A stretch of DNA of 64,000 nucleotides from a virus (IMGVR_UViG_3300031519_004326:1-64000), one strand, 5' to 3'. Positions 1 to 64,000 are shown, counted from the first letter of the stretch. A program made the numbers and translations. Notes: generated from the sequence alone by a model not told the origin.

Positions 1-2
1 TG

Positions 3-233
3 CTTGAAGTAACTAACGAAAACATCCGCAACTTAGTAATACTTGCTAAGGAAGGCGAGATGGTGGATCCTATTGATTGGGGCGACTTAAAGATCACAGA
101 AGAACAGGCATACGTGATGATGGCTGCCCACGTATTAGAAATGGAAAGAAACCACTTGACAGATGGCGCAATTATTGTTAAACTACTAGTAGAGAACTTT
201 GTATTAAACCTCAAACTGATGGGAAAGAAATGA
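3..233 (+). CDS. hypothetical protein, 5'-truncated by window edge
   Basis: Open frame LEVTNENIRNLVILAKEG...LNLKLMGKK* ending in TGA that overlaps the next ATG; not in ORF track. Confidence 0.75.
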   Translation, partial: LEVTNENIRNLVILAKEGEMVDPIDWGDLKITEEQAYVMMAAHVLEMERNHLTDGAIIVKLLVENFVLNLKLMGKK

Positions 234-466
234 TAGTATATGAAAAAACAGCACAGTTAACAAATACACGCAACGAACAAGAAGTTGAATGCGAAGTTGA
301 TAATATTAGAAAAACAGATAAAGGCGTGAACGAATCACTTGACGCATTTATTGCAAGCAACAAAATACATATGCGATGGAACGGTAAGGTTTATGTAGGT
401 AATGCCCACGGAATGGAATTTACTACACCAGGACCAGTAGAGCGCAAAATTACAGGGAGATTTTAA
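230..466 (+). CDS. hypothetical protein
   Basis: 78 aa, ATGA coupling to upstream gene. Confidence 0.75.
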   Translation: MIVYEKTAQLTNTRNEQEVECEVDNIRKTDKGVNESLDAFIASNKIHMRWNGKVYVGNAHGMEFTTPGPVERKITGRF

Positions 467-467
467 A

Positions 468-674
468 ATGAAAACAAAGGTAGAAATAATGGATGGACCA
501 TATAGTAAAGCATTGGAAGAAGACACTAAAGGTGTTATCTATAGAGAAATTAAAACAGTTCGCGTAACTGATTCAGGTATGCTAACTGAATATATTGCAA
601 GACGTGAATATACTAAAGACGGTGATTACAACGACACATCACTATCAAGACCATTAATTAAAGTAGGAGTATAA
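468..674 (+). CDS. hypothetical protein
   Basis: 68 aa, tightly packed in operon. Confidence 0.75.
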
Positions 675-675
675 T

Positions 676-1293
676 ATGCCACTAGTACCAATGGTAGTTG
701 AACAAACAGCCCGCGGCGAACGTTCATACGACATTTACAGCCGCTTAATGAATGACCGCATTATTATGCTTAACGGTCCAGTAGAAGACAATATGGCTAA
801 CTTAATTGTAGCACAGATGTTGTTCTTAGAGTCAGACAATCCTGACAAAGATATTAGCTTGTACATTAATAGTCCAGGTGGTGCAGTAACAGCAGGATTG
901 GCTATTTACGATACTATGCAGTACATCAAATGCGATGTGCGTACAATTGTAATGGGTCAAGCGTGTTCAATGGGATCGTTCCTAGCACAAGCAGGCACAG
1001 CAGGCAAGCGTGTAGTGTTGCCAGAAGCACGTACAATGATTCACAGAGTAAGCTCAGGCACACGAGGCACTTCCGGTAGTGTACACGTACAAGAGCTACA
1101 GTTTGAAGATGCACAACGAGCGTTTGAAGAGTCTAAGAAGGTTAACAGACGCCTTACAGAACTTTATGTGCGTCACAACACGGCTGGTAAGACATATGAT
1201 GAACTGTTTGAAACAATGAAGTTTGATACATTCCTTACTGCCGAAGAAGCAGTAGAACACGGACTTGCAGACAAAGTAGTGGAGAAGCGATAA
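676..1293 (+). CDS. clpP: ATP-dependent Clp protease proteolytic subunit
   Basis: [32 protein letters not shown], catalytic Ser (ACSMGS), His (MIHR), Asp (FDTFL). Confidence 0.97.
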
Positions 1294-1481
1294 TGGCAGA
1301 ACCAGTAGACGTAAGCAAGAAGCATTTTTACATCAGTCTTGTTAAAAGTGCAGTACGCATTGTAGCAGGTGGAGCATTTGTATATGCTGGTTATGCATTA
1401 GAAGTGCCATATGCACCAATTATATTAGGCGGCGTACTATTAATTCTAGCAGAAATTTTAGGCATCTTGGAGGAACTATAG
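1293..1481 (+). CDS. small membrane protein
   Basis: 62 aa, two hydrophobic segments. Confidence 0.7.
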   Translation: MAEPVDVSKKHFYISLVKSAVRIVAGGAFVYAGYALEVPYAPIILGGVLLILAEILGILEEL

Positions 1482-1871
1482 ATGGAAGTATTTAACTCAC
1501 CAGACCCAATACCGGTCGAAGATACAGTTGCAGGACTTAAAGGCATTCCTACAAAGATAGATCTAAGGAACCAACTAGAACAAAATGTAATGGTAGTTGA
1601 CTTTAATAAGATCAGCGGTGACAAGCGTGTTATGACTTGTACATTGCGTGAGGATATGAAGCCTCGTGCAACTAAAGTAGATCCGATGAGTACAAAGAAA
1701 ATTCGCGAAATGTCTGATGCTATTGTAAGTGTCTGGGACGTTAAAGCTGAAGGCTGGCGCAGCTTCCGTTATGATCGTATCAACAGTGTAAACATTGTTG
1801 ACGAATATATGATGGCTTGGTATACTGAAGTTAGAGATGGTCATAAAGTGGTTGACAAACCAGCAGAATGA
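1482..1871 (+). CDS. WYL-like/DUF2693-type SH3-fold phage protein
   Basis: VDFNKISGDKRVMTCTL...VWDVKAEGWRSFRYDRI pattern. Confidence 0.65.
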   Translation: MEVFNSPDPIPVEDTVAGLKGIPTKIDLRNQLEQNVMVVDFNKISGDKRVMTCTLREDMKPRATKVDPMSTKKIREMSDAIVSVWDVKAEGWRSFRYDRINSVNIVDEYMMAWYTEVRDGHKVVDKPAE

Positions 1872-1880
1872 CATTATACT
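1852..1880 (+). promoter_or_regulatory. sigma70-type promoter
   Basis: TTGACA-17 nt-TATACT. Confidence 0.85.
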
Positions 1881-1916
1881 GTAAGTATGAATAAGGCAAG
1901 AAGAAAAGGCAATAAT

Positions 1917-2513
1917 ATGAATAAAGTAATACTTACAGATGCAGATGGTGTGCTACTAAACTGGGAATACGCATTTACGTGTTGGATGGAACAGCACGGA
2001 CATACACAAGTAGAGAATGCAAACTTCCTTTACAATATTGGTCAACGATTTGGATTAGAATCTAATAATATGGGACATAGGTTAGTTAAGCAGTTTAACG
2101 AAAGTGCTGCAATTGGCTTCCTCCCAGCATTACGAGATGCAGTGTATTACGTCAAAAGATTGCACGAAGAACACGGATATACGTTCCGTTGTATTACATC
2201 TTTATCGTTAGATAAAAATGCATACAAACTTCGTAAAATGAATTTGGAGAAGCTGTTCGGTGAAACAGCATTTGAAGAATTAGTTTGTTTAGGTACTGGC
2301 GCTGACAAAGATGAAGCACTTGAACAGTATCGTGATTCAGGTTTGTACTGGATCGAAGATAAACTATCTAATGCAGTATGCGGACAAGACTTAGGTCTAA
2401 AAGCAATACTGATAGAACACGGCTTCAATATGAATGATGAATTACCAGAAGGAATGATTAAGGTCGTTAACTGGAAAGGCATTTATGATCACGTTGTAGC
2501 TAACGAAGCATAA
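1917..2513 (+). CDS. HAD-superfamily phosphatase/nucleotidase (T4 gp30.2-like)
   Basis: ILTDADGVLLNW (DxD motif I), WIEDK (motif IV); start 1917 preferred, 1887 alternative. Confidence 0.8.
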   Translation: MNKVILTDADGVLLNWEYAFTCWMEQHGHTQVENANFLYNIGQRFGLESNNMGHRLVKQFNESAAIGFLPALRDAVYYVKRLHEEHGYTFRCITSLSLDKNAYKLRKMNLEKLFGETAFEELVCLGTGADKDEALEQYRDSGLYWIEDKLSNAVCGQDLGLKAILIEHGFNMNDELPEGMIKVVNWKGIYDHVVANEA

Positions 2514-2541
2514 CGAAGTATAAGTAATACGTTAATAAGAT

Positions 2542-2616
2542 TCCCTAGTAGCTCAGCGGTAGAGCAATTGACTGTTAATCAATTGGTCGGTGGTTCGATC
2601 CCATCCTAGGGAGCCA
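2542..2616 (+). tRNA. trnN: tRNA-Asn(GTT)
   Basis: Acceptor TCCCTAG/CTAGGGA, anticodon arm ATTGA-CTGTTAA-TCAAT, GTTCGA, CCA. Confidence 0.95.
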
Positions 2617-2619
2617 AGT

Positions 2620-2710
2620 GGAGAGTTGGCCGAGTGGCTTAAGGCAGCGGATTACTAATCCGCCGAACGTTTATGGCGTTCCGTGGGTTCGAATCCCACA
2701 CTCTCTTCCA
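2620..2710 (+). tRNA. trnS: tRNA-Ser(ACT), class II, unusual anticodon
   Basis: Arm GCGGA-TTACTAA-TCCGC, long variable arm GAACG-TTTATGG-CGTTC, acceptor GGAGAGT/ACTCTCT, T73, CCA. Confidence 0.85.
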
Positions 2711-2713
2711 ATT

Positions 2714-2787
2714 GCGGGTATAGCTTAATGGTAGAGCTACGGGTTTCCAACCCGTTGACCGGAGTTCGATTCTCCGTACCCGCTCCA
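2714..2787 (+). tRNA. trnG: tRNA-Gly(TCC)
   Basis: ACGGG-TTTCCAA-CCCGT, acceptor GCGGGTA/TACCCGC, CCA. Confidence 0.95.
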
Positions 2788-2816
2788 ACAACTAGTAACA
2801 CTGAAAGGTTACAAAA

Positions 2817-3035
2817 ATGAGTGCATATGTACAAGAAGCAATTCAACGATCAGGCGTTAACAGAACAGAACTAACAGCAGTGTGTGCTTACTTGATTAGA
2901 ACAAAACAAGCAAGCGGACAACACGATGCACTCGAACAACTTGCATCTGGTAAAATTAACGGTGCTGAATTAATGGAACAAATTACACGCTGTTATCAAG
3001 TCGAACTTGAAGAAGAAGGTGTTCAAGGAGACTAA
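2817..3035 (+). CDS. hypothetical protein between tRNA genes
   Basis: 72 aa, AAGG upstream, phage-like codon usage. Confidence 0.7.
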   Translation: MSAYVQEAIQRSGVNRTELTAVCAYLIRTKQASGQHDALEQLASGKINGAELMEQITRCYQVELEEEGVQGD

Positions 3036-3042
3036 GTACAGT

Positions 3043-3117
3043 ATGAAAGTTTGTACAGAATGTAACACAGAGTTAGGACACGGAGATTGGTGTCCTAACT
3101 GTAGAGTAAAAAGATAA
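3043..3117 (+). CDS. 24-aa CxxC-CxxC zinc-knuckle microprotein
   Basis: MKVCTECNTELGHGDWCPNCRVKR*; GGAG upstream; below ORF-track size. Confidence 0.6.
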   Translation: MKVCTECNTELGHGDWCPNCRVKR

Positions 3118-3118
3118 C

Positions 3119-3194
3119 GCCCCTTTAGCTCATTTGGTAGAGCAATGGTTTTGTAAACCATAGGTGGTTGGTTCGAATCCGACAAGGGGCTCCA
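3119..3194 (+). tRNA. trnT: tRNA-Thr(TGT)
   Basis: ATGGT-TTTGTAA-ACCAT, acceptor GCCCCTT/AAGGGGC, CCA. Confidence 0.95.
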
Positions 3195-3201
3195 TTTTTA
3201 A

Positions 3202-3286
3202 GCGAGTATGGTGGAATTGGTAGACACGCTAGATTTAGGTTCTAGTGCCGCAAGGCGTGAAGGTTCAAGTCCTTTTACTCGTACCA
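3202..3286 (+). tRNA. trnL: tRNA-Leu(TAG)
   Basis: CTAGA-TTTAGGT-TCTAG, long variable arm, CCA. Confidence 0.95.
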
Positions 3287-3293
3287 AGTTTTA

Positions 3294-3369
3294 GGGGCCT
3301 TAGCTCAGTTGGGAGAGCGATTGCTTTGCAAGCAATAGGTCAACGGTTCGATCCCGTTAGGCTCCACCA
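3294..3369 (+). tRNA. trnA: tRNA-Ala(TGC)
   Basis: ATTGC-TTTGCAA-GCAAT, G3:U70 identity pair, CCA. Confidence 0.96.
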
Positions 3370-3457
3370 AGTTAAAGGGTTTTGTTCCCCTTGTAAAACA
3401 AATGAACAAATGGTGCCCAGGAGACAAAAAAGAAAGTTAACTTAAAGATTAACAAAG

Positions 3458-3464
3458 ATAAATA
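3458..3464 (+). promoter_or_regulatory. T4-type late promoter box
   Basis: ATAAATA; same box recurs upstream of genes at 12222, 13368, 14153, 18012, 19312, 31415, 32174, 35154, 36562, 45788, 49402, 50172, 55053, 59675, 61961. Confidence 0.75.
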
Positions 3465-3509
3465 AGTATAGTATAGTAAGTTAAACAGCTTATATGAGGA
3501 GAATATAAA

Positions 3510-3902
3510 ATGGTAGCACTAACAAGAGTAAATGGATCGGGGCTATCAGTTGCCGCAACAGTTTATGGACCAGGAGCAACTGCATTTAAAATTATAGTTA
3601 AAATTGCAAATGCTACAGTAGTTGATCTAAGGGCAGAAGATGATGCATTAGATGAAACAGTAGAGCAAATTATTAAGGAAATTAATCCGTTAATGTATAT
3701 GACTACTAACGCTGATACAGGTATAATAACTGTAGTATGTGATGCAAATGCAACAGCAGCAGACTTACAACATAGAATTAGAACTATTGGTGGTAATTGG
3801 ACCAGAAGTACTGGGGCCTACGCTGTATCATCAGTTGGACCAAACGAGATTGATACAAGTGGTACATTAGTTACTGCCGCGGCAACACTAACAGCAACAT
3901 AA
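3510..3902 (+). CDS. putative virion structural protein
   Basis: 130 aa, Ala/Thr/Val-rich, strong RBS GAGGAG, late box upstream. Confidence 0.6.
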   Translation: MVALTRVNGSGLSVAATVYGPGATAFKIIVKIANATVVDLRAEDDALDETVEQIIKEINPLMYMTTNADTGIITVVCDANATAADLQHRIRTIGGNWTRSTGAYAVSSVGPNEIDTSGTLVTAAATLTAT

Positions 3903-3922
3903 TTAAATAGTTAACTTAGTAG

Positions 3923-3951
3923 TTGACAGACGATGAATACCACTGTATACT
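3923..3951 (+). promoter_or_regulatory. sigma70-type promoter of leader-peptide/tRNA operon
   Basis: TTGACA-17 nt-TATACT. Confidence 0.9.
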
Positions 3952-3989
3952 AAGTATATAAAGTAAACAAAAGAACAACAGGAATTACA

Positions 3990-4052
3990 ATGCACAAGAC
4001 GAGCTTACAATCATTTTATTGGTGCCCACCGAAAGGGAGGGGTTTGTCTTGA
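3990..4052 (+). CDS. putative attenuator leader peptide MHKTSLQSFYWCPPKGRGLS
   Basis: AGGAA RBS at 3980, ATG 3990, TGA 4050; lies between promoter and terminator. Confidence 0.7.
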   Translation: MHKTSLQSFYWCPPKGRGLS

Positions 4053-4082
4053 TGTGACTTTTTAACAAAAGTAATATTATAG

Positions 4083-4119
4083 AAGCCCTTAGCATTTAGT
4101 TGTTAAGGGCTTTTTTTTT
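4083..4119 (+). terminator. intrinsic terminator (attenuator) upstream of tRNA-Trp
   Basis: AAGCCCTTAGCA-TTTAGT-TGTTAAGGGCTT stem followed by T run 4111-4119. Confidence 0.9.
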
Positions 4120-4130
4120 GAAAGTTTTAA

Positions 4131-4205
4131 AAGTGTGTGGTGTTAATGGTAACACGTTGGTCTCCAAAACCAAAGTTTAGAGTTCGAATCTCTACACGCT
4201 TGCCA
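4131..4205 (+). tRNA. trnW: tRNA-Trp(CCA)
   Basis: TTGGT-CTCCAAA-ACCAA, acceptor AAGTGTG/CACGCTT, CCA. Confidence 0.93.
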
Positions 4206-4211
4206 ATTTAA

Positions 4212-4293
4212 GCAGAGTAGGTTCCACGGTGGGACATCGGACTGTAAATCCGACGCTAACGCATAGTAGGTTCGACTCCTACACTCTGCACCA
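4212..4293 (+). tRNA. trnY: tRNA-Tyr(GTA)
   Basis: TCGGA-CTGTAAA-TCCGA, acceptor GCAGAGT/ACTCTGC, CCA. Confidence 0.93.
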
Positions 4294-4298
4294 GTTAA

Positions 4299-4376
4299 CT
4301 CGATGTAGCTCAGTCTGGTTAGAGCACTCCGTTTGGGGCGGAGGGGTCGTAGGTTCGAATCCTACTATCGAGACCA
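4299..4376 (+). tRNA. trnP: tRNA-Pro(TGG)
   Basis: CTCCG-TTTGGGG-CGGAG, C1:G72, A73, CCA. Confidence 0.95.
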
Positions 4377-4381
4377 AGTTA

Positions 4382-4469
4382 GGAAGATTGCCAGAGTGGT
4401 CGATCGGAGCTCCCTGCTAAGGAGTTGAACCGCAAGGTTCCGTGGGTTCGAATCCCACATCTTCCTCCA
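4382..4469 (+). tRNA. trnS: tRNA-Ser(GCT)
   Basis: GCTCC-CTGCTAA-GGAGT, long variable arm, T73, CCA. Confidence 0.93.
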
Positions 4470-4474
4470 ATATT

Positions 4475-4548
4475 GTTAGTGTGGCAGAAAGGCTATGCAA
4501 CGGACTGCAACTCCGTGTATGCTGGTTCGAATCCAGTCGCTAACTCCA
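4475..4548 (+). tRNA. trnC: tRNA-Cys(GCA)
   Basis: ACGGA-CTGCAAC-TCCGT, U73, CCA. Confidence 0.94.
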
Positions 4549-4555
4549 ATTACGG

Positions 4556-4584
4556 TTGACATACATACCATTAGGTTGTATAAT
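4556..4584 (+). promoter_or_regulatory. sigma70-type promoter (tRNA-Arg)
   Basis: TTGACA-17 nt-TATAAT. Confidence 0.9.
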
Positions 4585-4593
4585 AAATCATAG

Positions 4594-4670
4594 GCGGCTG
4601 TAACTCAGTTGGATAGAGTACCTGGCTACGAACCAGGAAGTCAGGAGTTCGAATCTCTTCAGCCGCGCCA
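4594..4670 (+). tRNA. trnR: tRNA-Arg(ACG)
   Basis: CCTGG-CTACGAA-CCAGG, acceptor GCGGCTG/CAGCCGC, CCA. Confidence 0.95.
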
Positions 4671-4688
4671 ATTTTTATAAATTAAAGG

Positions 4689-4717
4689 TTGACAATATCC
4701 TCATTAGAGGTTATACT
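4689..4717 (+). promoter_or_regulatory. sigma70-type promoter (csp)
   Basis: TTGACA-17 nt-TATACT. Confidence 0.9.
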
Positions 4718-4794
4718 ATGTATAACAGTTAGGCAAAAGTTGCTTAACGTTTAATTAACGAAGGTAAAACTTCACATAAGGAAGATAGAATAAG

Positions 4795-4992
4795 ATGGTA
4801 ACAGGAAAAGTAAAATGGTTTGATGCAACTAAAGGTTTTGGATTCATCACACCGGACGATGGCAGTAAAGATATATTTGCACATCACACAGGTATTGCAG
4901 GTGACGGATATAAATCTTTGGCAGAAAACCAAGAAGTTACATTTGAAATTATTGAAGGCCCTAAAGGTCTACAAGCAACAAATATTTCATAG
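4795..4992 (+). CDS. cspA: cold-shock protein (CspA family)
   Basis: [15 protein letters not shown] (RNP1), DIFAH (RNP2), GPKGLQA. Confidence 0.96.
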
Positions 4993-5004
4993 TATAACCT
5001 AATA

Positions 5005-5079
5005 GGTCCCTTCGTCTAGTGGTTAGGACACCGGGTTTTCATCTCGGCAACAGGAGTTCGACTCTCCTAGGGACTACCA
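5005..5079 (+). tRNA. trnE: tRNA-Glu(TTC)
   Basis: CCGGG-TTTTCAT-CTCGG, acceptor GGTCCCT/AGGGACT, CCA. Confidence 0.94.
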
Positions 5080-5104
5080 AATTGCACTAACTAAGAGCTA
5101 AAGT

Positions 5105-5401
5105 ATGAAATACATACCGCAGGAAGATAATCGCAAGTACGATGAAGAAGCAAGAAACTTAATTAGACCATTAGGCACTGAACGAAAATACGAACTGTAT
5201 GATATCGTTCTTAAAAAGCAGAAGTGGTCTAACTCTCCTACACGGGATTTAGAACTTGCTGCTGTAGTTAAAGCAATTGAAAGTGCAAGTGGAGTAGACT
5301 CGTTTCGCCTAGATAAAATCAAGAACGGATATCGAAGCGAAATGGCTGCAACAGCTAGACCCAAAGACGGATTTACTAAGCCGGCTAAGAAGAAAGCATA
5401 A
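5105..5401 (+). CDS. hypothetical protein
   Basis: 98 aa, basic C-terminus, coupled to next gene. Confidence 0.7.
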   Translation: MKYIPQEDNRKYDEEARNLIRPLGTERKYELYDIVLKKQKWSNSPTRDLELAAVVKAIESASGVDSFRLDKIKNGYRSEMAATARPKDGFTKPAKKKA

Positions 5402-5808
5402 TGAAATACTTTACCCGTAAGATGGTCACCCACAAGGACCTAAACTCTAATGCAACATTGTTTGGAGGCAGGGTACTTGATTGGATAGATGAAGAAGCAT
5501 ACATATACTGTACTTGTCAATTGGACAACGACCGTATTGTTACTGCTAGTATGAGTAACATTCAATTCGTTGCTACGGCTGTTAGAGGTGACATAGTTGA
5601 GATTGGTATGGACACAGTTGCTATGGGAAGAACAAGTATAACAATTAATTGCGAAGTGCGTAACAAAAAAACTAAACAGATTATTACCACAATTGACAAA
5701 CTAGTATTTGTTAACTTAGGTGCCGATGGAAAGCCTTCGCCTCACAATAAGTCAATATCTAACAAACCAGTTGATTCTACACCGTACAATCATAACCGGG
5801 GAAGATAA
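5401..5808 (+). CDS. acyl-CoA thioesterase (hotdog fold, YciA-like)
   Basis: DLNSNATLFGGRVLDWIDE motif, FVNLGADGKP. Confidence 0.88.
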   Translation: MKYFTRKMVTHKDLNSNATLFGGRVLDWIDEEAYIYCTCQLDNDRIVTASMSNIQFVATAVRGDIVEIGMDTVAMGRTSITINCEVRNKKTKQIITTIDKLVFVNLGADGKPSPHNKSISNKPVDSTPYNHNRGR

Positions 5809-5813
5809 CAGCA

Positions 5814-5996
5814 ATGCAATACCTTACAGAAGTTACAGTTTGGGACACTCCAGTCCAAAATCATACATACATTATTACTGACGGCGGACACTTGGCCGGC
5901 TACATTAAAGCAGGTACTACTGAAGAGATTATCTTTTCAAAGCCAATGAAGCAATGGTCTAAAAGCCGTCGAAAGTTTGTCAAATATAGTGGTTGA
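5814..5996 (+). CDS. hypothetical protein
   Basis: 60 aa ORF in operon. Confidence 0.7.
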   Translation: MQYLTEVTVWDTPVQNHTYIITDGGHLAGYIKAGTTEEIIFSKPMKQWSKSRRKFVKYSG

Positions 5997-6020
5997 CATT
6001 TAGTGCATAGATGCTATAAT
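5993..6020 (+). promoter_or_regulatory. sigma70-type promoter
   Basis: TTGACA-16 nt-TATAAT with TG extended -10. Confidence 0.8.
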
Positions 6021-6056
6021 AGTTATATTAATTAGGCAAACACTAAGAGGCACACA

Positions 6057-6569
6057 ATGTCAGACACATTCGTAATAAGTGATACTCACTTTAACCACGC
6101 AAATATTTTGGAGTTTAAAGACTACCTTGGTAAGCCGTGCCGCGAATTTGATTCCCCAGAACAAATGAACGAAGCAATGATGGACAACTGGGTTAGTGTT
6201 GTTGGACCAAAAGATACTGTTATCCACTGCGGTGACGTATTGTTTGGAATGGACAAAGCTGACTGGATGGCTGCTAACTTTGCGAAGTTACCAGGTAAGA
6301 AAAGACTTGTTGTTGGTAACCACGACAACTTGAAAATCCTTGCTCCATTTTTTAAAGATATGCAGTTGTGGATTGATATGGAAGGTCTTATCCTTACTCA
6401 CACTCCGTTGCACGAAAGCACACTTGCTGAGTCGCATAGGTTTAAAGAGCCTAAGATAAACGTTCACGGACACCTTCACACTACTCCTTCACCAGAAGGA
6501 CCGTACAGATGTGTTTGTGTTGAGCAGATCAACTACACACCAATTAGCATTGAGGACTTGAGGGCGTGA
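6057..6569 (+). CDS. calcineurin-like metallophosphoesterase
   Basis: SDTH, CGD, GNHD, HGHLH motifs. Confidence 0.9.
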   Translation: MSDTFVISDTHFNHANILEFKDYLGKPCREFDSPEQMNEAMMDNWVSVVGPKDTVIHCGDVLFGMDKADWMAANFAKLPGKKRLVVGNHDNLKILAPFFKDMQLWIDMEGLILTHTPLHESTLAESHRFKEPKINVHGHLHTTPSPEGPYRCVCVEQINYTPISIEDLRA

Positions 6570-6570
6570 T

Positions 6571-6723
6571 ATGGCAAAGCAGTCAAGACGTCCTCAAGCG
6601 CCTAAACAGCGTAATTGGGTTGCAAAACAAGTTCGTGATTTGGACGGTCCTTACCGTCCTAAAGTAATCAATAACAAGGTCAAAAAGAAACCTAAATATA
6701 AAAAAATTAACTGGGATGAATAA
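6571..6723 (+). CDS. 50-aa basic protein, possibly ArfA-like
   Basis: MAKQSRRPQAPKQRNWVAKQVRDLDGPYRPKVINNKVKKKPKYKKINWDE*; GAGG RBS; not in ORF track. Confidence 0.6.
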   Translation: MAKQSRRPQAPKQRNWVAKQVRDLDGPYRPKVINNKVKKKPKYKKINWDE

Positions 6724-6724
6724 G

Positions 6725-7009
6725 ATGAAACTTGCAGACTTTAAATTAATGGAAACTACAATGCCTAAGGGCGTACAAGCCATTGTTGATTTTGGCAAGT
6801 ATGAACTTAGCATTATACAGAACGAAATGTCATATGGTGGCAACCAAGGGTTGTATGAGATTTCTGTATTCAACGGTGGTGAACAAGTGGAACTGCCTGG
6901 TATTACTAACGATGGTGATACTGTAAAAGGGTACTTGACAATCGACGCTGTTGATGCTATAATAAATAAAATGTTTACAATAACAGGCACAGAGGGCAAA
7001 CAGATATGA
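6725..7009 (+). CDS. hypothetical protein
   Basis: ORF track 6716; 6725 start preferred (GGGA upstream, no overlap). Confidence 0.7.
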   Translation: MKLADFKLMETTMPKGVQAIVDFGKYELSIIQNEMSYGGNQGLYEISVFNGGEQVELPGITNDGDTVKGYLTIDAVDAIINKMFTITGTEGKQI

Positions 7010-8325
7010 GAATGCAACCGCAAGAGATAATCAAACATTTAGAAGCTGACAATAGTAAGCTGGCTAAACAAGCAATTCTACTAGAAGCAATGCAAGAAGG
7101 ACTAGATGAGTTCTTCGAAGGCGTCACAATGGCACTTGATCCAATGGTAACATTTGGTGTTAAGCAAGTACCTGAGCGGTCAGACGTACTTACAGGACAA
7201 GGACTTAGCTGGGGGAACTTTAAAGTACTAGCCGAGCAACTACGCAACCGTGAGCTTACAGGACACGCGGCTCGTGATGCTATTGAACTTGCAATGAGTG
7301 TTGCTACTACTGAACAATGGAATGGCTTTTACCGAAGAGTCTTAATCAAAGACTTGCGTTGCGGAATGAGCGAAAAGACTGTTAACAAAGTAGCTAAAGA
7401 CTTCCCACAATATATTGTTCCTACATTTACGTGTTCGCTTGCACACGATTCGGCTAATCACGAAAAGAAGATGATTGGTAAGAAACAAATTGAAATCAAA
7501 CTAGATGGCGTAAGAGTTATTACTATTATCCAAGGCGACAAAGTAGAAATGTTTAGTCGTAACGGCAAACAGTTTCATAACTTTAATCACATCATCGACG
7601 AACTTAAAGAAGTTATTAAAGATCATCCTGTACCTTATCCGCTTGTATTAGACGGAGAAGTTATGAGTGCTAATTTCCAAGACTTGATGAAACAAATACA
7701 TCGTAAAGACACTGTACAAAACAGCGATGCAGTATTACATTTGTTTGATACTATTCCACTAGGTTGTTTCAAAACAGGTAGTTGGGACAAGCCACAGAGC
7801 TTTAGAAGCCTAATTACCAAGCATTGGGTAGAAGACCACAAAGCTACACTAAAGCACGTACAAGCACTTGATTGGGAAGAGGTCGACCTTGACTCCGAAG
7901 AAGGCCAAGAACGCTTCGTAGCGTTAAATAAAGCGGCTGTAGACGGCGGATATGAAGGTGTAATGATTAAAGACATTGATGCACCATACGAGTGCAAACG
8001 TACTCACGCTTGGCTTAAAGCAAAACCATTTATAGAAGTAACATTGGAGGTAGTAGATGTTGAAGAAGGTACTGGCCGGAATGAAGGCAGACTTGGAGCG
8101 ATTGTCTGCAAAGGAACCGACGATGGTAAGGATATTGTCGTTAATGTCGGTAGTGGCTTCACTGATGTTCATAGGGACGACTATTGGAATAGCCGTGATG
8201 CTCTTGTTGGCAATCTTGTAGAAGTAAGAGCAGACGCTGTAACACAGAATCAAGATGGTACATACAGTTTGCGTTTTCCACGATTTAAAACTTTTCGAGG
8301 CTTTGAGCTAGGAGAAAAACTATAA
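7006..8325 (+). CDS. ATP-dependent DNA ligase
   Basis: KLDGVR (adenylated Lys), LDGE, EGVMIK, RFPRF OB-fold end. Confidence 0.96.
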   Translation: MRMQPQEIIKHLEADNSKLAKQAILLEAMQEGLDEFFEGVTMALDPMVTFGVKQVPERSDVLTGQGLSWGNFKVLAEQLRNRELTGHAARDAIELAMSVATTEQWNGFYRRVLIKDLRCGMSEKTVNKVAKDFPQYIVPTFTCSLAHDSANHEKKMIGKKQIEIKLDGVRVITIIQGDKVEMFSRNGKQFHNFNHIIDELKEVIKDHPVPYPLVLDGEVMSANFQDLMKQIHRKDTVQNSDAVLHLFDTIPLGCFKTGSWDKPQSFRSLITKHWVEDHKATLKHVQALDWEEVDLDSEEGQERFVALNKAAVDGGYEGVMIKDIDAPYECKRTHAWLKAKPFIEVTLEVVDVEEGTGRNEGRLGAIVCKGTDDGKDIVVNVGSGFTDVHRDDYWNSRDALVGNLVEVRADAVTQNQDGTYSLRFPRFKTFRGFELGEKL

Positions 8326-8540
8326 TGGAAATATTAACTAATTTAGGTGCAGTCGCTTTAATCGTTGCATTTTTCTTATTCAGTTATATAGGAATACATA
8401 TAGTGTTTGAGAAAGATGCAAAGAAAAGCATTCCTTTAATTTGGGAGAAAGGCGGATTACTTCACAAGCTACTTAATCCTAGAGACTACGAAGTTTTTGA
8501 TAAGTCTAAAATTAAATATAGAGATGGAGATAACACTTGA
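8325..8540 (+). CDS. membrane protein
   Basis: N-terminal hydrophobic helix. Confidence 0.65.
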   Translation: MEILTNLGAVALIVAFFLFSYIGIHIVFEKDAKKSIPLIWEKGGLLHKLLNPRDYEVFDKSKIKYRDGDNT

Positions 8541-8785
8541 AAAAATTTATATACTTCCTTAAATGGAACTTCACTGATATGCAACCGTTTACAAAGCGAT
8601 ACATTGCATATTTTACAGCAGGTATAATTGCTGCATTTATATTCGGTGGACAATCTGGTGCATTTTTTATTGCACCGCTATTAATGTTTATTGACTTTAC
8701 TGTAGATATGGTTAGTTCACGTTATAAAGAATTTACAAAAGAACAACAAGACCTTATTGACACTTTATCAGAAAGTAAAAAGTAA
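8537..8785 (+). CDS. membrane protein (TTG start)
   Basis: GGAG RBS, TTG start, two hydrophobic segments. Confidence 0.65.
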   Translation: MKKFIYFLKWNFTDMQPFTKRYIAYFTAGIIAAFIFGGQSGAFFIAPLLMFIDFTVDMVSSRYKEFTKEQQDLIDTLSESKK

Positions 8786-8973
8786 TGAGTATGAACCACG
8801 ATGCGAAACCTAAAGACGATGAACTAGAACGAATGAAGGCAGAGTTTCTTGCTAAAGGTGGTGAGATTACTAAAGGCAAAACAAAACCTATGCCTCCAGA
8901 ACTCGGGATTAGTAACAGCAGTTGGAATAATAAACTAACTAAAGCTGAGAAAGAAGCTAAAAACAGTAAGTGA
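8785..8973 (+). CDS. hypothetical protein
   Basis: 62 aa; EFLAKGGEI resembles EFLDNGGKI in 38587..38778. Confidence 0.7.
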   Translation: MSMNHDAKPKDDELERMKAEFLAKGGEITKGKTKPMPPELGISNSSWNNKLTKAEKEAKNSK

Positions 8974-9011
8974 TCTAAATATTTAATGGCACCCCTGCTT
9001 ATGGAAATATC

Positions 9012-9040
9012 TTGACATTTGCTAACTAATGCTATATAAT
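9012..9040 (+). promoter_or_regulatory. sigma70-type promoter (topoisomerase)
   Basis: TTGACA-17 nt-TATAAT. Confidence 0.9.
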
Positions 9041-9071
9041 GTACATATAACACAAACAAGGGCAGACATTA

Positions 9072-10862
9072 ATGACTGACAATTTTAAATTATTATCGGA
9101 TTCTGAACATATCCGTAAACGTTTCTCTATGTACGGCGGCAGTCAAGTTGTACAACAGGAACTAACATTTGTAAATGCCGAGTTTACAAAAGTAAACATA
9201 GTTGGTGGCTTACTTAAAGTAATCAATGAAATCATTGATAACAGTGTAGACGAATACGTTCGCACTAAAGGCAAGTATGCTACACGCATTGATGTAGACA
9301 TTGAAGCAGACGGTACTATTATAGTAAGCGACAACGGTCGTGGCATTCCTAGTGTAGAGATTGATACTCCGGATGGTAAAGAATACCAAATGGTAAGTGC
9401 ATTTACGCGAGCCCGAGCAGGTAGTAACTTTGATGATGACAACCGTGACAGCATTGGTATGAACGGCGTAGGGTCAATGATTACATTTGTGACATCGTCT
9501 TTGTTTGATGCTAAAAGCAGTGACGGCAACCTGCAAGTACAAATGGTAGGCAAGAACGGCCAAATAGATCGAATCCGTACTAAAGAAACATCACTGAAGG
9601 GTACAACTGTTAAGTTCCGTCCTGATTATGAGTTCTTTGGTATGGAGACCATTGACGAAGCACATACATCAATGATTGAAGAACGTGTGCGTTCACTTGC
9701 ACTAGCATTTGATGGTGTGCGTTTCCGCTTTAACAAAAAGATTGTTAGACTAAAGTTTGCAGATTACTTTGGTAACTGTGATATGTTTAATACAGAAAAC
9801 GCCATCTTTGGCATTGCAAAATCAGATGGTAGTCATCAGTCAGCTAGTCTAGTAAACGGACTAAGTGTAAAGAGCGGTACACATATTGATTACCTCTTAA
9901 ACACTATTATGCAAGACTTTCGCGATGCACTGAAGCGTAGGCGCAAAGTAGATATTACTGCGGCACGATTAAAGCAACACTTGCGAGTACACGCTATTAT
10001 AAACGGCTTTCCGGCACTAAAGTTTGACTCGCAGACTAAAGAGCGTGTAACAAATAGTGCGGCAGAATGTCGTAATGCAATTGGCGAGTTTGACACTAAA
10101 AAAGTTATTGCTAAGTTAATGAAGAACGAAGATTTGATTAACGAAATTTGTGCATACACTAAAATGCAAGAAGACTTACTTGCTAAGAAAGACTTAGGCA
10201 AACTTGAAAAGAAAAAGAAAGTAAAGAGCGACAAATACTTTGCAGCAATTGGTCATCGTACTGACAGGATCTTTGTTGTAGAAGGTGACTCAGCAAGCGG
10301 CGGCTTAATTAAATGTTTAGGACGCAAAGGTAATGCGTTTTATGCACTTAAAGGTGTTCCGCTTAATGTACTAGAAGTGTCGCATCAGAAGTTTATGGCG
10401 AACAAAGAACTTAGCGAACTGTACAGCATTATTACAATGTTTCCAGAAGCAGAGATTTGTTTAGCAACTGACGCAGACGCTGACGGTATGCGTATTACAG
10501 GACTAGTATCGTTGTTTATGTTTAAGTACTTTCCGGAGCATTTGAACAATGGCAAGATGAAGATCCTACGTACACCTATTGCAATTGGCAAGAAGAGCAA
10601 CCAAGTTAAAGAATGGGCGTACACGTTTGCAGATGTAAATAAGATTGATCACAAGCTAGACGTAAGCTATGTAAAGGGCTTAGGTAGTTGGAGTGAGAAA
10701 GACTTGAAGCACATCATCAGTCAAGACACAATGGATGAAATGTTGCCAACAGTAAGTATTGCTGATACTGATCTCTTTACAAATTGGTTTAGTAGTAGTA
10801 CAATTGATTATCGCAAGGAGCAATTGCTTCAGAGTGCGCCATTTGATATTATGAAGGTATAA
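9072..10862 (+). CDS. type II DNA topoisomerase large subunit (GyrB-like, T4 gp39+60 fused)
   Basis: EIIDNSVDE, DNGRGIP, GMNGVG GHKL motifs; EGDSA and DADADG TOPRIM. Confidence 0.95.
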   Translation: MTDNFKLLSDSEHIRKRFSMYGGSQVVQQELTFVNAEFTKVNIVGGLLKVINEIIDNSVDEYVRTKGKYATRIDVDIEADGTIIVSDNGRGIPSVEIDTPDGKEYQMVSAFTRARAGSNFDDDNRDSIGMNGVGSMITFVTSSLFDAKSSDGNLQVQMVGKNGQIDRIRTKETSLKGTTVKFRPDYEFFGMETIDEAHTSMIEERVRSLALAFDGVRFRFNKKIVRLKFADYFGNCDMFNTENAIFGIAKSDGSHQSASLVNGLSVKSGTHIDYLLNTIMQDFRDALKRRRKVDITAARLKQHLRVHAIINGFPALKFDSQTKERVTNSAAECRNAIGEFDTKKVIAKLMKNEDLINEICAYTKMQEDLLAKKDLGKLEKKKKVKSDKYFAAIGHRTDRIFVVEGDSASGGLIKCLGRKGNAFYALKGVPLNVLEVSHQKFMANKELSELYSIITMFPEAEICLATDADADGMRITGLVSLFMFKYFPEHLNNGKMKILRTPIAIGKKSNQVKEWAYTFADVNKIDHKLDVSYVKGLGSWSEKDLKHIISQDTMDEMLPTVSIADTDLFTNWFSSSTIDYRKEQLLQSAPFDIMKV

Positions 10863-10865
10863 AGA

Positions 10866-12194
10866 ATGACAAAGCAGATTCCACTAGAAGGCTTCTTTAA
10901 GAACGAATATATCGACTTTTCAGTATACGACAATGTCCGTAAACTAGGAAACTACATTGATGGGCAAAAGAATGCAAGCCGTAAGATTGTACACACAGTC
11001 CTACAACAGAACATTGACAAGTTTGTTAAAGTAAGTAACTTAGGTCCTAAGGTACAAGACTATGCACAGTATTTGCACGGAAGCCTTGAAGGTACTATTG
11101 TTAATATGACTGCAAACTATGTAGGTAGCGGTAACAATGTTCCACTACTAGAAGGCGATGGTAACTTTGGTAGTTCGTTTATTAATGATGCGGCTGCTAC
11201 ACGTTATATCTTTGCACGTATGAATCCAATCTTAAAGCAACTGTACAACAAAGATGACTTTGTAAATCTTGAACATCAGAACTTTGAGGGTGCTAAGATT
11301 GAGCCACGCTTTTATGTACCAGTACTTCCTATGCTTGCTATCAACGGCAGTGAAGGTGTGAGTATTGGATTTGCACAAAAGATCCTTCCACGTGATCCTA
11401 AGCAGATCTTTAAGTGGGTACAACAACGTGCTGAAGGTTCTAAAATTACTGCTCGACTGACACCTTATTGGGAAGGAATGTCGTGTAAAGTTGCTAAAGG
11501 TGAAAGTTCAACACAGTGGGAAATCCACGGATCGTTTGTACGCAAATCTAAGCACCGTATAACTATTGATTCGTTACCCGTAGGGTACACCCTTAAACAA
11601 TATCAAGCAGTATTAGAGAAGCTAGTTGAAGATAAAGTGATTAAAGACTATGACGACTTATCAGATAACGATGTGTTTGAATTTGAAATCCAAGTAGATC
11701 GTGCGTTCGGTGAACGAACAGATGAATGGATTATGACCAAGCTAAAGTTGATTAAAAAGGTAAGTGAAAACTTTACTTGTATTGATGAGCACAATAAGAT
11801 TGTTATCTTTAAAGGTCTTAAAGAGTTGTTAGAAGCTTGGTATGTAAAACGTATTGAGTACAACGACAAGCGTAAACAACACTTGCTATCTAGTATGCAA
11901 GAAGAAATGGATTACACTAATGCAAGAGCTAAGTTTATACAAGGCGTTGTAGATGGTGCCATAGAGCTTCGTAATGCTAAAGAGACAGCAGTTATTACAC
12001 AAGCTGAAGCATATGACGTTATACTACAAGGGCGTGTTAAGGGCTTCTTAGGGCTTCCTATGCGTAGTTTAACAACAGAAGAAATAGCAAAGCTCAAAGC
12101 AAAAGCAAAAGGCCTCAAAACACAAATTGCAGACTACAGCAAGTTGACTTTTGAAAATATCTTGCTACAAGACTTAGATAATATTAAAATTTAG
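10866..12194 (+). CDS. type II DNA topoisomerase medium subunit (GyrA-like, T4 gp52)
   Basis: YLHG, GNFGS, AAATRY catalytic Tyr. Confidence 0.95.
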   Translation: MTKQIPLEGFFKNEYIDFSVYDNVRKLGNYIDGQKNASRKIVHTVLQQNIDKFVKVSNLGPKVQDYAQYLHGSLEGTIVNMTANYVGSGNNVPLLEGDGNFGSSFINDAAATRYIFARMNPILKQLYNKDDFVNLEHQNFEGAKIEPRFYVPVLPMLAINGSEGVSIGFAQKILPRDPKQIFKWVQQRAEGSKITARLTPYWEGMSCKVAKGESSTQWEIHGSFVRKSKHRITIDSLPVGYTLKQYQAVLEKLVEDKVIKDYDDLSDNDVFEFEIQVDRAFGERTDEWIMTKLKLIKKVSENFTCIDEHNKIVIFKGLKELLEAWYVKRIEYNDKRKQHLLSSMQEEMDYTNARAKFIQGVVDGAIELRNAKETAVITQAEAYDVILQGRVKGFLGLPMRSLTTEEIAKLKAKAKGLKTQIADYSKLTFENILLQDLDNIKI

Positions 12195-12233
12195 TGCTGT
12201 AACACTTCTTTAGTTAAACTGATAAATAGTTAT

Positions 12234-13337
12234 ATGAGCAATATATCCGATCCAGAAATCCAACGTATACGCCAAGGTTTAAACGACCTAGGAGATGCAA
12301 TATATCAGTTATCAAGAACTGAGGCACCGACACCTGAAATTAATAACAGAAGTCTTACCGGCGATGCAATACACGGTGGAAAGATTACTGCATTCCAGAG
12401 TGTAGGAATTAGAGATGATAGTTCAAGGTTAGTTGTCGTTATTGACGATGACGGCATTGTTACGGATAACATTGATGTAGAAACTATTGTAGGTGCTACA
12501 ACAGTAAGTGGTGATTTAACTGTACAAGGTCTAATTACTGCAACAAGACTTCACGTAAATGAAATTACAGCAGATATAAGACAAGAGCGTACTAGTTCAC
12601 TTGAGTATACTGACGATGTATATCATAAAGGTTTAGTTTGGCGCACACCAAACGGTAGTAAGCAGTTTTCATTAAAGCCGCAACCAGACAGACTTTGGTC
12701 TGATCTTCCAATAGACGTTCATAGAGATTCATATTATAGTATTGATAATGTAAGTGTACTTACAATGAATGAACTAGGACCAACTGTTACACGCAGTAGT
12801 CTAACACAAGTTGGCGTATTACAAAATCTAGCAATAGAAGGTAATATGAACATTGACGAATACGTGTTTTGGAACAGTGACTTTATGCGTTTTGGCATTG
12901 GTACTGAGACACCAAATGGTACATTCGGAATTGTGCAAGACGATGCAGAATTTATTATCGACACTCAAGGCAGAACGGCAACGTTCGGCACATATACAAC
13001 TACAGACCTAAACATCATTACAGATAATACTACACGCATTAGTGTAAATGCTACAGGTAGAATTATACTTGGTGCTGACACTAATAGTAAAACTACTGTT
13101 AAAGGCAAACTAGGTATAAATGTTGAGAACCCTACAGCAGACATTGAAACTGCTGGACCTGTTAGCTTTGAAGGCAAACGATTTGAAGTTGCTGCAGGCG
13201 CACCAACTAACGGTTCTTATAGACAAGGTGATATTGTTTGGAACACATCACCTCGCCCAACAGGTTATGTAGGATGGATTTGTACCCAGGCTGGAACTCC
13301 AGGAATTTGGAAAACGTTCGGTCAAATTGCTTCATAA
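12234..13337 (+). CDS. putative virion/tail fibre protein
   Basis: Late box upstream; beta-rich repeats (GIGTETPNG, GINVENPTA); C-terminal GDIVWN...GWIC...GIWKTFG. Confidence 0.6.
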   Translation: MSNISDPEIQRIRQGLNDLGDAIYQLSRTEAPTPEINNRSLTGDAIHGGKITAFQSVGIRDDSSRLVVVIDDDGIVTDNIDVETIVGATTVSGDLTVQGLITATRLHVNEITADIRQERTSSLEYTDDVYHKGLVWRTPNGSKQFSLKPQPDRLWSDLPIDVHRDSYYSIDNVSVLTMNELGPTVTRSSLTQVGVLQNLAIEGNMNIDEYVFWNSDFMRFGIGTETPNGTFGIVQDDAEFIIDTQGRTATFGTYTTTDLNIITDNTTRISVNATGRIILGADTNSKTTVKGKLGINVENPTADIETAGPVSFEGKRFEVAAGAPTNGSYRQGDIVWNTSPRPTGYVGWICTQAGTPGIWKTFGQIAS

Positions 13338-13378
13338 ACCTGTAACTTTACGTAACACCCGACTGCCATAAATACAGT

Positions 13379-13690
13379 ATGGATAAAGTCAAAAATCAAA
13401 AAATTGCAAGACAAGTTGAACGCTGGGATCTATTTGCCCGGCTAACTCCTACTCTCTTCTTAGTAACAACTATGACGCTAATATTGTTTGATTTAGTAAA
13501 AGTGGAATACGCATTTTACGTAGGTCTAACAGGATTTGCTGTTACGGCAGTTACTTGGTGGTGGTGGGCAATCTTTACTATAAGATACTTAATAACTACA
13601 CTGAGTAGAGCTAGTTCTACCTTGACTGAAGTCAGCGAAGAATTTAAAGTAGTTAAAAAGGAATTAGCGGAGTTAAAGGATGAACAATAA
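13379..13690 (+). CDS. membrane protein, 2 TM + coiled coil
   Basis: Hydrophobic segments, WWWW. Confidence 0.7.
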   Translation: MDKVKNQKIARQVERWDLFARLTPTLFLVTTMTLILFDLVKVEYAFYVGLTGFAVTAVTWWWWAIFTIRYLITTLSRASSTLTEVSEEFKVVKKELAELKDEQ

Positions 13691-14156
13691 ATCATACAAA
13701 ATATTAAAAGCCGCGACTAATATAGTTAGCGGATTAAGTATGTCGACACTTATTATTTTAGGTGTAGCGTATATGGGATTTAATAATGCGTTTGTGTTTA
13801 ATAATGCAGGTATTTCAGTAACAAACAATCCAGTTACTGGAGACCAGATTAATTTTATTCTAGAAGGCAGTCGACGCCACGAATGTGTACTAACAAGAGT
13901 ACACACAGATGCAACTAATAATGAAACTAATGAAAGATTTGAATTAGACTTTGCTAGAAAAGTATATCTAAGATCAGATGACTATCTTGGCAATGCAACA
14001 GGCATAGTTGACCATCAGTGGGGAGTGCCAAAGCCAGACGGTATGCTACCAGGCGTATACAGAGTAAGCCTATACAGCGAGTTTGATTGCGTATACTTAC
14101 TTTTCAAAACATCTAAAGTCCAAATTTTTGATAACATCTCACTCATCATAGAATAA
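13680..14156 (+). CDS. membrane-anchored protein with soluble C-terminal domain
   Basis: N-terminal TM, two Cys in C-terminal domain. Confidence 0.7.
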   Translation: MNNKSYKILKAATNIVSGLSMSTLIILGVAYMGFNNAFVFNNAGISVTNNPVTGDQINFILEGSRRHECVLTRVHTDATNNETNERFELDFARKVYLRSDDYLGNATGIVDHQWGVPKPDGMLPGVYRVSLYSEFDCVYLLFKTSKVQIFDNISLIIE

Positions 14157-14164
14157 ATAAATTT

Positions 14165-14767
14165 ATGTTAGCAATCGGAAACGGCGAAAGTCGTGCATCT
14201 ATCGATATAGACAAAATTAATGGGCCAAAAGTAGGCTGTAATGCGTTATGGCGAGACTATCACACAGACTATCTTGTATGTGTAGACCGACGAATGGTTG
14301 ACGAAAGTGTACGTGGCAAAGTGAACTTAAACGATACACTAATATACACTCGAGAAGATTGGTATGATAGATATCAAAGATTGCCTAAAGTTAGAAAATT
14401 ACCTCCACTTCCTTATAATGGCGAACAACGCTGGGACGAACCGTTTCAATGGGGTAGCGGTCCTTATGCAGTTTTTATTAGTGCATTGTTTGCGAAAGAA
14501 GGCTATGTAAATCTAATTGGTTTCGACTTGTGGAGTAACACCAAGCAAGTTAATAACATATACAAAGACTCACCAAATTATGACGATGCCAACAAGAGTG
14601 CTGTCGATCCACGTTACTGGTTACACCAAATTGGAATGGTGTTTAACTGCTTTCCTAAAATACAATTTACTGTATATCAAACCCCGTCCTGGGAATTACC
14701 TAAAGTCTGGAATTATTCTAATGTTTCGGTTGACACACTAAGTAATATAAGTTATAATAATACTTAA
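14165..14767 (+). CDS. DUF115/MptE-like, sialyltransferase-like fold protein
   Basis: AIGNGESR...GCNALWRD...LVCVD, LIGFDL. Confidence 0.55.
   Translation: MLAIGNGESRASIDIDKINGPKVGCNALWRDYHTDYLVCVDRRMVDESVRGKVNLNDTLIYTREDWYDRYQRLPKVRKLPPLPYNGEQRWDEPFQWGSGPYAVFISALFAKEGYVNLIGFDLWSNTKQVNNIYKDSPNYDDANKSAVDPRYWLHQIGMVFNCFPKIQFTVYQTPSWELPKVWNYSNVSVDTLSNISYNNT
14730..14758 (+). promoter_or_regulatory. sigma70-type promoter (queD)
   Basis: TTGACA-17 nt-TATAAT inside 3' end of upstream gene. Confidence 0.88.
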
Positions 14768-14831
14768 CAAGGACTTGGCGTCACCCCTTCTAACTCTGCC
14801 GCCCATACAATTATTAAAACAGGAGATAATA

Positions 14832-15281
14832 ATGGGGAAATATTTAAGCACAAAACACTACGGACACAACATTGGTCTTTCGGCAGTATTCCGTCAACCT
14901 AATGCAGATCATTCACACTGTCATCTATTACACGGTTACAGTTTAGCATTTACATTTAAGTTTGGATGTACCGAACTAGATCATAAAAACTGGGCTGTAG
15001 ACTTTGGAGGTCTTAAACCTTTAAAGAAATGGCTAGAAGACAACTTTGATCACAAGACAGCAATTGACAAAGATGATCCGTACTTAGATAAGTTTATGGA
15101 ACTACAAGAACTTGACCTAGCAGAAATTGTTGTTATGGATGGTGTCGGTGCAGAGAAGTTTGCAGAACACGCATTTAACTTTGCAGATAAACTAGTGCGC
15201 GAAATAAGCAATAATCGTTGTTATTGCGTAAGTGCAGAATGTGCAGAACACGGAGCAAACTCAGCGATATACGAGGTGTAA
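14832..15281 (+). CDS. queD: 6-carboxytetrahydropterin synthase (PTPS/QueD)
   Basis: SHCHLLHGYS Zn motif, VDFGGLK, GAEKFAE, E at HGANSA; ATG 14832 after AGGAG. Confidence 0.9.
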   Translation: MGKYLSTKHYGHNIGLSAVFRQPNADHSHCHLLHGYSLAFTFKFGCTELDHKNWAVDFGGLKPLKKWLEDNFDHKTAIDKDDPYLDKFMELQELDLAEIVVMDGVGAEKFAEHAFNFADKLVREISNNRCYCVSAECAEHGANSAIYEV

Positions 15282-15282
15282 G

Positions 15283-16092
15283 TTGGTTAAAAAGCATATC
15301 GAGGGCGAATCTAAAGAACACCGCAAGCGCAGAAAAGCTCTTGAAAAAATGGCAAAGTTAGATGGTCCGACTTTTACTAACGAAGAAAAATATTATATAG
15401 TGTGCTTAAAGCACGGCACACTATATTCTGCAGATTATGTAAACCGTTTGTATAATATGGTTAAACGTAATTGTACACTTGATTACGAATTTGTTTGTTT
15501 AACTGATGAGCCTAAAGGCATTGACTCTAATGTTAAAATTCTTCCACTACCGGGTGGTATTGCCGGATGGTGGTGCAAGCCTTATATGTTTTCAAAAGAC
15601 TTGCCATTAAACGGCACTGTACTTTATATGGATCTTGATGTAGTTATTTCAAGTAACATTGATAAACTAATCACCTGGCAACCAAATCAATGGTGTACTA
15701 TTAGAGACTTTACTCGAGTAATGCGACCCAAGTGGCAAAAGTATAATAGTAGTGTAGTAAGATTTAAAACAGGTGATTTGGATTTTGTTTGGACCGAATA
15801 CGAAAAAAATAAAGTTGAGATACAAAAGAGATTACACGGCGACCAAGACTGGTTATGGGAAGCAACTAGACATAAACAAGCAATGTTGTATCCTGACAGT
15901 TGGATACAAAGTTGGAAATGGGAAGTACGCAAAGACAAAGCATTTAAGCCTGGTGGCTTACGAGGCCGAAGAACGTTTAATAAAATTGACAATCTTGCTA
16001 AACCCAATATTGAATGTTCTATTTGTGTCTTCCACGGAGACCCTAATCCAGAAATGGTAGAAGACAAATGGGTAGTCGACAATTGGAAATAA
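15283..16092 (+). CDS. glycosyltransferase, GT-A fold (GT8-like)
   Basis: YMDLDVVI (DxD), YNSSVV, GDQDW, CVFHGDPNP; TTG start 15283 after GAGG preferred over 15232. Confidence 0.8.
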   Translation: MVKKHIEGESKEHRKRRKALEKMAKLDGPTFTNEEKYYIVCLKHGTLYSADYVNRLYNMVKRNCTLDYEFVCLTDEPKGIDSNVKILPLPGGIAGWWCKPYMFSKDLPLNGTVLYMDLDVVISSNIDKLITWQPNQWCTIRDFTRVMRPKWQKYNSSVVRFKTGDLDFVWTEYEKNKVEIQKRLHGDQDWLWEATRHKQAMLYPDSWIQSWKWEVRKDKAFKPGGLRGRRTFNKIDNLAKPNIECSICVFHGDPNPEMVEDKWVVDNWK

Positions 16093-16093
16093 A

Positions 16094-16816
16094 ATGTTAC
16101 TGACAGTAATTGATGTTACCCACTACACAGATACCCTGTTTAGAATACGAGTTGAACGTCCGCGGACATATAGATTTACAGCAGGTGAGTTTGTAATGAT
16201 CGGGTTAGACAACTGGTCAGAAAAACTACAAAAGAACAAACCTATAATGAGAGCATACAGTATATCAAGTGGTCCGTATGATGACTGGATTGAATTTTAC
16301 AGTATCAAAGTACCAGGTGGACCACTTACAAGTAAACTACAGCATATTAAAGTAGGCGATATGTTAGAAGTGGGCGAGAAACCAACTGGTACATTATTGC
16401 TTGCTAACTTAGAACTAGGTGGTCACTTAGTAATGATGGCAAGTGGCACCGGCATTGCTCCGTTTATTAGTTTACTACGTGATCCTGAAACATATGACTT
16501 ATTTGAAAACATAACAGTAACCTGGACAACTAGATTAAATGCTGAACAGGATTCTTATAGAGACTTTTTAAACGAAATGCCTATTGAATATATTAGTACA
16601 GTAACACAAGAAGATGCTGAACTAAAAGGACGTATTCAAACATTTATGGAGGATGGCACTGTTAAGATCAACGATCCATCTTATCAGCGTATTATGTTAT
16701 GTGGTAGTATAGGATTTAACAATGACCTAAAAGAACATTTTAGTACATTAGGCTTTTGTGAAGGTAATAAAAAGACACAAGGTACGTTTGTGCAAGAGCG
16801 GGCGTTTGTGGGTTGA
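16094..16816 (+). CDS. fpr: ferredoxin/flavodoxin-NADP+ reductase
   Basis: RAYSISS FAD motif, GPLTSKL, SGTGIAPF, MLCGS, ERAF. Confidence 0.93.
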   Translation: MLLTVIDVTHYTDTLFRIRVERPRTYRFTAGEFVMIGLDNWSEKLQKNKPIMRAYSISSGPYDDWIEFYSIKVPGGPLTSKLQHIKVGDMLEVGEKPTGTLLLANLELGGHLVMMASGTGIAPFISLLRDPETYDLFENITVTWTTRLNAEQDSYRDFLNEMPIEYISTVTQEDAELKGRIQTFMEDGTVKINDPSYQRIMLCGSIGFNNDLKEHFSTLGFCEGNKKTQGTFVQERAFVG

Positions 16817-16841
16817 CAAAGATACGCAAACGTGTTATACT
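16813..16841 (+). promoter_or_regulatory. sigma70-type promoter (uvsE)
   Basis: TTGACA-17 nt-TATACT. Confidence 0.85.
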
Positions 16842-16959
16842 ATATAAACAATGGTACAAGCAACTACGACAGCAAGGCTACAAGTGGCACAACTGTATAG
16901 AATGGGCAATACACAACTCAGGCACACACGAACTAGACGGTTCCTATAGGAAGTTTTAA
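16813..16959 (+). CDS. 48-aa hypothetical protein (TTG start)
   Basis: MTKIRKRVILYKQWYKQLRQQGYKWHNCIEWAIHNSGTHELDGSYRKF*; fills gap between fpr and uvsE. Confidence 0.45.
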   Translation: MTKIRKRVILYKQWYKQLRQQGYKWHNCIEWAIHNSGTHELDGSYRKF

Positions 16960-16960
16960 T

Positions 16961-18097
16961 ATGAATGATTTGAAGTTTACAACTTGCGGCGACTATGTTA
17001 ACGACCAACAAACTATACAACGTATAGGTTTTGCTTGTAAATATATGCACCCAGATCAAACACAGAAGAAAAAGATACTTGAAGAGATTCAGCGGCCGCT
17101 AAATACTCGTAGTACAACAGTACAGTGGCTTAACCGTCAGACTCGCGAAGTTGCAGAGCAACGACTGTGGGATATTATGGTACACAATATACAAGCGTAC
17201 TATAACTTGATTGAATATGTAGGGAGTTTACCTAATGAATTACGAATGGTTCGTCTTGGCAGTGACGTACTTCCTGTATATACTCAGCGTGACTGGGCTT
17301 ATTATTGGCAGCAGGCTGATGTTATTGCGTATGCGGAAACACACTTCGCAAAAGTCGGTGAGCTTGCAAGAACCCTCGATGTCCGACTATCGATGCACCC
17401 AGGCCAATTTACTGTACTTGCGAGCGACAACGCCGACATTGTAGATAGGAGCATAGAAGAATTTGAATATCACACCGATGTCATCCGCTATATGGGTTAC
17501 GGCAGACAGTTCCAAGACTTTAAGTGCAACGTACATATATCAGGCCGCAATGGTCCAGCAGGTATCAAAGCCTCCCTCAAGCGGTTATCGCAAGAAGCGC
17601 GAAACGTTATCACAATCGAGAATGACGAAAACAAATGGGGCATCGCAGACAGCCTTGAACTTGCAGACGACCTCGCACTTGTCCTCGACGTACACCATCA
17701 CTGGTGCAGAGAAGGTGAATACATACTACCCACCGACGATAGATTTAAACGCATAGTTGATAGCTGGCGTGGTGTTCGTCCTGCAATGCATTATAGCTAC
17801 AGCAGAGACACAGCATTACCAGAAGGCTTTGCACACGACAGTATGCTACACTTTCCAGACTTGCTAGAAGCAGGACACAAGAAAGGCAAACTACGGGCGC
17901 ACAGTGATTGGTATCCTAACGCACAAGTAAATGATTGGGCACTGAGCTTCTTGCCTTACACCGATATTATGTGTGAGAGCAAGTGTAAGAACTTAGCAAG
18001 TATAGAACTGTATAAATATTATAAAGGAAACGAATATGAATTACCTAGCGAAAATGTACGGACGCAGCAAGCCGACACCAGAGAGCTCGTCCTCTGA
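16961..18097 (+). CDS. uvsE: UV DNA damage endonuclease (UvsE/UVDE)
   Basis: RIGFACK, RLSMHPGQFTVLAS, TIENDE, LVLDVHHHW, RAHSD. Confidence 0.93.
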   Translation: MNDLKFTTCGDYVNDQQTIQRIGFACKYMHPDQTQKKKILEEIQRPLNTRSTTVQWLNRQTREVAEQRLWDIMVHNIQAYYNLIEYVGSLPNELRMVRLGSDVLPVYTQRDWAYYWQQADVIAYAETHFAKVGELARTLDVRLSMHPGQFTVLASDNADIVDRSIEEFEYHTDVIRYMGYGRQFQDFKCNVHISGRNGPAGIKASLKRLSQEARNVITIENDENKWGIADSLELADDLALVLDVHHHWCREGEYILPTDDRFKRIVDSWRGVRPAMHYSYSRDTALPEGFAHDSMLHFPDLLEAGHKKGKLRAHSDWYPNAQVNDWALSFLPYTDIMCESKCKNLASIELYKYYKGNEYELPSENVRTQQADTRELVL

Positions 18098-18323
18098 TAA
18101 GAATCCAAATCGTGTTAGTGGTGGCTTAAAAGCACAAGGTGGTGATCACTTTACTATGATTGCTGAGAATGGCTTAGAGCAGCAGATACCTACACAACGC
18201 TATGTGCAGAGTTTAGAAGAGCAGTCAAGAAAACAACGAGCTGCTATCACTGTATTAGAGCGTAAGCTGACTCGTGTTGAAGCTGCTCTTGAACAAATGA
18301 AGGGTGTTATTTCGCGCTCTTAA
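18036..18323 (+). CDS. hypothetical protein with C-terminal coiled coil
   Basis: TATAAATA at 18011 and AAGGA RBS upstream. Confidence 0.7.
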   Translation: MNYLAKMYGRSKPTPESSSSDKNPNRVSGGLKAQGGDHFTMIAENGLEQQIPTQRYVQSLEEQSRKQRAAITVLERKLTRVEAALEQMKGVISRS

Positions 18324-18570
18324 CTTTACTTAAAATGTCAGCTTTACTCATACTGGCATTTGCTTTTACACCACGGTGTTTTGCTTCTGCTAATAACTGA
18401 GTTTTAGTTAATTTATCAAAGTCGCAAGCCTTGCTTGAAGACTTTTTACTCTTTGGGGTCTTAGGTGCATATCCTACACCATTTTTCGTAATTGTTTTTT
18501 CAATTACTTTAGCTTCATCCTGTGCTACTTTTACACTAGGTGTAAATAGTTTTGCTATCCATTTAAACAT
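18307..18570 (-). CDS. basic protein with Rho-N/SAP-like helix-extended-helix end
   Basis: FDKLTKTQLLAEAKHRGVKANASMSKADIL; AGGAG RBS; start 18570 preferred. Confidence 0.65.
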   Translation of the reverse strand: MFKWIAKLFTPSVKVAQDEAKVIEKTITKNGVGYAPKTPKSKKSSSKACDFDKLTKTQLLAEAKHRGVKANASMSKADILSKVKSAK

Positions 18571-18627
18571 AATTATTCTCCTGTTGGAATAATTATTTAC
18601 TAAATACATATAACGTAGGAGACAGAT

Positions 18628-18816
18628 ATGGCTAGAAACAACAGTTCAAGTTATTCAGGAAAACTAGTACTTGATAAAATTACAGGTATTCGGTCTGATA
18701 GACTAAAAATTGCTACACCAATACAAGAGTTAGTTAAACCTGATACATCATTCAAAGCGGCACCAATCGCAAGAAAGACTGTTGCTAATGTTACCAGCGA
18801 CGGTCTTAAAAGATAA
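18628..18816 (+). CDS. hypothetical protein
   Basis: AGGAG RBS, TAAATA at 18601. Confidence 0.65.
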   Translation: MARNNSSSYSGKLVLDKITGIRSDRLKIATPIQELVKPDTSFKAAPIARKTVANVTSDGLKR

Positions 18817-18828
18817 CGGAGATATACT

Positions 18829-18993
18829 ATGAAAAATTGGATTAAAGATAGAATAGAAGAACGTACATCTTGGAACGGAGCAGCATTAATTGCTGTTGGC
18901 GTTGTTGTACTAATTGCAGGACCATTTGCTAAACTGGCGGCATATGCAGCTATTGCATACGGTGCTTGGGCAATTTATAGTAAAGAAGACTAA
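18829..18993 (+). CDS. 54-aa two-TM membrane protein (holin-like candidate)
   Basis: MKNWIKDRIEERTSWNGAALIAVGVVVLIAGPFAKLAAYAAIAYGAWAIYSKED*; GGAG RBS. Confidence 0.65.
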   Translation: MKNWIKDRIEERTSWNGAALIAVGVVVLIAGPFAKLAAYAAIAYGAWAIYSKED

Positions 18994-19277
18994 AGTTTAC
19001 CAATAGGCGTAGTACTAGAAGCACTCATATTCCAAACTTGCTTCCTTTCTACGCCTTTCTTTTGAGCAAAAACCTTACTATCACAGTTCTTACATACGTG
19101 AAAGTAGTTATTGCTTAGGCGTTTAGGATCCATACTACCTCTAGCACGTTCAAACTCAGCATCACAATTATCACACCTAAACACACAAATAGTCGATTCG
19201 CGCTTATAGGTATGTTCCTTGCCGGTCTTACTAGGCCGTACGTGTGTCTTCTTTAATGTGTAATCTCTTATGAACAT
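18990..19277 (-). CDS. zinc-finger protein (CxxC...CxxC)
   Basis: CDNC and CKNC; start 19277 lies 5 nt after minus-strand TAAATA. Confidence 0.7.
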   Translation of the reverse strand: MFIRDYTLKKTHVRPSKTGKEHTYKRESTICVFRCDNCDAEFERARGSMDPKRLSNNYFHVCKNCDSKVFAQKKGVERKQVWNMSASSTTPIGKL

Positions 19278-19339
19278 ATAAGTATTTACATAAAGATTAT
19301 AGAATAAAGAAATAAATACATACAACAAAAGGACAATCA

Positions 19340-19720
19340 ATGAGCATTTGTACACTAACTGACACAGCAAAACAGCAAATTACTACAATTTGTAACGAAA
19401 ATGAAGTTTATGCAGTAACGCTAAACTTAAAAGGTGGCGGATGCGCTGGGTTTGAGTACGATTGGTCAACATACAAAACTGCCGATGAGTTACTTGATGA
19501 TGATACAATAATTTACGGCGTTGACGGCGCTACGTTTGTTGTAGGCGCTATGAGTTTAATGTACTTATTTGGAACTGAAATAGATTATGTAAAGTCGATA
19601 ATTGGATCGTCTTTTGAAATTAGAAACCCTAATGCACAATCCGCTTGCGGTTGTGGTGTTAGTGTAAATTTTAACTTGGAAAAAGTTGAAGAGAACGCAA
19701 TGATAACGGAGCTCACATAA
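19340..19720 (+). CDS. iscA: A-type Fe-S carrier (IscA/HesB), copy 1
   Basis: GGGCAGFEY and NPNAQSACGCGVS. Confidence 0.92.
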   Translation: MSICTLTDTAKQQITTICNENEVYAVTLNLKGGGCAGFEYDWSTYKTADELLDDDTIIYGVDGATFVVGAMSLMYLFGTEIDYVKSIIGSSFEIRNPNAQSACGCGVSVNFNLEKVEENAMITELT

Positions 19721-19721
19721 A

Positions 19722-22700
19722 ATGGCTAAGAAAGAAATTAACATCGGTGTTGAAGGAAACGACGGAACAGGCGATAGTATACGCGAGTCGTTTCGTAAAA
19801 CGAATGAAAACTTTAACGAACTTTATGCTGTAATTGGCGAAGGTGGACAAATTGGCCTTACTGATTTAAGTGGAGTAGCAATTGACAGTTTTGAAAACTT
19901 TCCAAGTACAGATTCAGCTCCGGTACTAGCAGGTATTAATAACGATACACAAGGTAGTCAATTAGAATTTTTTAGACTTGTTAGTGATAATTTTGTTGAT
20001 CCGGCAATTGATGATAGTATTGCATTTGATGTGTCAAGAACTGATACTGACGGACGTCCTGTTATTGTTGTTAAATCTGTAAAAAGTTCTGTTTCAAGTG
20101 ATCCTAATCCAACACTAGCAGGTAACTTAAACTTATCTGGCAAAATTGCATACAACACTGCAAGTTCTGCACTATGGAAACAACTAGCTGAAGATGACGG
20201 ATTTACTGAAGATGACGTTCTTATTGATAAAGCATTTGCTGATGCAACTTATCTAAAATCAACAGGTTCGGGAACAGGTTCGCAACTACGAGTACGCACA
20301 GAAGGCGATGTTAACATCGAAGATTATGCATACACTATTGCTAGTTACGATGCTAGTGGTAGGATAGTTATTAACGATAGATACCAAAGCGGCGTTCTTA
20401 TTGTTGGTGACGGACACGGTCTTGATACAGCAGCAAACGGAGCTCCGTTTGCATATTCTACTACCGGCACTAGTGCTGTAGATACTAGTATATCTCCGAG
20501 TAGAACACTTAATGATATTACAGAATTTCCAGAAAGTAAGTTCTTTATAAGAGTTGTCGATAGTACAACACTAAGTTTACACATAACAGAAGCTGATGCA
20601 AAAGCAGGTGCTAATGTACTTAATGCAGCTGGCGGCAGTGGCGTACAGGCATTAACAGATTTTTTCTATCAACCAGACGACTTATCAGGTAAGTTTTTAG
20701 CTAATGAAGCTATTCCAAGACAAAGTGCTGTTCGTAGACAAGGCGATCAAATGGACGGCGCTTTATATCTAAAAGATCATCCAGGTGAACTTGCTGGTGT
20801 AGGCACTCCAAACGGCTTAGAAGATTTACAAGCAGCTACAAAATTTTATGTAGACAACACTAGTTTTGCTTCTAACATTAATATATTTGTAAGTACTTCA
20901 GGTGACGATACACAGGCAAGTACACCGGCAGGAAAAGAAGGTAGATCACTTGCATATGCATATAAGTCAGTTAATGCTGCGGCAAGAAAAGCTGAAGAAA
21001 TTGTTATTGCAAGCAGAGTTGAGCCTGGCCCGTATATGCAGACAATTAAGTACGGTGTAAACGATGCTAGTCTTGTACCTGCAAAAGTTTACAGCGCAGT
21101 GTTCGATGCTGCACTTAAAGCCGACTATGGCGCACAGACTGAAAAGTTTAATCTTCTTATTAATCAAAACTTAGACTTTGTTGTAGCAGAAACTATTGAT
21201 TGGGTAACAGCTCAAATTACAGCAGCGAACGCTGATATAACACTTACTCCAGATGATGACGAATATATTTGGAAAAACTTTGCATACAATGAAGAAACGT
21301 GTGCAAGAGATTTAAGATTAATTATTGGTGCTGTAAGACTTGATACATTGTCAGGATTAACTGCAAACAAGCTATCAAGAAATGCAGGTATTAGATACTA
21401 TAGTAATTCAAGTGGCAGACTAGCAGTAACAGCACAGTTACCGCAAACAGTTGCTACAATTAATAAAGCAAAAGAATTAGTTACTAGTTATGTTTTAACA
21501 AATGATGCTTATCCTAATCCATTAAACTCTGACTTCAGTCAATATTTTGATGTTGGATTGGTTGATGCACCTAGTGCAGCAGTTGACAGATTTGAATCGT
21601 TGGTCGGTAACATTGTTAGTATTATGACAAACGGATTGCCAGCATATGATGCAATTGACTTGAACGAAGGTGCTCCGTATGTTATCAAAATTACCAATGG
21701 CGGTAATGATAGTGTATGGCAAGGTAAAGCATCTAATACAGATTTAATTCCAGGTAAGGTTATTACAGGATCACGTAGTGGTGCAATTGGACGTATTGTA
21801 TCGTATGATAGAGATCAAAACGATGGTACTAATACAGATGTTATAGAACTTATTTTAGAAGAACCAATTGAATTCTTAATAGACAATGCCGGTAGAGATA
21901 TTCAAAACACCGAAGTTGCAAATGCACTTGGTGATGTATTAGAATATGGTAATAGAGTTAGTGAAAAACAAATTGCAATAAAAATTGAGTCAGGTATCTA
22001 TTACGAAGACTATCCAATTAAAGTTTCATCACAAGTATCAATTGTTGGTGACGAAATGAGACGTAGTATTATACGTCCAAAAAATCGTGTATCGCAATCA
22101 AAATGGGCAGACACTTATTTCTATCGTGACAAGTATTTTGATGGATTAACACTACACAATAACACAGTAACATATGAAAACGAAGCAACACTTTCACTTG
22201 CTGGCGGAGTACTAAATGCATATATAGGTGATATATTAACACAAGCAAATAGTTTCTCATATAACGAAGCTAAATGTCGTCGAGATCTTGATTACATCTT
22301 AACACAAGCCGGATTTGATATTACTCTTGGAACAAACTATAATGCAGTAACACAAGGTCTTGCATATCAAAGAGCAAGTGGTGCAGTTGTACAAGCAAGT
22401 CAGCTTTCACAAGAATTAGCAGCAGTTGGATTTGCAGGAAATTTAGTTGCACAACTTACTGAAGTAGCTGATAACTCTACTACATTATCACGTTCATCAG
22501 CATACTTTGCCGAAGTACTTGATATTATTGAAAACGGTACAGTAGACACTGAAAATTCTGCAAATAGTTTAATATTCCCAGATGATGCAAGTTTTGATAG
22601 CAACTTAGTTGCTGCAAGAGATAAGCTACAAGCAAACAGAGCATTCTTAAAAGCAGAAGTAATTGCTCACATAACAAATAATACTAGTCCTCCAGCAGGT

Positions 22701-25700
22701 TGGGATACTAGTTTACTTAATTTACACGTTGGCTTTTGGACAGATGCATTAACATATGATGTTTTATACGGTGGTAATGACGCCAGTACAACACAAGCAA
22801 GATTGTACTTCACAGGTGGTGCACCAACAGGCGGAACAATAAATCTTAGTGCTGCACAACAAACTGTAGTTGTCGGAGCTGTTAATCACTTACAAAGCAT
22901 TATTAGTAATATAGTTACTGGTGTTGCAATTACTAAGGCAACAGGAAACTCAGCAAGTCAAATTACATCAGGCTCAAATGCATCAGCATCACAGGGTTCT
23001 ACTATAAATGCTAATCTTGCAATTATAAAAACTGCTGTATCAGGACAAAGTGATAGTACTTTAGGTACACCTACACTACCAAGTGTAACCTTTGCAGCAC
23101 AATCTCTAAGAGATGCCAAAGGTGATATCGAAGCAAATCTACTATCAGGTGATGCTGCGGTTAATATTGTCGACAGAACAATAGAATTTATTGATAGCAA
23201 CTCTGGTATTAGAGCAACAGTATTAGAAAATGTTACAAATGCAACGTCAGTTGCTATTAGATACAGCGATGGATACAATCCAGCAGGTGCTGATGTTAGT
23301 GCAAGTTCGCAGTTTAACTTCAACGACGATGTTGTATTAAATGGCGTTACGCAAACATCATTAAAAGTAACAAGTCAAGATACGACTAGAACAATTGATT
23401 TTGATATGGGCTGGCATTATGCTTCAGACTCTACAAAACCTATTAACACTTCTTCAGCAACTAGTATTAATAACATAGGTCTTAGAGATCAAGCTGCTGA
23501 ATTAATGCGTCAAAATAAAATTAATATTCAAGACGAAGTATATTCTTGGATGGACGAACAAGCCACAGCAGCTCAAGCAACTGGATTTGGCACGTGGGCT
23601 CAGGTTACTTTAGAATTAGCTGGTACTGTTGCTGTTGTCAAAGGCGAAACAATAACACAAACAACTACAGGAGCGAGTGGTGTTGTTAAAGAAGCACCAA
23701 TTAATGCTGGTGGTCAAACAACTGTTATACTAGTATCACCGTCATCAGCCTTTAGTCTTGCTAATGCAATGACAGGGTCTGTAAGTGGTACATTAGGAGT
23801 TGGTAGTGTTCCGGTTTCTGCAACAGTTGGTAAATTTACCTTTACTACTAAGTGTTATAGAGACATTGGTTACATTGTAGATGCTCTTGCAAATGACTTA
23901 CTTAAAGGACGTAATGAAGATTCAATGGAAGTACAGGGATTGTACTACGAAGGTGCTGTTGAAACTGGACAAGAAGAAATTACAACACAAGCAATTAGTC
24001 ATATTAAATCTATTGCTGAATCACTATTAAATATTGCTGCGCCGCAAGCACCAGCAGGATCTACACTGACTTGGAAGCTAGGCTATCCGGCGGCAGAAGC
24101 AGGAGCAAGTGGTGTTGTAACTAACTTAATTGATACTATTGTATATGCATTTAATCCTGAATACAACGCTCCTAAAAATAACAGAGAAATGGATGTGTTC
24201 TTAATGAATGATGCTACAATTATACGTAATTGTACAGTTCAAGGACACGGCGGATTTATGACAGTACTTGATCCGAATGGACAAATTCTTACTAAATCAC
24301 CGTACATTCAAACTGGTTCAAGTTTTGCACAATCAGCTAACAAGCAAGCATTTAGAGGTGGTATGTTTGTTGACGGATTTAACGGCAATATGCCACTCGA
24401 AATTGTTGAAGTAAAGAACGGTGATCCGTTTAGATTGTATGCAAGAAGTAAAAGATCGCAAGTACAAGTTAATGGCGTCGGAGTAGGACACGGATTATTT
24501 ACAAGACGTCCGGAATTACCAGCACCGTTTTATGTTAACGGCGTTAGATATCAAGTTAATGCTATTAGTGCTTACAACAGTACACTAGGAACTTGTGAAC
24601 TTATCCTAGATAAAAACTCAGGAACAAAAGACGGTAACGAAAATGGTGAAGGTTGGTTAGGACCAGTAACTAATTATACACTAGTAGGTGGTGTTAGAAC
24701 TCCAGTATATGGCCCAGCAACAAATTATCCAACAATACTACAAACTGCTGGTAACAGATCGCAGCTAGGAAATGACTTTACACAAATTAACGACCTAGGC
24801 TATGGTTTACTTGTTACTAACACAGGTTTATCAGAGATGGTTGGTATGTTCACATACTACTGTCACGCTGCATATTATGCAAACAATGGTTCTGAAATTA
24901 GATCCGTAGGTGGTTCAAATGCTTATGGTAACTTTGGACTTGTTGCAGCAGGCAGTGATCCTAACGAAGTTGCACAAACTGGTACACTAGCATACAATAC
25001 TGCACAAACAGCAAAGGTATACAGAAATGACGGCGGGCAGTTTTATGCAGAAGCAGAACAAAATTATGTATATGTTTACGATACAGACTTTACACCATTA
25101 CCTGAAGGTGAAATTGATATCACCTTTACTAATAGAAAAGCATTAATATCGTTTACTGGTACGAACACTGTTAATCTTACAGGACACGGTTATAAAACTG
25201 GTCAAAAGATTACTATTTCAGACACTGCTGGTGTTACTGGGTTAAATGACGATCACTATATTACAGCAGTTGATGCAAACTCCTTTACATTGTTCAGTGA
25301 TGCTGCACTAAGTTCAGCAAGAAGTTTCACAGGAAGCCTTTCAACACTTGGTACTGCGTACCCAGCAGACGAAGAAGGCACTGATATAAGAAAATTTGAA
25401 GTTGTAAATGTTATTCCAGCAGTTATTGAAGATGGTATTCCGGCTGTTAATCAACAAGAATTTACTCTATCAAGTGGAATTACTGCATACTATGGAGATA
25501 CTGTAACTCAACAAACTTCCGGAGCAGTTGGTACAGTTGTTAGACCACAACGTACAGCAGATGTTGATGGAAATGTTGTTGGCGGTACAACATTGTTTGT
25601 TACACAGCCAGACGGCGCAACAGCATTTAATACTACTAATGCAATTAAAGTTACAGATGTGTACGAAGGTACTGACTCTACAGAATTTACAGATGCTGTA

Positions 25701-28700
25701 ACTATATCTACAATTGATAGTACAGCTGATACTAGTGGCTTGCCTCTAAAAGGCGGCAATGGTGCTGTTTGGAAACTTACATTCTCAAACCAAACTACTG
25801 ATAATACTAGTGCAACAGGCGGATTACTTTATAAACTATACGGTGGTGAACGTGTTGTAGTTAGACAACGTGCTAAACTAACACTTGAAAATATTGAGTC
25901 TGTACCAATTCGTCCATCAACTGCGGTTGTGTTTGCTGAATCTTCAAAAGTTTATAGATCATTAAACTTTGACAGAGCAACTATTAGTAACTGGAACAGT
26001 ACAGCAGATGCAGAAATGCCAGCAGGATTTAATACACTAACGTTTGATAACAATTATCAATATATCCTTAGTACAGTAAGTTATGACAGATACTCTGCTA
26101 ATGTACTATTAGAACTAGGTGCTGCTGTTAGTGTTACTAAGGGTGACATTATTACCCAAGGTAGTGCAAGCGGCGTTGCTACAGAAACTGTTGTAGGAAC
26201 TACTACAATATATGTAGGTGGTTGGAACGGAACATCATATACAGCAGTATCGGGTGGTGACATAAGCATTGCTGGAGTTGCAGCAGCTGGATCACAACCA
26301 AGTGCAGTAACAGAATTTAGTGCATCTAGCACGTTTGGTAGCACAGCAGGTGATACACTTATTGCAATAACATCTCCAATTACTGATCCAGACGGTTTAA
26401 ACAGATTAAAAAATGCTGATATGATCTTTGGTTGGAAAGACAGAGTACACGTAATAAAAGCATATCACGATGGTGCAGGAACTGCTACAGGAGCGCCAGC
26501 AGGTAGTTCACTAGTAACAGGATTTGCATATTTAGAAATTGACTCAACTCCGTTAGTAAATAAAAATACACAATCAAGTCCAACACCTCCAGGAACAGGT
26601 ATTGCTCGTCCTCTACGCTTAGGTGGTGAGATTGGTCAAGTAGTATTAAGTATTGGTACACAGAGTGGTGAGTCTGCAGAAATTACTGTTAATATTTCAC
26701 TTAACAGAGCAACAGGACACGACTTTAGTAACATTGGTACTGGTGGATTTAACACAAGTAACTATCCAAACATTATCTTTGGACAGCCTGCAGAATCAAA
26801 AGCCGAAGCATACACCAACGAAGACATTGCTGAAAAATCTCAAGTTTGGGAAAAAGGCAAAGGGCGTGTGTTTGTTATGTCAACAGACGAAGACGGATTC
26901 TTTAGAGTTGGTAAGTTCTTTGAAGTTGACCAAGGTACTGGTACAGTTAAGTTTGCAGCGCAAATTAATATCTCAGGACTAGACGGACTTGGATTTAGAG
27001 ATGGTGAAACAATTAATAAATTCACTGGCGATAGCGGTATGTCACCAATTGATAATAGTACTGTTCCAACATCATATGCTGTTGAACAATACCTAGACAG
27101 GCGTTTAGGTTTTGATAGAAATATGAATGCTAAGACAGCAATATTAGGTGACGGTTTCCTACCACAAAAGAATCCACTACTTACACAAACACTTGATGTA
27201 AATGGCAATCCTGATCATACTCTTAATATGGTTAGTGGTCGAGTTGTTCAATTAGGCGATCCAGTTCAAGACTTAGATGCTGCTAACAAACAGTATGTTG
27301 ATAAGCGTGTTTTTGCTAACGATGAAATTCAAGAACTTAGAGATATCGAACTTAACAATACTAGCTTTGAAAACGAGTATGGTAAAAACGATATGATAGT
27401 TCTTACTGGTAACAAGCGTGTTTATGTTAAACAAACAACTGGTAACCCAGATGATTGGAGAGTTGGTAATTTAGTTACAGGTGTTGCAACAGACACCGCA
27501 GCATATATTGAAGACTTAGAAGCCAAGACACTTGATAATGGGGAAGAAATTTGGATACTATCTTACAAACCATTACAAATTACAAGTGTAACAACTAGTG
27601 GTAATAACGGCAATCTTGATGCACAAAGAGGCTATAAACTTGTACAGTTGAATAGTGGTGCAACTGGTGAGATATTATGGTCACAGGGCCAAAGTAGTAC
27701 CAACGAATCAAGATCCAAAACACAAGGTAACCAGTTTAAATTAATTAATGTTACTGGCACATTTACTACAAATACAGCTGATACACTTTCTGTTTTAAAC
27801 TTAGTAAATGCTGATGCAACTGAGACAGCTAGTATATATCCATTAGCTGTTACAGTTCAAGGGTTGCAAGATTTTGACAACGAGAAAATTGAAGACACTA
27901 ATGGTGCATATGGTGATACTACAGGCGGCTTTGACGGTGCTCCAGTTACTACAACATTAGAATTTGGTAACGCAAGTGAAGCAAATAGTACAGCTGATGA
28001 CGGAGCTCCAGGTACTGCAACAAGAAGTGATATTAACATTGAAGTTGAAAGAGTACGAGCAACACAAAATAATACTACTGGTGACATTACTGATCCAGGA
28101 AGTGTTAAAGTTAATCTACAATTGCAGGATGAGGCAATTGTAAATACTGATGTTAATAACTCAGCAGATATTGCGCAAAGCAAATTGTTAATGAATAACG
28201 CTCCAGTACTTGCAAACTCAGACTCACTAGACGATGGAAGTACATCAGGACAACGTACAAAACAAGCAAATCAAGGTTTAGCAGCATTTGACTCAAGTGC
28301 GTTTGCTGAAGATCAAGTATGGACTTTAATTGGTACTGATGCGCAAGCATTTGTATCAGCATTATCAGTTGATGACATTATTACACAGAACAGTGGTACT
28401 AAAGTTGCATATGTAGATGCGATTATTAACAGTTCTAATCCATATCAAATTAGAGTAAGAACTGCAAGTAGTTTTGTAATTGGTAACGCAGGTGTAAATA
28501 GACTTACAAGAATTACTGTAAACGAAGGCGATTATACTAAAAATGCAGCAGCACAGAGCTTAACAACAGTTAGTGCAGTTTTAAATACTGGCTTTATTAA
28601 TATTAAAGACAGAGGTATTACTTTTGATAAGATACAAGATTTACCAGAAAAAACTGTAATTGGTCGTGCAGACATTGACTTTGATGGCAATCAAGAAGGT

Positions 28701-31415
28701 GCAGGCGAAAACGGTATTACTAGAGCTGTATCATTTAGTCAAATTGTTGACGAAGGCGGAGCACTACAAGATAAAGACTTTAACAACAGTCAACTAGTAA
28801 CTATTGCTGGAACGATTATTACTACTACTGGTGAAATTACTTTACCAGACGGTACTAACATTACACAGGTAGGTAATGCAGGAGCTACAGGTACTGTACA
28901 AGGTGACGTTAATACAGAGAACAAAGTAGTATTAGTTAGCGTAAGTGGAACCTTTAATACCACTGGACAACTTCAAATTGTTAGCGGCAGCGCCCAAGGC
29001 GTAGCTAGTGTTCCAACTGGTGTTGTTAGTTCACAAAACTTGTTAGGATCAGCATTAACTAAAATTGCTGACGGTATATACGGCGCAACACCAATAACTA
29101 ACGTTGGTGCAGATGATAGTCTTGTTAGAACACTACAAACAGGTGATACATATGCTACTATTGATAACAATCTTGATATTGGTGGTTGGATTGATGTTAG
29201 AGGTTTAATTGTAGACGGTCGACGTGCTGTTGACTTTAACCCAAGTACTTCACAGTTAGAACTTTGGACACCGGGTGATCAACTTTCGTTGACATTAGAA
29301 GGTTCAACGCCAGGTGCTGGACAATCTGTCAAGCATAACATTAAAGCACCTACATCAAGTTTACAACTTGGTAGTACAATAATTGATAAGAGTGAAGTTG
29401 ACTATGCAGGGTTTGCAAGTGACTTTATGGCTAACAGTGGTATACATAAAGATGAGCCGTATTTAAATACTCCTTGGATGTTTACAAATTATATCCAGGC
29501 GCCAGGAGACCTAGGCCAAACAGGTACAGGTATTTCAATTGGTGCAGGAGGTAGACATACTGCTGCTGATGAAATTGCACTTGTAGTTAACGGTGCAGGG
29601 TCTGACAGTGTTCTTATTAAATATGCACAAATTACACTAGGTGTAAACGGTGCGATTCGTCAAACTATTGCAGACGGTACAACTACTATTAATAATAGTT
29701 TAAATGTTAATAGTGGTGCTAATACTAAGTTTAGTGTTGCTAATGCTACAGGTAATACAAGAGTATACGGTACATTCCGCGCAGACGGTGCTACTACATT
29801 AAACGGCAACGTTACATTAGGTAATGCTGCTTCTGACACTGTAACATTTACAGCTGATGTTGCAAGTAATATGATACCAAGTGTAAACGATACTTATGAT
29901 TTAGGTGCTGGTACTATGGCGTGGAAGGATTTATATCTTTCCGAAAGTATAAACTTTAAAGGTGCAACAGGCGAAAACGAAATTGTAGTTCCAACTAACC
30001 TAGCAGATGCATTAAGCATCAAAGATAGTGCAGGCGACTTAATTGTATTAACAACTACAACAAATGGGCAACGTGTAACTGTTACACCAAACACTACTAT
30101 TAGTGGTACACTGGACGTAACCGGCGCAGTAAACTTAAACGCCACTACAGCTAGTTCAAGTACTGCTACTGGTGCATTGATTGTAGACGGTGGTGTAGGT
30201 ATTGCTGAAAACACACATATTGGCGGTACACTGAACGTAACTGGTACAATTACTGGTAGTGTAACTGGCAACATTGATGGACAAGTAACTGACATATCAA
30301 ACCACAATACTAGTAACTTATCTGAAGATCCTGATGCAACAGGAGCAACTGGTACAATGTACCATACGACTGCAAGAGCTAGAGGAGCCATAAGTGCGAG
30401 TGGTTCTTTATCATATGTTGCTTCAACTGGAATTATGTCATACACTGAACGTACTGATGCAACCATACGTGGATTGATTAGTGCAAGTGGTGATATATCA
30501 TACAACAATACAACTGGTGTTATTAGTTATAGTGACCCAGCACCTAGAACTGATGCTGCCATACGTGGATTGATTAGTGCAACTGGTGATATTAGTTATG
30601 ACGAATCCACTGGTGTTATTAGTTACACAGATTCAGATAGAAGTGATGCAACAATTAGAGGTTTGTTGAGTGCTGCAAATTCCGGCACCGGATATGGTAG
30701 TCTATCATATGCTGCCGCAACTGGTGTGTTTACTTTTGCAAAAGTAACTTCAGCTAATATTAGAGATCAATTTAGTGCTAGTACAGGTATTGAAATTAGT
30801 GCTGCTGGTGCGATATCGGCCACTGGTGCAGGTACAGCAGCTAGTGCATCAGCAATAACTACAACTAATGCTAATGCAGCCAGTGCAAGTACTTGGTACC
30901 CTACATTTGTTGACGGAGCTGGTGCTACTAAAGCAATGCAAGTTGATACTAATGCTGCAACCGGACTAAGTTATGTTCCTAGTAGTTCGACACTAAAAGC
31001 AAGTGTTTTTAGTGGTACAGCATCATCTGCAAATTATGCGGATTTGGCGGAGAAATATGTTGCAGATATTGCATACGAGCCAGGCACAGTATTAGTATTT
31101 GGTGGTGACAACGAAGTTACAATTTGTGCAGAAAAAGGTGATCGTAAGGTTGCTGGTATTGTGTCAACAGATCCAGCTTACTTAATGAACAATGCACTAG
31201 AAGGTGACACTGTTGTACCATTAGCACTAACAGGGCGTGTGCCGTGTAATGTAATTGGTACAGTTGCTAAAGGCGATATGCTTGTAACTAGTGCTGTTCC
31301 AGGATATGCTATTGTAAATAATGATCCTAAACTAGGTACAGTACTTGGTAAAGCAGTAGGCACAAAAGATACCGAAGGCAGAGGTGTTGTTGAAGTCGTT
31401 GTAGGGCGTATGTAA
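19722..31415 (+). CDS. giant (3897 aa) virion fibre/baseplate protein with C-terminal intramolecular chaperone (peptidase G2-like)
   Basis: T4 gp9/gp10-like N-terminus NDGTGDSIRESFRKTNENF; fibre repeats; C-terminal NYADLAEKY...GRVPCNVIG...GDMLVTS. Confidence 0.85.
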   Translation: MAKKEINIGVEGNDGTGDSIRESFRKTNENFNELYAVIGEGGQIGLTDLSGVAIDSFENFPSTDSAPVLAGINNDTQGSQLEFFRLVSDNFVDPAIDDSIAFDVSRTDTDGRPVIVVKSVKSSVSSDPNPTLAGNLNLSGKIAYNTASSALWKQLAEDDGFTEDDVLIDKAFADATYLKSTGSGTGSQLRVRTEGDVNIEDYAYTIASYDASGRIVINDRYQSGVLIVGDGHGLDTAANGAPFAYSTTGTSAVDTSISPSRTLNDITEFPESKFFIRVVDSTTLSLHITEADAKAGANVLNAAGGSGVQALTDFFYQPDDLSGKFLANEAIPRQSAVRRQGDQMDGALYLKDHPGELAGVGTPNGLEDLQAATKFYVDNTSFASNINIFVSTSGDDTQASTPAGKEGRSLAYAYKSVNAAARKAEEIVIASRVEPGPYMQTIKYGVNDASLVPAKVYSAVFDAALKADYGAQTEKFNLLINQNLDFVVAETIDWVTAQITAANADITLTPDDDEYIWKNFAYNEETCARDLRLIIGAVRLDTLSGLTANKLSRNAGIRYYSNSSGRLAVTAQLPQTVATINKAKELVTSYVLTNDAYPNPLNSDFSQYFDVGLVDAPSAAVDRFESLVGNIVSIMTNGLPAYDAIDLNEGAPYVIKITNGGNDSVWQGKASNTDLIPGKVITGSRSGAIGRIVSYDRDQNDGTNTDVIELILEEPIEFLIDNAGRDIQNTEVANALGDVLEYGNRVSEKQIAIKIESGIYYEDYPIKVSSQVSIVGDEMRRSIIRPKNRVSQSKWADTYFYRDKYFDGLTLHNNTVTYENEATLSLAGGVLNAYIGDILTQANSFSYNEAKCRRDLDYILTQAGFDITLGTNYNAVTQGLAYQRASGAVVQASQLSQELAAVGFAGNLVAQLTEVADNSTTLSRSSAYFAEVLDIIENGTVDTENSANSLIFPDDASFDSNLVAARDKLQANRAFLKAEVIAHITNNTSPPAGWDTSLLNLHVGFWTDALTYDVLYGGNDASTTQARLYFTGGAPTGGTINLSAAQQTVVVGAVNHLQSIISNIVTGVAITKATGNSASQITSGSNASASQGSTINANLAIIKTAVSGQSDSTLGTPTLPSVTFAAQSLRDAKGDIEANLLSGDAAVNIVDRTIEFIDSNSGIRATVLENVTNATSVAIRYSDGYNPAGADVSASSQFNFNDDVVLNGVTQTSLKVTSQDTTRTIDFDMGWHYASDSTKPINTSSATSINNIGLRDQAAELMRQNKINIQDEVYSWMDEQATAAQATGFGTWAQVTLELAGTVAVVKGETITQTTTGASGVVKEAPINAGGQTTVILVSPSSAFSLANAMTGSVSGTLGVGSVPVSATVGKFTFTTKCYRDIGYIVDALANDLLKGRNEDSMEVQGLYYEGAVETGQEEITTQAISHIKSIAESLLNIAAPQAPAGSTLTWKLGYPAAEAGASGVVTNLIDTIVYAFNPEYNAPKNNREMDVFLMNDATIIRNCTVQGHGGFMTVLDPNGQILTKSPYIQTGSSFAQSANKQAFRGGMFVDGFNGNMPLEIVEVKNGDPFRLYARSKRSQVQVNGVGVGHGLFTRRPELPAPFYVNGVRYQVNAISAYNSTLGTCELILDKNSGTKDGNENGEGWLGPVTNYTLVGGVRTPVYGPATNYPTILQTAGNRSQLGNDFTQINDLGYGLLVTNTGLSEMVGMFTYYCHAAYYANNGSEIRSVGGSNAYGNFGLVAAGSDPNEVAQTGTLAYNTAQTAKVYRNDGGQFYAEAEQNYVYVYDTDFTPLPEGEIDITFTNRKALISFTGTNTVNLTGHGYKTGQKITISDTAGVTGLNDDHYITAVDANSFTLFSDAALSSARSFTGSLSTLGTAYPADEEGTDIRKFEVVNVIPAVIEDGIPAVNQQEFTLSSGITAYYGDTVTQQTSGAVGTVVRPQRTADVDGNVVGGTTLFVTQPDGATAFNTTNAIKVTDVYEGTDSTEFTDAVTISTIDSTADTSGLPLKGGNGAVWKLTFSNQTTDNTSATGGLLYKLYGGERVVVRQRAKLTLENIESVPIRPSTAVVFAESSKVYRSLNFDRATISNWNSTADAEMPAGFNTLTFDNNYQYILSTVSYDRYSANVLLELGAAVSVTKGDIITQGSASGVATETVVGTTTIYVGGWNGTSYTAVSGGDISIAGVAAAGSQPSAVTEFSASSTFGSTAGDTLIAITSPITDPDGLNRLKNADMIFGWKDRVHVIKAYHDGAGTATGAPAGSSLVTGFAYLEIDSTPLVNKNTQSSPTPPGTGIARPLRLGGEIGQVVLSIGTQSGESAEITVNISLNRATGHDFSNIGTGGFNTSNYPNIIFGQPAESKAEAYTNEDIAEKSQVWEKGKGRVFVMSTDEDGFFRVGKFFEVDQGTGTVKFAAQINISGLDGLGFRDGETINKFTGDSGMSPIDNSTVPTSYAVEQYLDRRLGFDRNMNAKTAILGDGFLPQKNPLLTQTLDVNGNPDHTLNMVSGRVVQLGDPVQDLDAANKQYVDKRVFANDEIQELRDIELNNTSFENEYGKNDMIVLTGNKRVYVKQTTGNPDDWRVGNLVTGVATDTAAYIEDLEAKTLDNGEEIWILSYKPLQITSVTTSGNNGNLDAQRGYKLVQLNSGATGEILWSQGQSSTNESRSKTQGNQFKLINVTGTFTTNTADTLSVLNLVNADATETASIYPLAVTVQGLQDFDNEKIEDTNGAYGDTTGGFDGAPVTTTLEFGNASEANSTADDGAPGTATRSDINIEVERVRATQNNTTGDITDPGSVKVNLQLQDEAIVNTDVNNSADIAQSKLLMNNAPVLANSDSLDDGSTSGQRTKQANQGLAAFDSSAFAEDQVWTLIGTDAQAFVSALSVDDIITQNSGTKVAYVDAIINSSNPYQIRVRTASSFVIGNAGVNRLTRITVNEGDYTKNAAAQSLTTVSAVLNTGFINIKDRGITFDKIQDLPEKTVIGRADIDFDGNQEGAGENGITRAVSFSQIVDEGGALQDKDFNNSQLVTIAGTIITTTGEITLPDGTNITQVGNAGATGTVQGDVNTENKVVLVSVSGTFNTTGQLQIVSGSAQGVASVPTGVVSSQNLLGSALTKIADGIYGATPITNVGADDSLVRTLQTGDTYATIDNNLDIGGWIDVRGLIVDGRRAVDFNPSTSQLELWTPGDQLSLTLEGSTPGAGQSVKHNIKAPTSSLQLGSTIIDKSEVDYAGFASDFMANSGIHKDEPYLNTPWMFTNYIQAPGDLGQTGTGISIGAGGRHTAADEIALVVNGAGSDSVLIKYAQITLGVNGAIRQTIADGTTTINNSLNVNSGANTKFSVANATGNTRVYGTFRADGATTLNGNVTLGNAASDTVTFTADVASNMIPSVNDTYDLGAGTMAWKDLYLSESINFKGATGENEIVVPTNLADALSIKDSAGDLIVLTTTTNGQRVTVTPNTTISGTLDVTGAVNLNATTASSSTATGALIVDGGVGIAENTHIGGTLNVTGTITGSVTGNIDGQVTDISNHNTSNLSEDPDATGATGTMYHTTARARGAISASGSLSYVASTGIMSYTERTDATIRGLISASGDISYNNTTGVISYSDPAPRTDAAIRGLISATGDISYDESTGVISYTDSDRSDATIRGLLSAANSGTGYGSLSYAAATGVFTFAKVTSANIRDQFSASTGIEISAAGAISATGAGTAASASAITTTNANAASASTWYPTFVDGAGATKAMQVDTNAATGLSYVPSSSTLKASVFSGTASSANYADLAEKYVADIAYEPGTVLVFGGDNEVTICAEKGDRKVAGIVSTDPAYLMNNALEGDTVVPLALTGRVPCNVIGTVAKGDMLVTSAVPGYAIVNNDPKLGTVLGKAVGTKDTEGRGVVEVVVGRM
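30370..30780 (+). repeat. coding repeats of about 26-30 aa in the fibre (R.DA.IRGLISA.GDISY...TGVISY)
   Basis: Four to five imperfect copies; nucleotide echo ATACGTGGATTGATTAGTGCAA near 30466 and 30561. Confidence 0.75.
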
Positions 31416-31440
31416 TAAATACAGTATAGGAGACAAGTAT

Positions 31441-32166
31441 ATGGCGATTCAAACAATAAACCTTGGCAGTGTAGCAAACGACGGCACAGGTGATGATCTA
31501 AGAGAAGCGTTTGAAAAGATAGTTTTTAATTTTGACGACCTTGACAATCGTACACCTGAAGCAACTACAGTAGTTAATTTAGGAACTGGTGAGGGGCTGT
31601 TTTCAAACAAAAGTGATGCAGAACTAAGATTCAAATCATTAGTAGGCGGAAACAATGTTACCCTTTCGTCTGATACAAACGAACTCACTGTTAACGTTGA
31701 TGCTGGGGTTACTCAGTTTGATGTTGCAGCTGATACTGGTAGTGTCACTATTACAGAAAATGCTACACTAACTATAGCCGGCGGAACCCTTATAAGCACA
31801 TCTAGAGCTGGTAATATTATTACTGTAAACTCTAGTGCGTTAAGTAAGGTTGAAGACGACCCTGCACCAAAGTTAGCAGCAGGATTAAATGCTGATGGAA
31901 ACAATTTGGGCAACGTTGGATTAATAAATGCAACAACAGTAACAGCAAATTTTAACGGAAACCTTACAGGAAATGTACACGGTATTGACGTACGAGATCT
32001 TAATTATTATAGGCAGAGCGAAAATAGTTGGGACTTTAGCAGCATTGCACCTGTAGCAGTAACAACGTTATGGGACTTCTTATTTGCTACTAATGACGTT
32101 GATTTTGGCAGCATTGCCGGTAATAACCTTAATGTAAGTTTAGATCTTGGCACTATCAACATCTAA
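31441..32166 (+). CDS. virion baseplate/fibre protein
   Basis: N-terminus NDGTGDDLREAFEKIVFNF paralogous to 19722; late box upstream. Confidence 0.75.
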   Translation: MAIQTINLGSVANDGTGDDLREAFEKIVFNFDDLDNRTPEATTVVNLGTGEGLFSNKSDAELRFKSLVGGNNVTLSSDTNELTVNVDAGVTQFDVAADTGSVTITENATLTIAGGTLISTSRAGNIITVNSSALSKVEDDPAPKLAAGLNADGNNLGNVGLINATTVTANFNGNLTGNVHGIDVRDLNYYRQSENSWDFSSIAPVAVTTLWDFLFATNDVDFGSIAGNNLNVSLDLGTINI

Positions 32167-32203
32167 TTTTTCGATAAATATTGCTATATAAAGGAATTCG
32201 TGT

Positions 32204-35149
32204 ATGGCATTATGGACCGCATCTAATAACTTACTACTTCGACAAATTGAAGAAGGTAAAACTCTTAGAGAACCAACCGAAGGTGAATCTCGAGCAGCCA
32301 ATCTTCAACCAATTGATCTCGATGTTGTATCAGGCTCCGCTTTAAAAATAATTGGCGGTACGCTTCCTCCTGGGTTAAGGATTGTAGATCAAAAAATACA
32401 AGGAACACCTTTTGAGGTTGCACGAGAAACAGAATTTAAATTCGTAGTTAGGGCAAGCAAAGATAGCGAAATAGATGATCGAACATTTAGAATAAATGTT
32501 GTTGGTGCAGATTTACCTGTATGGGGAACAAGTGCTGGTTCATTGCCAATCGGTAAGAACAACACATACTACATACTTGATAACAGTCCTATAGATTTTC
32601 AGTTAATTGCAACTGACAGTGACATTGCAGCAGGACAAACATTAGAATATTTTGTTGCAAGCGGCGACGGTGAACTTCCGCCAGGAATACAACTTACCCG
32701 AGACGGACGAATAGTAGGTGTTGTAGATCCTGTTCTTGCAATTGATACACTTGCAAATAGCGGATACTATGATTCAAATTCTTACGGTGAATATCCTTTT
32801 GATTTTGGTGTAAGAAGTGCTAATGGGTACGACAGCTTTTTTTACGATATTAAATTTTATGACAAAAGTATTGCTACTAAATCACCTAAGAAATTAAACA
32901 GAAACTATCAATTCCGTGTTAGTGTCAGCGACGGTGATACAATTGAGAAAAGATTATTTAGAATATTTGTTGTGGGGGATGACTTCCTACGTGCAGATAA
33001 TACTATTATGCAATCAGGCAATACGTTGTTTGGTGCTGACGCTTCTCATATTAGAACTCCAATATGGTTAACACCTGCAGATTTAGGATACAGACGAGCT
33101 GACAACTATGTTACTTTATATATGGACATAATTGATGCTTCTGATATTGTAGGATTTGTAAATTATACCCTTGAAGATTTTAATGATGACGGTAGTGAAA
33201 GTATTATACCTCCAGGAATAGAACTAGATTCCGGAAGTGGCGAATTAGCTGGCGTTGTACCATATCAGCCTAGTGTTACTAAAGAATATAAGTTTACTGT
33301 ACGTGCTACTCGATACGTAGGTCCTGCTACTAATACTGCACAGATTAATTTTACAACATACGAAGAAACATTTGCTCAAACAAGAACACCGGCTGTTAAA
33401 ATAATAAGAAACAACTTGTACGAGATTTTAACTGTTGAAAATACAGACTTTACAACAATAGGTGCTCCTAATAATACTGTTGGAACACAATTTAGAGCAT
33501 CGGGTGCAACTTCAGGAAAAGGTACTGTTAAACAAGCATCAGGCCCATACAAGTTAAAAATTAATAAAAAATCTAATATTGAAGTATTGCTAGACCAAAC
33601 CTTTAATATTAAAGGTACTATTTTTAAAATTACAACAATTAATAATAAAAATCCATTATACGATGTACTAACACTTTCTAAGCCTTTAGATGCATATCTA
33701 AAGAAAGATGAAACGTTTACTAAAACAATAGTAACTGCAACAGTAGACACAAACTCTGCATTTAAAAATAAAACATTCACTGTTAAACTGCTAGGCAAGA
33801 TTGACTCACGTATTGTTTGGCAAAGCGTTAAAGCACTAGGTACAATTAATGCAAACTTAACTAGTACACTTAATGTCCGGGCAACTACTAGCGTTCCTAA
33901 TGCTGTTGTAAGATATAGTAAAATTAGTGGAAGATTGCCAAATGGGTTACGTATATCAATTGATGGTGAGATCTCTGGCAAGGTACAACAGTTTGGCGAA
34001 AACGTATATAAAAGTTTTTGGAAACCTGCTAGAAATTATGTAGCAAATGACATTGTAAAAGTTAATACAACTTTATATAAATGCTTAATTGCTCATACGT
34101 CAGATGCTGACTTTGTTACTGATACAGCCAAGTGGGAAGTGTACGAAGCATTTGCAGTATCTGGGCTAACAACATTTGACGGGAATGATAATATTCTTGA
34201 TTCCGGCACAACTTCAATTGACAAAACATACACGTTTACTGTTCAAGCAGAAGATCAGTTTGGCTTTAGTGCTACTACTAAGTCGTTTACTATAGCAATT
34301 AACGATCCAAACGAATTAACATTTAGTAACATTTATATTAAACCATTTTTAGGTGCATCGCAACAATTTATATACAATAGTTTTATTAGTGATCCTATTG
34401 TGTTTACTCCGTCTTCAATCTATCGACCAAACGATACAGAATTTGGTTTACAGAAAGATTTACGGATGTTAATGTATGCAGGTATTGAAAATGTTGAAAT
34501 GGATAAATTTGTTGGTGCTGCTGCAAAAAATCATCGTAAAAAACAGTTTCAATTTGGTGAAGTAAAAACAGCAGTAGCATACGCTCCGGGTACACGAGAT
34601 GCAGTATACGAAGTAGTATATGTTGATATCATTGATCCACTAGACAGTAATAGCGGCACTGTTAAACAAAGTATTAATGTAAAAACAAATAACAAACGTC
34701 TTATAAACAATGGTAGTTACGAAGAAAATGATAATACTTCAACTACTATAAACCAAGAGCCGGATAGGTTTCGACCAATTACAAATACACTAAAAATTGA
34801 CAGTGATGCCATAAGCATTGACGAATCTACGCAAACTAAAAAATATATTAGTAATATTACTAATATGCGAGATAGAATTGCTCAAGTCGGAGTAACCGAT
34901 AATAACTTTTTACCACTGTGGATGCGTACACCGCAGTTAAATAACATCGAAGAACTAGGGTATATTCCTTGTGTTGTTCTTGCATATTGTAAGCCCGGCA
35001 CATCGAGAGATATATTCTTAAATATAAAAAATAATAATTTTATATTTAATTCAATCAATTTTGAAATAGATAGATACATTATAGACAGCACTAAAGGTAA
35101 GAGCAATGAGCAGTACATTGTTTTCGCAAATTATGATTTTAATATTTGA
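32204..35149 (+). CDS. virion protein with Ig-like repeats and a carbohydrate-binding-module-like insert
   Basis: Repeated LPPG(L/I).L...G.I.G units; WKPARNYVANDIV...YKCLIAHTS...KW; late box upstream. Confidence 0.7.
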   Translation: MALWTASNNLLLRQIEEGKTLREPTEGESRAANLQPIDLDVVSGSALKIIGGTLPPGLRIVDQKIQGTPFEVARETEFKFVVRASKDSEIDDRTFRINVVGADLPVWGTSAGSLPIGKNNTYYILDNSPIDFQLIATDSDIAAGQTLEYFVASGDGELPPGIQLTRDGRIVGVVDPVLAIDTLANSGYYDSNSYGEYPFDFGVRSANGYDSFFYDIKFYDKSIATKSPKKLNRNYQFRVSVSDGDTIEKRLFRIFVVGDDFLRADNTIMQSGNTLFGADASHIRTPIWLTPADLGYRRADNYVTLYMDIIDASDIVGFVNYTLEDFNDDGSESIIPPGIELDSGSGELAGVVPYQPSVTKEYKFTVRATRYVGPATNTAQINFTTYEETFAQTRTPAVKIIRNNLYEILTVENTDFTTIGAPNNTVGTQFRASGATSGKGTVKQASGPYKLKINKKSNIEVLLDQTFNIKGTIFKITTINNKNPLYDVLTLSKPLDAYLKKDETFTKTIVTATVDTNSAFKNKTFTVKLLGKIDSRIVWQSVKALGTINANLTSTLNVRATTSVPNAVVRYSKISGRLPNGLRISIDGEISGKVQQFGENVYKSFWKPARNYVANDIVKVNTTLYKCLIAHTSDADFVTDTAKWEVYEAFAVSGLTTFDGNDNILDSGTTSIDKTYTFTVQAEDQFGFSATTKSFTIAINDPNELTFSNIYIKPFLGASQQFIYNSFISDPIVFTPSSIYRPNDTEFGLQKDLRMLMYAGIENVEMDKFVGAAAKNHRKKQFQFGEVKTAVAYAPGTRDAVYEVVYVDIIDPLDSNSGTVKQSINVKTNNKRLINNGSYEENDNTSTTINQEPDRFRPITNTLKIDSDAISIDESTQTKKYISNITNMRDRIAQVGVTDNNFLPLWMRTPQLNNIEELGYIPCVVLAYCKPGTSRDIFLNIKNNNFIFNSINFEIDRYIIDSTKGKSNEQYIVFANYDFNI

Positions 35150-35180
35150 TAACATAAATACTGTACTAGGAGAATAAACA

Positions 35181-35801
35181 ATGTCAGCCATACCAGGAAA
35201 TAATATAGTAAACGTTGCAGATTTGGACACAGCTTTCCCTGTTCCGGGGCAAGACAACGATTCGCAAGGTTTTAGAGATAACTTTACAGTAATTGATAAT
35301 AACTTTACATCAACAAAAGCAAGACTTGAAGATTTAGAAGCAAATGCAGTACGTGTTGATTCAACAGGTGCTGGCACTTATGCAACCACAAACGTGTTTG
35401 AAGACCTAAGTAGCGGCGGAACTGCAAGACTCACTAAGCCTACACTACAGGCTCAGAGAGAAGTTGTAAAATCTTATTCTAGTGTAACCGGAACACAAAT
35501 TGTAGATTTTGACGAAGGTAACTTCCATACTATTGCAATGACTGGTAATACTACACTTAACTTTAGTAATGTTCCAGATAGCGGATATTACGGGAAATTT
35601 ATATTACACATTACTTCAACTGGCACTAATAACTTAGAGTTTAGTAGTAGTCTTACACTACGAGTATTACAAGATAGCGCATCCCCGGCATTCTTTAACG
35701 GTACTACTCCTATCGCTCAAGGCGAAATGCACGTTGTAGAAATTTATACATATACAGGCAGTACTGAATACTTTGGTAGATATATTGGTCAATACTCGTA
35801 A
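35181..35801 (+). CDS. virion protein
   Basis: DNDSQGFRDNFTVIDNNF related to the baseplate-anchor motif; late box and AGGAG RBS. Confidence 0.65.
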   Translation: MSAIPGNNIVNVADLDTAFPVPGQDNDSQGFRDNFTVIDNNFTSTKARLEDLEANAVRVDSTGAGTYATTNVFEDLSSGGTARLTKPTLQAQREVVKSYSSVTGTQIVDFDEGNFHTIAMTGNTTLNFSNVPDSGYYGKFILHITSTGTNNLEFSSSLTLRVLQDSASPAFFNGTTPIAQGEMHVVEIYTYTGSTEYFGRYIGQYS

Positions 35802-36034
35802 TGCACCCATTATTTGAAGATACAACTGAACTATCTGACAATGACCTAGAAGAAAAAGTTATTGATTTAACTAAACGTTATTGGCAAACTTCTAATCCGC
35901 AAGCACAACAACAAATAACATTACTGATTGATAGCTATAGACTTGATTTAGAAACAAGAAGATCTCGTCAAAAACTTGCAAATGAAGCAATAAATAGTCA
36001 ATCAGAGCTTGACAAACTAATCAAAGTACGTTAA
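35801..36034 (+). CDS. hypothetical protein
   Basis: 77 aa, helical. Confidence 0.7.
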   Translation: MHPLFEDTTELSDNDLEEKVIDLTKRYWQTSNPQAQQQITLLIDSYRLDLETRRSRQKLANEAINSQSELDKLIKVR

Positions 36035-36037
36035 ACT
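36009..36037 (+). promoter_or_regulatory. sigma70-type promoter
   Basis: TTGACA-17 nt-TAAACT. Confidence 0.75.
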
Positions 36038-36043
36038 ATATGT

Positions 36044-36565
36044 ATGCTTATGAAAACAGACTCTCTAGGAATACCACGATTTACAAATAAAGACTTAGTT
36101 GATATGATCTATTCAGGTCACGTTGACAAATGTCACGTTGTATTGTGTGATCCTTCAGATGATATTGATAAGTTTAACGCAGCAATGCGTGAACAATACC
36201 TCCCCGAGCTTAAACAGTATATTCCAATAGATGTAGAACAGAAAGACTTTGACAATGCGTTACAGTCTGAATGGTTTATGCCTGATGAATATAAAACCCT
36301 TAGTGTAAATGAACTTGTGTTTGATCGCTGTAATACTCCAGAAGAACAAGAACGAGCTTATGAAGAATTACAAGAGTTTGGAAAGCGCGGTATGTACAAT
36401 CTATTACGTTATATGATCTATCTTGTAGACTTTATGCGTAAAAATAATATTGTATGGGGTGTAGGTAGAGGTTCAAGTGTAGCATCATATGTGCTATACT
36501 TAATAGGCGTACACAGAATTGATTCAATCCAGTATGACCTGGACTGGAGAGAGTTCTTGAGATAA
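36044..36565 (+). CDS. stand-alone DnaE (Pol III alpha)-like fragment lacking catalytic aspartates
   Basis: VWGVGRGSSVASYVLYLIGVHRIDSIQYDLDWREFL matches DnaE GPGRGS...D...FERFL; ORF stops there. Confidence 0.8.
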   Translation: MLMKTDSLGIPRFTNKDLVDMIYSGHVDKCHVVLCDPSDDIDKFNAAMREQYLPELKQYIPIDVEQKDFDNALQSEWFMPDEYKTLSVNELVFDRCNTPEEQERAYEELQEFGKRGMYNLLRYMIYLVDFMRKNNIVWGVGRGSSVASYVLYLIGVHRIDSIQYDLDWREFLR

Positions 36566-36594
36566 ATACGTATATAATTCATAGGAGAATTAAA

Positions 36595-37017
36595 ATGGCA
36601 CTTAAAAATAATGCAAGACAAACTTATAGAACTATGCGAGGAAAAACTGTTGATATGGATTTGTTACAACAACGTAACGAATTAACTCCAGCAGTTGGCA
36701 ATGCTCGTGTAAACGCACGTGGCGACGAATTAGGTCCTGGTGGGAAAATTATTCGAAAGAAAGAAGATATCCTTAACGACTATTATGAAAATTCTGATCG
36801 TTTACCTGATGTACCGATGCCTACTAAGGCAGCAGACGCAGCAGTAAAAACAGATCCAGAGTCTAGTAAAGCAGCACCTAAAGGAAAATCCAGAGCTCAA
36901 CAAAAAGTTGAAGCAAAAGGTATTGAAGAAGATCCTAAAATGGCTGCTGAATTTGGCGACGATGACGAATGGGTTGAAGACGACAGCGGGAATTTTGTAC
37001 CAAAAAGCGAGGCGTAA
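36595..37017 (+). CDS. hypothetical late protein
   Basis: AGGAG RBS, late box at 36562. Confidence 0.75.
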   Translation: MALKNNARQTYRTMRGKTVDMDLLQQRNELTPAVGNARVNARGDELGPGGKIIRKKEDILNDYYENSDRLPDVPMPTKAADAAVKTDPESSKAAPKGKSRAQQKVEAKGIEEDPKMAAEFGDDDEWVEDDSGNFVPKSEA

Positions 37018-37440
37018 ATGGAAACTAGTGGCGGTAGTAACGGTCTTACGACACGAATTAAAGGTAGTGTAAGACCAATTCGTAATCGTGTAATTGTAAA
37101 TAATATGGAGTTCGGTGCTCAAACTACATCGGGCGGAATTATTCTTGCAAGCGACGACGGTAAAGATCAAGGAATTAAACCTCGTTGGGGTTGTGTAGTT
37201 TCAAAAGGCGACGAAAATGCAGATCCATACAATATCGGAGATTGGATATTAGTTCAACACGGTAGATGGACTCGCGGATTTGAAGTTGAAATGGAAGACG
37301 GTACTGTTGAAATGATGAGAACTGTAGAATCCGAAAGTGTATTAGGATGGCAAAGTGAAATGCCTGCAAATACATTGTTTGGAGATAAATCAGGTGTAGG
37401 AAAAAGCACAGTACGGCCAGAAGATTTTGGCGCAAACTAA
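37018..37440 (+). CDS. groES: co-chaperonin GroES-like
   Basis: VRPIRNRVIV, TTSGGIIL mobile loop, IGDWILV, ESESVLG. Confidence 0.85.
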   Translation: METSGGSNGLTTRIKGSVRPIRNRVIVNNMEFGAQTTSGGIILASDDGKDQGIKPRWGCVVSKGDENADPYNIGDWILVQHGRWTRGFEVEMEDGTVEMMRTVESESVLGWQSEMPANTLFGDKSGVGKSTVRPEDFGAN

Positions 37441-37449
37441 GAGGTAACA

Positions 37450-37809
37450 ATGACTAACACATTTAAAGATATTGACACATTTGCAACAGCGTGTGATCAA
37501 CCAGCAAGCCCTGAAAACTACAAAATGTATCTTGGTCTAGTTGACGAAGAATACGGCGAACTTGTAGAAGCAGTTATTGCAGACGACAAAGTCGAACAAC
37601 TTGATGCACTAGTTGACATCCTTGTTGTTACTATGGGTGCTATTCGTGCCGCAGGGTGGGACGGAGAAGCAGCCTGGAAAGAAGTAATGGACACTAATTT
37701 TGCAAAGATTGATGCAACAACAGGCAAAGTACGTAAACGCGAAGATGGAAAAGTACTAAAGCCAGAAGGCTGGAAGGCTCCTGAACTATCGCAATTCATC
37801 GACAAGTAA
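37450..37809 (+). CDS. MazG-like/PRA-PH-like NTP pyrophosphohydrolase
   Basis: EEYGEL...DALVDILVV, EVMDTNFAK, REDGKVLKP. Confidence 0.85.
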   Translation: MTNTFKDIDTFATACDQPASPENYKMYLGLVDEEYGELVEAVIADDKVEQLDALVDILVVTMGAIRAAGWDGEAAWKEVMDTNFAKIDATTGKVRKREDGKVLKPEGWKAPELSQFIDK

Positions 37810-37826
37810 ATGATTTAAAAAACTAC

Positions 37827-37855
37827 TTGACTCCTTAGTTACTTTATGCTATAAT
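37827..37855 (+). promoter_or_regulatory. sigma70-type promoter
   Basis: TTGACT-17 nt-TATAAT. Confidence 0.85.
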
Positions 37856-37883
37856 ATACATATAATAACTAAGGAGTTTTCTT

Positions 37884-38054
37884 ATGATGTTTCCAACACC
37901 ACAAAGCAGTGGCTTAGGCACAACTGGTGCAACAGGTATTGCACTTATGATTTTACACACAACAGGATTTCTTGTAGGTTGGGCTTGGCCACTACTTTAT
38001 GTTTTTCTTATTATTTCTGGCATTGGTCAAGAAAATAGAAAAGGCAAAAAATAA
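37884..38054 (+). CDS. 56-aa membrane protein
   Basis: MMFPTPQSSGLGTTGATGIALMILHTTGFLVGWAWPLLYVFLIISGIGQENRKGKK*; AAGGAG RBS. Confidence 0.7.
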   Translation: MMFPTPQSSGLGTTGATGIALMILHTTGFLVGWAWPLLYVFLIISGIGQENRKGKK

Positions 38055-38590
38055 TGGCAACACACGGCACTATTGACCTAGAGACTATTGACACTAGCCC
38101 GAGCGCAACTGTACTATCACTAGGAGCAGTTAAGTTTAATCCGCTAGATGACAGCGAACCGCACTCAGAGCTTTACTTAAAAATTAATATTGACGAACAA
38201 GATGCACTTGGCCGTACTGCAAGTGACAGCACTATTGAATGGTGGGGTAAACAAGATCCTGCTATTATGGAAGAAGCATTTGACCAAACCGGAGCAGTAA
38301 GTGTTCAAGAAGCACTACGTCAAATTAGCAAGTGGGTCGTTGGTGTTGATACATTATGGGGTCAAGGTTACGGCTTTGACTACACAATATTAGAAGATAT
38401 GTTCCGCAAAGCAGGAATGAATATTCCTTGGAACTTTTGGATCATTAGAGATTCACGCACACTATTTGGATGTTGTCAAAAAGATCCACGTAAAGCAATG
38501 CAAAACAATTTACATAATGCATTAGCAGATGCATACTTTCAATCAAAAGCAATTCAAATTGCATACAGCGAACTAGGACTAAAAAGATGA
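38054..38590 (+). CDS. DEDDh 3'-5' exonuclease (DexA/Rv2179c-like)
   Basis: IDLET, GFDYTIL, HNALADA. Confidence 0.9.
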   Translation: MATHGTIDLETIDTSPSATVLSLGAVKFNPLDDSEPHSELYLKINIDEQDALGRTASDSTIEWWGKQDPAIMEEAFDQTGAVSVQEALRQISKWVVGVDTLWGQGYGFDYTILEDMFRKAGMNIPWNFWIIRDSRTLFGCCQKDPRKAMQNNLHNALADAYFQSKAIQIAYSELGLKR

Positions 38591-38778
38591 ACCCGGAACC
38601 AAAACCACAAAACGCAAGCGACAAAGCGATACAAGAATTTTTAGACAATGGCGGAAAAATACAACACATAGAACCAGGTGTTACTAGCGGTATTGAATAT
38701 AAGTCTAGCTTCTACGGCAAGAGAAATAAAAAAGCAGAACAAGCCAACGAAACATCCGTCGACAAAGAAAAAAAGTAA
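38587..38778 (+). CDS. hypothetical protein
   Basis: 63 aa, EFLDNGGKI. Confidence 0.7.
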   Translation: MNPEPKPQNASDKAIQEFLDNGGKIQHIEPGVTSGIEYKSSFYGKRNKKAEQANETSVDKEKK

Positions 38779-38796
38779 AAAGATTAGGATTTAGTA

Positions 38797-38958
38797 ATGA
38801 AGGACTCAAAACAGAAATTGCAAGATGTAATAGATAAGACTATACATCAAAAACAACAGTTACAGTTTCAAGAGAAAACAGTTAAAGATCAAGCAAAGTC
38901 TATCGAAGAGCAACGCAAGCTAATAGATAAATTGAATCAGGAGAAACCAGATGGCTAG
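38797..38958 (+). CDS. 53-aa coiled-coil protein
   Basis: MKDSKQKLQDVIDKTIHQKQQLQFQEKTVKDQAKSIEEQRKLIDKLNQEKPDG*. Confidence 0.55.
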   Translation: MKDSKQKLQDVIDKTIHQKQQLQFQEKTVKDQAKSIEEQRKLIDKLNQEKPDG

Positions 38959-39772
38959 ATTTATTGCAGCAATGGATCACAGTGGTGGTTCAACCGGAGG
39001 CGTACTAGAACGCTACGGACAACCCTACACAGAAGCAGACAAGATGATAAAAGTACACGCAATGCGTATGCGTATGGTTAACTCACCTGACTTCAACGAC
39101 AAAAACATCTGGGGAGCAATCCTCTACAGTGACACAGTTACACGTGGAATGGTTGACATCTTGGACGATATGGGTATTGAAACATTTCTAAAGATTGACA
39201 GTGGCTGTGAAGAAAACGGTATGCTCAAACAGTTTCCAATAAAGCAAATGTTAGAGTTTGCTACAAGACGTACTCCGGAAGACGGATCTATCGGTGCTCA
39301 AATTTATGGCACAAAAATGCGTAGTATTGTTAAGAGGAAAGATATGGTTAGGTCAGTTCTTACACAACAGTTTCAACTAGCAGAAACTATTTGTAGTTAC
39401 GGACTTGTGCCTATTATTGAACCAGAGGTTCCTATTGATCATCCTGAGAAGGCAGAGATCGAACGCGAGCTACACGAACTATTAGAGAAGTTTTTAAATG
39501 AGAAAAAATTTAAAGTTATTCTTAAACTAACACCACCTGAAATTCCTAACTTGTATTATAACTTAACAGTACATCGTAATGTACGCAAGGTTGTTTTCCT
39601 AAGCGGCGGATACAGTACAGGAGTAGCGTGTAATAAACTTAGCCTTAATGAAAATGTAACTGCAAGTTTCAGTAGAGCATTATCACAAGATTTACTTTAC
39701 GACTTGACAGACGACGAGTTTAATGCTACAATAAGAAATAATATTAACCTAATAACAGAGGCAAGTGAATGA
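38951..39772 (+). CDS. fda: fructose-bisphosphate aldolase class I
   Basis: FIAAMDHSGGST, TKMRS, PIIEPEV, ILKLT (Schiff-base Lys), FLSGGYS, ASFSRAL. Confidence 0.9.
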   Translation: MARFIAAMDHSGGSTGGVLERYGQPYTEADKMIKVHAMRMRMVNSPDFNDKNIWGAILYSDTVTRGMVDILDDMGIETFLKIDSGCEENGMLKQFPIKQMLEFATRRTPEDGSIGAQIYGTKMRSIVKRKDMVRSVLTQQFQLAETICSYGLVPIIEPEVPIDHPEKAEIERELHELLEKFLNEKKFKVILKLTPPEIPNLYYNLTVHRNVRKVVFLSGGYSTGVACNKLSLNENVTASFSRALSQDLLYDLTDDEFNATIRNNINLITEASE

Positions 39773-40683
39773 AAGATTTATGGGTAGAAAAGTATCGTCC
39801 TAAAACAGTGGACGGCTATGTGTTTCGTGATGATGCACAGCGTAATCAGGTAAATACCTGGATTAAAGACAAAACTATTCCGCATTTGCTGTTTAGTGGT
39901 AATGCAGGTATTGGTAAAACAACACTTGCAAAATTATTGTTTAATGAATTAGAAGTAAATGATTTAGACATTTTAGAAATTAACGCATCGCGAACAAACT
40001 CAGTAGATGACGTTCGTGATAAAATTGTAAACTTTGTACAGATGATCCCATTCGGGGACTTTAAGGTTGTATTACTAGATGAGGCAGACTACTTATCTCC
40101 CAACGCTCAAGCGGCACTTCGTGGTGTTATGGAAGAGTATCATACTACTTCTCGTTTCATTCTTACTTGTAACTACCCAAATCGTGTTATTCCCGCTTTG
40201 CATAGTAGGTGTCAAGGTTTCCACATTGCTAAAATTGACCAAACTGAGTTCACAGCTCGAGTTGCTGAAATACTTATTACTGAAGGTGTTACTCCTGATT
40301 TGGATACGCTCGATACCTACGTAAAAGCAACATACCCAGACTTGCGTAAGTGTATTAACACAGTACAAATGAACAGTGTAGACGGTGTACTTACTAAGCC
40401 AAATGAAGGTGATACAGGCACAAGCGACTGGAAACTTGAAATGGTCGAACTGTTTAAAGCAGGTAAGATACAGGCAGCACGTAAATTATTATGTGGAGCA
40501 ATTCGTCCAGAAGAAATGGAAGAAGTATATCGTTGGCTTTATGATAATATCGAGCTGTTCGGAAGTGACGAGCAACAAGATACAGCAGTAATAATTATTA
40601 AACAAGGACTAGTAGATCATACACTAGTTGTTGATCCAGAAATTAATTTGGCAGCAACGTTAATTAAACTAGCAAGAATATGA
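39769..40683 (+). CDS. clamp loader subunit (T4 gp44/RFC-like)
   Basis: WVEKYRP, GNAGIGKT, DEAD, SRC. Confidence 0.95.
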   Translation: MKDLWVEKYRPKTVDGYVFRDDAQRNQVNTWIKDKTIPHLLFSGNAGIGKTTLAKLLFNELEVNDLDILEINASRTNSVDDVRDKIVNFVQMIPFGDFKVVLLDEADYLSPNAQAALRGVMEEYHTTSRFILTCNYPNRVIPALHSRCQGFHIAKIDQTEFTARVAEILITEGVTPDLDTLDTYVKATYPDLRKCINTVQMNSVDGVLTKPNEGDTGTSDWKLEMVELFKAGKIQAARKLLCGAIRPEEMEEVYRWLYDNIELFGSDEQQDTAVIIIKQGLVDHTLVVDPEINLAATLIKLARI

Positions 40684-40811
40684 AAATAAACAAACAACTT
40701 AAAAACTTAGGCTTAGTTGCCGGTAAGAAAAAAACAAAACAAATGATATATGTTGGCACGGCTAGTATTATTGTACTCGGATTATGTGTGTTATTTAATA
40801 TACTATCATAA
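40680..40811 (+). CDS. 43-aa membrane-anchored protein
   Basis: MKINKQLKNLGLVAGKKKTKQMIYVGTASIIVLGLCVLFNILS*; ATGA coupling. Confidence 0.55.
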   Translation: MKINKQLKNLGLVAGKKKTKQMIYVGTASIIVLGLCVLFNILS

Positions 40812-40820
40812 GGAAACCTA

Positions 40821-41174
40821 ATGACATACTTAGTAACAGATAACTGCATTAAGTGTAAACATACCGACTGTGTTGCAGTTTGTCCTGTAGACTGTTTTTA
40901 CGAAGCCGACGGCTTCCTTGCAATTAATCCAGACGAATGTATCGACTGCGGAGTCTGCGAGCCAGAATGCCCTGTAGGAGCAATTGTTGCAGACAATGCA
41001 ATATCATTCGAAGAGCGAGAAAAATGGGACCAAATTAACAGGCAAGTTTCAGATTGGAATGTAAACATTGTTGATCAAAAAGATCCATTGCCAGATGCAG
41101 CAAATTGGGATGGGTATCCTAACAAATACGAAGAATTTGGTATAATACCAATTAAGGACATTACAAATGGGTAA
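40821..41174 (+). CDS. fdxA: 7Fe/8Fe ferredoxin (FdxA-like)
   Basis: [14 protein letters not shown] and [12 protein letters not shown]. Confidence 0.95.
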
Positions 41175-41361
41175 AGGCAGTAAAAGACGATTACAACAGA
41201 TTGCAGATTCACAGATGGAAAGTAACTGGGATGTAATTTTTAATAAAGATAAAAAAACATACAAAGACGTACAACAGGACCTTACCGAGTTAAACAGTGA
41301 CGGTAATAGAACCCGCGGAAGGAACGGAGAAGATAATGATAAAAGCAATTCTAGCCTGTGA
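41167..41361 (+). CDS. hypothetical protein
   Basis: MGKGSKRR...NWDVIF. Confidence 0.65.
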
Positions 41362-41830
41362 CGATTACGGTGGCGTAAGTAAAAACGGCACACTACCTTG
41401 GCCACACAATAGCGTAGACCTTAAATGGTTTAAAAGCAATACTGTTAATAGTATTGTTATAATGGGATCTACTACTTGGGAAGATCCTGGTATGCCGCGA
41501 CCATTACCAAAACGTACTAACGTACTAGCAACTACTCGTCCAGACGCTTATAGCGGTGCTGATATGTATATTAGTGGCAACTTAAACAACGAAATAACTC
41601 ACATTGATTATATTAATGAAGGCGTTAATACTTGGATCATTGGTGGCCCTAAAATTATTGAACAAACACTAGGCGTTATTGACGAGTTTTATATTAGCCG
41701 TATACCTGGTGCATATGCGTGTGATACGTTTTTACCTTTAAAGAAAATTGAATCATTATTTGAATGTACTTGGAAGGAAGATCACGGCGATGTAGAATTT
41801 CAAATTTGGAAGAAGAGATTAACTAAATGA
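41336..41830 (+). CDS. folA: dihydrofolate reductase
   Basis: GTLPWP...DLKWFK, IMGSTTW, PLPKRTNV, IIGG; ATG 41336 after GGAG. Confidence 0.92.
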   Translation: MIKAILACDDYGGVSKNGTLPWPHNSVDLKWFKSNTVNSIVIMGSTTWEDPGMPRPLPKRTNVLATTRPDAYSGADMYISGNLNNEITHIDYINEGVNTWIIGGPKIIEQTLGVIDEFYISRIPGAYACDTFLPLKKIESLFECTWKEDHGDVEFQIWKKRLTK

Positions 41831-42693
41831 AAGAATACCTAACAGCACTTGAATATATTTTAGAAAATGGCAAAGACCGTGACGACCGTACTGGTGTAGG
41901 CACACGTGGTGTGTTTGGCTATCAAATGCGCTTCAACTTGCGTGATGAGTTCCCCGCAGTAACTACTAAGCGACTAGCGTGGAAAAGCGTTGTAAGCGAA
42001 CTACTGTGGTTCTTAGAAGGTAGTACAGACGAACGTAGACTAGCTGAAATACACTACGGCGATGTGCGTGAAAACCTAATAGGCAAGAGTACTATTTGGA
42101 CTGCTAATGCAGATAAACAAGGAAAGGCTCTAGGGTATGTAAACGACGATATGGCAAAGAACTTAGGCCCAGTATACGGCAGTCAATGGCGTAGTTGGAA
42201 TGCTCGGGGTCATCACGTGGATCAAATTATTGAAGTTATGAAAAGTATCTACAACGATCCTACTAGTCGTAGACACATTGTTAGTGCGTGGAATGCAGGT
42301 GAAATAGATAAGATGGCGTTGCCACCGTGTCATACTATGTTTCAATTTTATGTACAAGACGGAGAACTAAGTTGTCAACTGTATCAACGAAGTGCTGATA
42401 TGTTCTTAGGTGTACCATTTAATATTGCAAGTTATAGTTTGCTTACACATATTATGGCTAAGATGCTAGGACTTAAAGTAGGCGACTTTGTATGGACTGG
42501 CGGGGACTGTCATATCTACCAAAACCATTTTGATCAAGTTAAAGAACAAATTAATCGTGTACCAGTAAAGGGTCCTAAACTATTAATGCCAGAGTTTGGT
42601 ACATTGTTTGAGATTCTCGAAGCTGACCCTACAATGTTTGTATTAAAGGATTACAATCCAATGGACAGTATTAAGGCGCCAATGGCTGTATAA
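41827..42693 (+). CDS. thyA: thymidylate synthase
   Basis: DRTGVGT, ELLWFL, ALPPCH, YQRSAD...GVPFNIASY. Confidence 0.97.
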   Translation: MKEYLTALEYILENGKDRDDRTGVGTRGVFGYQMRFNLRDEFPAVTTKRLAWKSVVSELLWFLEGSTDERRLAEIHYGDVRENLIGKSTIWTANADKQGKALGYVNDDMAKNLGPVYGSQWRSWNARGHHVDQIIEVMKSIYNDPTSRRHIVSAWNAGEIDKMALPPCHTMFQFYVQDGELSCQLYQRSADMFLGVPFNIASYSLLTHIMAKMLGLKVGDFVWTGGDCHIYQNHFDQVKEQINRVPVKGPKLLMPEFGTLFEILEADPTMFVLKDYNPMDSIKAPMAV

Positions 42694-42696
42694 AAT

Positions 42697-42927
42697 ATGA
42701 TGGGCCACGGCTACTACGGCAGCTCGCTTTCAGACCAACATTCGTATGAACGTAAGTTTGCCTGGCTGCCTGTAGTAACTAATAGTAGAAAACGGGTGTG
42801 GCTAAAGTATTATTGCATTAGACACACCTACTACGATAATATGGGCAAGCCTCCTATAAAGGGTCTTTGTTGGGATTGTATTTTTACCGAAAATGAATAC
42901 TTAATGGAATTGTTAAAAAATGAATAA
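42697..42927 (+). CDS. hypothetical protein
   Basis: 76 aa, KFAWLPV...VWLKYY. Confidence 0.65.
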   Translation: MMGHGYYGSSLSDQHSYERKFAWLPVVTNSRKRVWLKYYCIRHTYYDNMGKPPIKGLCWDCIFTENEYLMELLKNE

Positions 42928-43084
42928 ATTAATGGCGTTAACAATTATATGTATAATGACAACAGGATGTTCGGCAATTGCAGTCGTAGATGTTGCTGCT
43001 TCAACAGCAATATATGCAGGTAAAACAGTTGTAAACACTGTAGACTTAATAACTCCTGATATAATTAACTACGACGATGACTAA
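42920..43084 (+). CDS. small lipoprotein
   Basis: MNKLMALTIICIMTTGC lipobox-like signal; 54 aa; not in ORF track. Confidence 0.65.
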   Translation: MNKLMALTIICIMTTGCSAIAVVDVAASTAIYAGKTVVNTVDLITPDIINYDDD

Positions 43085-43295
43085 GCATAAGCTAACTGAT
43101 GCGCAAAAAGAAGAGGATCGCAGGACTAGGATTCAACATCCTCATATGATTAAATCTAAAGCACATTGGGATTGGGAATCAGGATACGGTAATATGGAAG
43201 TGCCAGTAGTAATACCTGAGCCTGCTAGTCATACAAAAAAGATTGCGGTACTTGTTATCGCTATAATTGCACTAATAATTTGGATAATTAAATGA
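43077..43295 (+). CDS. C-terminally anchored membrane protein
   Basis: IAVLVIAIIALIIWII tail. Confidence 0.6.
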   Translation: MTKHKLTDAQKEEDRRTRIQHPHMIKSKAHWDWESGYGNMEVPVVIPEPASHTKKIAVLVIAIIALIIWIIK

Positions 43296-43726
43296 AGAAT
43301 AAGTTTATAAAAACATATATGGATGTTGCAGAAAGTTTTGCAAAACTAAGTTCAGCAGTACGATTACAAGTTGGCGCTATTGTTGTTAAAGATGATCGTA
43401 TTATTAGTATCGGTTATAATGGTATGCCTAGTGGATGGGATAACTGTTGTGAAGAAGTATTACGAGAAGACGAAGTAGGGTTTCAAGTAACGAAAACTAA
43501 ACCTGAAGTACTACACGCTGAAGCAAATGCAATTACTAAACTTGCTCGCAGTAGTGAAAGCGGATTAGGTGCAACTATTTTTGTTACTCACTCACCGTGT
43601 ATCGAATGTGCTAAGTTGATCTATCAAAGTGGTATAAGTACCGTATATTATAAAACTAGCTATCGAAACGACGACGGTATTAACTTTTTAAAAAAATCAA
43701 AGGTAGAAGTTATTAAAAATGGATAA
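43292..43726 (+). CDS. dCMP deaminase
   Basis: VGAIVV, GYNG, HAEANAI, PCIECAK. Confidence 0.95.
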   Translation: MKNKFIKTYMDVAESFAKLSSAVRLQVGAIVVKDDRIISIGYNGMPSGWDNCCEEVLREDEVGFQVTKTKPEVLHAEANAITKLARSSESGLGATIFVTHSPCIECAKLIYQSGISTVYYKTSYRNDDGINFLKKSKVEVIKNG

Positions 43727-43755
43727 CACCATAAACACAATAGAGAGAACTTGAT

Positions 43756-44943
43756 ATGAGAGATAGATTTCCATTTTTTAGTAGTAATACTGATATAACT
43801 TATTTAGATAGTGCAGCAACAAGTCAAACACTTGACACTGTAATTAACGATAGTGTAGATTTTTTATTAAATAGAAAATCAAATAGACACACTAATCATA
43901 ATATGGGTGTTTGGGTTAATGACAAGTATCATATTGCAAAAGAAAAAGTAGGACAGTGGTTAGACATTAAAGACCCTGCAAAGAGAATTGCGTTTAACAG
44001 CGGTGCATCACAAGGACTATATGATGCCGTACAGCTAGTAAAACAACGCTATACAGGGCATATAAGCGTGTACGTAGGCATTGATGCCCACCATAGCCTG
44101 TTACTGCCTCTTAGAGACGCTAGTAATGATATTAAATATATCAATGTACGCAATAACGGTATACTAGATTTAGATGCTGTAGAAGACGCGATTAAGGAAG
44201 ATTCTGCAACCTGTAAAGTAATAGCAATAAATGCTGTAGGCAATGTATTAGGAACTAAACAAGATTTAGATAGAGTTAGATCATTATGTGAAAAGTATGA
44301 TGCAATATCAATAATTGATGCTTGCCAAAGTATGGGTAAGATAAAACACAACTATGACGGATTTGACTTTGTTACGTGGAGTTGGCATAAAATATACGGG
44401 CCGACCGGCTTAGGTTGTTTAATGCTAGACGAAAAATGGCTATGGTATAATCCAGTTCATCCAGGCGGCAGCAGTGCATCAAGTGTTACTCTTACAGATG
44501 TTACCTACCTTGACAATGCTGGAAGATTTGAAAGTGGTACACATAACTTTCAAGCAATATGCACATTGCCAAATTTACTAGATTGGTTAATAGAAAATCA
44601 AGAAGCAATAACAGCACACGACGAAATGCTTGCTGAATATGCAAATGAACTTTGCAATACTAAGGTAGTTCCTTCACACACTGGATTAATAAGTTTTGCA
44701 TCACAATATAGCACCGCCAATGATATATCAACGATGTTAGGTACAGATAGTATATGTGTTAGAGGTGGCAACTTATGTGCCGAGCCACTAGTTGCCGGAA
44801 TAACAAATAAAAATAATTTAGTTAGAGTTAGTTGGGGTGCCTATACTACTAAAGAAGAAATTAAATTTGTATTTGATAAACTTAAAGAAATTGATAAAAG
44901 AACAGAAGATTGGGGCAACACTTTGCCACCCCAATCAACTTAG
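43756..44943 (+). CDS. sufS: cysteine desulfurase (SufS-like, class V aminotransferase)
   Basis: YLDSAATSQ, IDACQ, SWHKIYGPTG (PLP Lys), RFESGT, RGGNLCA (catalytic Cys), RVSWGAY. Confidence 0.88.
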   Translation: MRDRFPFFSSNTDITYLDSAATSQTLDTVINDSVDFLLNRKSNRHTNHNMGVWVNDKYHIAKEKVGQWLDIKDPAKRIAFNSGASQGLYDAVQLVKQRYTGHISVYVGIDAHHSLLLPLRDASNDIKYINVRNNGILDLDAVEDAIKEDSATCKVIAINAVGNVLGTKQDLDRVRSLCEKYDAISIIDACQSMGKIKHNYDGFDFVTWSWHKIYGPTGLGCLMLDEKWLWYNPVHPGGSSASSVTLTDVTYLDNAGRFESGTHNFQAICTLPNLLDWLIENQEAITAHDEMLAEYANELCNTKVVPSHTGLISFASQYSTANDISTMLGTDSICVRGGNLCAEPLVAGITNKNNLVRVSWGAYTTKEEIKFVFDKLKEIDKRTEDWGNTLPPQST

Positions 44944-44944
44944 G

Positions 44945-45670
44945 TCATTCGTCGCCGTAAACTTGTAAAACTTCTTTTACAGCATCGTGCCTTTCAATAT
45001 CTCCTTGTTCAAATCGGACTACGTCCAGGTGCTTGTTAGTGCCGCGGTTTTCGAGGTGGCCTATAAAGTCAAGTAAACCATTATCTTTCAATCGGTCTGC
45101 TTGAGCTAGGTCACCGGTCACGACCATTTCAGAGTTTTCGCCTAACCGCGTTAATAACATCTTCATTTGGTTAGGTGTTGCGTTTTGCATTTCATCTGCA
45201 ATAATAATTGCATCTTTAAAAGTACGTCCTCGCATATATGCAAGTGGCGCAATTTCAATTATGCCTTCTTCAATCATCCCTGTAATTTGTCGTGCTTCGA
45301 AATAGTCTCGTAACACATCAAAAATTGGTCTGGTCCAAGGCGCCATTTTTTCTTCTAGCGTTCCTGGTAAAAACCCAAGATCTTCGTCAACCGATACTGC
45401 TGGTCGTGTTACTATGATCTTGTCAACAGATCCTTCCTTGAATTTTTTTACAGCTGCCTGTACAGCAAGCATCGTTTTACCTGTACCGGCTGGGCCGATA
45501 GCAAAAAGTATTGACTTTTCAGCGTCAAGTAATTTTAGGATATACGTTTCTTGATGTTTATTTCTTGGAAGTAATTGTACTGTTTGTTTTTTTGAAAAAG
45601 TGTTGAATTCGATAACATTGCTGTTACCTTGAGTTGTTGCCCGTTTCTGAGCTTTTCTTTTTGCACCCAT
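44945..45670 (-). CDS. phoH: PhoH-like ATPase
   Basis: GPAGTGKT, LGFLPG, YMRGRTF, DEMQN, GDLAQ. Confidence 0.95.
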   Translation of the reverse strand: MGAKRKAQKRATTQGNSNVIEFNTFSKKQTVQLLPRNKHQETYILKLLDAEKSILFAIGPAGTGKTMLAVQAAVKKFKEGSVDKIIVTRPAVSVDEDLGFLPGTLEEKMAPWTRPIFDVLRDYFEARQITGMIEEGIIEIAPLAYMRGRTFKDAIIIADEMQNATPNQMKMLLTRLGENSEMVVTGDLAQADRLKDNGLLDFIGHLENRGTNKHLDVVRFEQGDIERHDAVKEVLQVYGDE

Positions 45671-45822
45671 TAAGTCCTCCTATTGAGCTATGGATTTGAT
45701 AGGACTGTGCCAAGGTAGGCATCGTCCTACAAAAGTATTTACCATTTGCTGCGCATCGTAAAAGTATAGTTTATGTTTTCGTTCCGGATAAATAAGTATG
45801 TAACCAAATAGGACTCTCACAT

Positions 45823-46365
45823 ATGCAAGACGTATTAGATATTATAAAAAATGTTGAATCAATTTACGATAGTAATACTTCATTCAATATATTAAAAGAC
45901 TTTGAAAAAGTTCTAGACGAATTAGATTTGTACGTCTATAAAAATTGGGAAGACGGAGAATTGTGCGAAGGGCCTATTATAGATAGACACTGGGTTGCTT
46001 GTTCGTTTATGTGGGATAGAGCTGATATGCCAGACCCAACGGGCGGAAAACGCTTGCTTGATTATGACTGCAAGGTATCCTATGCTAAAGACTCACTGAT
46101 AGTTCCGAGAAAAATTACTAAGCCCGATGATATGCGTCCTGGTAGTAAAAAAGGTAAACTAGATCGTAAAGATATTTGGATTGTAGAAATAAAGATGCCT
46201 AAAAAACTTATTGCTGATATTGGTGGGGCATCGGATTTAAATAGCTATGCTGAAGAACCGGCAAACGATGCTCAGAGTCAAGCACAAGCCGAAGCACAAC
46301 CTGCAGATGTAGCAGTAGCTGATCCAGCAGTAGCTGATCCAGCAGTAGCACAGGAGACAATTTAA
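45823..46365 (+). CDS. hypothetical late protein
   Basis: 180 aa, late box 45788, AGGA RBS. Confidence 0.75.
   Translation: MQDVLDIIKNVESIYDSNTSFNILKDFEKVLDELDLYVYKNWEDGELCEGPIIDRHWVACSFMWDRADMPDPTGGKRLLDYDCKVSYAKDSLIVPRKITKPDDMRPGSKKGKLDRKDIWIVEIKMPKKLIADIGGASDLNSYAEEPANDAQSQAQAEAQPADVAVADPAVADPAVAQETI
46312..46349 (+). repeat. 15-bp tandem repeat (GCAGTAGCTGATCCA x2.5) encoding AVADP
   Basis: Direct reading. Confidence 0.85.
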
Positions 46366-47081
46366 TGGGATTACGTCAAGGCGCATTAAAAGATATGATG
46401 GATAATATCTTTGAAATAGATTCATTTGCTAGTAAAATGGGTGCTGATAAAGATATTATTACACTAAGTTTTAGCGTAAAAGAAAAAGCCCCAGCAGATG
46501 ATTTAATGCACTTCTTAGAAAGAGGTTATAACTTTATCTTAGATGCAGATGTCACAGCTGGTGAACAATCAGACGGTACATATAAAGTATTTGTAGAAAT
46601 GGCAAGAGATAAAAAAACATACGAAAATATACTAGAAATTATAGGTGGTGTTAAAAACCTTACTGAAATAGATAATTTCAAATTTAGATATTATAAGAAT
46701 TGGCGGTCGCAAGATTTGTCACAAGAAACATTAGAAGAACTAGTTCCAAACGATCCAGATAATTACGGCATCAAAGTAGAAGAATCACGTATGGAAAACT
46801 ATAAACAATTTTTTAATAAAAGTTTTGTAGATCAAGTTAATCTAAAAGAAACTACTTTAACTATCAAAAAAGCGTATGCAGATCCGTTAGCTTTTGAATT
46901 TATTGATTTTGGTGATGTTAATCCAATCAAAGATAACATTGATGGTAAGTTTGACATAATGGAAAGTTATCCTGAAATACTCTTTTTAACCAAGTACATC
47001 GGCGACTACAACATAAGTAAGTATGGAGACAAACTTGTTTTTGAAAATGAAGGCAAGGGTCTAGTATTAAAAAGGATCTAA
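46365..47081 (+). CDS. hypothetical protein
   Basis: 238 aa, AGGAG RBS. Confidence 0.75.
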   Translation: MGLRQGALKDMMDNIFEIDSFASKMGADKDIITLSFSVKEKAPADDLMHFLERGYNFILDADVTAGEQSDGTYKVFVEMARDKKTYENILEIIGGVKNLTEIDNFKFRYYKNWRSQDLSQETLEELVPNDPDNYGIKVEESRMENYKQFFNKSFVDQVNLKETTLTIKKAYADPLAFEFIDFGDVNPIKDNIDGKFDIMESYPEILFLTKYIGDYNISKYGDKLVFENEGKGLVLKRI

Positions 47082-47082
47082 A

Positions 47083-47952
47083 ATGTTTGAATTACAAAAA
47101 GAACAACTAGCACAATTAATTCCAGGTAACAAAGAAGTTGACGCTTGGTACGAAGCTCTAGTAGCAGTTATGCCTAAATATGGTATTAACACAGAAAGAA
47201 GAGCTGCACACTTTATCAGTCAGTGCGCTCACGAAAGTAACAACTTTCGTTCATTACAAGAAAATTTAAACTATAGTGAAAAAGCACTCAAGGCTGTGTT
47301 TGGACGTTACTTTGGTGATGCTCCAAAAGCTAATGCAGCAGAATATGCACGTAACCCAGAAAAGATTGCAAACCGTGTTTACTTTGACAAATATCGTAAG
47401 TACAAGATGGGCAATACAAACGAAGGTGACGGTTGGTTATTCCGCGGACGTGGACTAAAACAACTTACTGGTCGCGAGAACTACACCAAGTTTGGTGCTA
47501 GTGTAAATATGACAGCAGAAGAAGCAGCAGAATATGTTGCAACTCCAGCTGGTGCAGTAGAGTCAGCTTGCTGGTTCTGGGACACTAAGAAACTTAATAA
47601 CATTGCGGACACAGACAACGTTACAAAGATGACTAAAGTTATTAACGGCGGCAACATTGGTCTTGCAGATCGACAACAGCGTTATGCTAAAGCAATGGAA
47701 GTATTTGGTAACCCCGTAAGTATTGTAGAAGATGACGGCGATGACAACTTTGACATCGACGAAATTGGTGTACTACGTAAAGGCTCACGTGGCGAAGGCG
47801 TTAAGATGATGCAAGAAGCATTAGGCGTTGGAGCAGACGGAGCATTTGGTCCAGGAACAGAACGTGCGCTTAAAGCGTGGCAAACAGCTAACGGATTAAC
47901 TGCCGATGGCATTGCTGGTCCTGCAACACTCGGAGTACTCTTAGGAGACTGA
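47083..47952 (+). CDS. GH19 endolysin with C-terminal peptidoglycan-binding domain
   Basis: FISQCAHES, FRGRGLKQLTGRENY, INGG; LRKGSRGEGVK...DGAFGPGTE...DGIAGPAT. Confidence 0.92.
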   Translation: MFELQKEQLAQLIPGNKEVDAWYEALVAVMPKYGINTERRAAHFISQCAHESNNFRSLQENLNYSEKALKAVFGRYFGDAPKANAAEYARNPEKIANRVYFDKYRKYKMGNTNEGDGWLFRGRGLKQLTGRENYTKFGASVNMTAEEAAEYVATPAGAVESACWFWDTKKLNNIADTDNVTKMTKVINGGNIGLADRQQRYAKAMEVFGNPVSIVEDDGDDNFDIDEIGVLRKGSRGEGVKMMQEALGVGADGAFGPGTERALKAWQTANGLTADGIAGPATLGVLLGD

Positions 47953-47953
47953 T

Positions 47954-48385
47954 ATGTTTGGCTCATTAAAAATTGCTATTATTTTTGTTATTATCGGCTT
48001 AGCTGGTGGTGGAGTATTGTATGTTAAAAAACTGCAAAACGACCTAGAAACAGCACAAGCAAATGTTGCAAAAATGGAAGTAGCTGTTCAAATAAGTGAA
48101 GCAAGTTTAAAACTTGTAAACGACGAAACAGCAAGACTGGGTGATCTAAATACACAACTCAGTACAGATTTACAAAAAGCAGAGCAGTACGGAGATGAAC
48201 TTCGTGCTACTCTACAACGTCATAATTTGACACACTTGGCTACTAAGAAGCCAGGTTTAATTCAACCAAGAATGCAAGGTGCAACGGATGAACTTTGGAA
48301 TGACTTGGAGTCTATTACTAGCAATACCGCTACTAGCGAGTTGCAGTCTACTGACTCCGGAAGCACAGATACAAATAGTAACTAA
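47954..48385 (+). CDS. inner-membrane spanin (Rz-like)
   Basis: N-terminal TM then long coiled coil, directly after endolysin. Confidence 0.75.
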   Translation: MFGSLKIAIIFVIIGLAGGGVLYVKKLQNDLETAQANVAKMEVAVQISEASLKLVNDETARLGDLNTQLSTDLQKAEQYGDELRATLQRHNLTHLATKKPGLIQPRMQGATDELWNDLESITSNTATSELQSTDSGSTDTNSN

Positions 48386-48662
48386 TACAGTAAAAACTAC
48401 TGTACCAATAGTTGCTCACCCTAAGCCTGTTCAAATGAACAGAGTTAAAATCTATGTGGTTAACGAAGATAACTTCGAAGAGTTTAAAGAAACGTTTTAT
48501 GCTAAGAATGGCGAAACTGCCTGGATTGCAATTAGTGTAAAAGATTACGAAAATCTTTCGTTAAACTTTGCTGAGCTTCGCAGATACATTCAACAACAAA
48601 AAGAAGTTATTGTATACTACGAAGAAGCTGTTAAACCTGAAGAGGTTGACAAACAAGAATAG
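48300..48662 (+). CDS. outer-membrane spanin lipoprotein (Rz1-like)
   Basis: MTWSLLLAIPLLASC lipobox; overlaps 3' end of i-spanin in another frame. Confidence 0.75.
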   Translation: MTWSLLLAIPLLASCSLLTPEAQIQIVTNTVKTTVPIVAHPKPVQMNRVKIYVVNEDNFEEFKETFYAKNGETAWIAISVKDYENLSLNFAELRRYIQQQKEVIVYYEEAVKPEEVDKQE

Positions 48663-48674
48663 TTTTGTTATACT
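48646..48674 (+). promoter_or_regulatory. sigma70-type promoter (iscU copy 1)
   Basis: TTGACA-17 nt-TATACT. Confidence 0.85.
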
Positions 48675-48697
48675 ATTAAAATAATAACTAAAAATTT

Positions 48698-49126
48698 ATG
48701 GCATATTCACAAAAAGTAGTAGATCGTTTTGAAGACGTTCTAAACAACCCGGCAAAGCACGGCGTAGGCCGCTTTGATCCAAAAGATCCTAATGTAGCAA
48801 CAGGAATGACAGGAGCACCGGCGTGTGGCGATGTTATGAAACTTGATTTAAAAGTTAATCCTGACACTGATGTTATTGAAGATGTAAAATTTAAAACATA
48901 CGGATGTGGCAGTGCAATAGCAAGTTCGACAATGTTTGTTGAAATGCTTACTGGTCTTACAATGACAGAAGCATTAGAAATCAAAGATAGAGATATTGCT
49001 GAAGCATTAGAACTTCCTCCAATTAAATTACATTGTTCAGTGTTAGCTGAAGATTCAATTAAACGTGCCCTACAAGACTGGGACGAAAAGAAAGCGAAGC
49101 GTAAACATAACGGAGGACCAAAATAA
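48698..49126 (+). CDS. iscU: Fe-S scaffold IscU, copy 1
   Basis: [28 protein letters not shown]. Confidence 0.95.
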   Translation: MAYSQKVVDRFEDVLNNPAKHGVGRFDPKDPNVATGMTGAPACGDVMKLDLKVNPDTDVIEDVKFKTYGCGSAIASSTMFVEMLTGLTMTEALEIKDRDIAEALELPPIKLHCSVLAEDSIKRALQDWDEKKAKRKHNGGPK

Positions 49127-49311
49127 TGCCATTAAAATTTAAACCAAGCCAAACAATTAGAGATAAATCTGGTAAAACTAGAACCGAACACTTTTATATG
49201 AAGTCTACGTTGATGTCTGATTTAACCGAGGCGTTAGAAAATAAGAACACACATCCTAAAAGACGTCAGAAAATTCGTAATGAACTTTTTAAACGCTCCA
49301 TAAAAGAGTGA
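49126..49311 (+). CDS. hypothetical basic protein
   Basis: 61 aa, coupled. Confidence 0.65.
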   Translation: MPLKFKPSQTIRDKSGKTRTEHFYMKSTLMSDLTEALENKNTHPKRRQKIRNELFKRSIKE

Positions 49312-49409
49312 AAGAACGATTAGGAAATTTAATTAATCGTTTCCTAGAATGGTCTTTCCAACGTAACGCTACCAAGCAATTCAACAAGTCTCAAAAAAAC
49401 AATAAATAA
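49308..49409 (+). CDS. 33-aa hypothetical protein (GTG start)
   Basis: MKERLGNLINRFLEWSFQRNATKQFNKSQKNNK*; GTGA coupling. Confidence 0.4.
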   Translation: MKERLGNLINRFLEWSFQRNATKQFNKSQKNNK

Positions 49410-49473
49410 CTATTAAGCTAGTTCATACTAGCAATAGAAGATACACTAAAAACTAAAATAAGGGGACGCAGCC

Positions 49474-49842
49474 GTGGCGTATTCAGATAAAGTGTTAGAT
49501 CATTACGAAAATCCTCGTAATGTTGGTAAGTGGGATCCGGCAGACAACATCGGAACTGGAATGGTAGGTGCTCCAGCTTGTGGTGATGTTATGCGGTTAC
49601 AAATTAAAGTAGAAGAAGGCATTATTGTTGATGCTAAATTTAAAACATATGGTTGTGGTAGTGCTATTGCAAGTAGTAGCTTACTCACTGAATGGGTTAA
49701 AGGTATGACATTAGAAACAGCAGGTGAGATAAAGAATACCGATCTTGCAACTGAACTTGCTCTTCCACCAGTTAAAATACATTGTAGTGTACTAGCAGAA
49801 GATGCTATTAAATCTGCAATAGCAGATTATAAATCAAAGTGA
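49474..49842 (+). CDS. iscU: Fe-S scaffold IscU, copy 2 (GTG start)
   Basis: [43 protein letters not shown]. Confidence 0.96.
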
Positions 49843-50165
49843 TAACAATTACTGAGGTTGGTGCAGAACGTGTAACTGGCTTCTTAGAAACCCGTGGCAA
49901 AGGCCTAGGACTTAGAGTTAAGATAAAAACTACTGGGTGTTCGGGGTATGCGTATGTTTTAGAATTCGTTGATGCACTTAATGATGACGATACTATGTTT
50001 GACTCTAATGGTATAAAAATTATTGTTGATAAAAAGTCACTAGTAATGATAGATGGAACTCATCTAGATTATGTCAAAGAAGGACTCAACGAAGGGTTTC
50101 AATTCAAAAATCCCTGGGAAGACGCAACTTGCGGATGTGGCGAATCATTCACTCTTAAACAGTAA
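49839..50165 (+). CDS. iscA: A-type Fe-S carrier IscA, copy 2
   Basis: [17 protein letters not shown]...TCGCGESF. Confidence 0.95.
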
Positions 50166-50206
50166 ATAATAATAAATACACATAGTAAAATAAAAAAGGG
50201 TTTATT

Positions 50207-50497
50207 ATGTGGGATTTAATCGAAAGACTAACGGGCGATACTTTGTGGATTTACACAAGTATACTTGGCGCAATAGCTGGCGCTGCATTTCTAGCTTATT
50301 TCAAAGATACAACAGCAGGGCTTTGGTGCTATGCTAAACTAGATCAATTCTTAGACTTCTTAGTTGTAAGATGGGGGTTGACTTGGTTCGAACAGCCTGC
50401 TGACGCCTGGCGTAAAAAATATCCCCACGTTACTAAAAAGATTGATGAGTTAGAAGCTCGTCTTGCTAAACTAGAGGGAAAGAAAAATGGCAAATAA
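50207..50497 (+). CDS. membrane protein
   Basis: N-terminal TM, C-terminal coiled coil. Confidence 0.7.
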   Translation: MWDLIERLTGDTLWIYTSILGAIAGAAFLAYFKDTTAGLWCYAKLDQFLDFLVVRWGLTWFEQPADAWRKKYPHVTKKIDELEARLAKLEGKKNGK

Positions 50498-50822
50498 GAA
50501 AACAATAACAGTTGATGATTCAGTTGCAGCAGCAATGGATGCAAACGGAGATGGACATATCTCCGCAGAAGAAATGGCAATGGACCTTGAGTTCAAACGC
50601 AAGCGTTTAGAAGATCAAGATGCTATGCGTGACGCACAGCGCAATATGGCCTGGTTCGCATTGTTTGGTATGCTACTATACCCGTTCGCCGTTGTACTAG
50701 CAGTTTTAGCGGGCTTAGACCAGGCTGCAACAGTACTAGGGTCAATGGCTCCTACATACTTTGTATCTGTAGCAGCAATTGTAGCAGCGTTTTATGCTAA
50801 AGAAGCTGTAGTCAATAAGTAA
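50487..50822 (+). CDS. EF-hand-containing two-TM membrane protein
   Basis: DANGDGHISAEE canonical EF-hand loop followed by two TM helices. Confidence 0.7.
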   Translation: MANKKTITVDDSVAAAMDANGDGHISAEEMAMDLEFKRKRLEDQDAMRDAQRNMAWFALFGMLLYPFAVVLAVLAGLDQAATVLGSMAPTYFVSVAAIVAAFYAKEAVVNK

Positions 50823-50854
50823 AAACTCTAATAGTCCGTGCGATAAGTAATTGT

Positions 50855-51664
50855 ATGGACTATTATTCTATCTTAGGTGTTCCTAAGAACGCTTCCGAAA
50901 AAGATTTAAAAAAGGCATACAAGAAAGCAAGTATGCAGCACCATCCTGACAGGGGTGGCAACGAAGAAACCTTTAAACAGGTAAACGAAGCATACTCTAC
51001 ATTAAAAGATCCGCAAAAACGTGCAGCGTACGACAATCCTCAACCACAGTACAATTTTAATACAGGCAATATGCAAGGTCATCCGTTTGAAGATATGTTT
51101 TCAGGTTTTGGTTTTGGCGCACAACGTGGTAGACAAAGACGCAATAGTGATGTTACAATAGGACTTAACTTAGATTTAAAAGATGTATTAACCGGTAAGA
51201 ATCTTACTACAAGATATAGACTAGCAAACAATAGAATTAAGGAAGCAGACATAGATATACCAATTGGCGTTCCAGACGGGATTGGTATTCAGTTTCGCGG
51301 ATTAGGAGATGATACAATTCCTAATATAGCGCCCGGAGATTTAATTGTTAAGATAAAAATTAAAAATCCACCAGGTTGGAGTCGGACAGGAAATGATTTG
51401 AAGACAAGTGTTTTTATTACTATCTTTGATTGTTTGTTAGGCGGAGCGGTAGAACTTGTTACACTTGATGGGAAAAGAATAAGAATTACTATACCAAGAG
51501 GAACACAGCCAGGAGCAGTATTTAATGTAGCCGGTCACGGCATTCGTGATATGCAACTAGGCCATCGAGGTAATTTATTTGTAGAAATAAAACCTGTTGT
51601 ACCAAATATTAAAAATGAAATTATACTACAAGACATAGAGAGAATAAAAAATGCACTTAATTAA
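50855..51664 (+). CDS. dnaJ: J-domain co-chaperone (DnaJ class B/CbpA-like, no zinc finger)
   Basis: MDYYSILGV, HHPDRGG, EAYSTLKDP, PGDLIV, GNLFV. Confidence 0.93.
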   Translation: MDYYSILGVPKNASEKDLKKAYKKASMQHHPDRGGNEETFKQVNEAYSTLKDPQKRAAYDNPQPQYNFNTGNMQGHPFEDMFSGFGFGAQRGRQRRNSDVTIGLNLDLKDVLTGKNLTTRYRLANNRIKEADIDIPIGVPDGIGIQFRGLGDDTIPNIAPGDLIVKIKIKNPPGWSRTGNDLKTSVFITIFDCLLGGAVELVTLDGKRIRITIPRGTQPGAVFNVAGHGIRDMQLGHRGNLFVEIKPVVPNIKNEIILQDIERIKNALN

Positions 51665-52157
51665 ATCACCAGATCCGTGGTTACAGAAAAAAGTTGAACC
51701 ATTTGACTTTGATTCGAACGATGCTGACACTATAAGTAAGGAAATGGTCGAGCTTATGACCACTTCAGGAGGCATTGGCCTAAGTGCTAATCAAGTAGGA
51801 CTAGATGCACAAATATTTGTATTAAAACCGCATTTATTAGAAGACAACAATCCGCTTACTATAATTAACCCTGAACTAGTAAGTGTAACAGTTAACTACG
51901 AAGATATGCCGGAAGGATGTTTAAGTCATCCTGATTTATATTTAAAAGTTAAACGTCCACGCGGATTGGTTGCAAAGTATCTTGACATTAACGCAAAAGA
52001 GTGTAAAATAGAACTATACGATATAGATGCAAGATGTTTTTTACACGAGTATGATCATCTTCAAGGTATAGAATTTACTGATAGAGTGTCACGTCTTAAA
52101 ATAGATATGGCAAAGAAAAAACAAAGAAAATTACAGAGGAATAAGATAAATGGTTGA
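51651..52157 (+). CDS. def: peptide deformylase
   Basis: GIGLSANQVG, EGCLS, HEYDHLQG. Confidence 0.96.
   Translation: MHLIKSPDPWLQKKVEPFDFDSNDADTISKEMVELMTTSGGIGLSANQVGLDAQIFVLKPHLLEDNNPLTIINPELVSVTVNYEDMPEGCLSHPDLYLKVKRPRGLVAKYLDINAKECKIELYDIDARCFLHEYDHLQGIEFTDRVSRLKIDMAKKKQRKLQRNKING
51982..52009 (+). promoter_or_regulatory. possible sigma70 promoter inside def, ahead of clpA
   Basis: TTGACA-16 nt-TAAAAT. Confidence 0.55.
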
Positions 52158-54411
52158 ACCAAGTGCAACACTACAATTAGTATTTGATAAATCTATCAAG
52201 GATGCGAAAAAATTACAGCACGAATATGTTACACTAGAACATCTAGTGTTTGCAATGTTATGTGAGGAAAACTTTCATAATCTAGTAACAGGGTTTGGAG
52301 CCGATGTTGATTTTCTTAAATCAAATTTAGAGCATTATTTAAAAAATAATCTAGACGAAATTAAAATTGAAGAGAAAAAATATAAGCCTAAAAAAACACA
52401 GACTGTAGAGCGTGTTCTTAATAGAGCATTTACTCAAGTATTATTTCACGGACGTCCAGAAATTGAATTAACAGATGTATTAATTAGTGTGCTATCTGAA
52501 AAGAAAGCAATGGCTACATATTACTTAGAGCAATCTAAAATAACAAAAGAATCATTTGCAGAATATGTTAGTTCTGAATTAGGTGATCCTGAAGAAGAAG
52601 CTGAAATGTCAGGTGCTTCACAAAAAGCACTTCGTGCATTTACTACTAACCTTAATGACGAAGTAAAACAAAATAAAATTGATCCTGTTATCGGACGTTC
52701 AGAAGAACTAGAAAGTATTGCACTTGCACTAGGTCGTCGAGCAAAGAATAATGTACTGATGGTAGGCGAGCCGGGTGTTGGTAAAACTGCTATTGCAGAA
52801 GGACTAGCTTGGAAAATTGTTAACGGCGATGTGCCAGAGTTTCTAAAAGAATATGCAGTATACAATCTAGACATTGGATCACTACTAGCAGGTTCGAAAT
52901 ATAGAGGCGACTTTGAAGAACGTTTTAAACTTGTACTTGCCGGATTAAAAGGCAAAGGTAAAACTATTATGTTCATCGACGAAGCACATATGATTAGCGG
53001 TGCTGGCGCAGGTGGCGGAAATAGTTCTAACGATCTTGCAAATATGTTAAAGCCTGCATTAAGTAAAGGTAACATTAAAGTTGTTGCATCAACTACTTGG
53101 GAAGAATATCGTAAGTACTTTGAAAAGGATCGTGCATTAATGCGTCGATTCCAACGTGTAACTGTTGATGAACCTACACCAGAAGTAACTAAGGATATCT
53201 TGCGTGGCATTAAGAAATACTACGAAGATTATCACGCAACTGAAATTACAGAAAGTGCTATCGAAGCGGCTGTTAAACTTTCAGTTAAGTATCAAGCAGA
53301 CAAAAAACTACCTGACAAAGCAATTGACTTAATTGATGTTGCGTGTTCACGTTTTAATTTAATTAAAGTAGTTGGTGATAAAATTGTAACCGAAAGTAGT
53401 ATTCAGTTTGAACTTGCTAAAATGCTTAACTTACCTGAAGAACAGGTTGCAGAAAAAGAAACAGAGAATCTTGCAAATCTTGATAAAAACTTAAAGTCTA
53501 CAGTATACGGACAAGATGATGCTATTGATTCAATTGTTGATAAAATTCTTGTAAGTCAAGCAGGACTCAAAGCAGACGATAAGCCAGTAGGTTCGTTTGT
53601 GTTTATGGGACCAACTGGTACAGGTAAAACTGAAACTGCTAAACAGTTAAGTGCGGCACTAGGTGTTAAACTTGTACGCTTTGATATGAGTGAATACCAA
53701 GAGAAGCACAGTGTATCTAAACTATTAGGTTCGCCTCCAGGGTATGTTGGACACGATGAAAAGGGAGGACTGTTGATTGAAAAGATTCAAGAGTCTCCTA
53801 ACTGTGTACTATTACTTGACGAAATAGAAAAGGCACACCCAGACGTATCGCAGATACTATTGCAGATTATGGACAATGGTAAAGTAACTGGTGCTAATGG
53901 TAAGGAAGCTGATGCACGTAATTGTATTCTAATTCTTACTACTAACTTAGGTGCTAAAGATGCTGAGAAGAACACTATTGGATTTAGTGAAGACTTTGAT
54001 GTTGAAAACTACGAAGACAAAGAACTTAAGAAATTCTTTGCACCAGAGTTTAGAAACAGACTTGATGGAGTAATTACATTTGCTAAACTAGGCAAAGAAG
54101 TAATGATGAAGATTGTTGGCAAGTTCCTACTAGAACTTAAAAATATGGTTACTGAGAAAAATGTAATAATTGATATCACTGACGAAGCACTAGACTACTT
54201 AGTTGACAAAGGCTTTGATCCTAAAATGGGTGCAAGACCATTACAGCGTGTAATTGATAAAGATATTAAACGCCCGCTGTCAAGAGAACTGTTGTTTGGT
54301 AATCTTAAAAATGGTGGAAATGTAACCGTAGATGTTAAGGACGGAGAATTAGTATTAAATACTACTAGTATTCCGGAGGAAGCAACTGTTGCAGAATCAT
54401 CAGACAACTAA
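52150..54411 (+). CDS. clpA: ATP-dependent Clp protease ATP-binding subunit ClpA
   Basis: Two AAA+ modules (GEPGVGKT, GPTGTGKT), N-domain HEYVTLEHL, IGF ClpP-docking loop, GARPL. Confidence 0.96.
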   Translation: MVEPSATLQLVFDKSIKDAKKLQHEYVTLEHLVFAMLCEENFHNLVTGFGADVDFLKSNLEHYLKNNLDEIKIEEKKYKPKKTQTVERVLNRAFTQVLFHGRPEIELTDVLISVLSEKKAMATYYLEQSKITKESFAEYVSSELGDPEEEAEMSGASQKALRAFTTNLNDEVKQNKIDPVIGRSEELESIALALGRRAKNNVLMVGEPGVGKTAIAEGLAWKIVNGDVPEFLKEYAVYNLDIGSLLAGSKYRGDFEERFKLVLAGLKGKGKTIMFIDEAHMISGAGAGGGNSSNDLANMLKPALSKGNIKVVASTTWEEYRKYFEKDRALMRRFQRVTVDEPTPEVTKDILRGIKKYYEDYHATEITESAIEAAVKLSVKYQADKKLPDKAIDLIDVACSRFNLIKVVGDKIVTESSIQFELAKMLNLPEEQVAEKETENLANLDKNLKSTVYGQDDAIDSIVDKILVSQAGLKADDKPVGSFVFMGPTGTGKTETAKQLSAALGVKLVRFDMSEYQEKHSVSKLLGSPPGYVGHDEKGGLLIEKIQESPNCVLLLDEIEKAHPDVSQILLQIMDNGKVTGANGKEADARNCILILTTNLGAKDAEKNTIGFSEDFDVENYEDKELKKFFAPEFRNRLDGVITFAKLGKEVMMKIVGKFLLELKNMVTEKNVIIDITDEALDYLVDKGFDPKMGARPLQRVIDKDIKRPLSRELLFGNLKNGGNVTVDVKDGELVLNTTSIPEEATVAESSDN

Positions 54412-55060
54412 ACTATTTTGGGGGGAATACCTATACAAATTTACATTTAATAATAGTATAGGATATATATTTCGTGACAAGAACTTTTCTAGAGCTAGAG
54501 AAGTTCTTGATCAACTCCAAACTGATTACGAACGCGGCAACCCATTAATAATAAAAAAATGGAGTCGCGAAGTTCCACTAAGTGAGCTTTCATTTCTTGA
54601 TGCTAAAACACTTTATAAATTTCTAAGTCGAGCAAACAACTATCAACTTAGAATTGAAGGTAATTCTACTAACATCTATTCAAATAATAAAGAGTGGTTG
54701 CATACTATTAAATGTGCAATTAATAAATCTAATTGGGTAGGATTTTGGGAACCTAGTGAGTATAGTATTAATATTCTTACTCCAAATACTATAATGGTTG
54801 ACAAAGCCAATGGTTACGAATTTAAAGTTACATTAGGTCCTAAACAAAGCGATACGCACGGATTTGCCAACTGGGCTCGAGGAAATCCAAACCAAGTACG
54901 TGTTGGTCCTGTATTAATGAATAATTTAGAAAGCCAAGGATTTGTTAGTGATTTATACTTTTATGCTAGAGACGAAAAAACTGTACAATTATGTAGCCTA
55001 ATGTTATCTAATATAAGGAGAGTTGATAAATTAGTTGTGCAACCTATTAATGATAAATAG
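54389..55060 (+). CDS. hypothetical protein (TTG start)
   Basis: GGAGG RBS inside clpA 3' end, 223 aa. Confidence 0.7.
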   Translation: MQNHQTTKLFWGEYLYKFTFNNSIGYIFRDKNFSRAREVLDQLQTDYERGNPLIIKKWSREVPLSELSFLDAKTLYKFLSRANNYQLRIEGNSTNIYSNNKEWLHTIKCAINKSNWVGFWEPSEYSINILTPNTIMVDKANGYEFKVTLGPKQSDTHGFANWARGNPNQVRVGPVLMNNLESQGFVSDLYFYARDEKTVQLCSLMLSNIRRVDKLVVQPINDK

Positions 55061-55064
55061 TTGT

Positions 55065-55400
55065 ATGAACAGTGAAACCATCTTATCAGCAAATACACAT
55101 CTAGGGGACAGTACTATAGAGACTGTAACTGGAGAGAAATTCAAAGGCGACGGTTACTACGGACGTAGTGACGGTTTCCATACCGTACAATACAGCTACG
55201 CTGGGTTAACAGGAACAATAACTATACAAGGCACCCTTGCTACTAGTCCTGTTGATAGCGACTGGTTCGATGTACATACATATACAGCATCACAAGAAAC
55301 AGCAAGTAAAGTAGCTAACTTTACGGGCAACTATGTATGGATTAGATCAAAAGTAGTATATACTGATGGCACTGTAACCAAGATTCAACTAAATCATTAA
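55065..55400 (+). CDS. putative small virion beta-sandwich protein
   Basis: ATG 5 nt after late box; Thr/Gly/Tyr-rich. Confidence 0.65.
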   Translation: MNSETILSANTHLGDSTIETVTGEKFKGDGYYGRSDGFHTVQYSYAGLTGTITIQGTLATSPVDSDWFDVHTYTASQETASKVANFTGNYVWIRSKVVYTDGTVTKIQLNH

Positions 55401-55411
55401 AGGTAGTAATA

Positions 55412-56008
55412 ATGGAACATTTTGTAAGAGTAGTAATGGAGAAGCAAGATAATTTAAACGAAAGTTTAAATGAGTCAGTATTTCCAGGAAGTGCAATATA
55501 CGAATCCGAACAAGGTGCTAGTATATTTGAAATGCCTTTACCAGCAGAGCTAAGTGAAGAACAAGCAGAAGAATTTGCTAACAAACTAGCAGATTATGTT
55601 TTTGAACAAGGTTATGAAGACTTTGATATTGAAATTAGTGCTGACGGTGATGTATCTGAAGAAGAAGAAACATACGAAGACGATGATGATTTCTTTGCCG
55701 AGTACGGTGAAATGTGGTACAACGAAGACGATGATCCAATTGACGAAGCAGAGTACCAAGGTCGTAAAGTTAAACTAGGCAAGCCTATGCAAGGTGATGT
55801 TAAGAAGTTTAAAGTTTATGTTAAAGATCCCAAGACAGGCAATACTAAAAAAGTAAACTTTGGACACGGCGGTAGCAGTGTTAAAGGTAAGGCTATGAAA
55901 ATTAAGAAAAATAATCCAGCACGTAGACGTTCGTTTAGAGCAAGACATAATTGTGATAATCCAGGGCCACGTACTAAAGCAAGATATTGGAGTTGTAGAA
56001 AATGGTAA
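55412..56008 (+). CDS. acidic-N/basic-C probable internal head protein
   Basis: Acidic first half; IDEA then EYQGRKVKLGKP...RRRSFRARHNC...RYWSCRKW. Confidence 0.7.
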   Translation: MEHFVRVVMEKQDNLNESLNESVFPGSAIYESEQGASIFEMPLPAELSEEQAEEFANKLADYVFEQGYEDFDIEISADGDVSEEEETYEDDDDFFAEYGEMWYNEDDDPIDEAEYQGRKVKLGKPMQGDVKKFKVYVKDPKTGNTKKVNFGHGGSSVKGKAMKIKKNNPARRRSFRARHNCDNPGPRTKARYWSCRKW

Positions 56009-56226
56009 AATCCGTAGCAGAAGAAATTAGAGAACTAGGCGATCGTTTAGCAGCACTGTACGACAAGCCAACAGCAGTTGACGAAGCAGGTGGATACTAC
56101 ACTAAAGATGTATTTGCAATGATTGAAAAAGTTGGCGTTGAACAAGTAATGCGTGATCTTTTAGAATTCCTAGATGGTGATGCAATACAAGACTTTGTAA
56201 ATCATATGGCTAACAAAGAAGAATAA
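56002..56226 (+). CDS. probable internal head protein
   Basis: 74 aa, VDEA site. Confidence 0.6.
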   Translation: MVKSVAEEIRELGDRLAALYDKPTAVDEAGGYYTKDVFAMIEKVGVEQVMRDLLEFLDGDAIQDFVNHMANKEE

Positions 56227-56227
56227 A

Positions 56228-56569
56228 ATGAAATTATTTGAACTAGATAATCAACAAGATGAAATTCCATTTGACGTAGTAGACGATCTTGCTATCTTTA
56301 TGCGCAACGATCCTATGTTTTATCGTAAGACATTCTTTCCAGCAATGGCAGATGCTAGTGATAAAATAGAAAGAGGTCAAAGTGTTGATCCTGTTATTTT
56401 TATAAAACCAGTTGTTGATAAGGCTGTTAAAAGTTATTGCAGTACTTTTATTAGAGATAGACGTTCTGATGATGTGTTTACCGAAAAAGATAAAAAGGCG
56501 TGTGTTGATAAGATTAGTGCAGAAGAAATGCCTAACATCAAAAAAGGTATGTATAAGGACAAGGTCTAA
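56228..56569 (+). CDS. probable internal head protein
   Basis: N-terminus MKLFEL. Confidence 0.65.
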   Translation: MKLFELDNQQDEIPFDVVDDLAIFMRNDPMFYRKTFFPAMADASDKIERGQSVDPVIFIKPVVDKAVKSYCSTFIRDRRSDDVFTEKDKKACVDKISAEEMPNIKKGMYKDKV

Positions 56570-57552
56570 TGTTATTAAGAGAATTATACGAAGCACAAGC
56601 AAAACGTATTGTAGCAGTTATGCCAGGTGGATTTCATCCGTTTCATCCTGGGCATAAAAGTCTTTATGATTGGGCAGTAAAAACATTTGGTCAAGGCAAT
56701 GTTTATGTTGCTGCAACTAACGACACCGCAGCTAGACCTTTTCCGTTTGATGTAAAGAAGAAACTAGCTTCAATGGCAGGTGTTCCCGAAAGCAATTTCA
56801 TACAAGTCAAGTCGCCTTTTAATGCTATGAGCTACCAAGACATTGTAGACGACAATACTGCACTTGTATTTGTACGCAGTGAAAAAGACAAAGCTGAACA
56901 TCCTAAGCCAGACCAAACTAAGAAGAATGGCGAGCCAGGATATTTAAGAACATACACAGGCAAAGATTTAAATTCATCAAACGAAATGGGCTATATGGCA
57001 TACGGTCCTACTATTAACTTTGACTTTAGTGGTATGCAAATTAAGAGTGCAAGCGAGTTACGTTCAACTTGGCCTAATATGAGTGACGAAGATAAACATA
57101 AAGCTGCTGCTCTTATGTACGGCGACGGACACGATGAAGCAGTACAGTTGCTTGATAAAGCCCTTGGCGGTTCTGATGCACCAGTTGAAGAATGGGCAAT
57201 GCCTGCACTAAAAGGTGCAAAGTATGCATTTCAAATTTCTAAATGGCTATGGAATAATAAATGGGCTATTACATTCTTTATGGGTGCTTGGAAAACTATT
57301 GACTGGGCTAGTGATGCAATTGAGTTTACTAGAAAGTATTTAGATAACCCGATTGTACGTGCTATGACAAAATATGCCTTACCAGCAGTAGGTGTTGCTA
57401 TTGCATTATACGGCGGCAAGAAACTGTATGACGAACTAATTCAAATCAAAGACGAACGTGAACTAGATAAAATGATTAGAGATTTTCAACCTGATATGGA
57501 TGAGTTAGAAACGCTTAAAGCAGAACTTCAATCAATGATTGCTGAGAAATAG
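56569..57552 (+). CDS. HIGH-motif nucleotidyltransferase-domain protein, probable head cargo
   Basis: MLLRELYEA; GGFHPFHPGH; KSASELR. Confidence 0.75.
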   Translation: MLLRELYEAQAKRIVAVMPGGFHPFHPGHKSLYDWAVKTFGQGNVYVAATNDTAARPFPFDVKKKLASMAGVPESNFIQVKSPFNAMSYQDIVDDNTALVFVRSEKDKAEHPKPDQTKKNGEPGYLRTYTGKDLNSSNEMGYMAYGPTINFDFSGMQIKSASELRSTWPNMSDEDKHKAAALMYGDGHDEAVQLLDKALGGSDAPVEEWAMPALKGAKYAFQISKWLWNNKWAITFFMGAWKTIDWASDAIEFTRKYLDNPIVRAMTKYALPAVGVAIALYGGKKLYDELIQIKDERELDKMIRDFQPDMDELETLKAELQSMIAEK

Positions 57553-57553
57553 T

Positions 57554-57778
57554 ATGGACGATTTAGAGTATATTAAAAAACTAGCAGGTGTAAACGAATA
57601 CAAAGGTTACACTGAATATACTCTAGAAAATATCAGTGACGCTGCTAATGCAAATGCTAAGAAGATGCGTAAAGATAATATTAAGCCTGGCGACAAAGAA
57701 TGGTTTGAACTTTGGTTTAGTCAACCTAAAATGATGAATCAAAATATGCCACGTGGATTTAGAGGACGAACAAAATGA
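57554..57778 (+). CDS. probable internal head protein
   Basis: IKKLAGVNE motif; ATG 57554 preferred. Confidence 0.65.
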   Translation: MDDLEYIKKLAGVNEYKGYTEYTLENISDAANANAKKMRKDNIKPGDKEWFELWFSQPKMMNQNMPRGFRGRTK

Positions 57779-59340
57779 GATTGCGTGACATATTTGAGGA
57801 TGGAAGAATTGTAAAAGGCGTTAACACTACTCCAGATGTTGATGTAAATTCTATTTCTAAAGAAGCAGCAAAGTTTGGATTTAAGGTAGACAAAGACGGA
57901 CGTCCGCAAAATCATCCTAGTAATGTAAAAGGCAGCAAAACAAATGTGTTGTTTAACTTAGGTATGGTAACAGAGTCAAAAGACTTTGCAGAAGCACTTG
58001 GTGAAATTGCAAGTGCTACAGAAATTTATGTTGATATGGACGGTGTGCTTGCAGACTTCTTTGGTGACTGGGCTAAACTAATGGGTGTGGATAGTTTCCG
58101 TGATATTAAAGATGTAAATGCAGCCTTAGAAAAAATTAAAGATACAAATGATTTTTGGTTAAACTTGCCTGTAACAGACAATGCAAAACCGTTACTAGAA
58201 TTAATTAAAAAAGTAAAAGGCGAATATAGCATTTGTAGTTCACCATTACCGGGTGATAAAAATAGCGAGCCACACAAGCGCGAATGGATTAAAAAGCATC
58301 TAGCGTTTTTTCCACCTAAAGAAATTATTATTACACACGACAAAGCAAAGTATGCAACACAGCCAGACGGTACATCTAACATACTAATTGACGACTATGG
58401 TGTAAACATTAACAAATGGGAAGCTGCTGGCGGTATAGGATTTAAACACAAAGATCATAAGTTTGAGCGTACTGCTAAAAATATTAAGCAACATATGGAT
58501 GCCGATGTAGAAGAAGGCAGTTTAATACCAAATCCTGCAAATACATTTATTGCAAAAGCAGATACAGCATATGATCATTATAAGTTAGGTACTAATATAG
58601 CCAACTTAAAAAGCGTCAAGAAGGGTGGTAACTATGACGAGCCTGATGTAGTTATTGCTCCTTATGCCGGTAAGAAAGAAATGAAATACTTGCAAAAGCA
58701 ACTTACACGTATTGGGTACGATGTACAAGATGCCGACGGCTATCAAGACGCACATTATGACGATGAGCCAACAGGCGGAGAAGCACCTCCACAAATGAAG
58801 GGGCAAGGTCCACTAGGTAAAGTTAAAGTAAGTAAACTTAAAGGTGTTCAAAAAGAAAGATCATACGAAAAGTTAGCAAAGCAACTTGAGCGTGTACTAG
58901 AAGACGACTATGCTCCATTACAGATTGATCGCAAAGGTAGAGTAGTTAACGGACATCATAGACTTGACGCATTGCGTTTAGTAGGTGAAGAATATGCTCG
59001 TGTACATATGATTGATGACGTAGTAGAAAACGTAAAAGAAACATATGCTGATGATCAAAGAGAGAAAACAAAACGTACACTTGCTAAACACGAAAAAGCA
59101 ATGATTCAAAAAGCTCGTGATTCTATTAAGAAGTACGAGAAAGATAAAGAAGATAAAGAAACTAATGAAAACTTTGCAGACGGTAAGAAAAAAGGTAAAA
59201 GCAAACCAGGCAGAGTAAAGAAGTCTGGTGCTAGTTGTAATGGTAGCGTAACTGAACTACGTAAAAAAGCAAAGAACGCAAGCGGTGAACGTGCTAAAAT
59301 GTATCATTGGTGTGCAAATATGAAGGGTGGTAAAAAATGA
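57775..59340 (+). CDS. modular protein: HAD 5'(3')-deoxyribonucleotidase-like + ParB/Srx-like + basic tail
   Basis: MRLRDIFE; YVDMDGVLADF and LIDDY; VVNGHHRLDAL; ENFADGKKK...HWCANMKGGK. Confidence 0.75.
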   Translation: MRLRDIFEDGRIVKGVNTTPDVDVNSISKEAAKFGFKVDKDGRPQNHPSNVKGSKTNVLFNLGMVTESKDFAEALGEIASATEIYVDMDGVLADFFGDWAKLMGVDSFRDIKDVNAALEKIKDTNDFWLNLPVTDNAKPLLELIKKVKGEYSICSSPLPGDKNSEPHKREWIKKHLAFFPPKEIIITHDKAKYATQPDGTSNILIDDYGVNINKWEAAGGIGFKHKDHKFERTAKNIKQHMDADVEEGSLIPNPANTFIAKADTAYDHYKLGTNIANLKSVKKGGNYDEPDVVIAPYAGKKEMKYLQKQLTRIGYDVQDADGYQDAHYDDEPTGGEAPPQMKGQGPLGKVKVSKLKGVQKERSYEKLAKQLERVLEDDYAPLQIDRKGRVVNGHHRLDALRLVGEEYARVHMIDDVVENVKETYADDQREKTKRTLAKHEKAMIQKARDSIKKYEKDKEDKETNENFADGKKKGKSKPGRVKKSGASCNGSVTELRKKAKNASGERAKMYHWCANMKGGKK

Positions 59341-59678
59341 AAATGTTAGATTTAATCAACGAAGCTGAAACTGATAAAGATAAGAATAAGCGTCATCGTA
59401 TGGATTTAGACGACCTTGAAAGAGAAATTCGTAAATCAAAAGATGGTATGGACAAAGATACACAAGCTCACATTGATAAAAAACGCAAAGGGCTTGCAGC
59501 GAATAAAGCAAAGATGGACGAAACTACAAGTGCGGGAGATGTTGGAGCAGTTGCTGCTCCAGTAGGCGGAATGGTTAGTCGTCAAATGAAAAACAAAGAC
59601 GGTACTGTAAAGAACGCTCTTGATATTGATACAAATATCCTAGGACAGAAAAAGAAGAAGAAGACTGGGAAGCGATAA
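59337..59678 (+). CDS. probable internal head protein
   Basis: MKMLDLINEA; MDET. Confidence 0.65.
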   Translation: MKMLDLINEAETDKDKNKRHRMDLDDLEREIRKSKDGMDKDTQAHIDKKRKGLAANKAKMDETTSAGDVGAVAAPVGGMVSRQMKNKDGTVKNALDIDTNILGQKKKKKTGKR

Positions 59679-59685
59679 ATACATT

Positions 59686-60729
59686 ATGCGTAGAAAAGAT
59701 ATATTAGAAGGTCCACTTAAAAACTTCCAGCAAGATATTGCTAAAGGATTCAATGCCACACAAAAAGGCGGCATTCTTGCTCCTGACAGTGTAGAACAGG
59801 GTATTAAGAAGTTTTTTACTAAGGTAGATAAGCCTGACACAGATAAAGATAAAGAAGCTGCTAAAGGCGGTGCTGGTACAAAAGACAGTGTTACTAAAGC
59901 AGATGCAAAAAAAGTAAAAGGCGACGGCGAAGGCATACTTAATCAAATGGCTGCTAAAAGAAAATATAGTAAAGAACTAGCAGGTTATAAAAATTCAAAA
60001 GCAGATCGCACTCCTCCACAGGATGCTAGACTTATTGGAAACGACGGTAAATTATATCACTGGAGCGGAAATAAATGGTTAGTAAGAAATGATACTAACG
60101 GACGTTATGAAGTAACAAAGGACCAAGAGTCAATAAAAGCAAGTTGGATAGATGCCGCTGCAAAAGGTAAAACAACATACATTAAGGAAGAAGCAATGAG
60201 CAAAGCAATTAAAGAAGGATTAGCCGATTTAGCCGATATGGCTGAAAGAGACCACGAAGTGCAAATGGCACGTGCCGATCTTTATAAGATTGCAAAATAT
60301 GCTATTAAACTACACGATATGATGAAAAATGTTAGTGAAGCTGAAGGACTTGAAGGATGGCAGCAAGCTAAAATTACTAAAGCAGCAGACTATATCGGAA
60401 GTGTATATCACAACCTAGAATACGATTTAAAATTTGCAGACGGAGGCGAAATGCCTGCTGATGCACTAGCAGGTATTTCAGAATCAAAGAAAGACACACA
60501 TTGCTCAGATAAGTGCTGTGGTGCAGAAGTAAAAAGAGAAGATTGCAAATGTCCTCCAGACTGTGAACATTGTAACTGTAACGATCCTAAGGTTGCAGAA
60601 GGTAAAAGCCCACACGCAAAAGGTACTAAGAAGTACAAAAAGCATATGGCAGCAATACACGCCGAGGGTGTTCAAGATACGTATAAACTAAAAATTGCTG
60701 AGCAATTGAATAAAAAATTAGGCAAGTAA
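59686..60729 (+). CDS. modular probable internal head protein
   Basis: MRRKDILEG; DHEVQMARADL...LEGWQQAKITKAADY; Cys-rich segment; IKEE, IKEG, VSEA, ISES, VAEG. Confidence 0.7.
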   Translation: MRRKDILEGPLKNFQQDIAKGFNATQKGGILAPDSVEQGIKKFFTKVDKPDTDKDKEAAKGGAGTKDSVTKADAKKVKGDGEGILNQMAAKRKYSKELAGYKNSKADRTPPQDARLIGNDGKLYHWSGNKWLVRNDTNGRYEVTKDQESIKASWIDAAAKGKTTYIKEEAMSKAIKEGLADLADMAERDHEVQMARADLYKIAKYAIKLHDMMKNVSEAEGLEGWQQAKITKAADYIGSVYHNLEYDLKFADGGEMPADALAGISESKKDTHCSDKCCGAEVKREDCKCPPDCEHCNCNDPKVAEGKSPHAKGTKKYKKHMAAIHAEGVQDTYKLKIAEQLNKKLGK

Positions 60730-60730
60730 T

Positions 60731-61360
60731 ATGGACTTTCACGATTTACAAAAGAAACTCTTTGATATAGAACCAACTGATATTGCTGCTGATAAAGCAA
60801 GGATGATGGCAGAACTTCAGGGCGGTGCAAATGTTCCTGCTCCTGCTCCGTCAATTCCCGAACAAGTAACTGAAAGTTATACTGTTAATGAAGGTTCATT
60901 ACAAATGGACAAAGACTATTCTGTAAATGAGTTTGCTGCACTAGCAGGTATAAAATTAACTGAAGCACCAATTGCTCCAGCAGTAGCGCCGGATGCAAAT
61001 AAAGTAGGAATGGGCGCAAAACAAGTTGGTAATAAACTAGGTGCTAAAGGTGGCGCAGGTATGATGTCTAAAGCATTGGGCAAAGTTGCACAAGGTGGTG
61101 CATTACCAGCAAATCTTTCTAAACAAATTGCTCCTTTTGCTGCACAACTAGAAGTAATCTTAGGTGATCCAGGATTACGTAATAAGTTTATGGCTATTGT
61201 TAAAGCAGCCGAAGCAGTTAGTAAGAAAAATGCAGCAGCAGCGCCAGCACAACCTGTAGAAAGAACATTTACTAGAGACAAGATACAAAAAGAGTCATTT
61301 GTCAAAGATGAGCTCTACCGTAGACTAGCAGAGTACGAATTTAAATCTGCAAAAAAGTAA
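60731..61360 (+). CDS. probable internal head protein
   Basis: VTES, VNEG, LAGIKLTEA, QKES sites. Confidence 0.65.
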   Translation: MDFHDLQKKLFDIEPTDIAADKARMMAELQGGANVPAPAPSIPEQVTESYTVNEGSLQMDKDYSVNEFAALAGIKLTEAPIAPAVAPDANKVGMGAKQVGNKLGAKGGAGMMSKALGKVAQGGALPANLSKQIAPFAAQLEVILGDPGLRNKFMAIVKAAEAVSKKNAAAAPAQPVERTFTRDKIQKESFVKDELYRRLAEYEFKSAKK

Positions 61361-61370
61361 CCATTTCAGG

Positions 61371-61399
61371 TTGACTTTTCCCTAAACATCCGCTATAAT
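61371..61399 (+). promoter_or_regulatory. sigma70-type promoter
   Basis: TTGACT-17 nt-TATAAT. Confidence 0.85.
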
Positions 61400-61428
61400 A
61401 TAAGTTAAACTAACACAGGAGTTTAATA

Positions 61429-61689
61429 ATGAGTGATCGTACCTACGGCGCAGAAGAAAAAGCAAAACTTGGAAGACTAGTTAGCGAAGGCGTAACAGTA
61501 TTACAAGAAGTTGAAGATTTAAATATGGGGTTAAAAGAAACAGTTAAGGCTGTTGCAGAAGAACTTGATATCAAACCAAGTCTAATTAACAAAGCAATTA
61601 AAATTGCAAAGAACCGAGATTGGGATAATCACGTAGATGCATACGATGATCTCGAAACACTTATAGCCACGTTAGGTTATGATAAGTGA
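61429..61689 (+). CDS. dsDNA-binding protein, T4 DsbA/GapR-like
   Basis: LKETVKAVAEELDIKPSLINKAIKIA; size and position before DNA polymerase. Confidence 0.6.
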   Translation: MSDRTYGAEEKAKLGRLVSEGVTVLQEVEDLNMGLKETVKAVAEELDIKPSLINKAIKIAKNRDWDNHVDAYDDLETLIATLGYDK

Positions 61690-61964
61690 TTGCAAAAACA
61701 ATACAGTTTTTTAAAGATAGTAAAGAATCTAGCCCATTAGCATTTTATTGCGAAATGGTAGAAGCGTTGTTTTTAATTACAGCAAGCGCAATACTTAGCT
61801 TTACTATTCTTGATCCGGCTACAAAACTATTTGTGCCTATGTACCTTATTGGTAGTGTACTAGGTATTATAAGTGCTGTAATTAGACAAGCAGCATTTGT
61901 AATAGTGCTGTGTAGCTGGTTTACTGCTATGAATTTATTTGCCTTGGTGCAATTATTTTTATAA
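61686..61964 (+). CDS. multi-pass membrane protein
   Basis: Three hydrophobic segments, GTG start. Confidence 0.7.
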   Translation: MIAKTIQFFKDSKESSPLAFYCEMVEALFLITASAILSFTILDPATKLFVPMYLIGSVLGIISAVIRQAAFVIVLCSWFTAMNLFALVQLFL

Positions 61965-61967
61965 ATA
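61960..61967 (+). promoter_or_regulatory. perfect T4 late promoter box ahead of DNA polymerase
   Basis: TATAAATA. Confidence 0.7.
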
Positions 61968-62038
61968 GATTTACGCCAATAGCAAATAGCTAGGCAAGTT
62001 AACGGTTAAGTTGGCCATAAGCAACGAAGGAGAAATGA

Positions 62039-64000
62039 ATGCCATACGTAGATGCGATGTTTGATCGCGATCAGGATATTATTCGTGCCGTTGAACGCAA
62101 GGACGGAAAACGACACTTCCACGAATATCAAGCAAAATATACATTTTATTATAAAGACCCTAAGGGCAAATACAAAAGCGTTTATGGTGATCCTTTAAGT
62201 CGTATTGTGTGCAAAAACACAAAAGACTTCCGCAAAGAAGTTGCTATTAACAGAGACAAAATACTGTTTGAAAGCGACATTAATCCTATCTTCCAATGTT
62301 TAAGTGAAAACTATCTTAACCAAGACGCACCTAAATTGAACATTGCGTTCTTCGATATTGAGACTGATTTTGATCCAGAGAGAGGCTTTGCTGATCCTAG
62401 TGATCCGTTTATGCCTATTACAAGTATCTCTGTATATCTACAGTGGTTAGACACTATGGTGTGTATTGCTGTACCTCCAAAGACACTTACTATGGAGCAA
62501 GCACGTAAAGAAGTCGAAGGCATAGACAATGTAATGCTAGTTGAAAAAGAAAGTGAAATGATTGATACTTTCTTAACGTTAATTGAAGACAGTGACGTAC
62601 TAAGTGGTTGGAACAGTGAAGGTTATGATATTCCGTATACTGTAAACAGAACTGCTAGAGTACTAAGCAAAGATGACACACGTAGATTCTGCTTATGGGG
62701 ACAACTTCCTAAGAAGCGTATGTACGAAAAGTTTGGCAAGGAAAGTCAAACATTTGATCTAGTAGGGCGTGTACACTTAGACAGTCTTAATTTATATCGC
62801 AAATACACATATGAAGAACGCCATAGTTATCGTCTAGATGCTATTGGTGAGATTGAAGTAGGTGAGAACAAAGTTGCGTACGAAGGTACGCTAGATCAGT
62901 TATACAATCAAGACTTCCGTAAGTTTATTGAATATAACATTCAAGATACTGCATTGCTTGACAAACTAGACAAGAAGCTACGATTTATTGACTTGTCTAA
63001 TACTATTGCACACGAGAACACTGTTCTTATTCAAACTACAATGGGTGCTGTTGCTGTTACGGAGCAAGGTATTATTAACGAAGCACATCATAGAGGCTTA
63101 CAAGTTCCTAATCGCAAACAGCGTGATGAGGAAAACACACAAGCAGCCGGTGCATATGTTGCGTTTCCTAAGAAAGGTTTGCACAAATGGATTGCTTCAA
63201 TGGATTTGAACTCACTGTATCCTTCAGTGATTCGTGCATTAAATATGGCTCCGGAAACTGTAATAGGACAAATACGTCCTGTGATTAGTGATGCTCGTGT
63301 ACACGAAGATATGACTTTAAAGAAAAAGAGCTTTGCTGGTAGTTGGGAAGGACGTTTTAGTACAGAAGAATACGAAGCAGTTATGGAGCAAAAACGTGAC
63401 GTTGCATTAAGTATTGATTGGGAAGACGGGCGTAGTGACGTTCTAAGTGGTGCTGAAATTTATCAGCTAGTGTTTGATAGTAATATGCCTTGGATGCTTA
63501 GTGCAAACGGTACAATCTTTACAACAGAGTTTGAAGGTGTTATTCCAGGTATCTTAAAGCGTTGGTATGCTGAACGTAAAGAATTACAGAAAAAACTAAA
63601 GAAAGCAAAAGACGCAGGCAATGCTGTAGAGATTGAGTATTGGGACAAGCGACAGCTAGTTAAGAAGATTTTGCTTAACAGTTTGTATGGTGCTATTCTT
63701 AATCCAGGTTGTAGATTCTTTGACAAACGTATTGGACAGAGTACAACACTTACTGGACGTACTATTGTTAAACATATGAGTGCAGAAGTTAACAACGTTA
63801 TTACAGGCACATATGATCACGTAGGTAAGTCAATGATCTACGGCGACACTGACTCTTGTTATTTTAGTGCTTGGCCAATACTTAAAGATGATGTTAACAG
63901 CGGAAAGCTGGAATGGTCAAAAGAAAAGTGCATTACACTTATGGATCAAGTGTGTGAACAAGCAAATACAACTTTTCCAGACTTTATGATGAAGGCATTT
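62039..64000 (+). CDS. polB: family B DNA polymerase, runs off window
   Basis: MPYVDAMFDR start after AAGGAG; FFDIETD (ExoI), GWNSEGYDIPY, SMDLNSLYPS (A), KKILLNSLYG (B), YGDTDS (C); missing from ORF track because no stop in window. Confidence 0.97.
   Translation, partial: MPYVDAMFDRDQDIIRAVERKDGKRHFHEYQAKYTFYYKDPKGKYKSVYGDPLSRIVCKNTKDFRKEVAINRDKILFESDINPIFQCLSENYLNQDAPKLNIAFFDIETDFDPERGFADPSDPFMPITSISVYLQWLDTMVCIAVPPKTLTMEQARKEVEGIDNVMLVEKESEMIDTFLTLIEDSDVLSGWNSEGYDIPYTVNRTARVLSKDDTRRFCLWGQLPKKRMYEKFGKESQTFDLVGRVHLDSLNLYRKYTYEERHSYRLDAIGEIEVGENKVAYEGTLDQLYNQDFRKFIEYNIQDTALLDKLDKKLRFIDLSNTIAHENTVLIQTTMGAVAVTEQGIINEAHHRGLQVPNRKQRDEENTQAAGAYVAFPKKGLHKWIASMDLNSLYPSVIRALNMAPETVIGQIRPVISDARVHEDMTLKKKSFAGSWEGRFSTEEYEAVMEQKRDVALSIDWEDGRSDVLSGAEIYQLVFDSNMPWMLSANGTIFTTEFEGVIPGILKRWYAERKELQKKLKKAKDAGNAVEIEYWDKRQLVKKILLNSLYGAILNPGCRFFDKRIGQSTTLTGRTIVKHMSAEVNNVITGTYDHVGKSMIYGDTDSCYFSAWPILKDDVNSGKLEWSKEKCITLMDQVCEQANTTFPDFMMKAF

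Follow-up and report, generated by a model that had tools for sequence, protein, structure and literature searches.

A putative leader-peptide attenuator in front of a phage tRNA array, with leader codons associated with the tRNAs encoded downstream

Why should a phage place a short open reading frame and a strong transcription terminator directly against a group of its tRNA genes? Phage tRNA genes are usually viewed as constitutive helpers of codon usage or as substitutes for host tRNAs that defence systems have removed, and to our knowledge hardly anything is known about the control of their expression. The question is raised by the locus described in Table 1, which is located in a 64-kb piece (hereafter the window, i.e., the whole stretch of DNA that was analyzed) of a 72-kb IMG/VR virus record of a marine phage. 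This record has an estimated completeness of ca. 20%, so that the source phage would have a genome of roughly 350 kb, and the window has no close relative among the GenBank phages. A preliminary description of this DNA had listed a promoter, a ribosome-binding site, a 20-codon ORF, a terminator and five tRNA genes, and all of them are borne out at the positions of Table 1 by the sequence, ARAGORN and consensus scans. Judging from sequence comparison and folding models, we give a probability of about 0.6 to the reading that these parts form a trp-type leader-peptide transcription attenuator that feeds back on tRNA supply. The phage would then probably make these tRNAs only when ribosomes decode the leader codons slowly.

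Table 1. Positions in the window of the leader module, its predicted RNA elements and the tRNA array.
Feature	Position	Strand	Basis or remark
sigma70-type promoter TTGACA-17-TATACT	3923..3951	+	11/12 consensus matches
Shine-Dalgarno AGGA	3980..3983	+	6 nt 5' of ATG, outside all predicted helices
Leader ORF, 20 sense codons + TGA	3990..4052	+	sequence, in-frame length variation
P1 5' strand (start-codon region)	3992..4004	+	predicted to pair with 4042-4055
AGC, CAA and TCA codons	AGC 4002-4004, CAA 4008, TCA 4011	+	further leader ORF codons
TAT TGG TGC CCA CCG run	4017-4031	+	leader ORF codons
G-run segment	4038..4056	+	4038-4045 set against the terminator 5' arm; 4042-4055 is the P1 3' strand, including the stop codon
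Small A/U hairpin between ORF and terminator	4057..4072	+	folding; stacks in the antiterminator fold
Intrinsic terminator	4081..4119	+	14-bp stem, 6-nt loop, nine T
tRNA array Trp(CCA), Tyr(GTA), Pro(TGG), Ser(GCT), Cys(GCA)	4131..4548	+	ARAGORN; Rfam tRNA 47-62 bits
tRNA-Trp	4131-4205	+	
tRNA-Tyr	4212-4293	+	
tRNA-Pro	4299-4376	+	
tRNA-Ser(GCT)	4382-4469	+	
tRNA-Cys	4475-4548	+	

The terminator hairpin (stem 4081-4094/4101-4114, about -19.8 kcal/mol) ends in a T-run at 4111-4119, and the gap from there to tRNA-Trp is 11 nt, so that a sigma70 promoter cannot fit in between; the spacers between the tRNAs of the array are 5-6 nt. The next promoter-like site is found at 4556-4584, ahead of a tRNA-Arg gene. 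The preliminary description had seen no other promoter until 4556, and an independent promoter between terminator and tRNA-Trp was indeed not found in the window and in the relatives with a gap of 0-22 nt. As there is no room for a promoter after the terminator, the five tRNAs would be made only by transcription that passes it, which should start near 3958. Contigs from RNA libraries of three studies span the leader and the tRNAs, although assembled contigs cannot show transcript ends or levels. One type of RNA contig, obtained in two runs of the same study, extends through the terminator (3936-4404), with DNA carry-over being possible.

The same parts in the same order, i.e., promoter, Shine-Dalgarno, short ORF, terminator and tRNA-Trp, are found in all the relatives that we have collected. 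These amount to 57 different modules, in which 44 different leader ORFs are represented, and come from IMG/VR and JGI metagenome contigs of uncultivated phages, almost all of them marine. The first syntenic relative (L002) was found by a protein search with the 130-aa gene located upstream, and carries the same module. Four further anchors were used: the G-run motif in IMG/VR, the same motif in the JGI metagenomes, the 5' end of tRNA-Trp, and the transition from the terminator 3' arm to tRNA-Trp. The G-run patterns fixed that motif in the alignment obtained with them (A1), and for this reason we added the scans anchored on tRNA and terminator, which place no constraint on the leader. Among the candidates rejected were the loci L118 and L119, unrelated chance matches to a pattern taken from the 5' portion of the leader, and most matches of a 15-mer scan, also due to chance. 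Relatives of the leader were absent from GenBank phages, where near and distant DNA searches matched tRNAs only.

In each of the 57 distinct versions the module is located immediately 5' of tRNA-Trp. The terminator was found in all relatives, with some compensatory changes, and nearly all have a TTGACA promoter at equal distance. It is missing in L121, where a promoter-less module lies between tRNA-Glu and tRNA-Trp, indicating a gate within an array and not a separate gene. The related loci L122, L127 and L131 have a tRNA-Trp without any leader, and the module is thus common, not obligatory. We found no sibling attenuators before other tRNA blocks of the window or of the fetched loci; the window blocks 2542-2787 and 3119-3369 come after ordinary ORFs.

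Leader codons and array content are associated across the relatives, and this association supports the sensing of particular tRNAs. The preliminary description had pointed out that every tRNA downstream has a cognate codon in the leader. This is indeed so for five of five in the window, with a chance probability of 0.0019 as estimated with random 19-codon stretches from the phage's own long ORFs; TGC represents 0.19% of the phage codons. That homologous leaders track the tRNAs behind them, a point on which that description had staked its reading beforehand, was found as well. Over 46 distinct leader/array pairs with complete arrays (anticodon-CAT tRNAs left out), 85 of the 87 non-Trp array tRNAs have their cognate codon in the leader, vs. 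66.0±3.0 when arrays are permuted (0/20000; ancestry ignored). We have also contrasted modules carrying a given tRNA with the nearest relative lacking it, nearness being taken from flanking sequence only. The difference was in the predicted direction in 33 contrasts, against it in 4 and nil in 32 (n = 69; sign test 5e-7, ancestry ignored).

Some individual cases can be described. L038 has two Tyr codons and the array Trp, Pro, Tyr, Cys, and L143 has CGT in place of TAT before TGG and the array Trp, Pro, Cys, Arg-ACG. Neither a Tyr codon nor a tRNA-Tyr is present in L032; its sister L140 has two Tyr codons and tRNA-Tyr, and lacks both the Cys codon and tRNA-Cys. Three ATA codons accompany an AUA-reading tRNA in L171, the sister of which (L183) has four TCA and a tRNA-Ser(TGA). 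Three ATA and the AUA reader are likewise found in L156, and L212 has no ATA and a Trp-only array. L121 and L123 have no Pro codons, and their arrays are also Trp-only.

The tracking is loose, as identical leaders stand before different arrays (six, in the case of the exact leader of the window) and codons for Tyr, Cys and Pro can persist in the leaders of Trp-only arrays. There is an Arg-GCG tRNA in L166 without leader codon, and Pro codons are kept in L154, L171 and L176, where there is no tRNA-Pro. The AGC at 4002-4004, proposed earlier as control codon for tRNA-Ser(GCT), is present, but no contrast backs the link, since the three nearest-neighbour pairs available for Ser(GCT)/AGC are all equal. 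Arrays behave as subsets of the set spelled by the leader, and leaders adjust with a lag. An attenuator or translation-coupled terminator that senses general translation capacity, or the charging of tryptophan/tRNA-Trp only, would be in agreement with this looseness and with the 32 equal contrasts, with TGG and tRNA-Trp as the only universal codon/tRNA partners, and with the strong conservation of TGGTGCCC; the other matching codons would in that case be ancestral or structural, TGC CCA being part of a conserved C-rich segment. However, leaving out Trp and Pro, 53 of 55 array tRNAs are still matched vs. 35.4±3.0 permuted (ancestry ignored), the contrasts for the AUA reader are in the predicted direction in seven out of seven cases, the change of TAT to CGT in L143 goes along with the swap of the Tyr for the Arg(ACG) tRNA, and the four TCA of L183 come with Ser(TGA). 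These codon contrasts make such a Trp-only or general sensor unlikely.

Regarding the AUA reader itself, L024 (7087-7180), L032 (reverse strand, 94 nt after tRNA-Trp) and L076 carry a 94-nt tRNA with anticodon TAT, a long variable arm and A73. Its sequence features identify this tRNA as one with a class II body (Leu/Ser/Tyr type) that reads AUA. On the other hand, the arrays of L152, L192, L209, L213, L154 and L076 include tRNAs called Met(CAT) behind leaders with three ATA, and these may be lysidine-type tRNA-Ile2 rather than tRNA-Met.

Returning to the attenuator reading, its leader ORF has to be translated, and this is supported by in-frame variation in length. Counted from the start codon, the conserved stop motif lies 47, 53, 56, 59 or 62 nt away and in a single frame in 41 of 44 leaders, the three exceptional ones continuing to a later stop; the other two frames contain 25 and 21 stops in 27 leaders. 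Of the 44 start codons, 38 are ATG and 6 are GTG, and AGGA or AAGGAG precedes the start by 6-10 nt in 26 of the 27 listed leaders. A start-stop mini-ORF (ATG TGA, 4052-4057) with the G-run as its Shine-Dalgarno was also considered and was dropped, as it is not kept in L032, L040 and L121.

A conserved and evidently translated ORF could also be a functional micropeptide gene that forms a transcription unit by itself, from promoter to terminator. The tRNAs would then be reached by constitutive leak or by means of a phage antitermination factor, and shared codon usage and synteny would account for the codon match. The frequent WCP and C-terminal G-R-G-(L/M)-S of the peptide would fit, as would the fact that phages using more ATA also carry the AUA reader (3.2% vs. 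1.6%). However, the leader peptide is poorly conserved as such and its N-terminal half is free to vary. Its C-terminal part is encoded in another frame in L123 and L192/L209, where the nucleotides of this 3' part of the ORF are nevertheless kept. This points to constraint on translation and RNA and not on a peptide product. The 20-aa peptide had no match in Pfam or PHROGs, ATA is more frequent in the leader than expected from the codon usage of the respective phage (L032, p = 4e-4; L024, p = 3e-3), and the module is always joined to tRNA-Trp, even when it is promoter-less inside an array as in L121. The lack of peptide conservation, above all, makes a micropeptide gene quite improbable.

At the RNA level, the minimum free energy fold of the free leader is 3.8 sd below that of shuffles (z = -3.8). 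This fold is closed by the P1 helix (3992-4004/4042-4055), and the hairpin 4025-4041 proposed earlier, although present, is only its inner part. Co-variation of P1 across relatives is supported by their sequences. In an alignment-free partner-swap test the own strands gave -11.0 kcal/mol vs. -9.3±0.2 kcal/mol for swapped ones (0/2000). Compensatory changes include ATG with CAT vs. GTG with CAC or CGC, TCAAGAC/GTCTTGA vs. TTAAGAC/GTCTTAA, and a G-C, G-U, A-U series at one position in L192 and L209. One pair of the hairpin 4057-4072 changes from UA to AU in four sequences. GGGG(T/C)(T/A)TGTCTT is nearly invariant in A2, an alignment anchored on terminator and tRNA only, and the nucleotides of the stop region are kept even where the reading frame differs (L123). 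A start codon enclosed in a co-varying P1, the stable fold and, in one RNA library, a contig depth of 32 over the leader vs. about 10 over the first tRNAs (a weak point, these being contigs) could speak for an untranslated structured small RNA (P1-closed stem plus terminator; an sRNA gene or a processing or insulator element before the tRNA block) with an open frame by chance, but this is very improbable given the in-frame indels (41 of 44 leaders over five lengths), a start that is always ATG or GTG, a Shine-Dalgarno conserved outside any helix, the codon content that tracks the tRNAs and the lack of an Rfam family match.

The attenuator reading further needs an antiterminator, for which the preliminary description had put forward the pairing of 4038-4045 with 4083-4090. 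For the folds, we took the nascent RNA as far as the terminator loop and masked the 28 nt covered by a ribosome. In these constrained folds the pairing has a probability of 0.81-0.91 with the ribosome A site at codons 1-11, 0.60 at TGC, 0.28 at CCA and 0 from CCG onward, including the stop; that is, folding with footprint constraints, as had been suggested, predicts the antiterminator for a ribosome at codons 1-12 and the terminator for later codons. With no ribosome the probability in the window is 0.41, leaving the model undecided, and the folds of L024 and L032 prefer the antiterminator. The same switch point is predicted in L018, L038, L076 and L121, the latter with a different terminator stem and a shifted complementary segment, and the antiterminator is predicted in L123 as well. 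TGG is located 18 nt 5' of the G-run; in trpL the control codon and the antiterminator strand have the same spacing, about 17-18 nt.

As for the Y-W-C-P-P run, taken earlier as the control codons, the sensing window of codons 1-12 ends at TGC, and in the footprint model the two Pro codons lie at its limit, with a ribosome stalled at the second one favouring termination, the wrong sign for tRNA-Pro. The antiterminator duplex has no better energy than the duplexes obtained after dinucleotide shuffling of the upstream region (p = 0.29 for the window and 0.02-0.26 for six relatives), and its partner-swap test gave a small signal (own -13.47 vs. swapped -13.22, 23/2000). Its core pairs are invariant in A1, the search patterns of which required the motif, so that they speak neither for nor against the pairing. 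The antiterminator modelled here is compatible with the data; the statistics do not demonstrate it. Among four testable features of leader-peptide attenuators, we have thus found three, i.e., an ORF with a ribosome-binding site, a terminator without intervening promoter, and matching codons. The fourth, an exclusive antiterminator pairing, is predicted by the constrained folds, with energies no better than shuffles and minimal covariation.

Put together, the mechanism proposed would be as follows. Host RNA polymerase would initiate at the promoter, and a ribosome would load on the nascent leader and translate the 20 codons. With fast decoding, the ribosome would come to the last five codons and the stop and cover the G-run (4038-4045), the terminator would form and transcription would end 11 nt before tRNA-Trp. 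A delay at codons 1-12, which include the Tyr, Trp and Cys codons and, further upstream, Ser and Gln, would be caused by scarcity of the matching aminoacyl-tRNAs and leave the G-run free to pair with 4083-4090, allowing the polymerase to continue into the Trp, Tyr, Pro, Ser and Cys tRNAs. In the absence of a ribosome, P1 would close the leader and hide the start codon. The conserved core of the device would be a ribosome at the 3' end of the ORF covering the sole G-run that competes for the terminator 5' arm. From these models we infer that ribosome position decides termination, and also the direction of the response. The products would be the sensed molecules, resulting in a direct negative feedback on tRNA supply.

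At even odds, we would go further and suggest that phages carry evolvable multi-codon gauges of decoding, in which the speed of the pioneer ribosome on a 20-codon test frame sets the supply of exactly those tRNAs by direct feedback. They would be on when the host pool is inadequate or destroyed (e.g., by anticodon nucleases) and off when supply suffices, with the codons of the frame changing as the array gains or loses tRNAs. A role of host anticodon nucleases is speculative.

The trpL, hisL, leuL and pheL leaders consist of a short promoter-proximal ORF with control codons and an alternative antiterminator or intrinsic terminator. The phage module resembles them in its control codons and, as predicted by folding, in its alternative G/C segments and in the block of the antiterminator by a ribosome at the ORF end. 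However, those leaders regulate biosynthesis enzymes whereas this one would regulate tRNAs, its output being the sensed molecule. Besides, the module is encoded by a phage, its putative anti-antiterminator is a long-range helix that would also hide the start codon, and it has one Trp codon and not a run as in trpL. Codons for several amino acids are mixed in the leaders of thr (Thr, Ile) and ilvGMEDA (Leu, Val, Ile), which integrate several shortages. The phage leader is similarly multivalent, but its mix follows the downstream tRNA set and changes with it. The pheST attenuator of Escherichia coli (leader pheM) is a case of leader-peptide attenuation of an aminoacyl-tRNA synthetase in which one amino acid is sensed; the target is also part of the translation apparatus but no tRNA gene is controlled. 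T-box riboswitches bind tRNA directly, without a ribosome, and control synthetase and amino-acid genes. A terminator/antiterminator decision that reports the state of a specific tRNA would be common to them and the module, whereas the module is proposed to use the ribosome. No match to the T-box model RF00230 was found in 3400-5200 at E<=10, and a permissive Rfam search gave only sub-threshold hits driven by the terminator (PyrR, trpB motif, rnk leader), none of them near the gathering score.

The published example of a regulated accessory tRNA array that comes closest is the cryptic trn operon of Anabaena PCC 7120, a long tRNA array located on a bacterial megaplasmid that is silent and becomes induced when translation is impaired, its control relying on promoter direct repeats bound by the repressor TrcR (PMC8421152, PMC10272220). 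The words leader, attenuation and terminator are not used in the 2021 paper. Control there is by a repressor, whereas in the phage an attenuator is proposed. In full-text literature searches, control of tRNA genes by a leader peptide did not turn up, in line with the earlier remark that no described attenuator was known to gate tRNA genes this way. Nor do we know of any earlier case of a product that is itself the molecule sensed. If true, the reading would extend classic leader-peptide attenuation to a new class of targets, tRNA genes, and would explain why large phages have strong terminators that abut tRNA genes. Ready-made specificity variants are available in nature, as the leaders differ in their codon sets, and such elements could serve as compact sensors of tRNA availability.

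Several other observations were made at these loci. About a dozen relatives have a structured insert of 90-108 nt in the gap between terminator and tRNA-Trp, in which no sigma70 promoter was noticed. In L073, L094 (94 nt) and about ten other loci it is a conserved segment of ca. 90 nt, placed between the T-run and tRNA-Trp and present in two sequence versions, with a cloverleaf-like fold of a 10-bp closing stem and three hairpins; it gave no tRNA call and no Rfam match. L022 and L079 have a different insert, of 108 nt, with an 18-bp closing stem. In L002, a minus-strand ORF rich in Cys/His pairs (homing-endonuclease-like; 4800-5400) lies between tRNA-Trp and tRNA-Tyr, and a duplicated 5' piece of tRNA-Trp is found upstream, at ca. 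4690-4715.

In the window, a 24-codon ORF with two CxxC pairs (3044-3118) abuts tRNA-Thr (3119); there is no terminator before this tRNA, and the ORF is therefore not an attenuator of the leader type. The region 3402-3500 contains a 12-codon mini-ORF with TGG TGC CCA (3402-3440) and, after it, a promoter cassette that shares ca. 90% identity with that of the leader in L002 and has its -35 weakened to TTAACA. By its sequence, the region appears to be a degenerated second copy of the leader module, which now precedes the 130-aa gene (3510-3902). Besides the conventional tRNA-Ser(GCT) at 4382, the window has at 2620-2710 a class II tRNA called Ser with anticodon ACT (A34). Finally, at 4689-4992, a cold-shock-protein gene (PHROG 729, E = 5e-21) is located between tRNA-Arg and tRNA-Glu, preceded by a consensus promoter and a hairpin-bearing 5' UTR.
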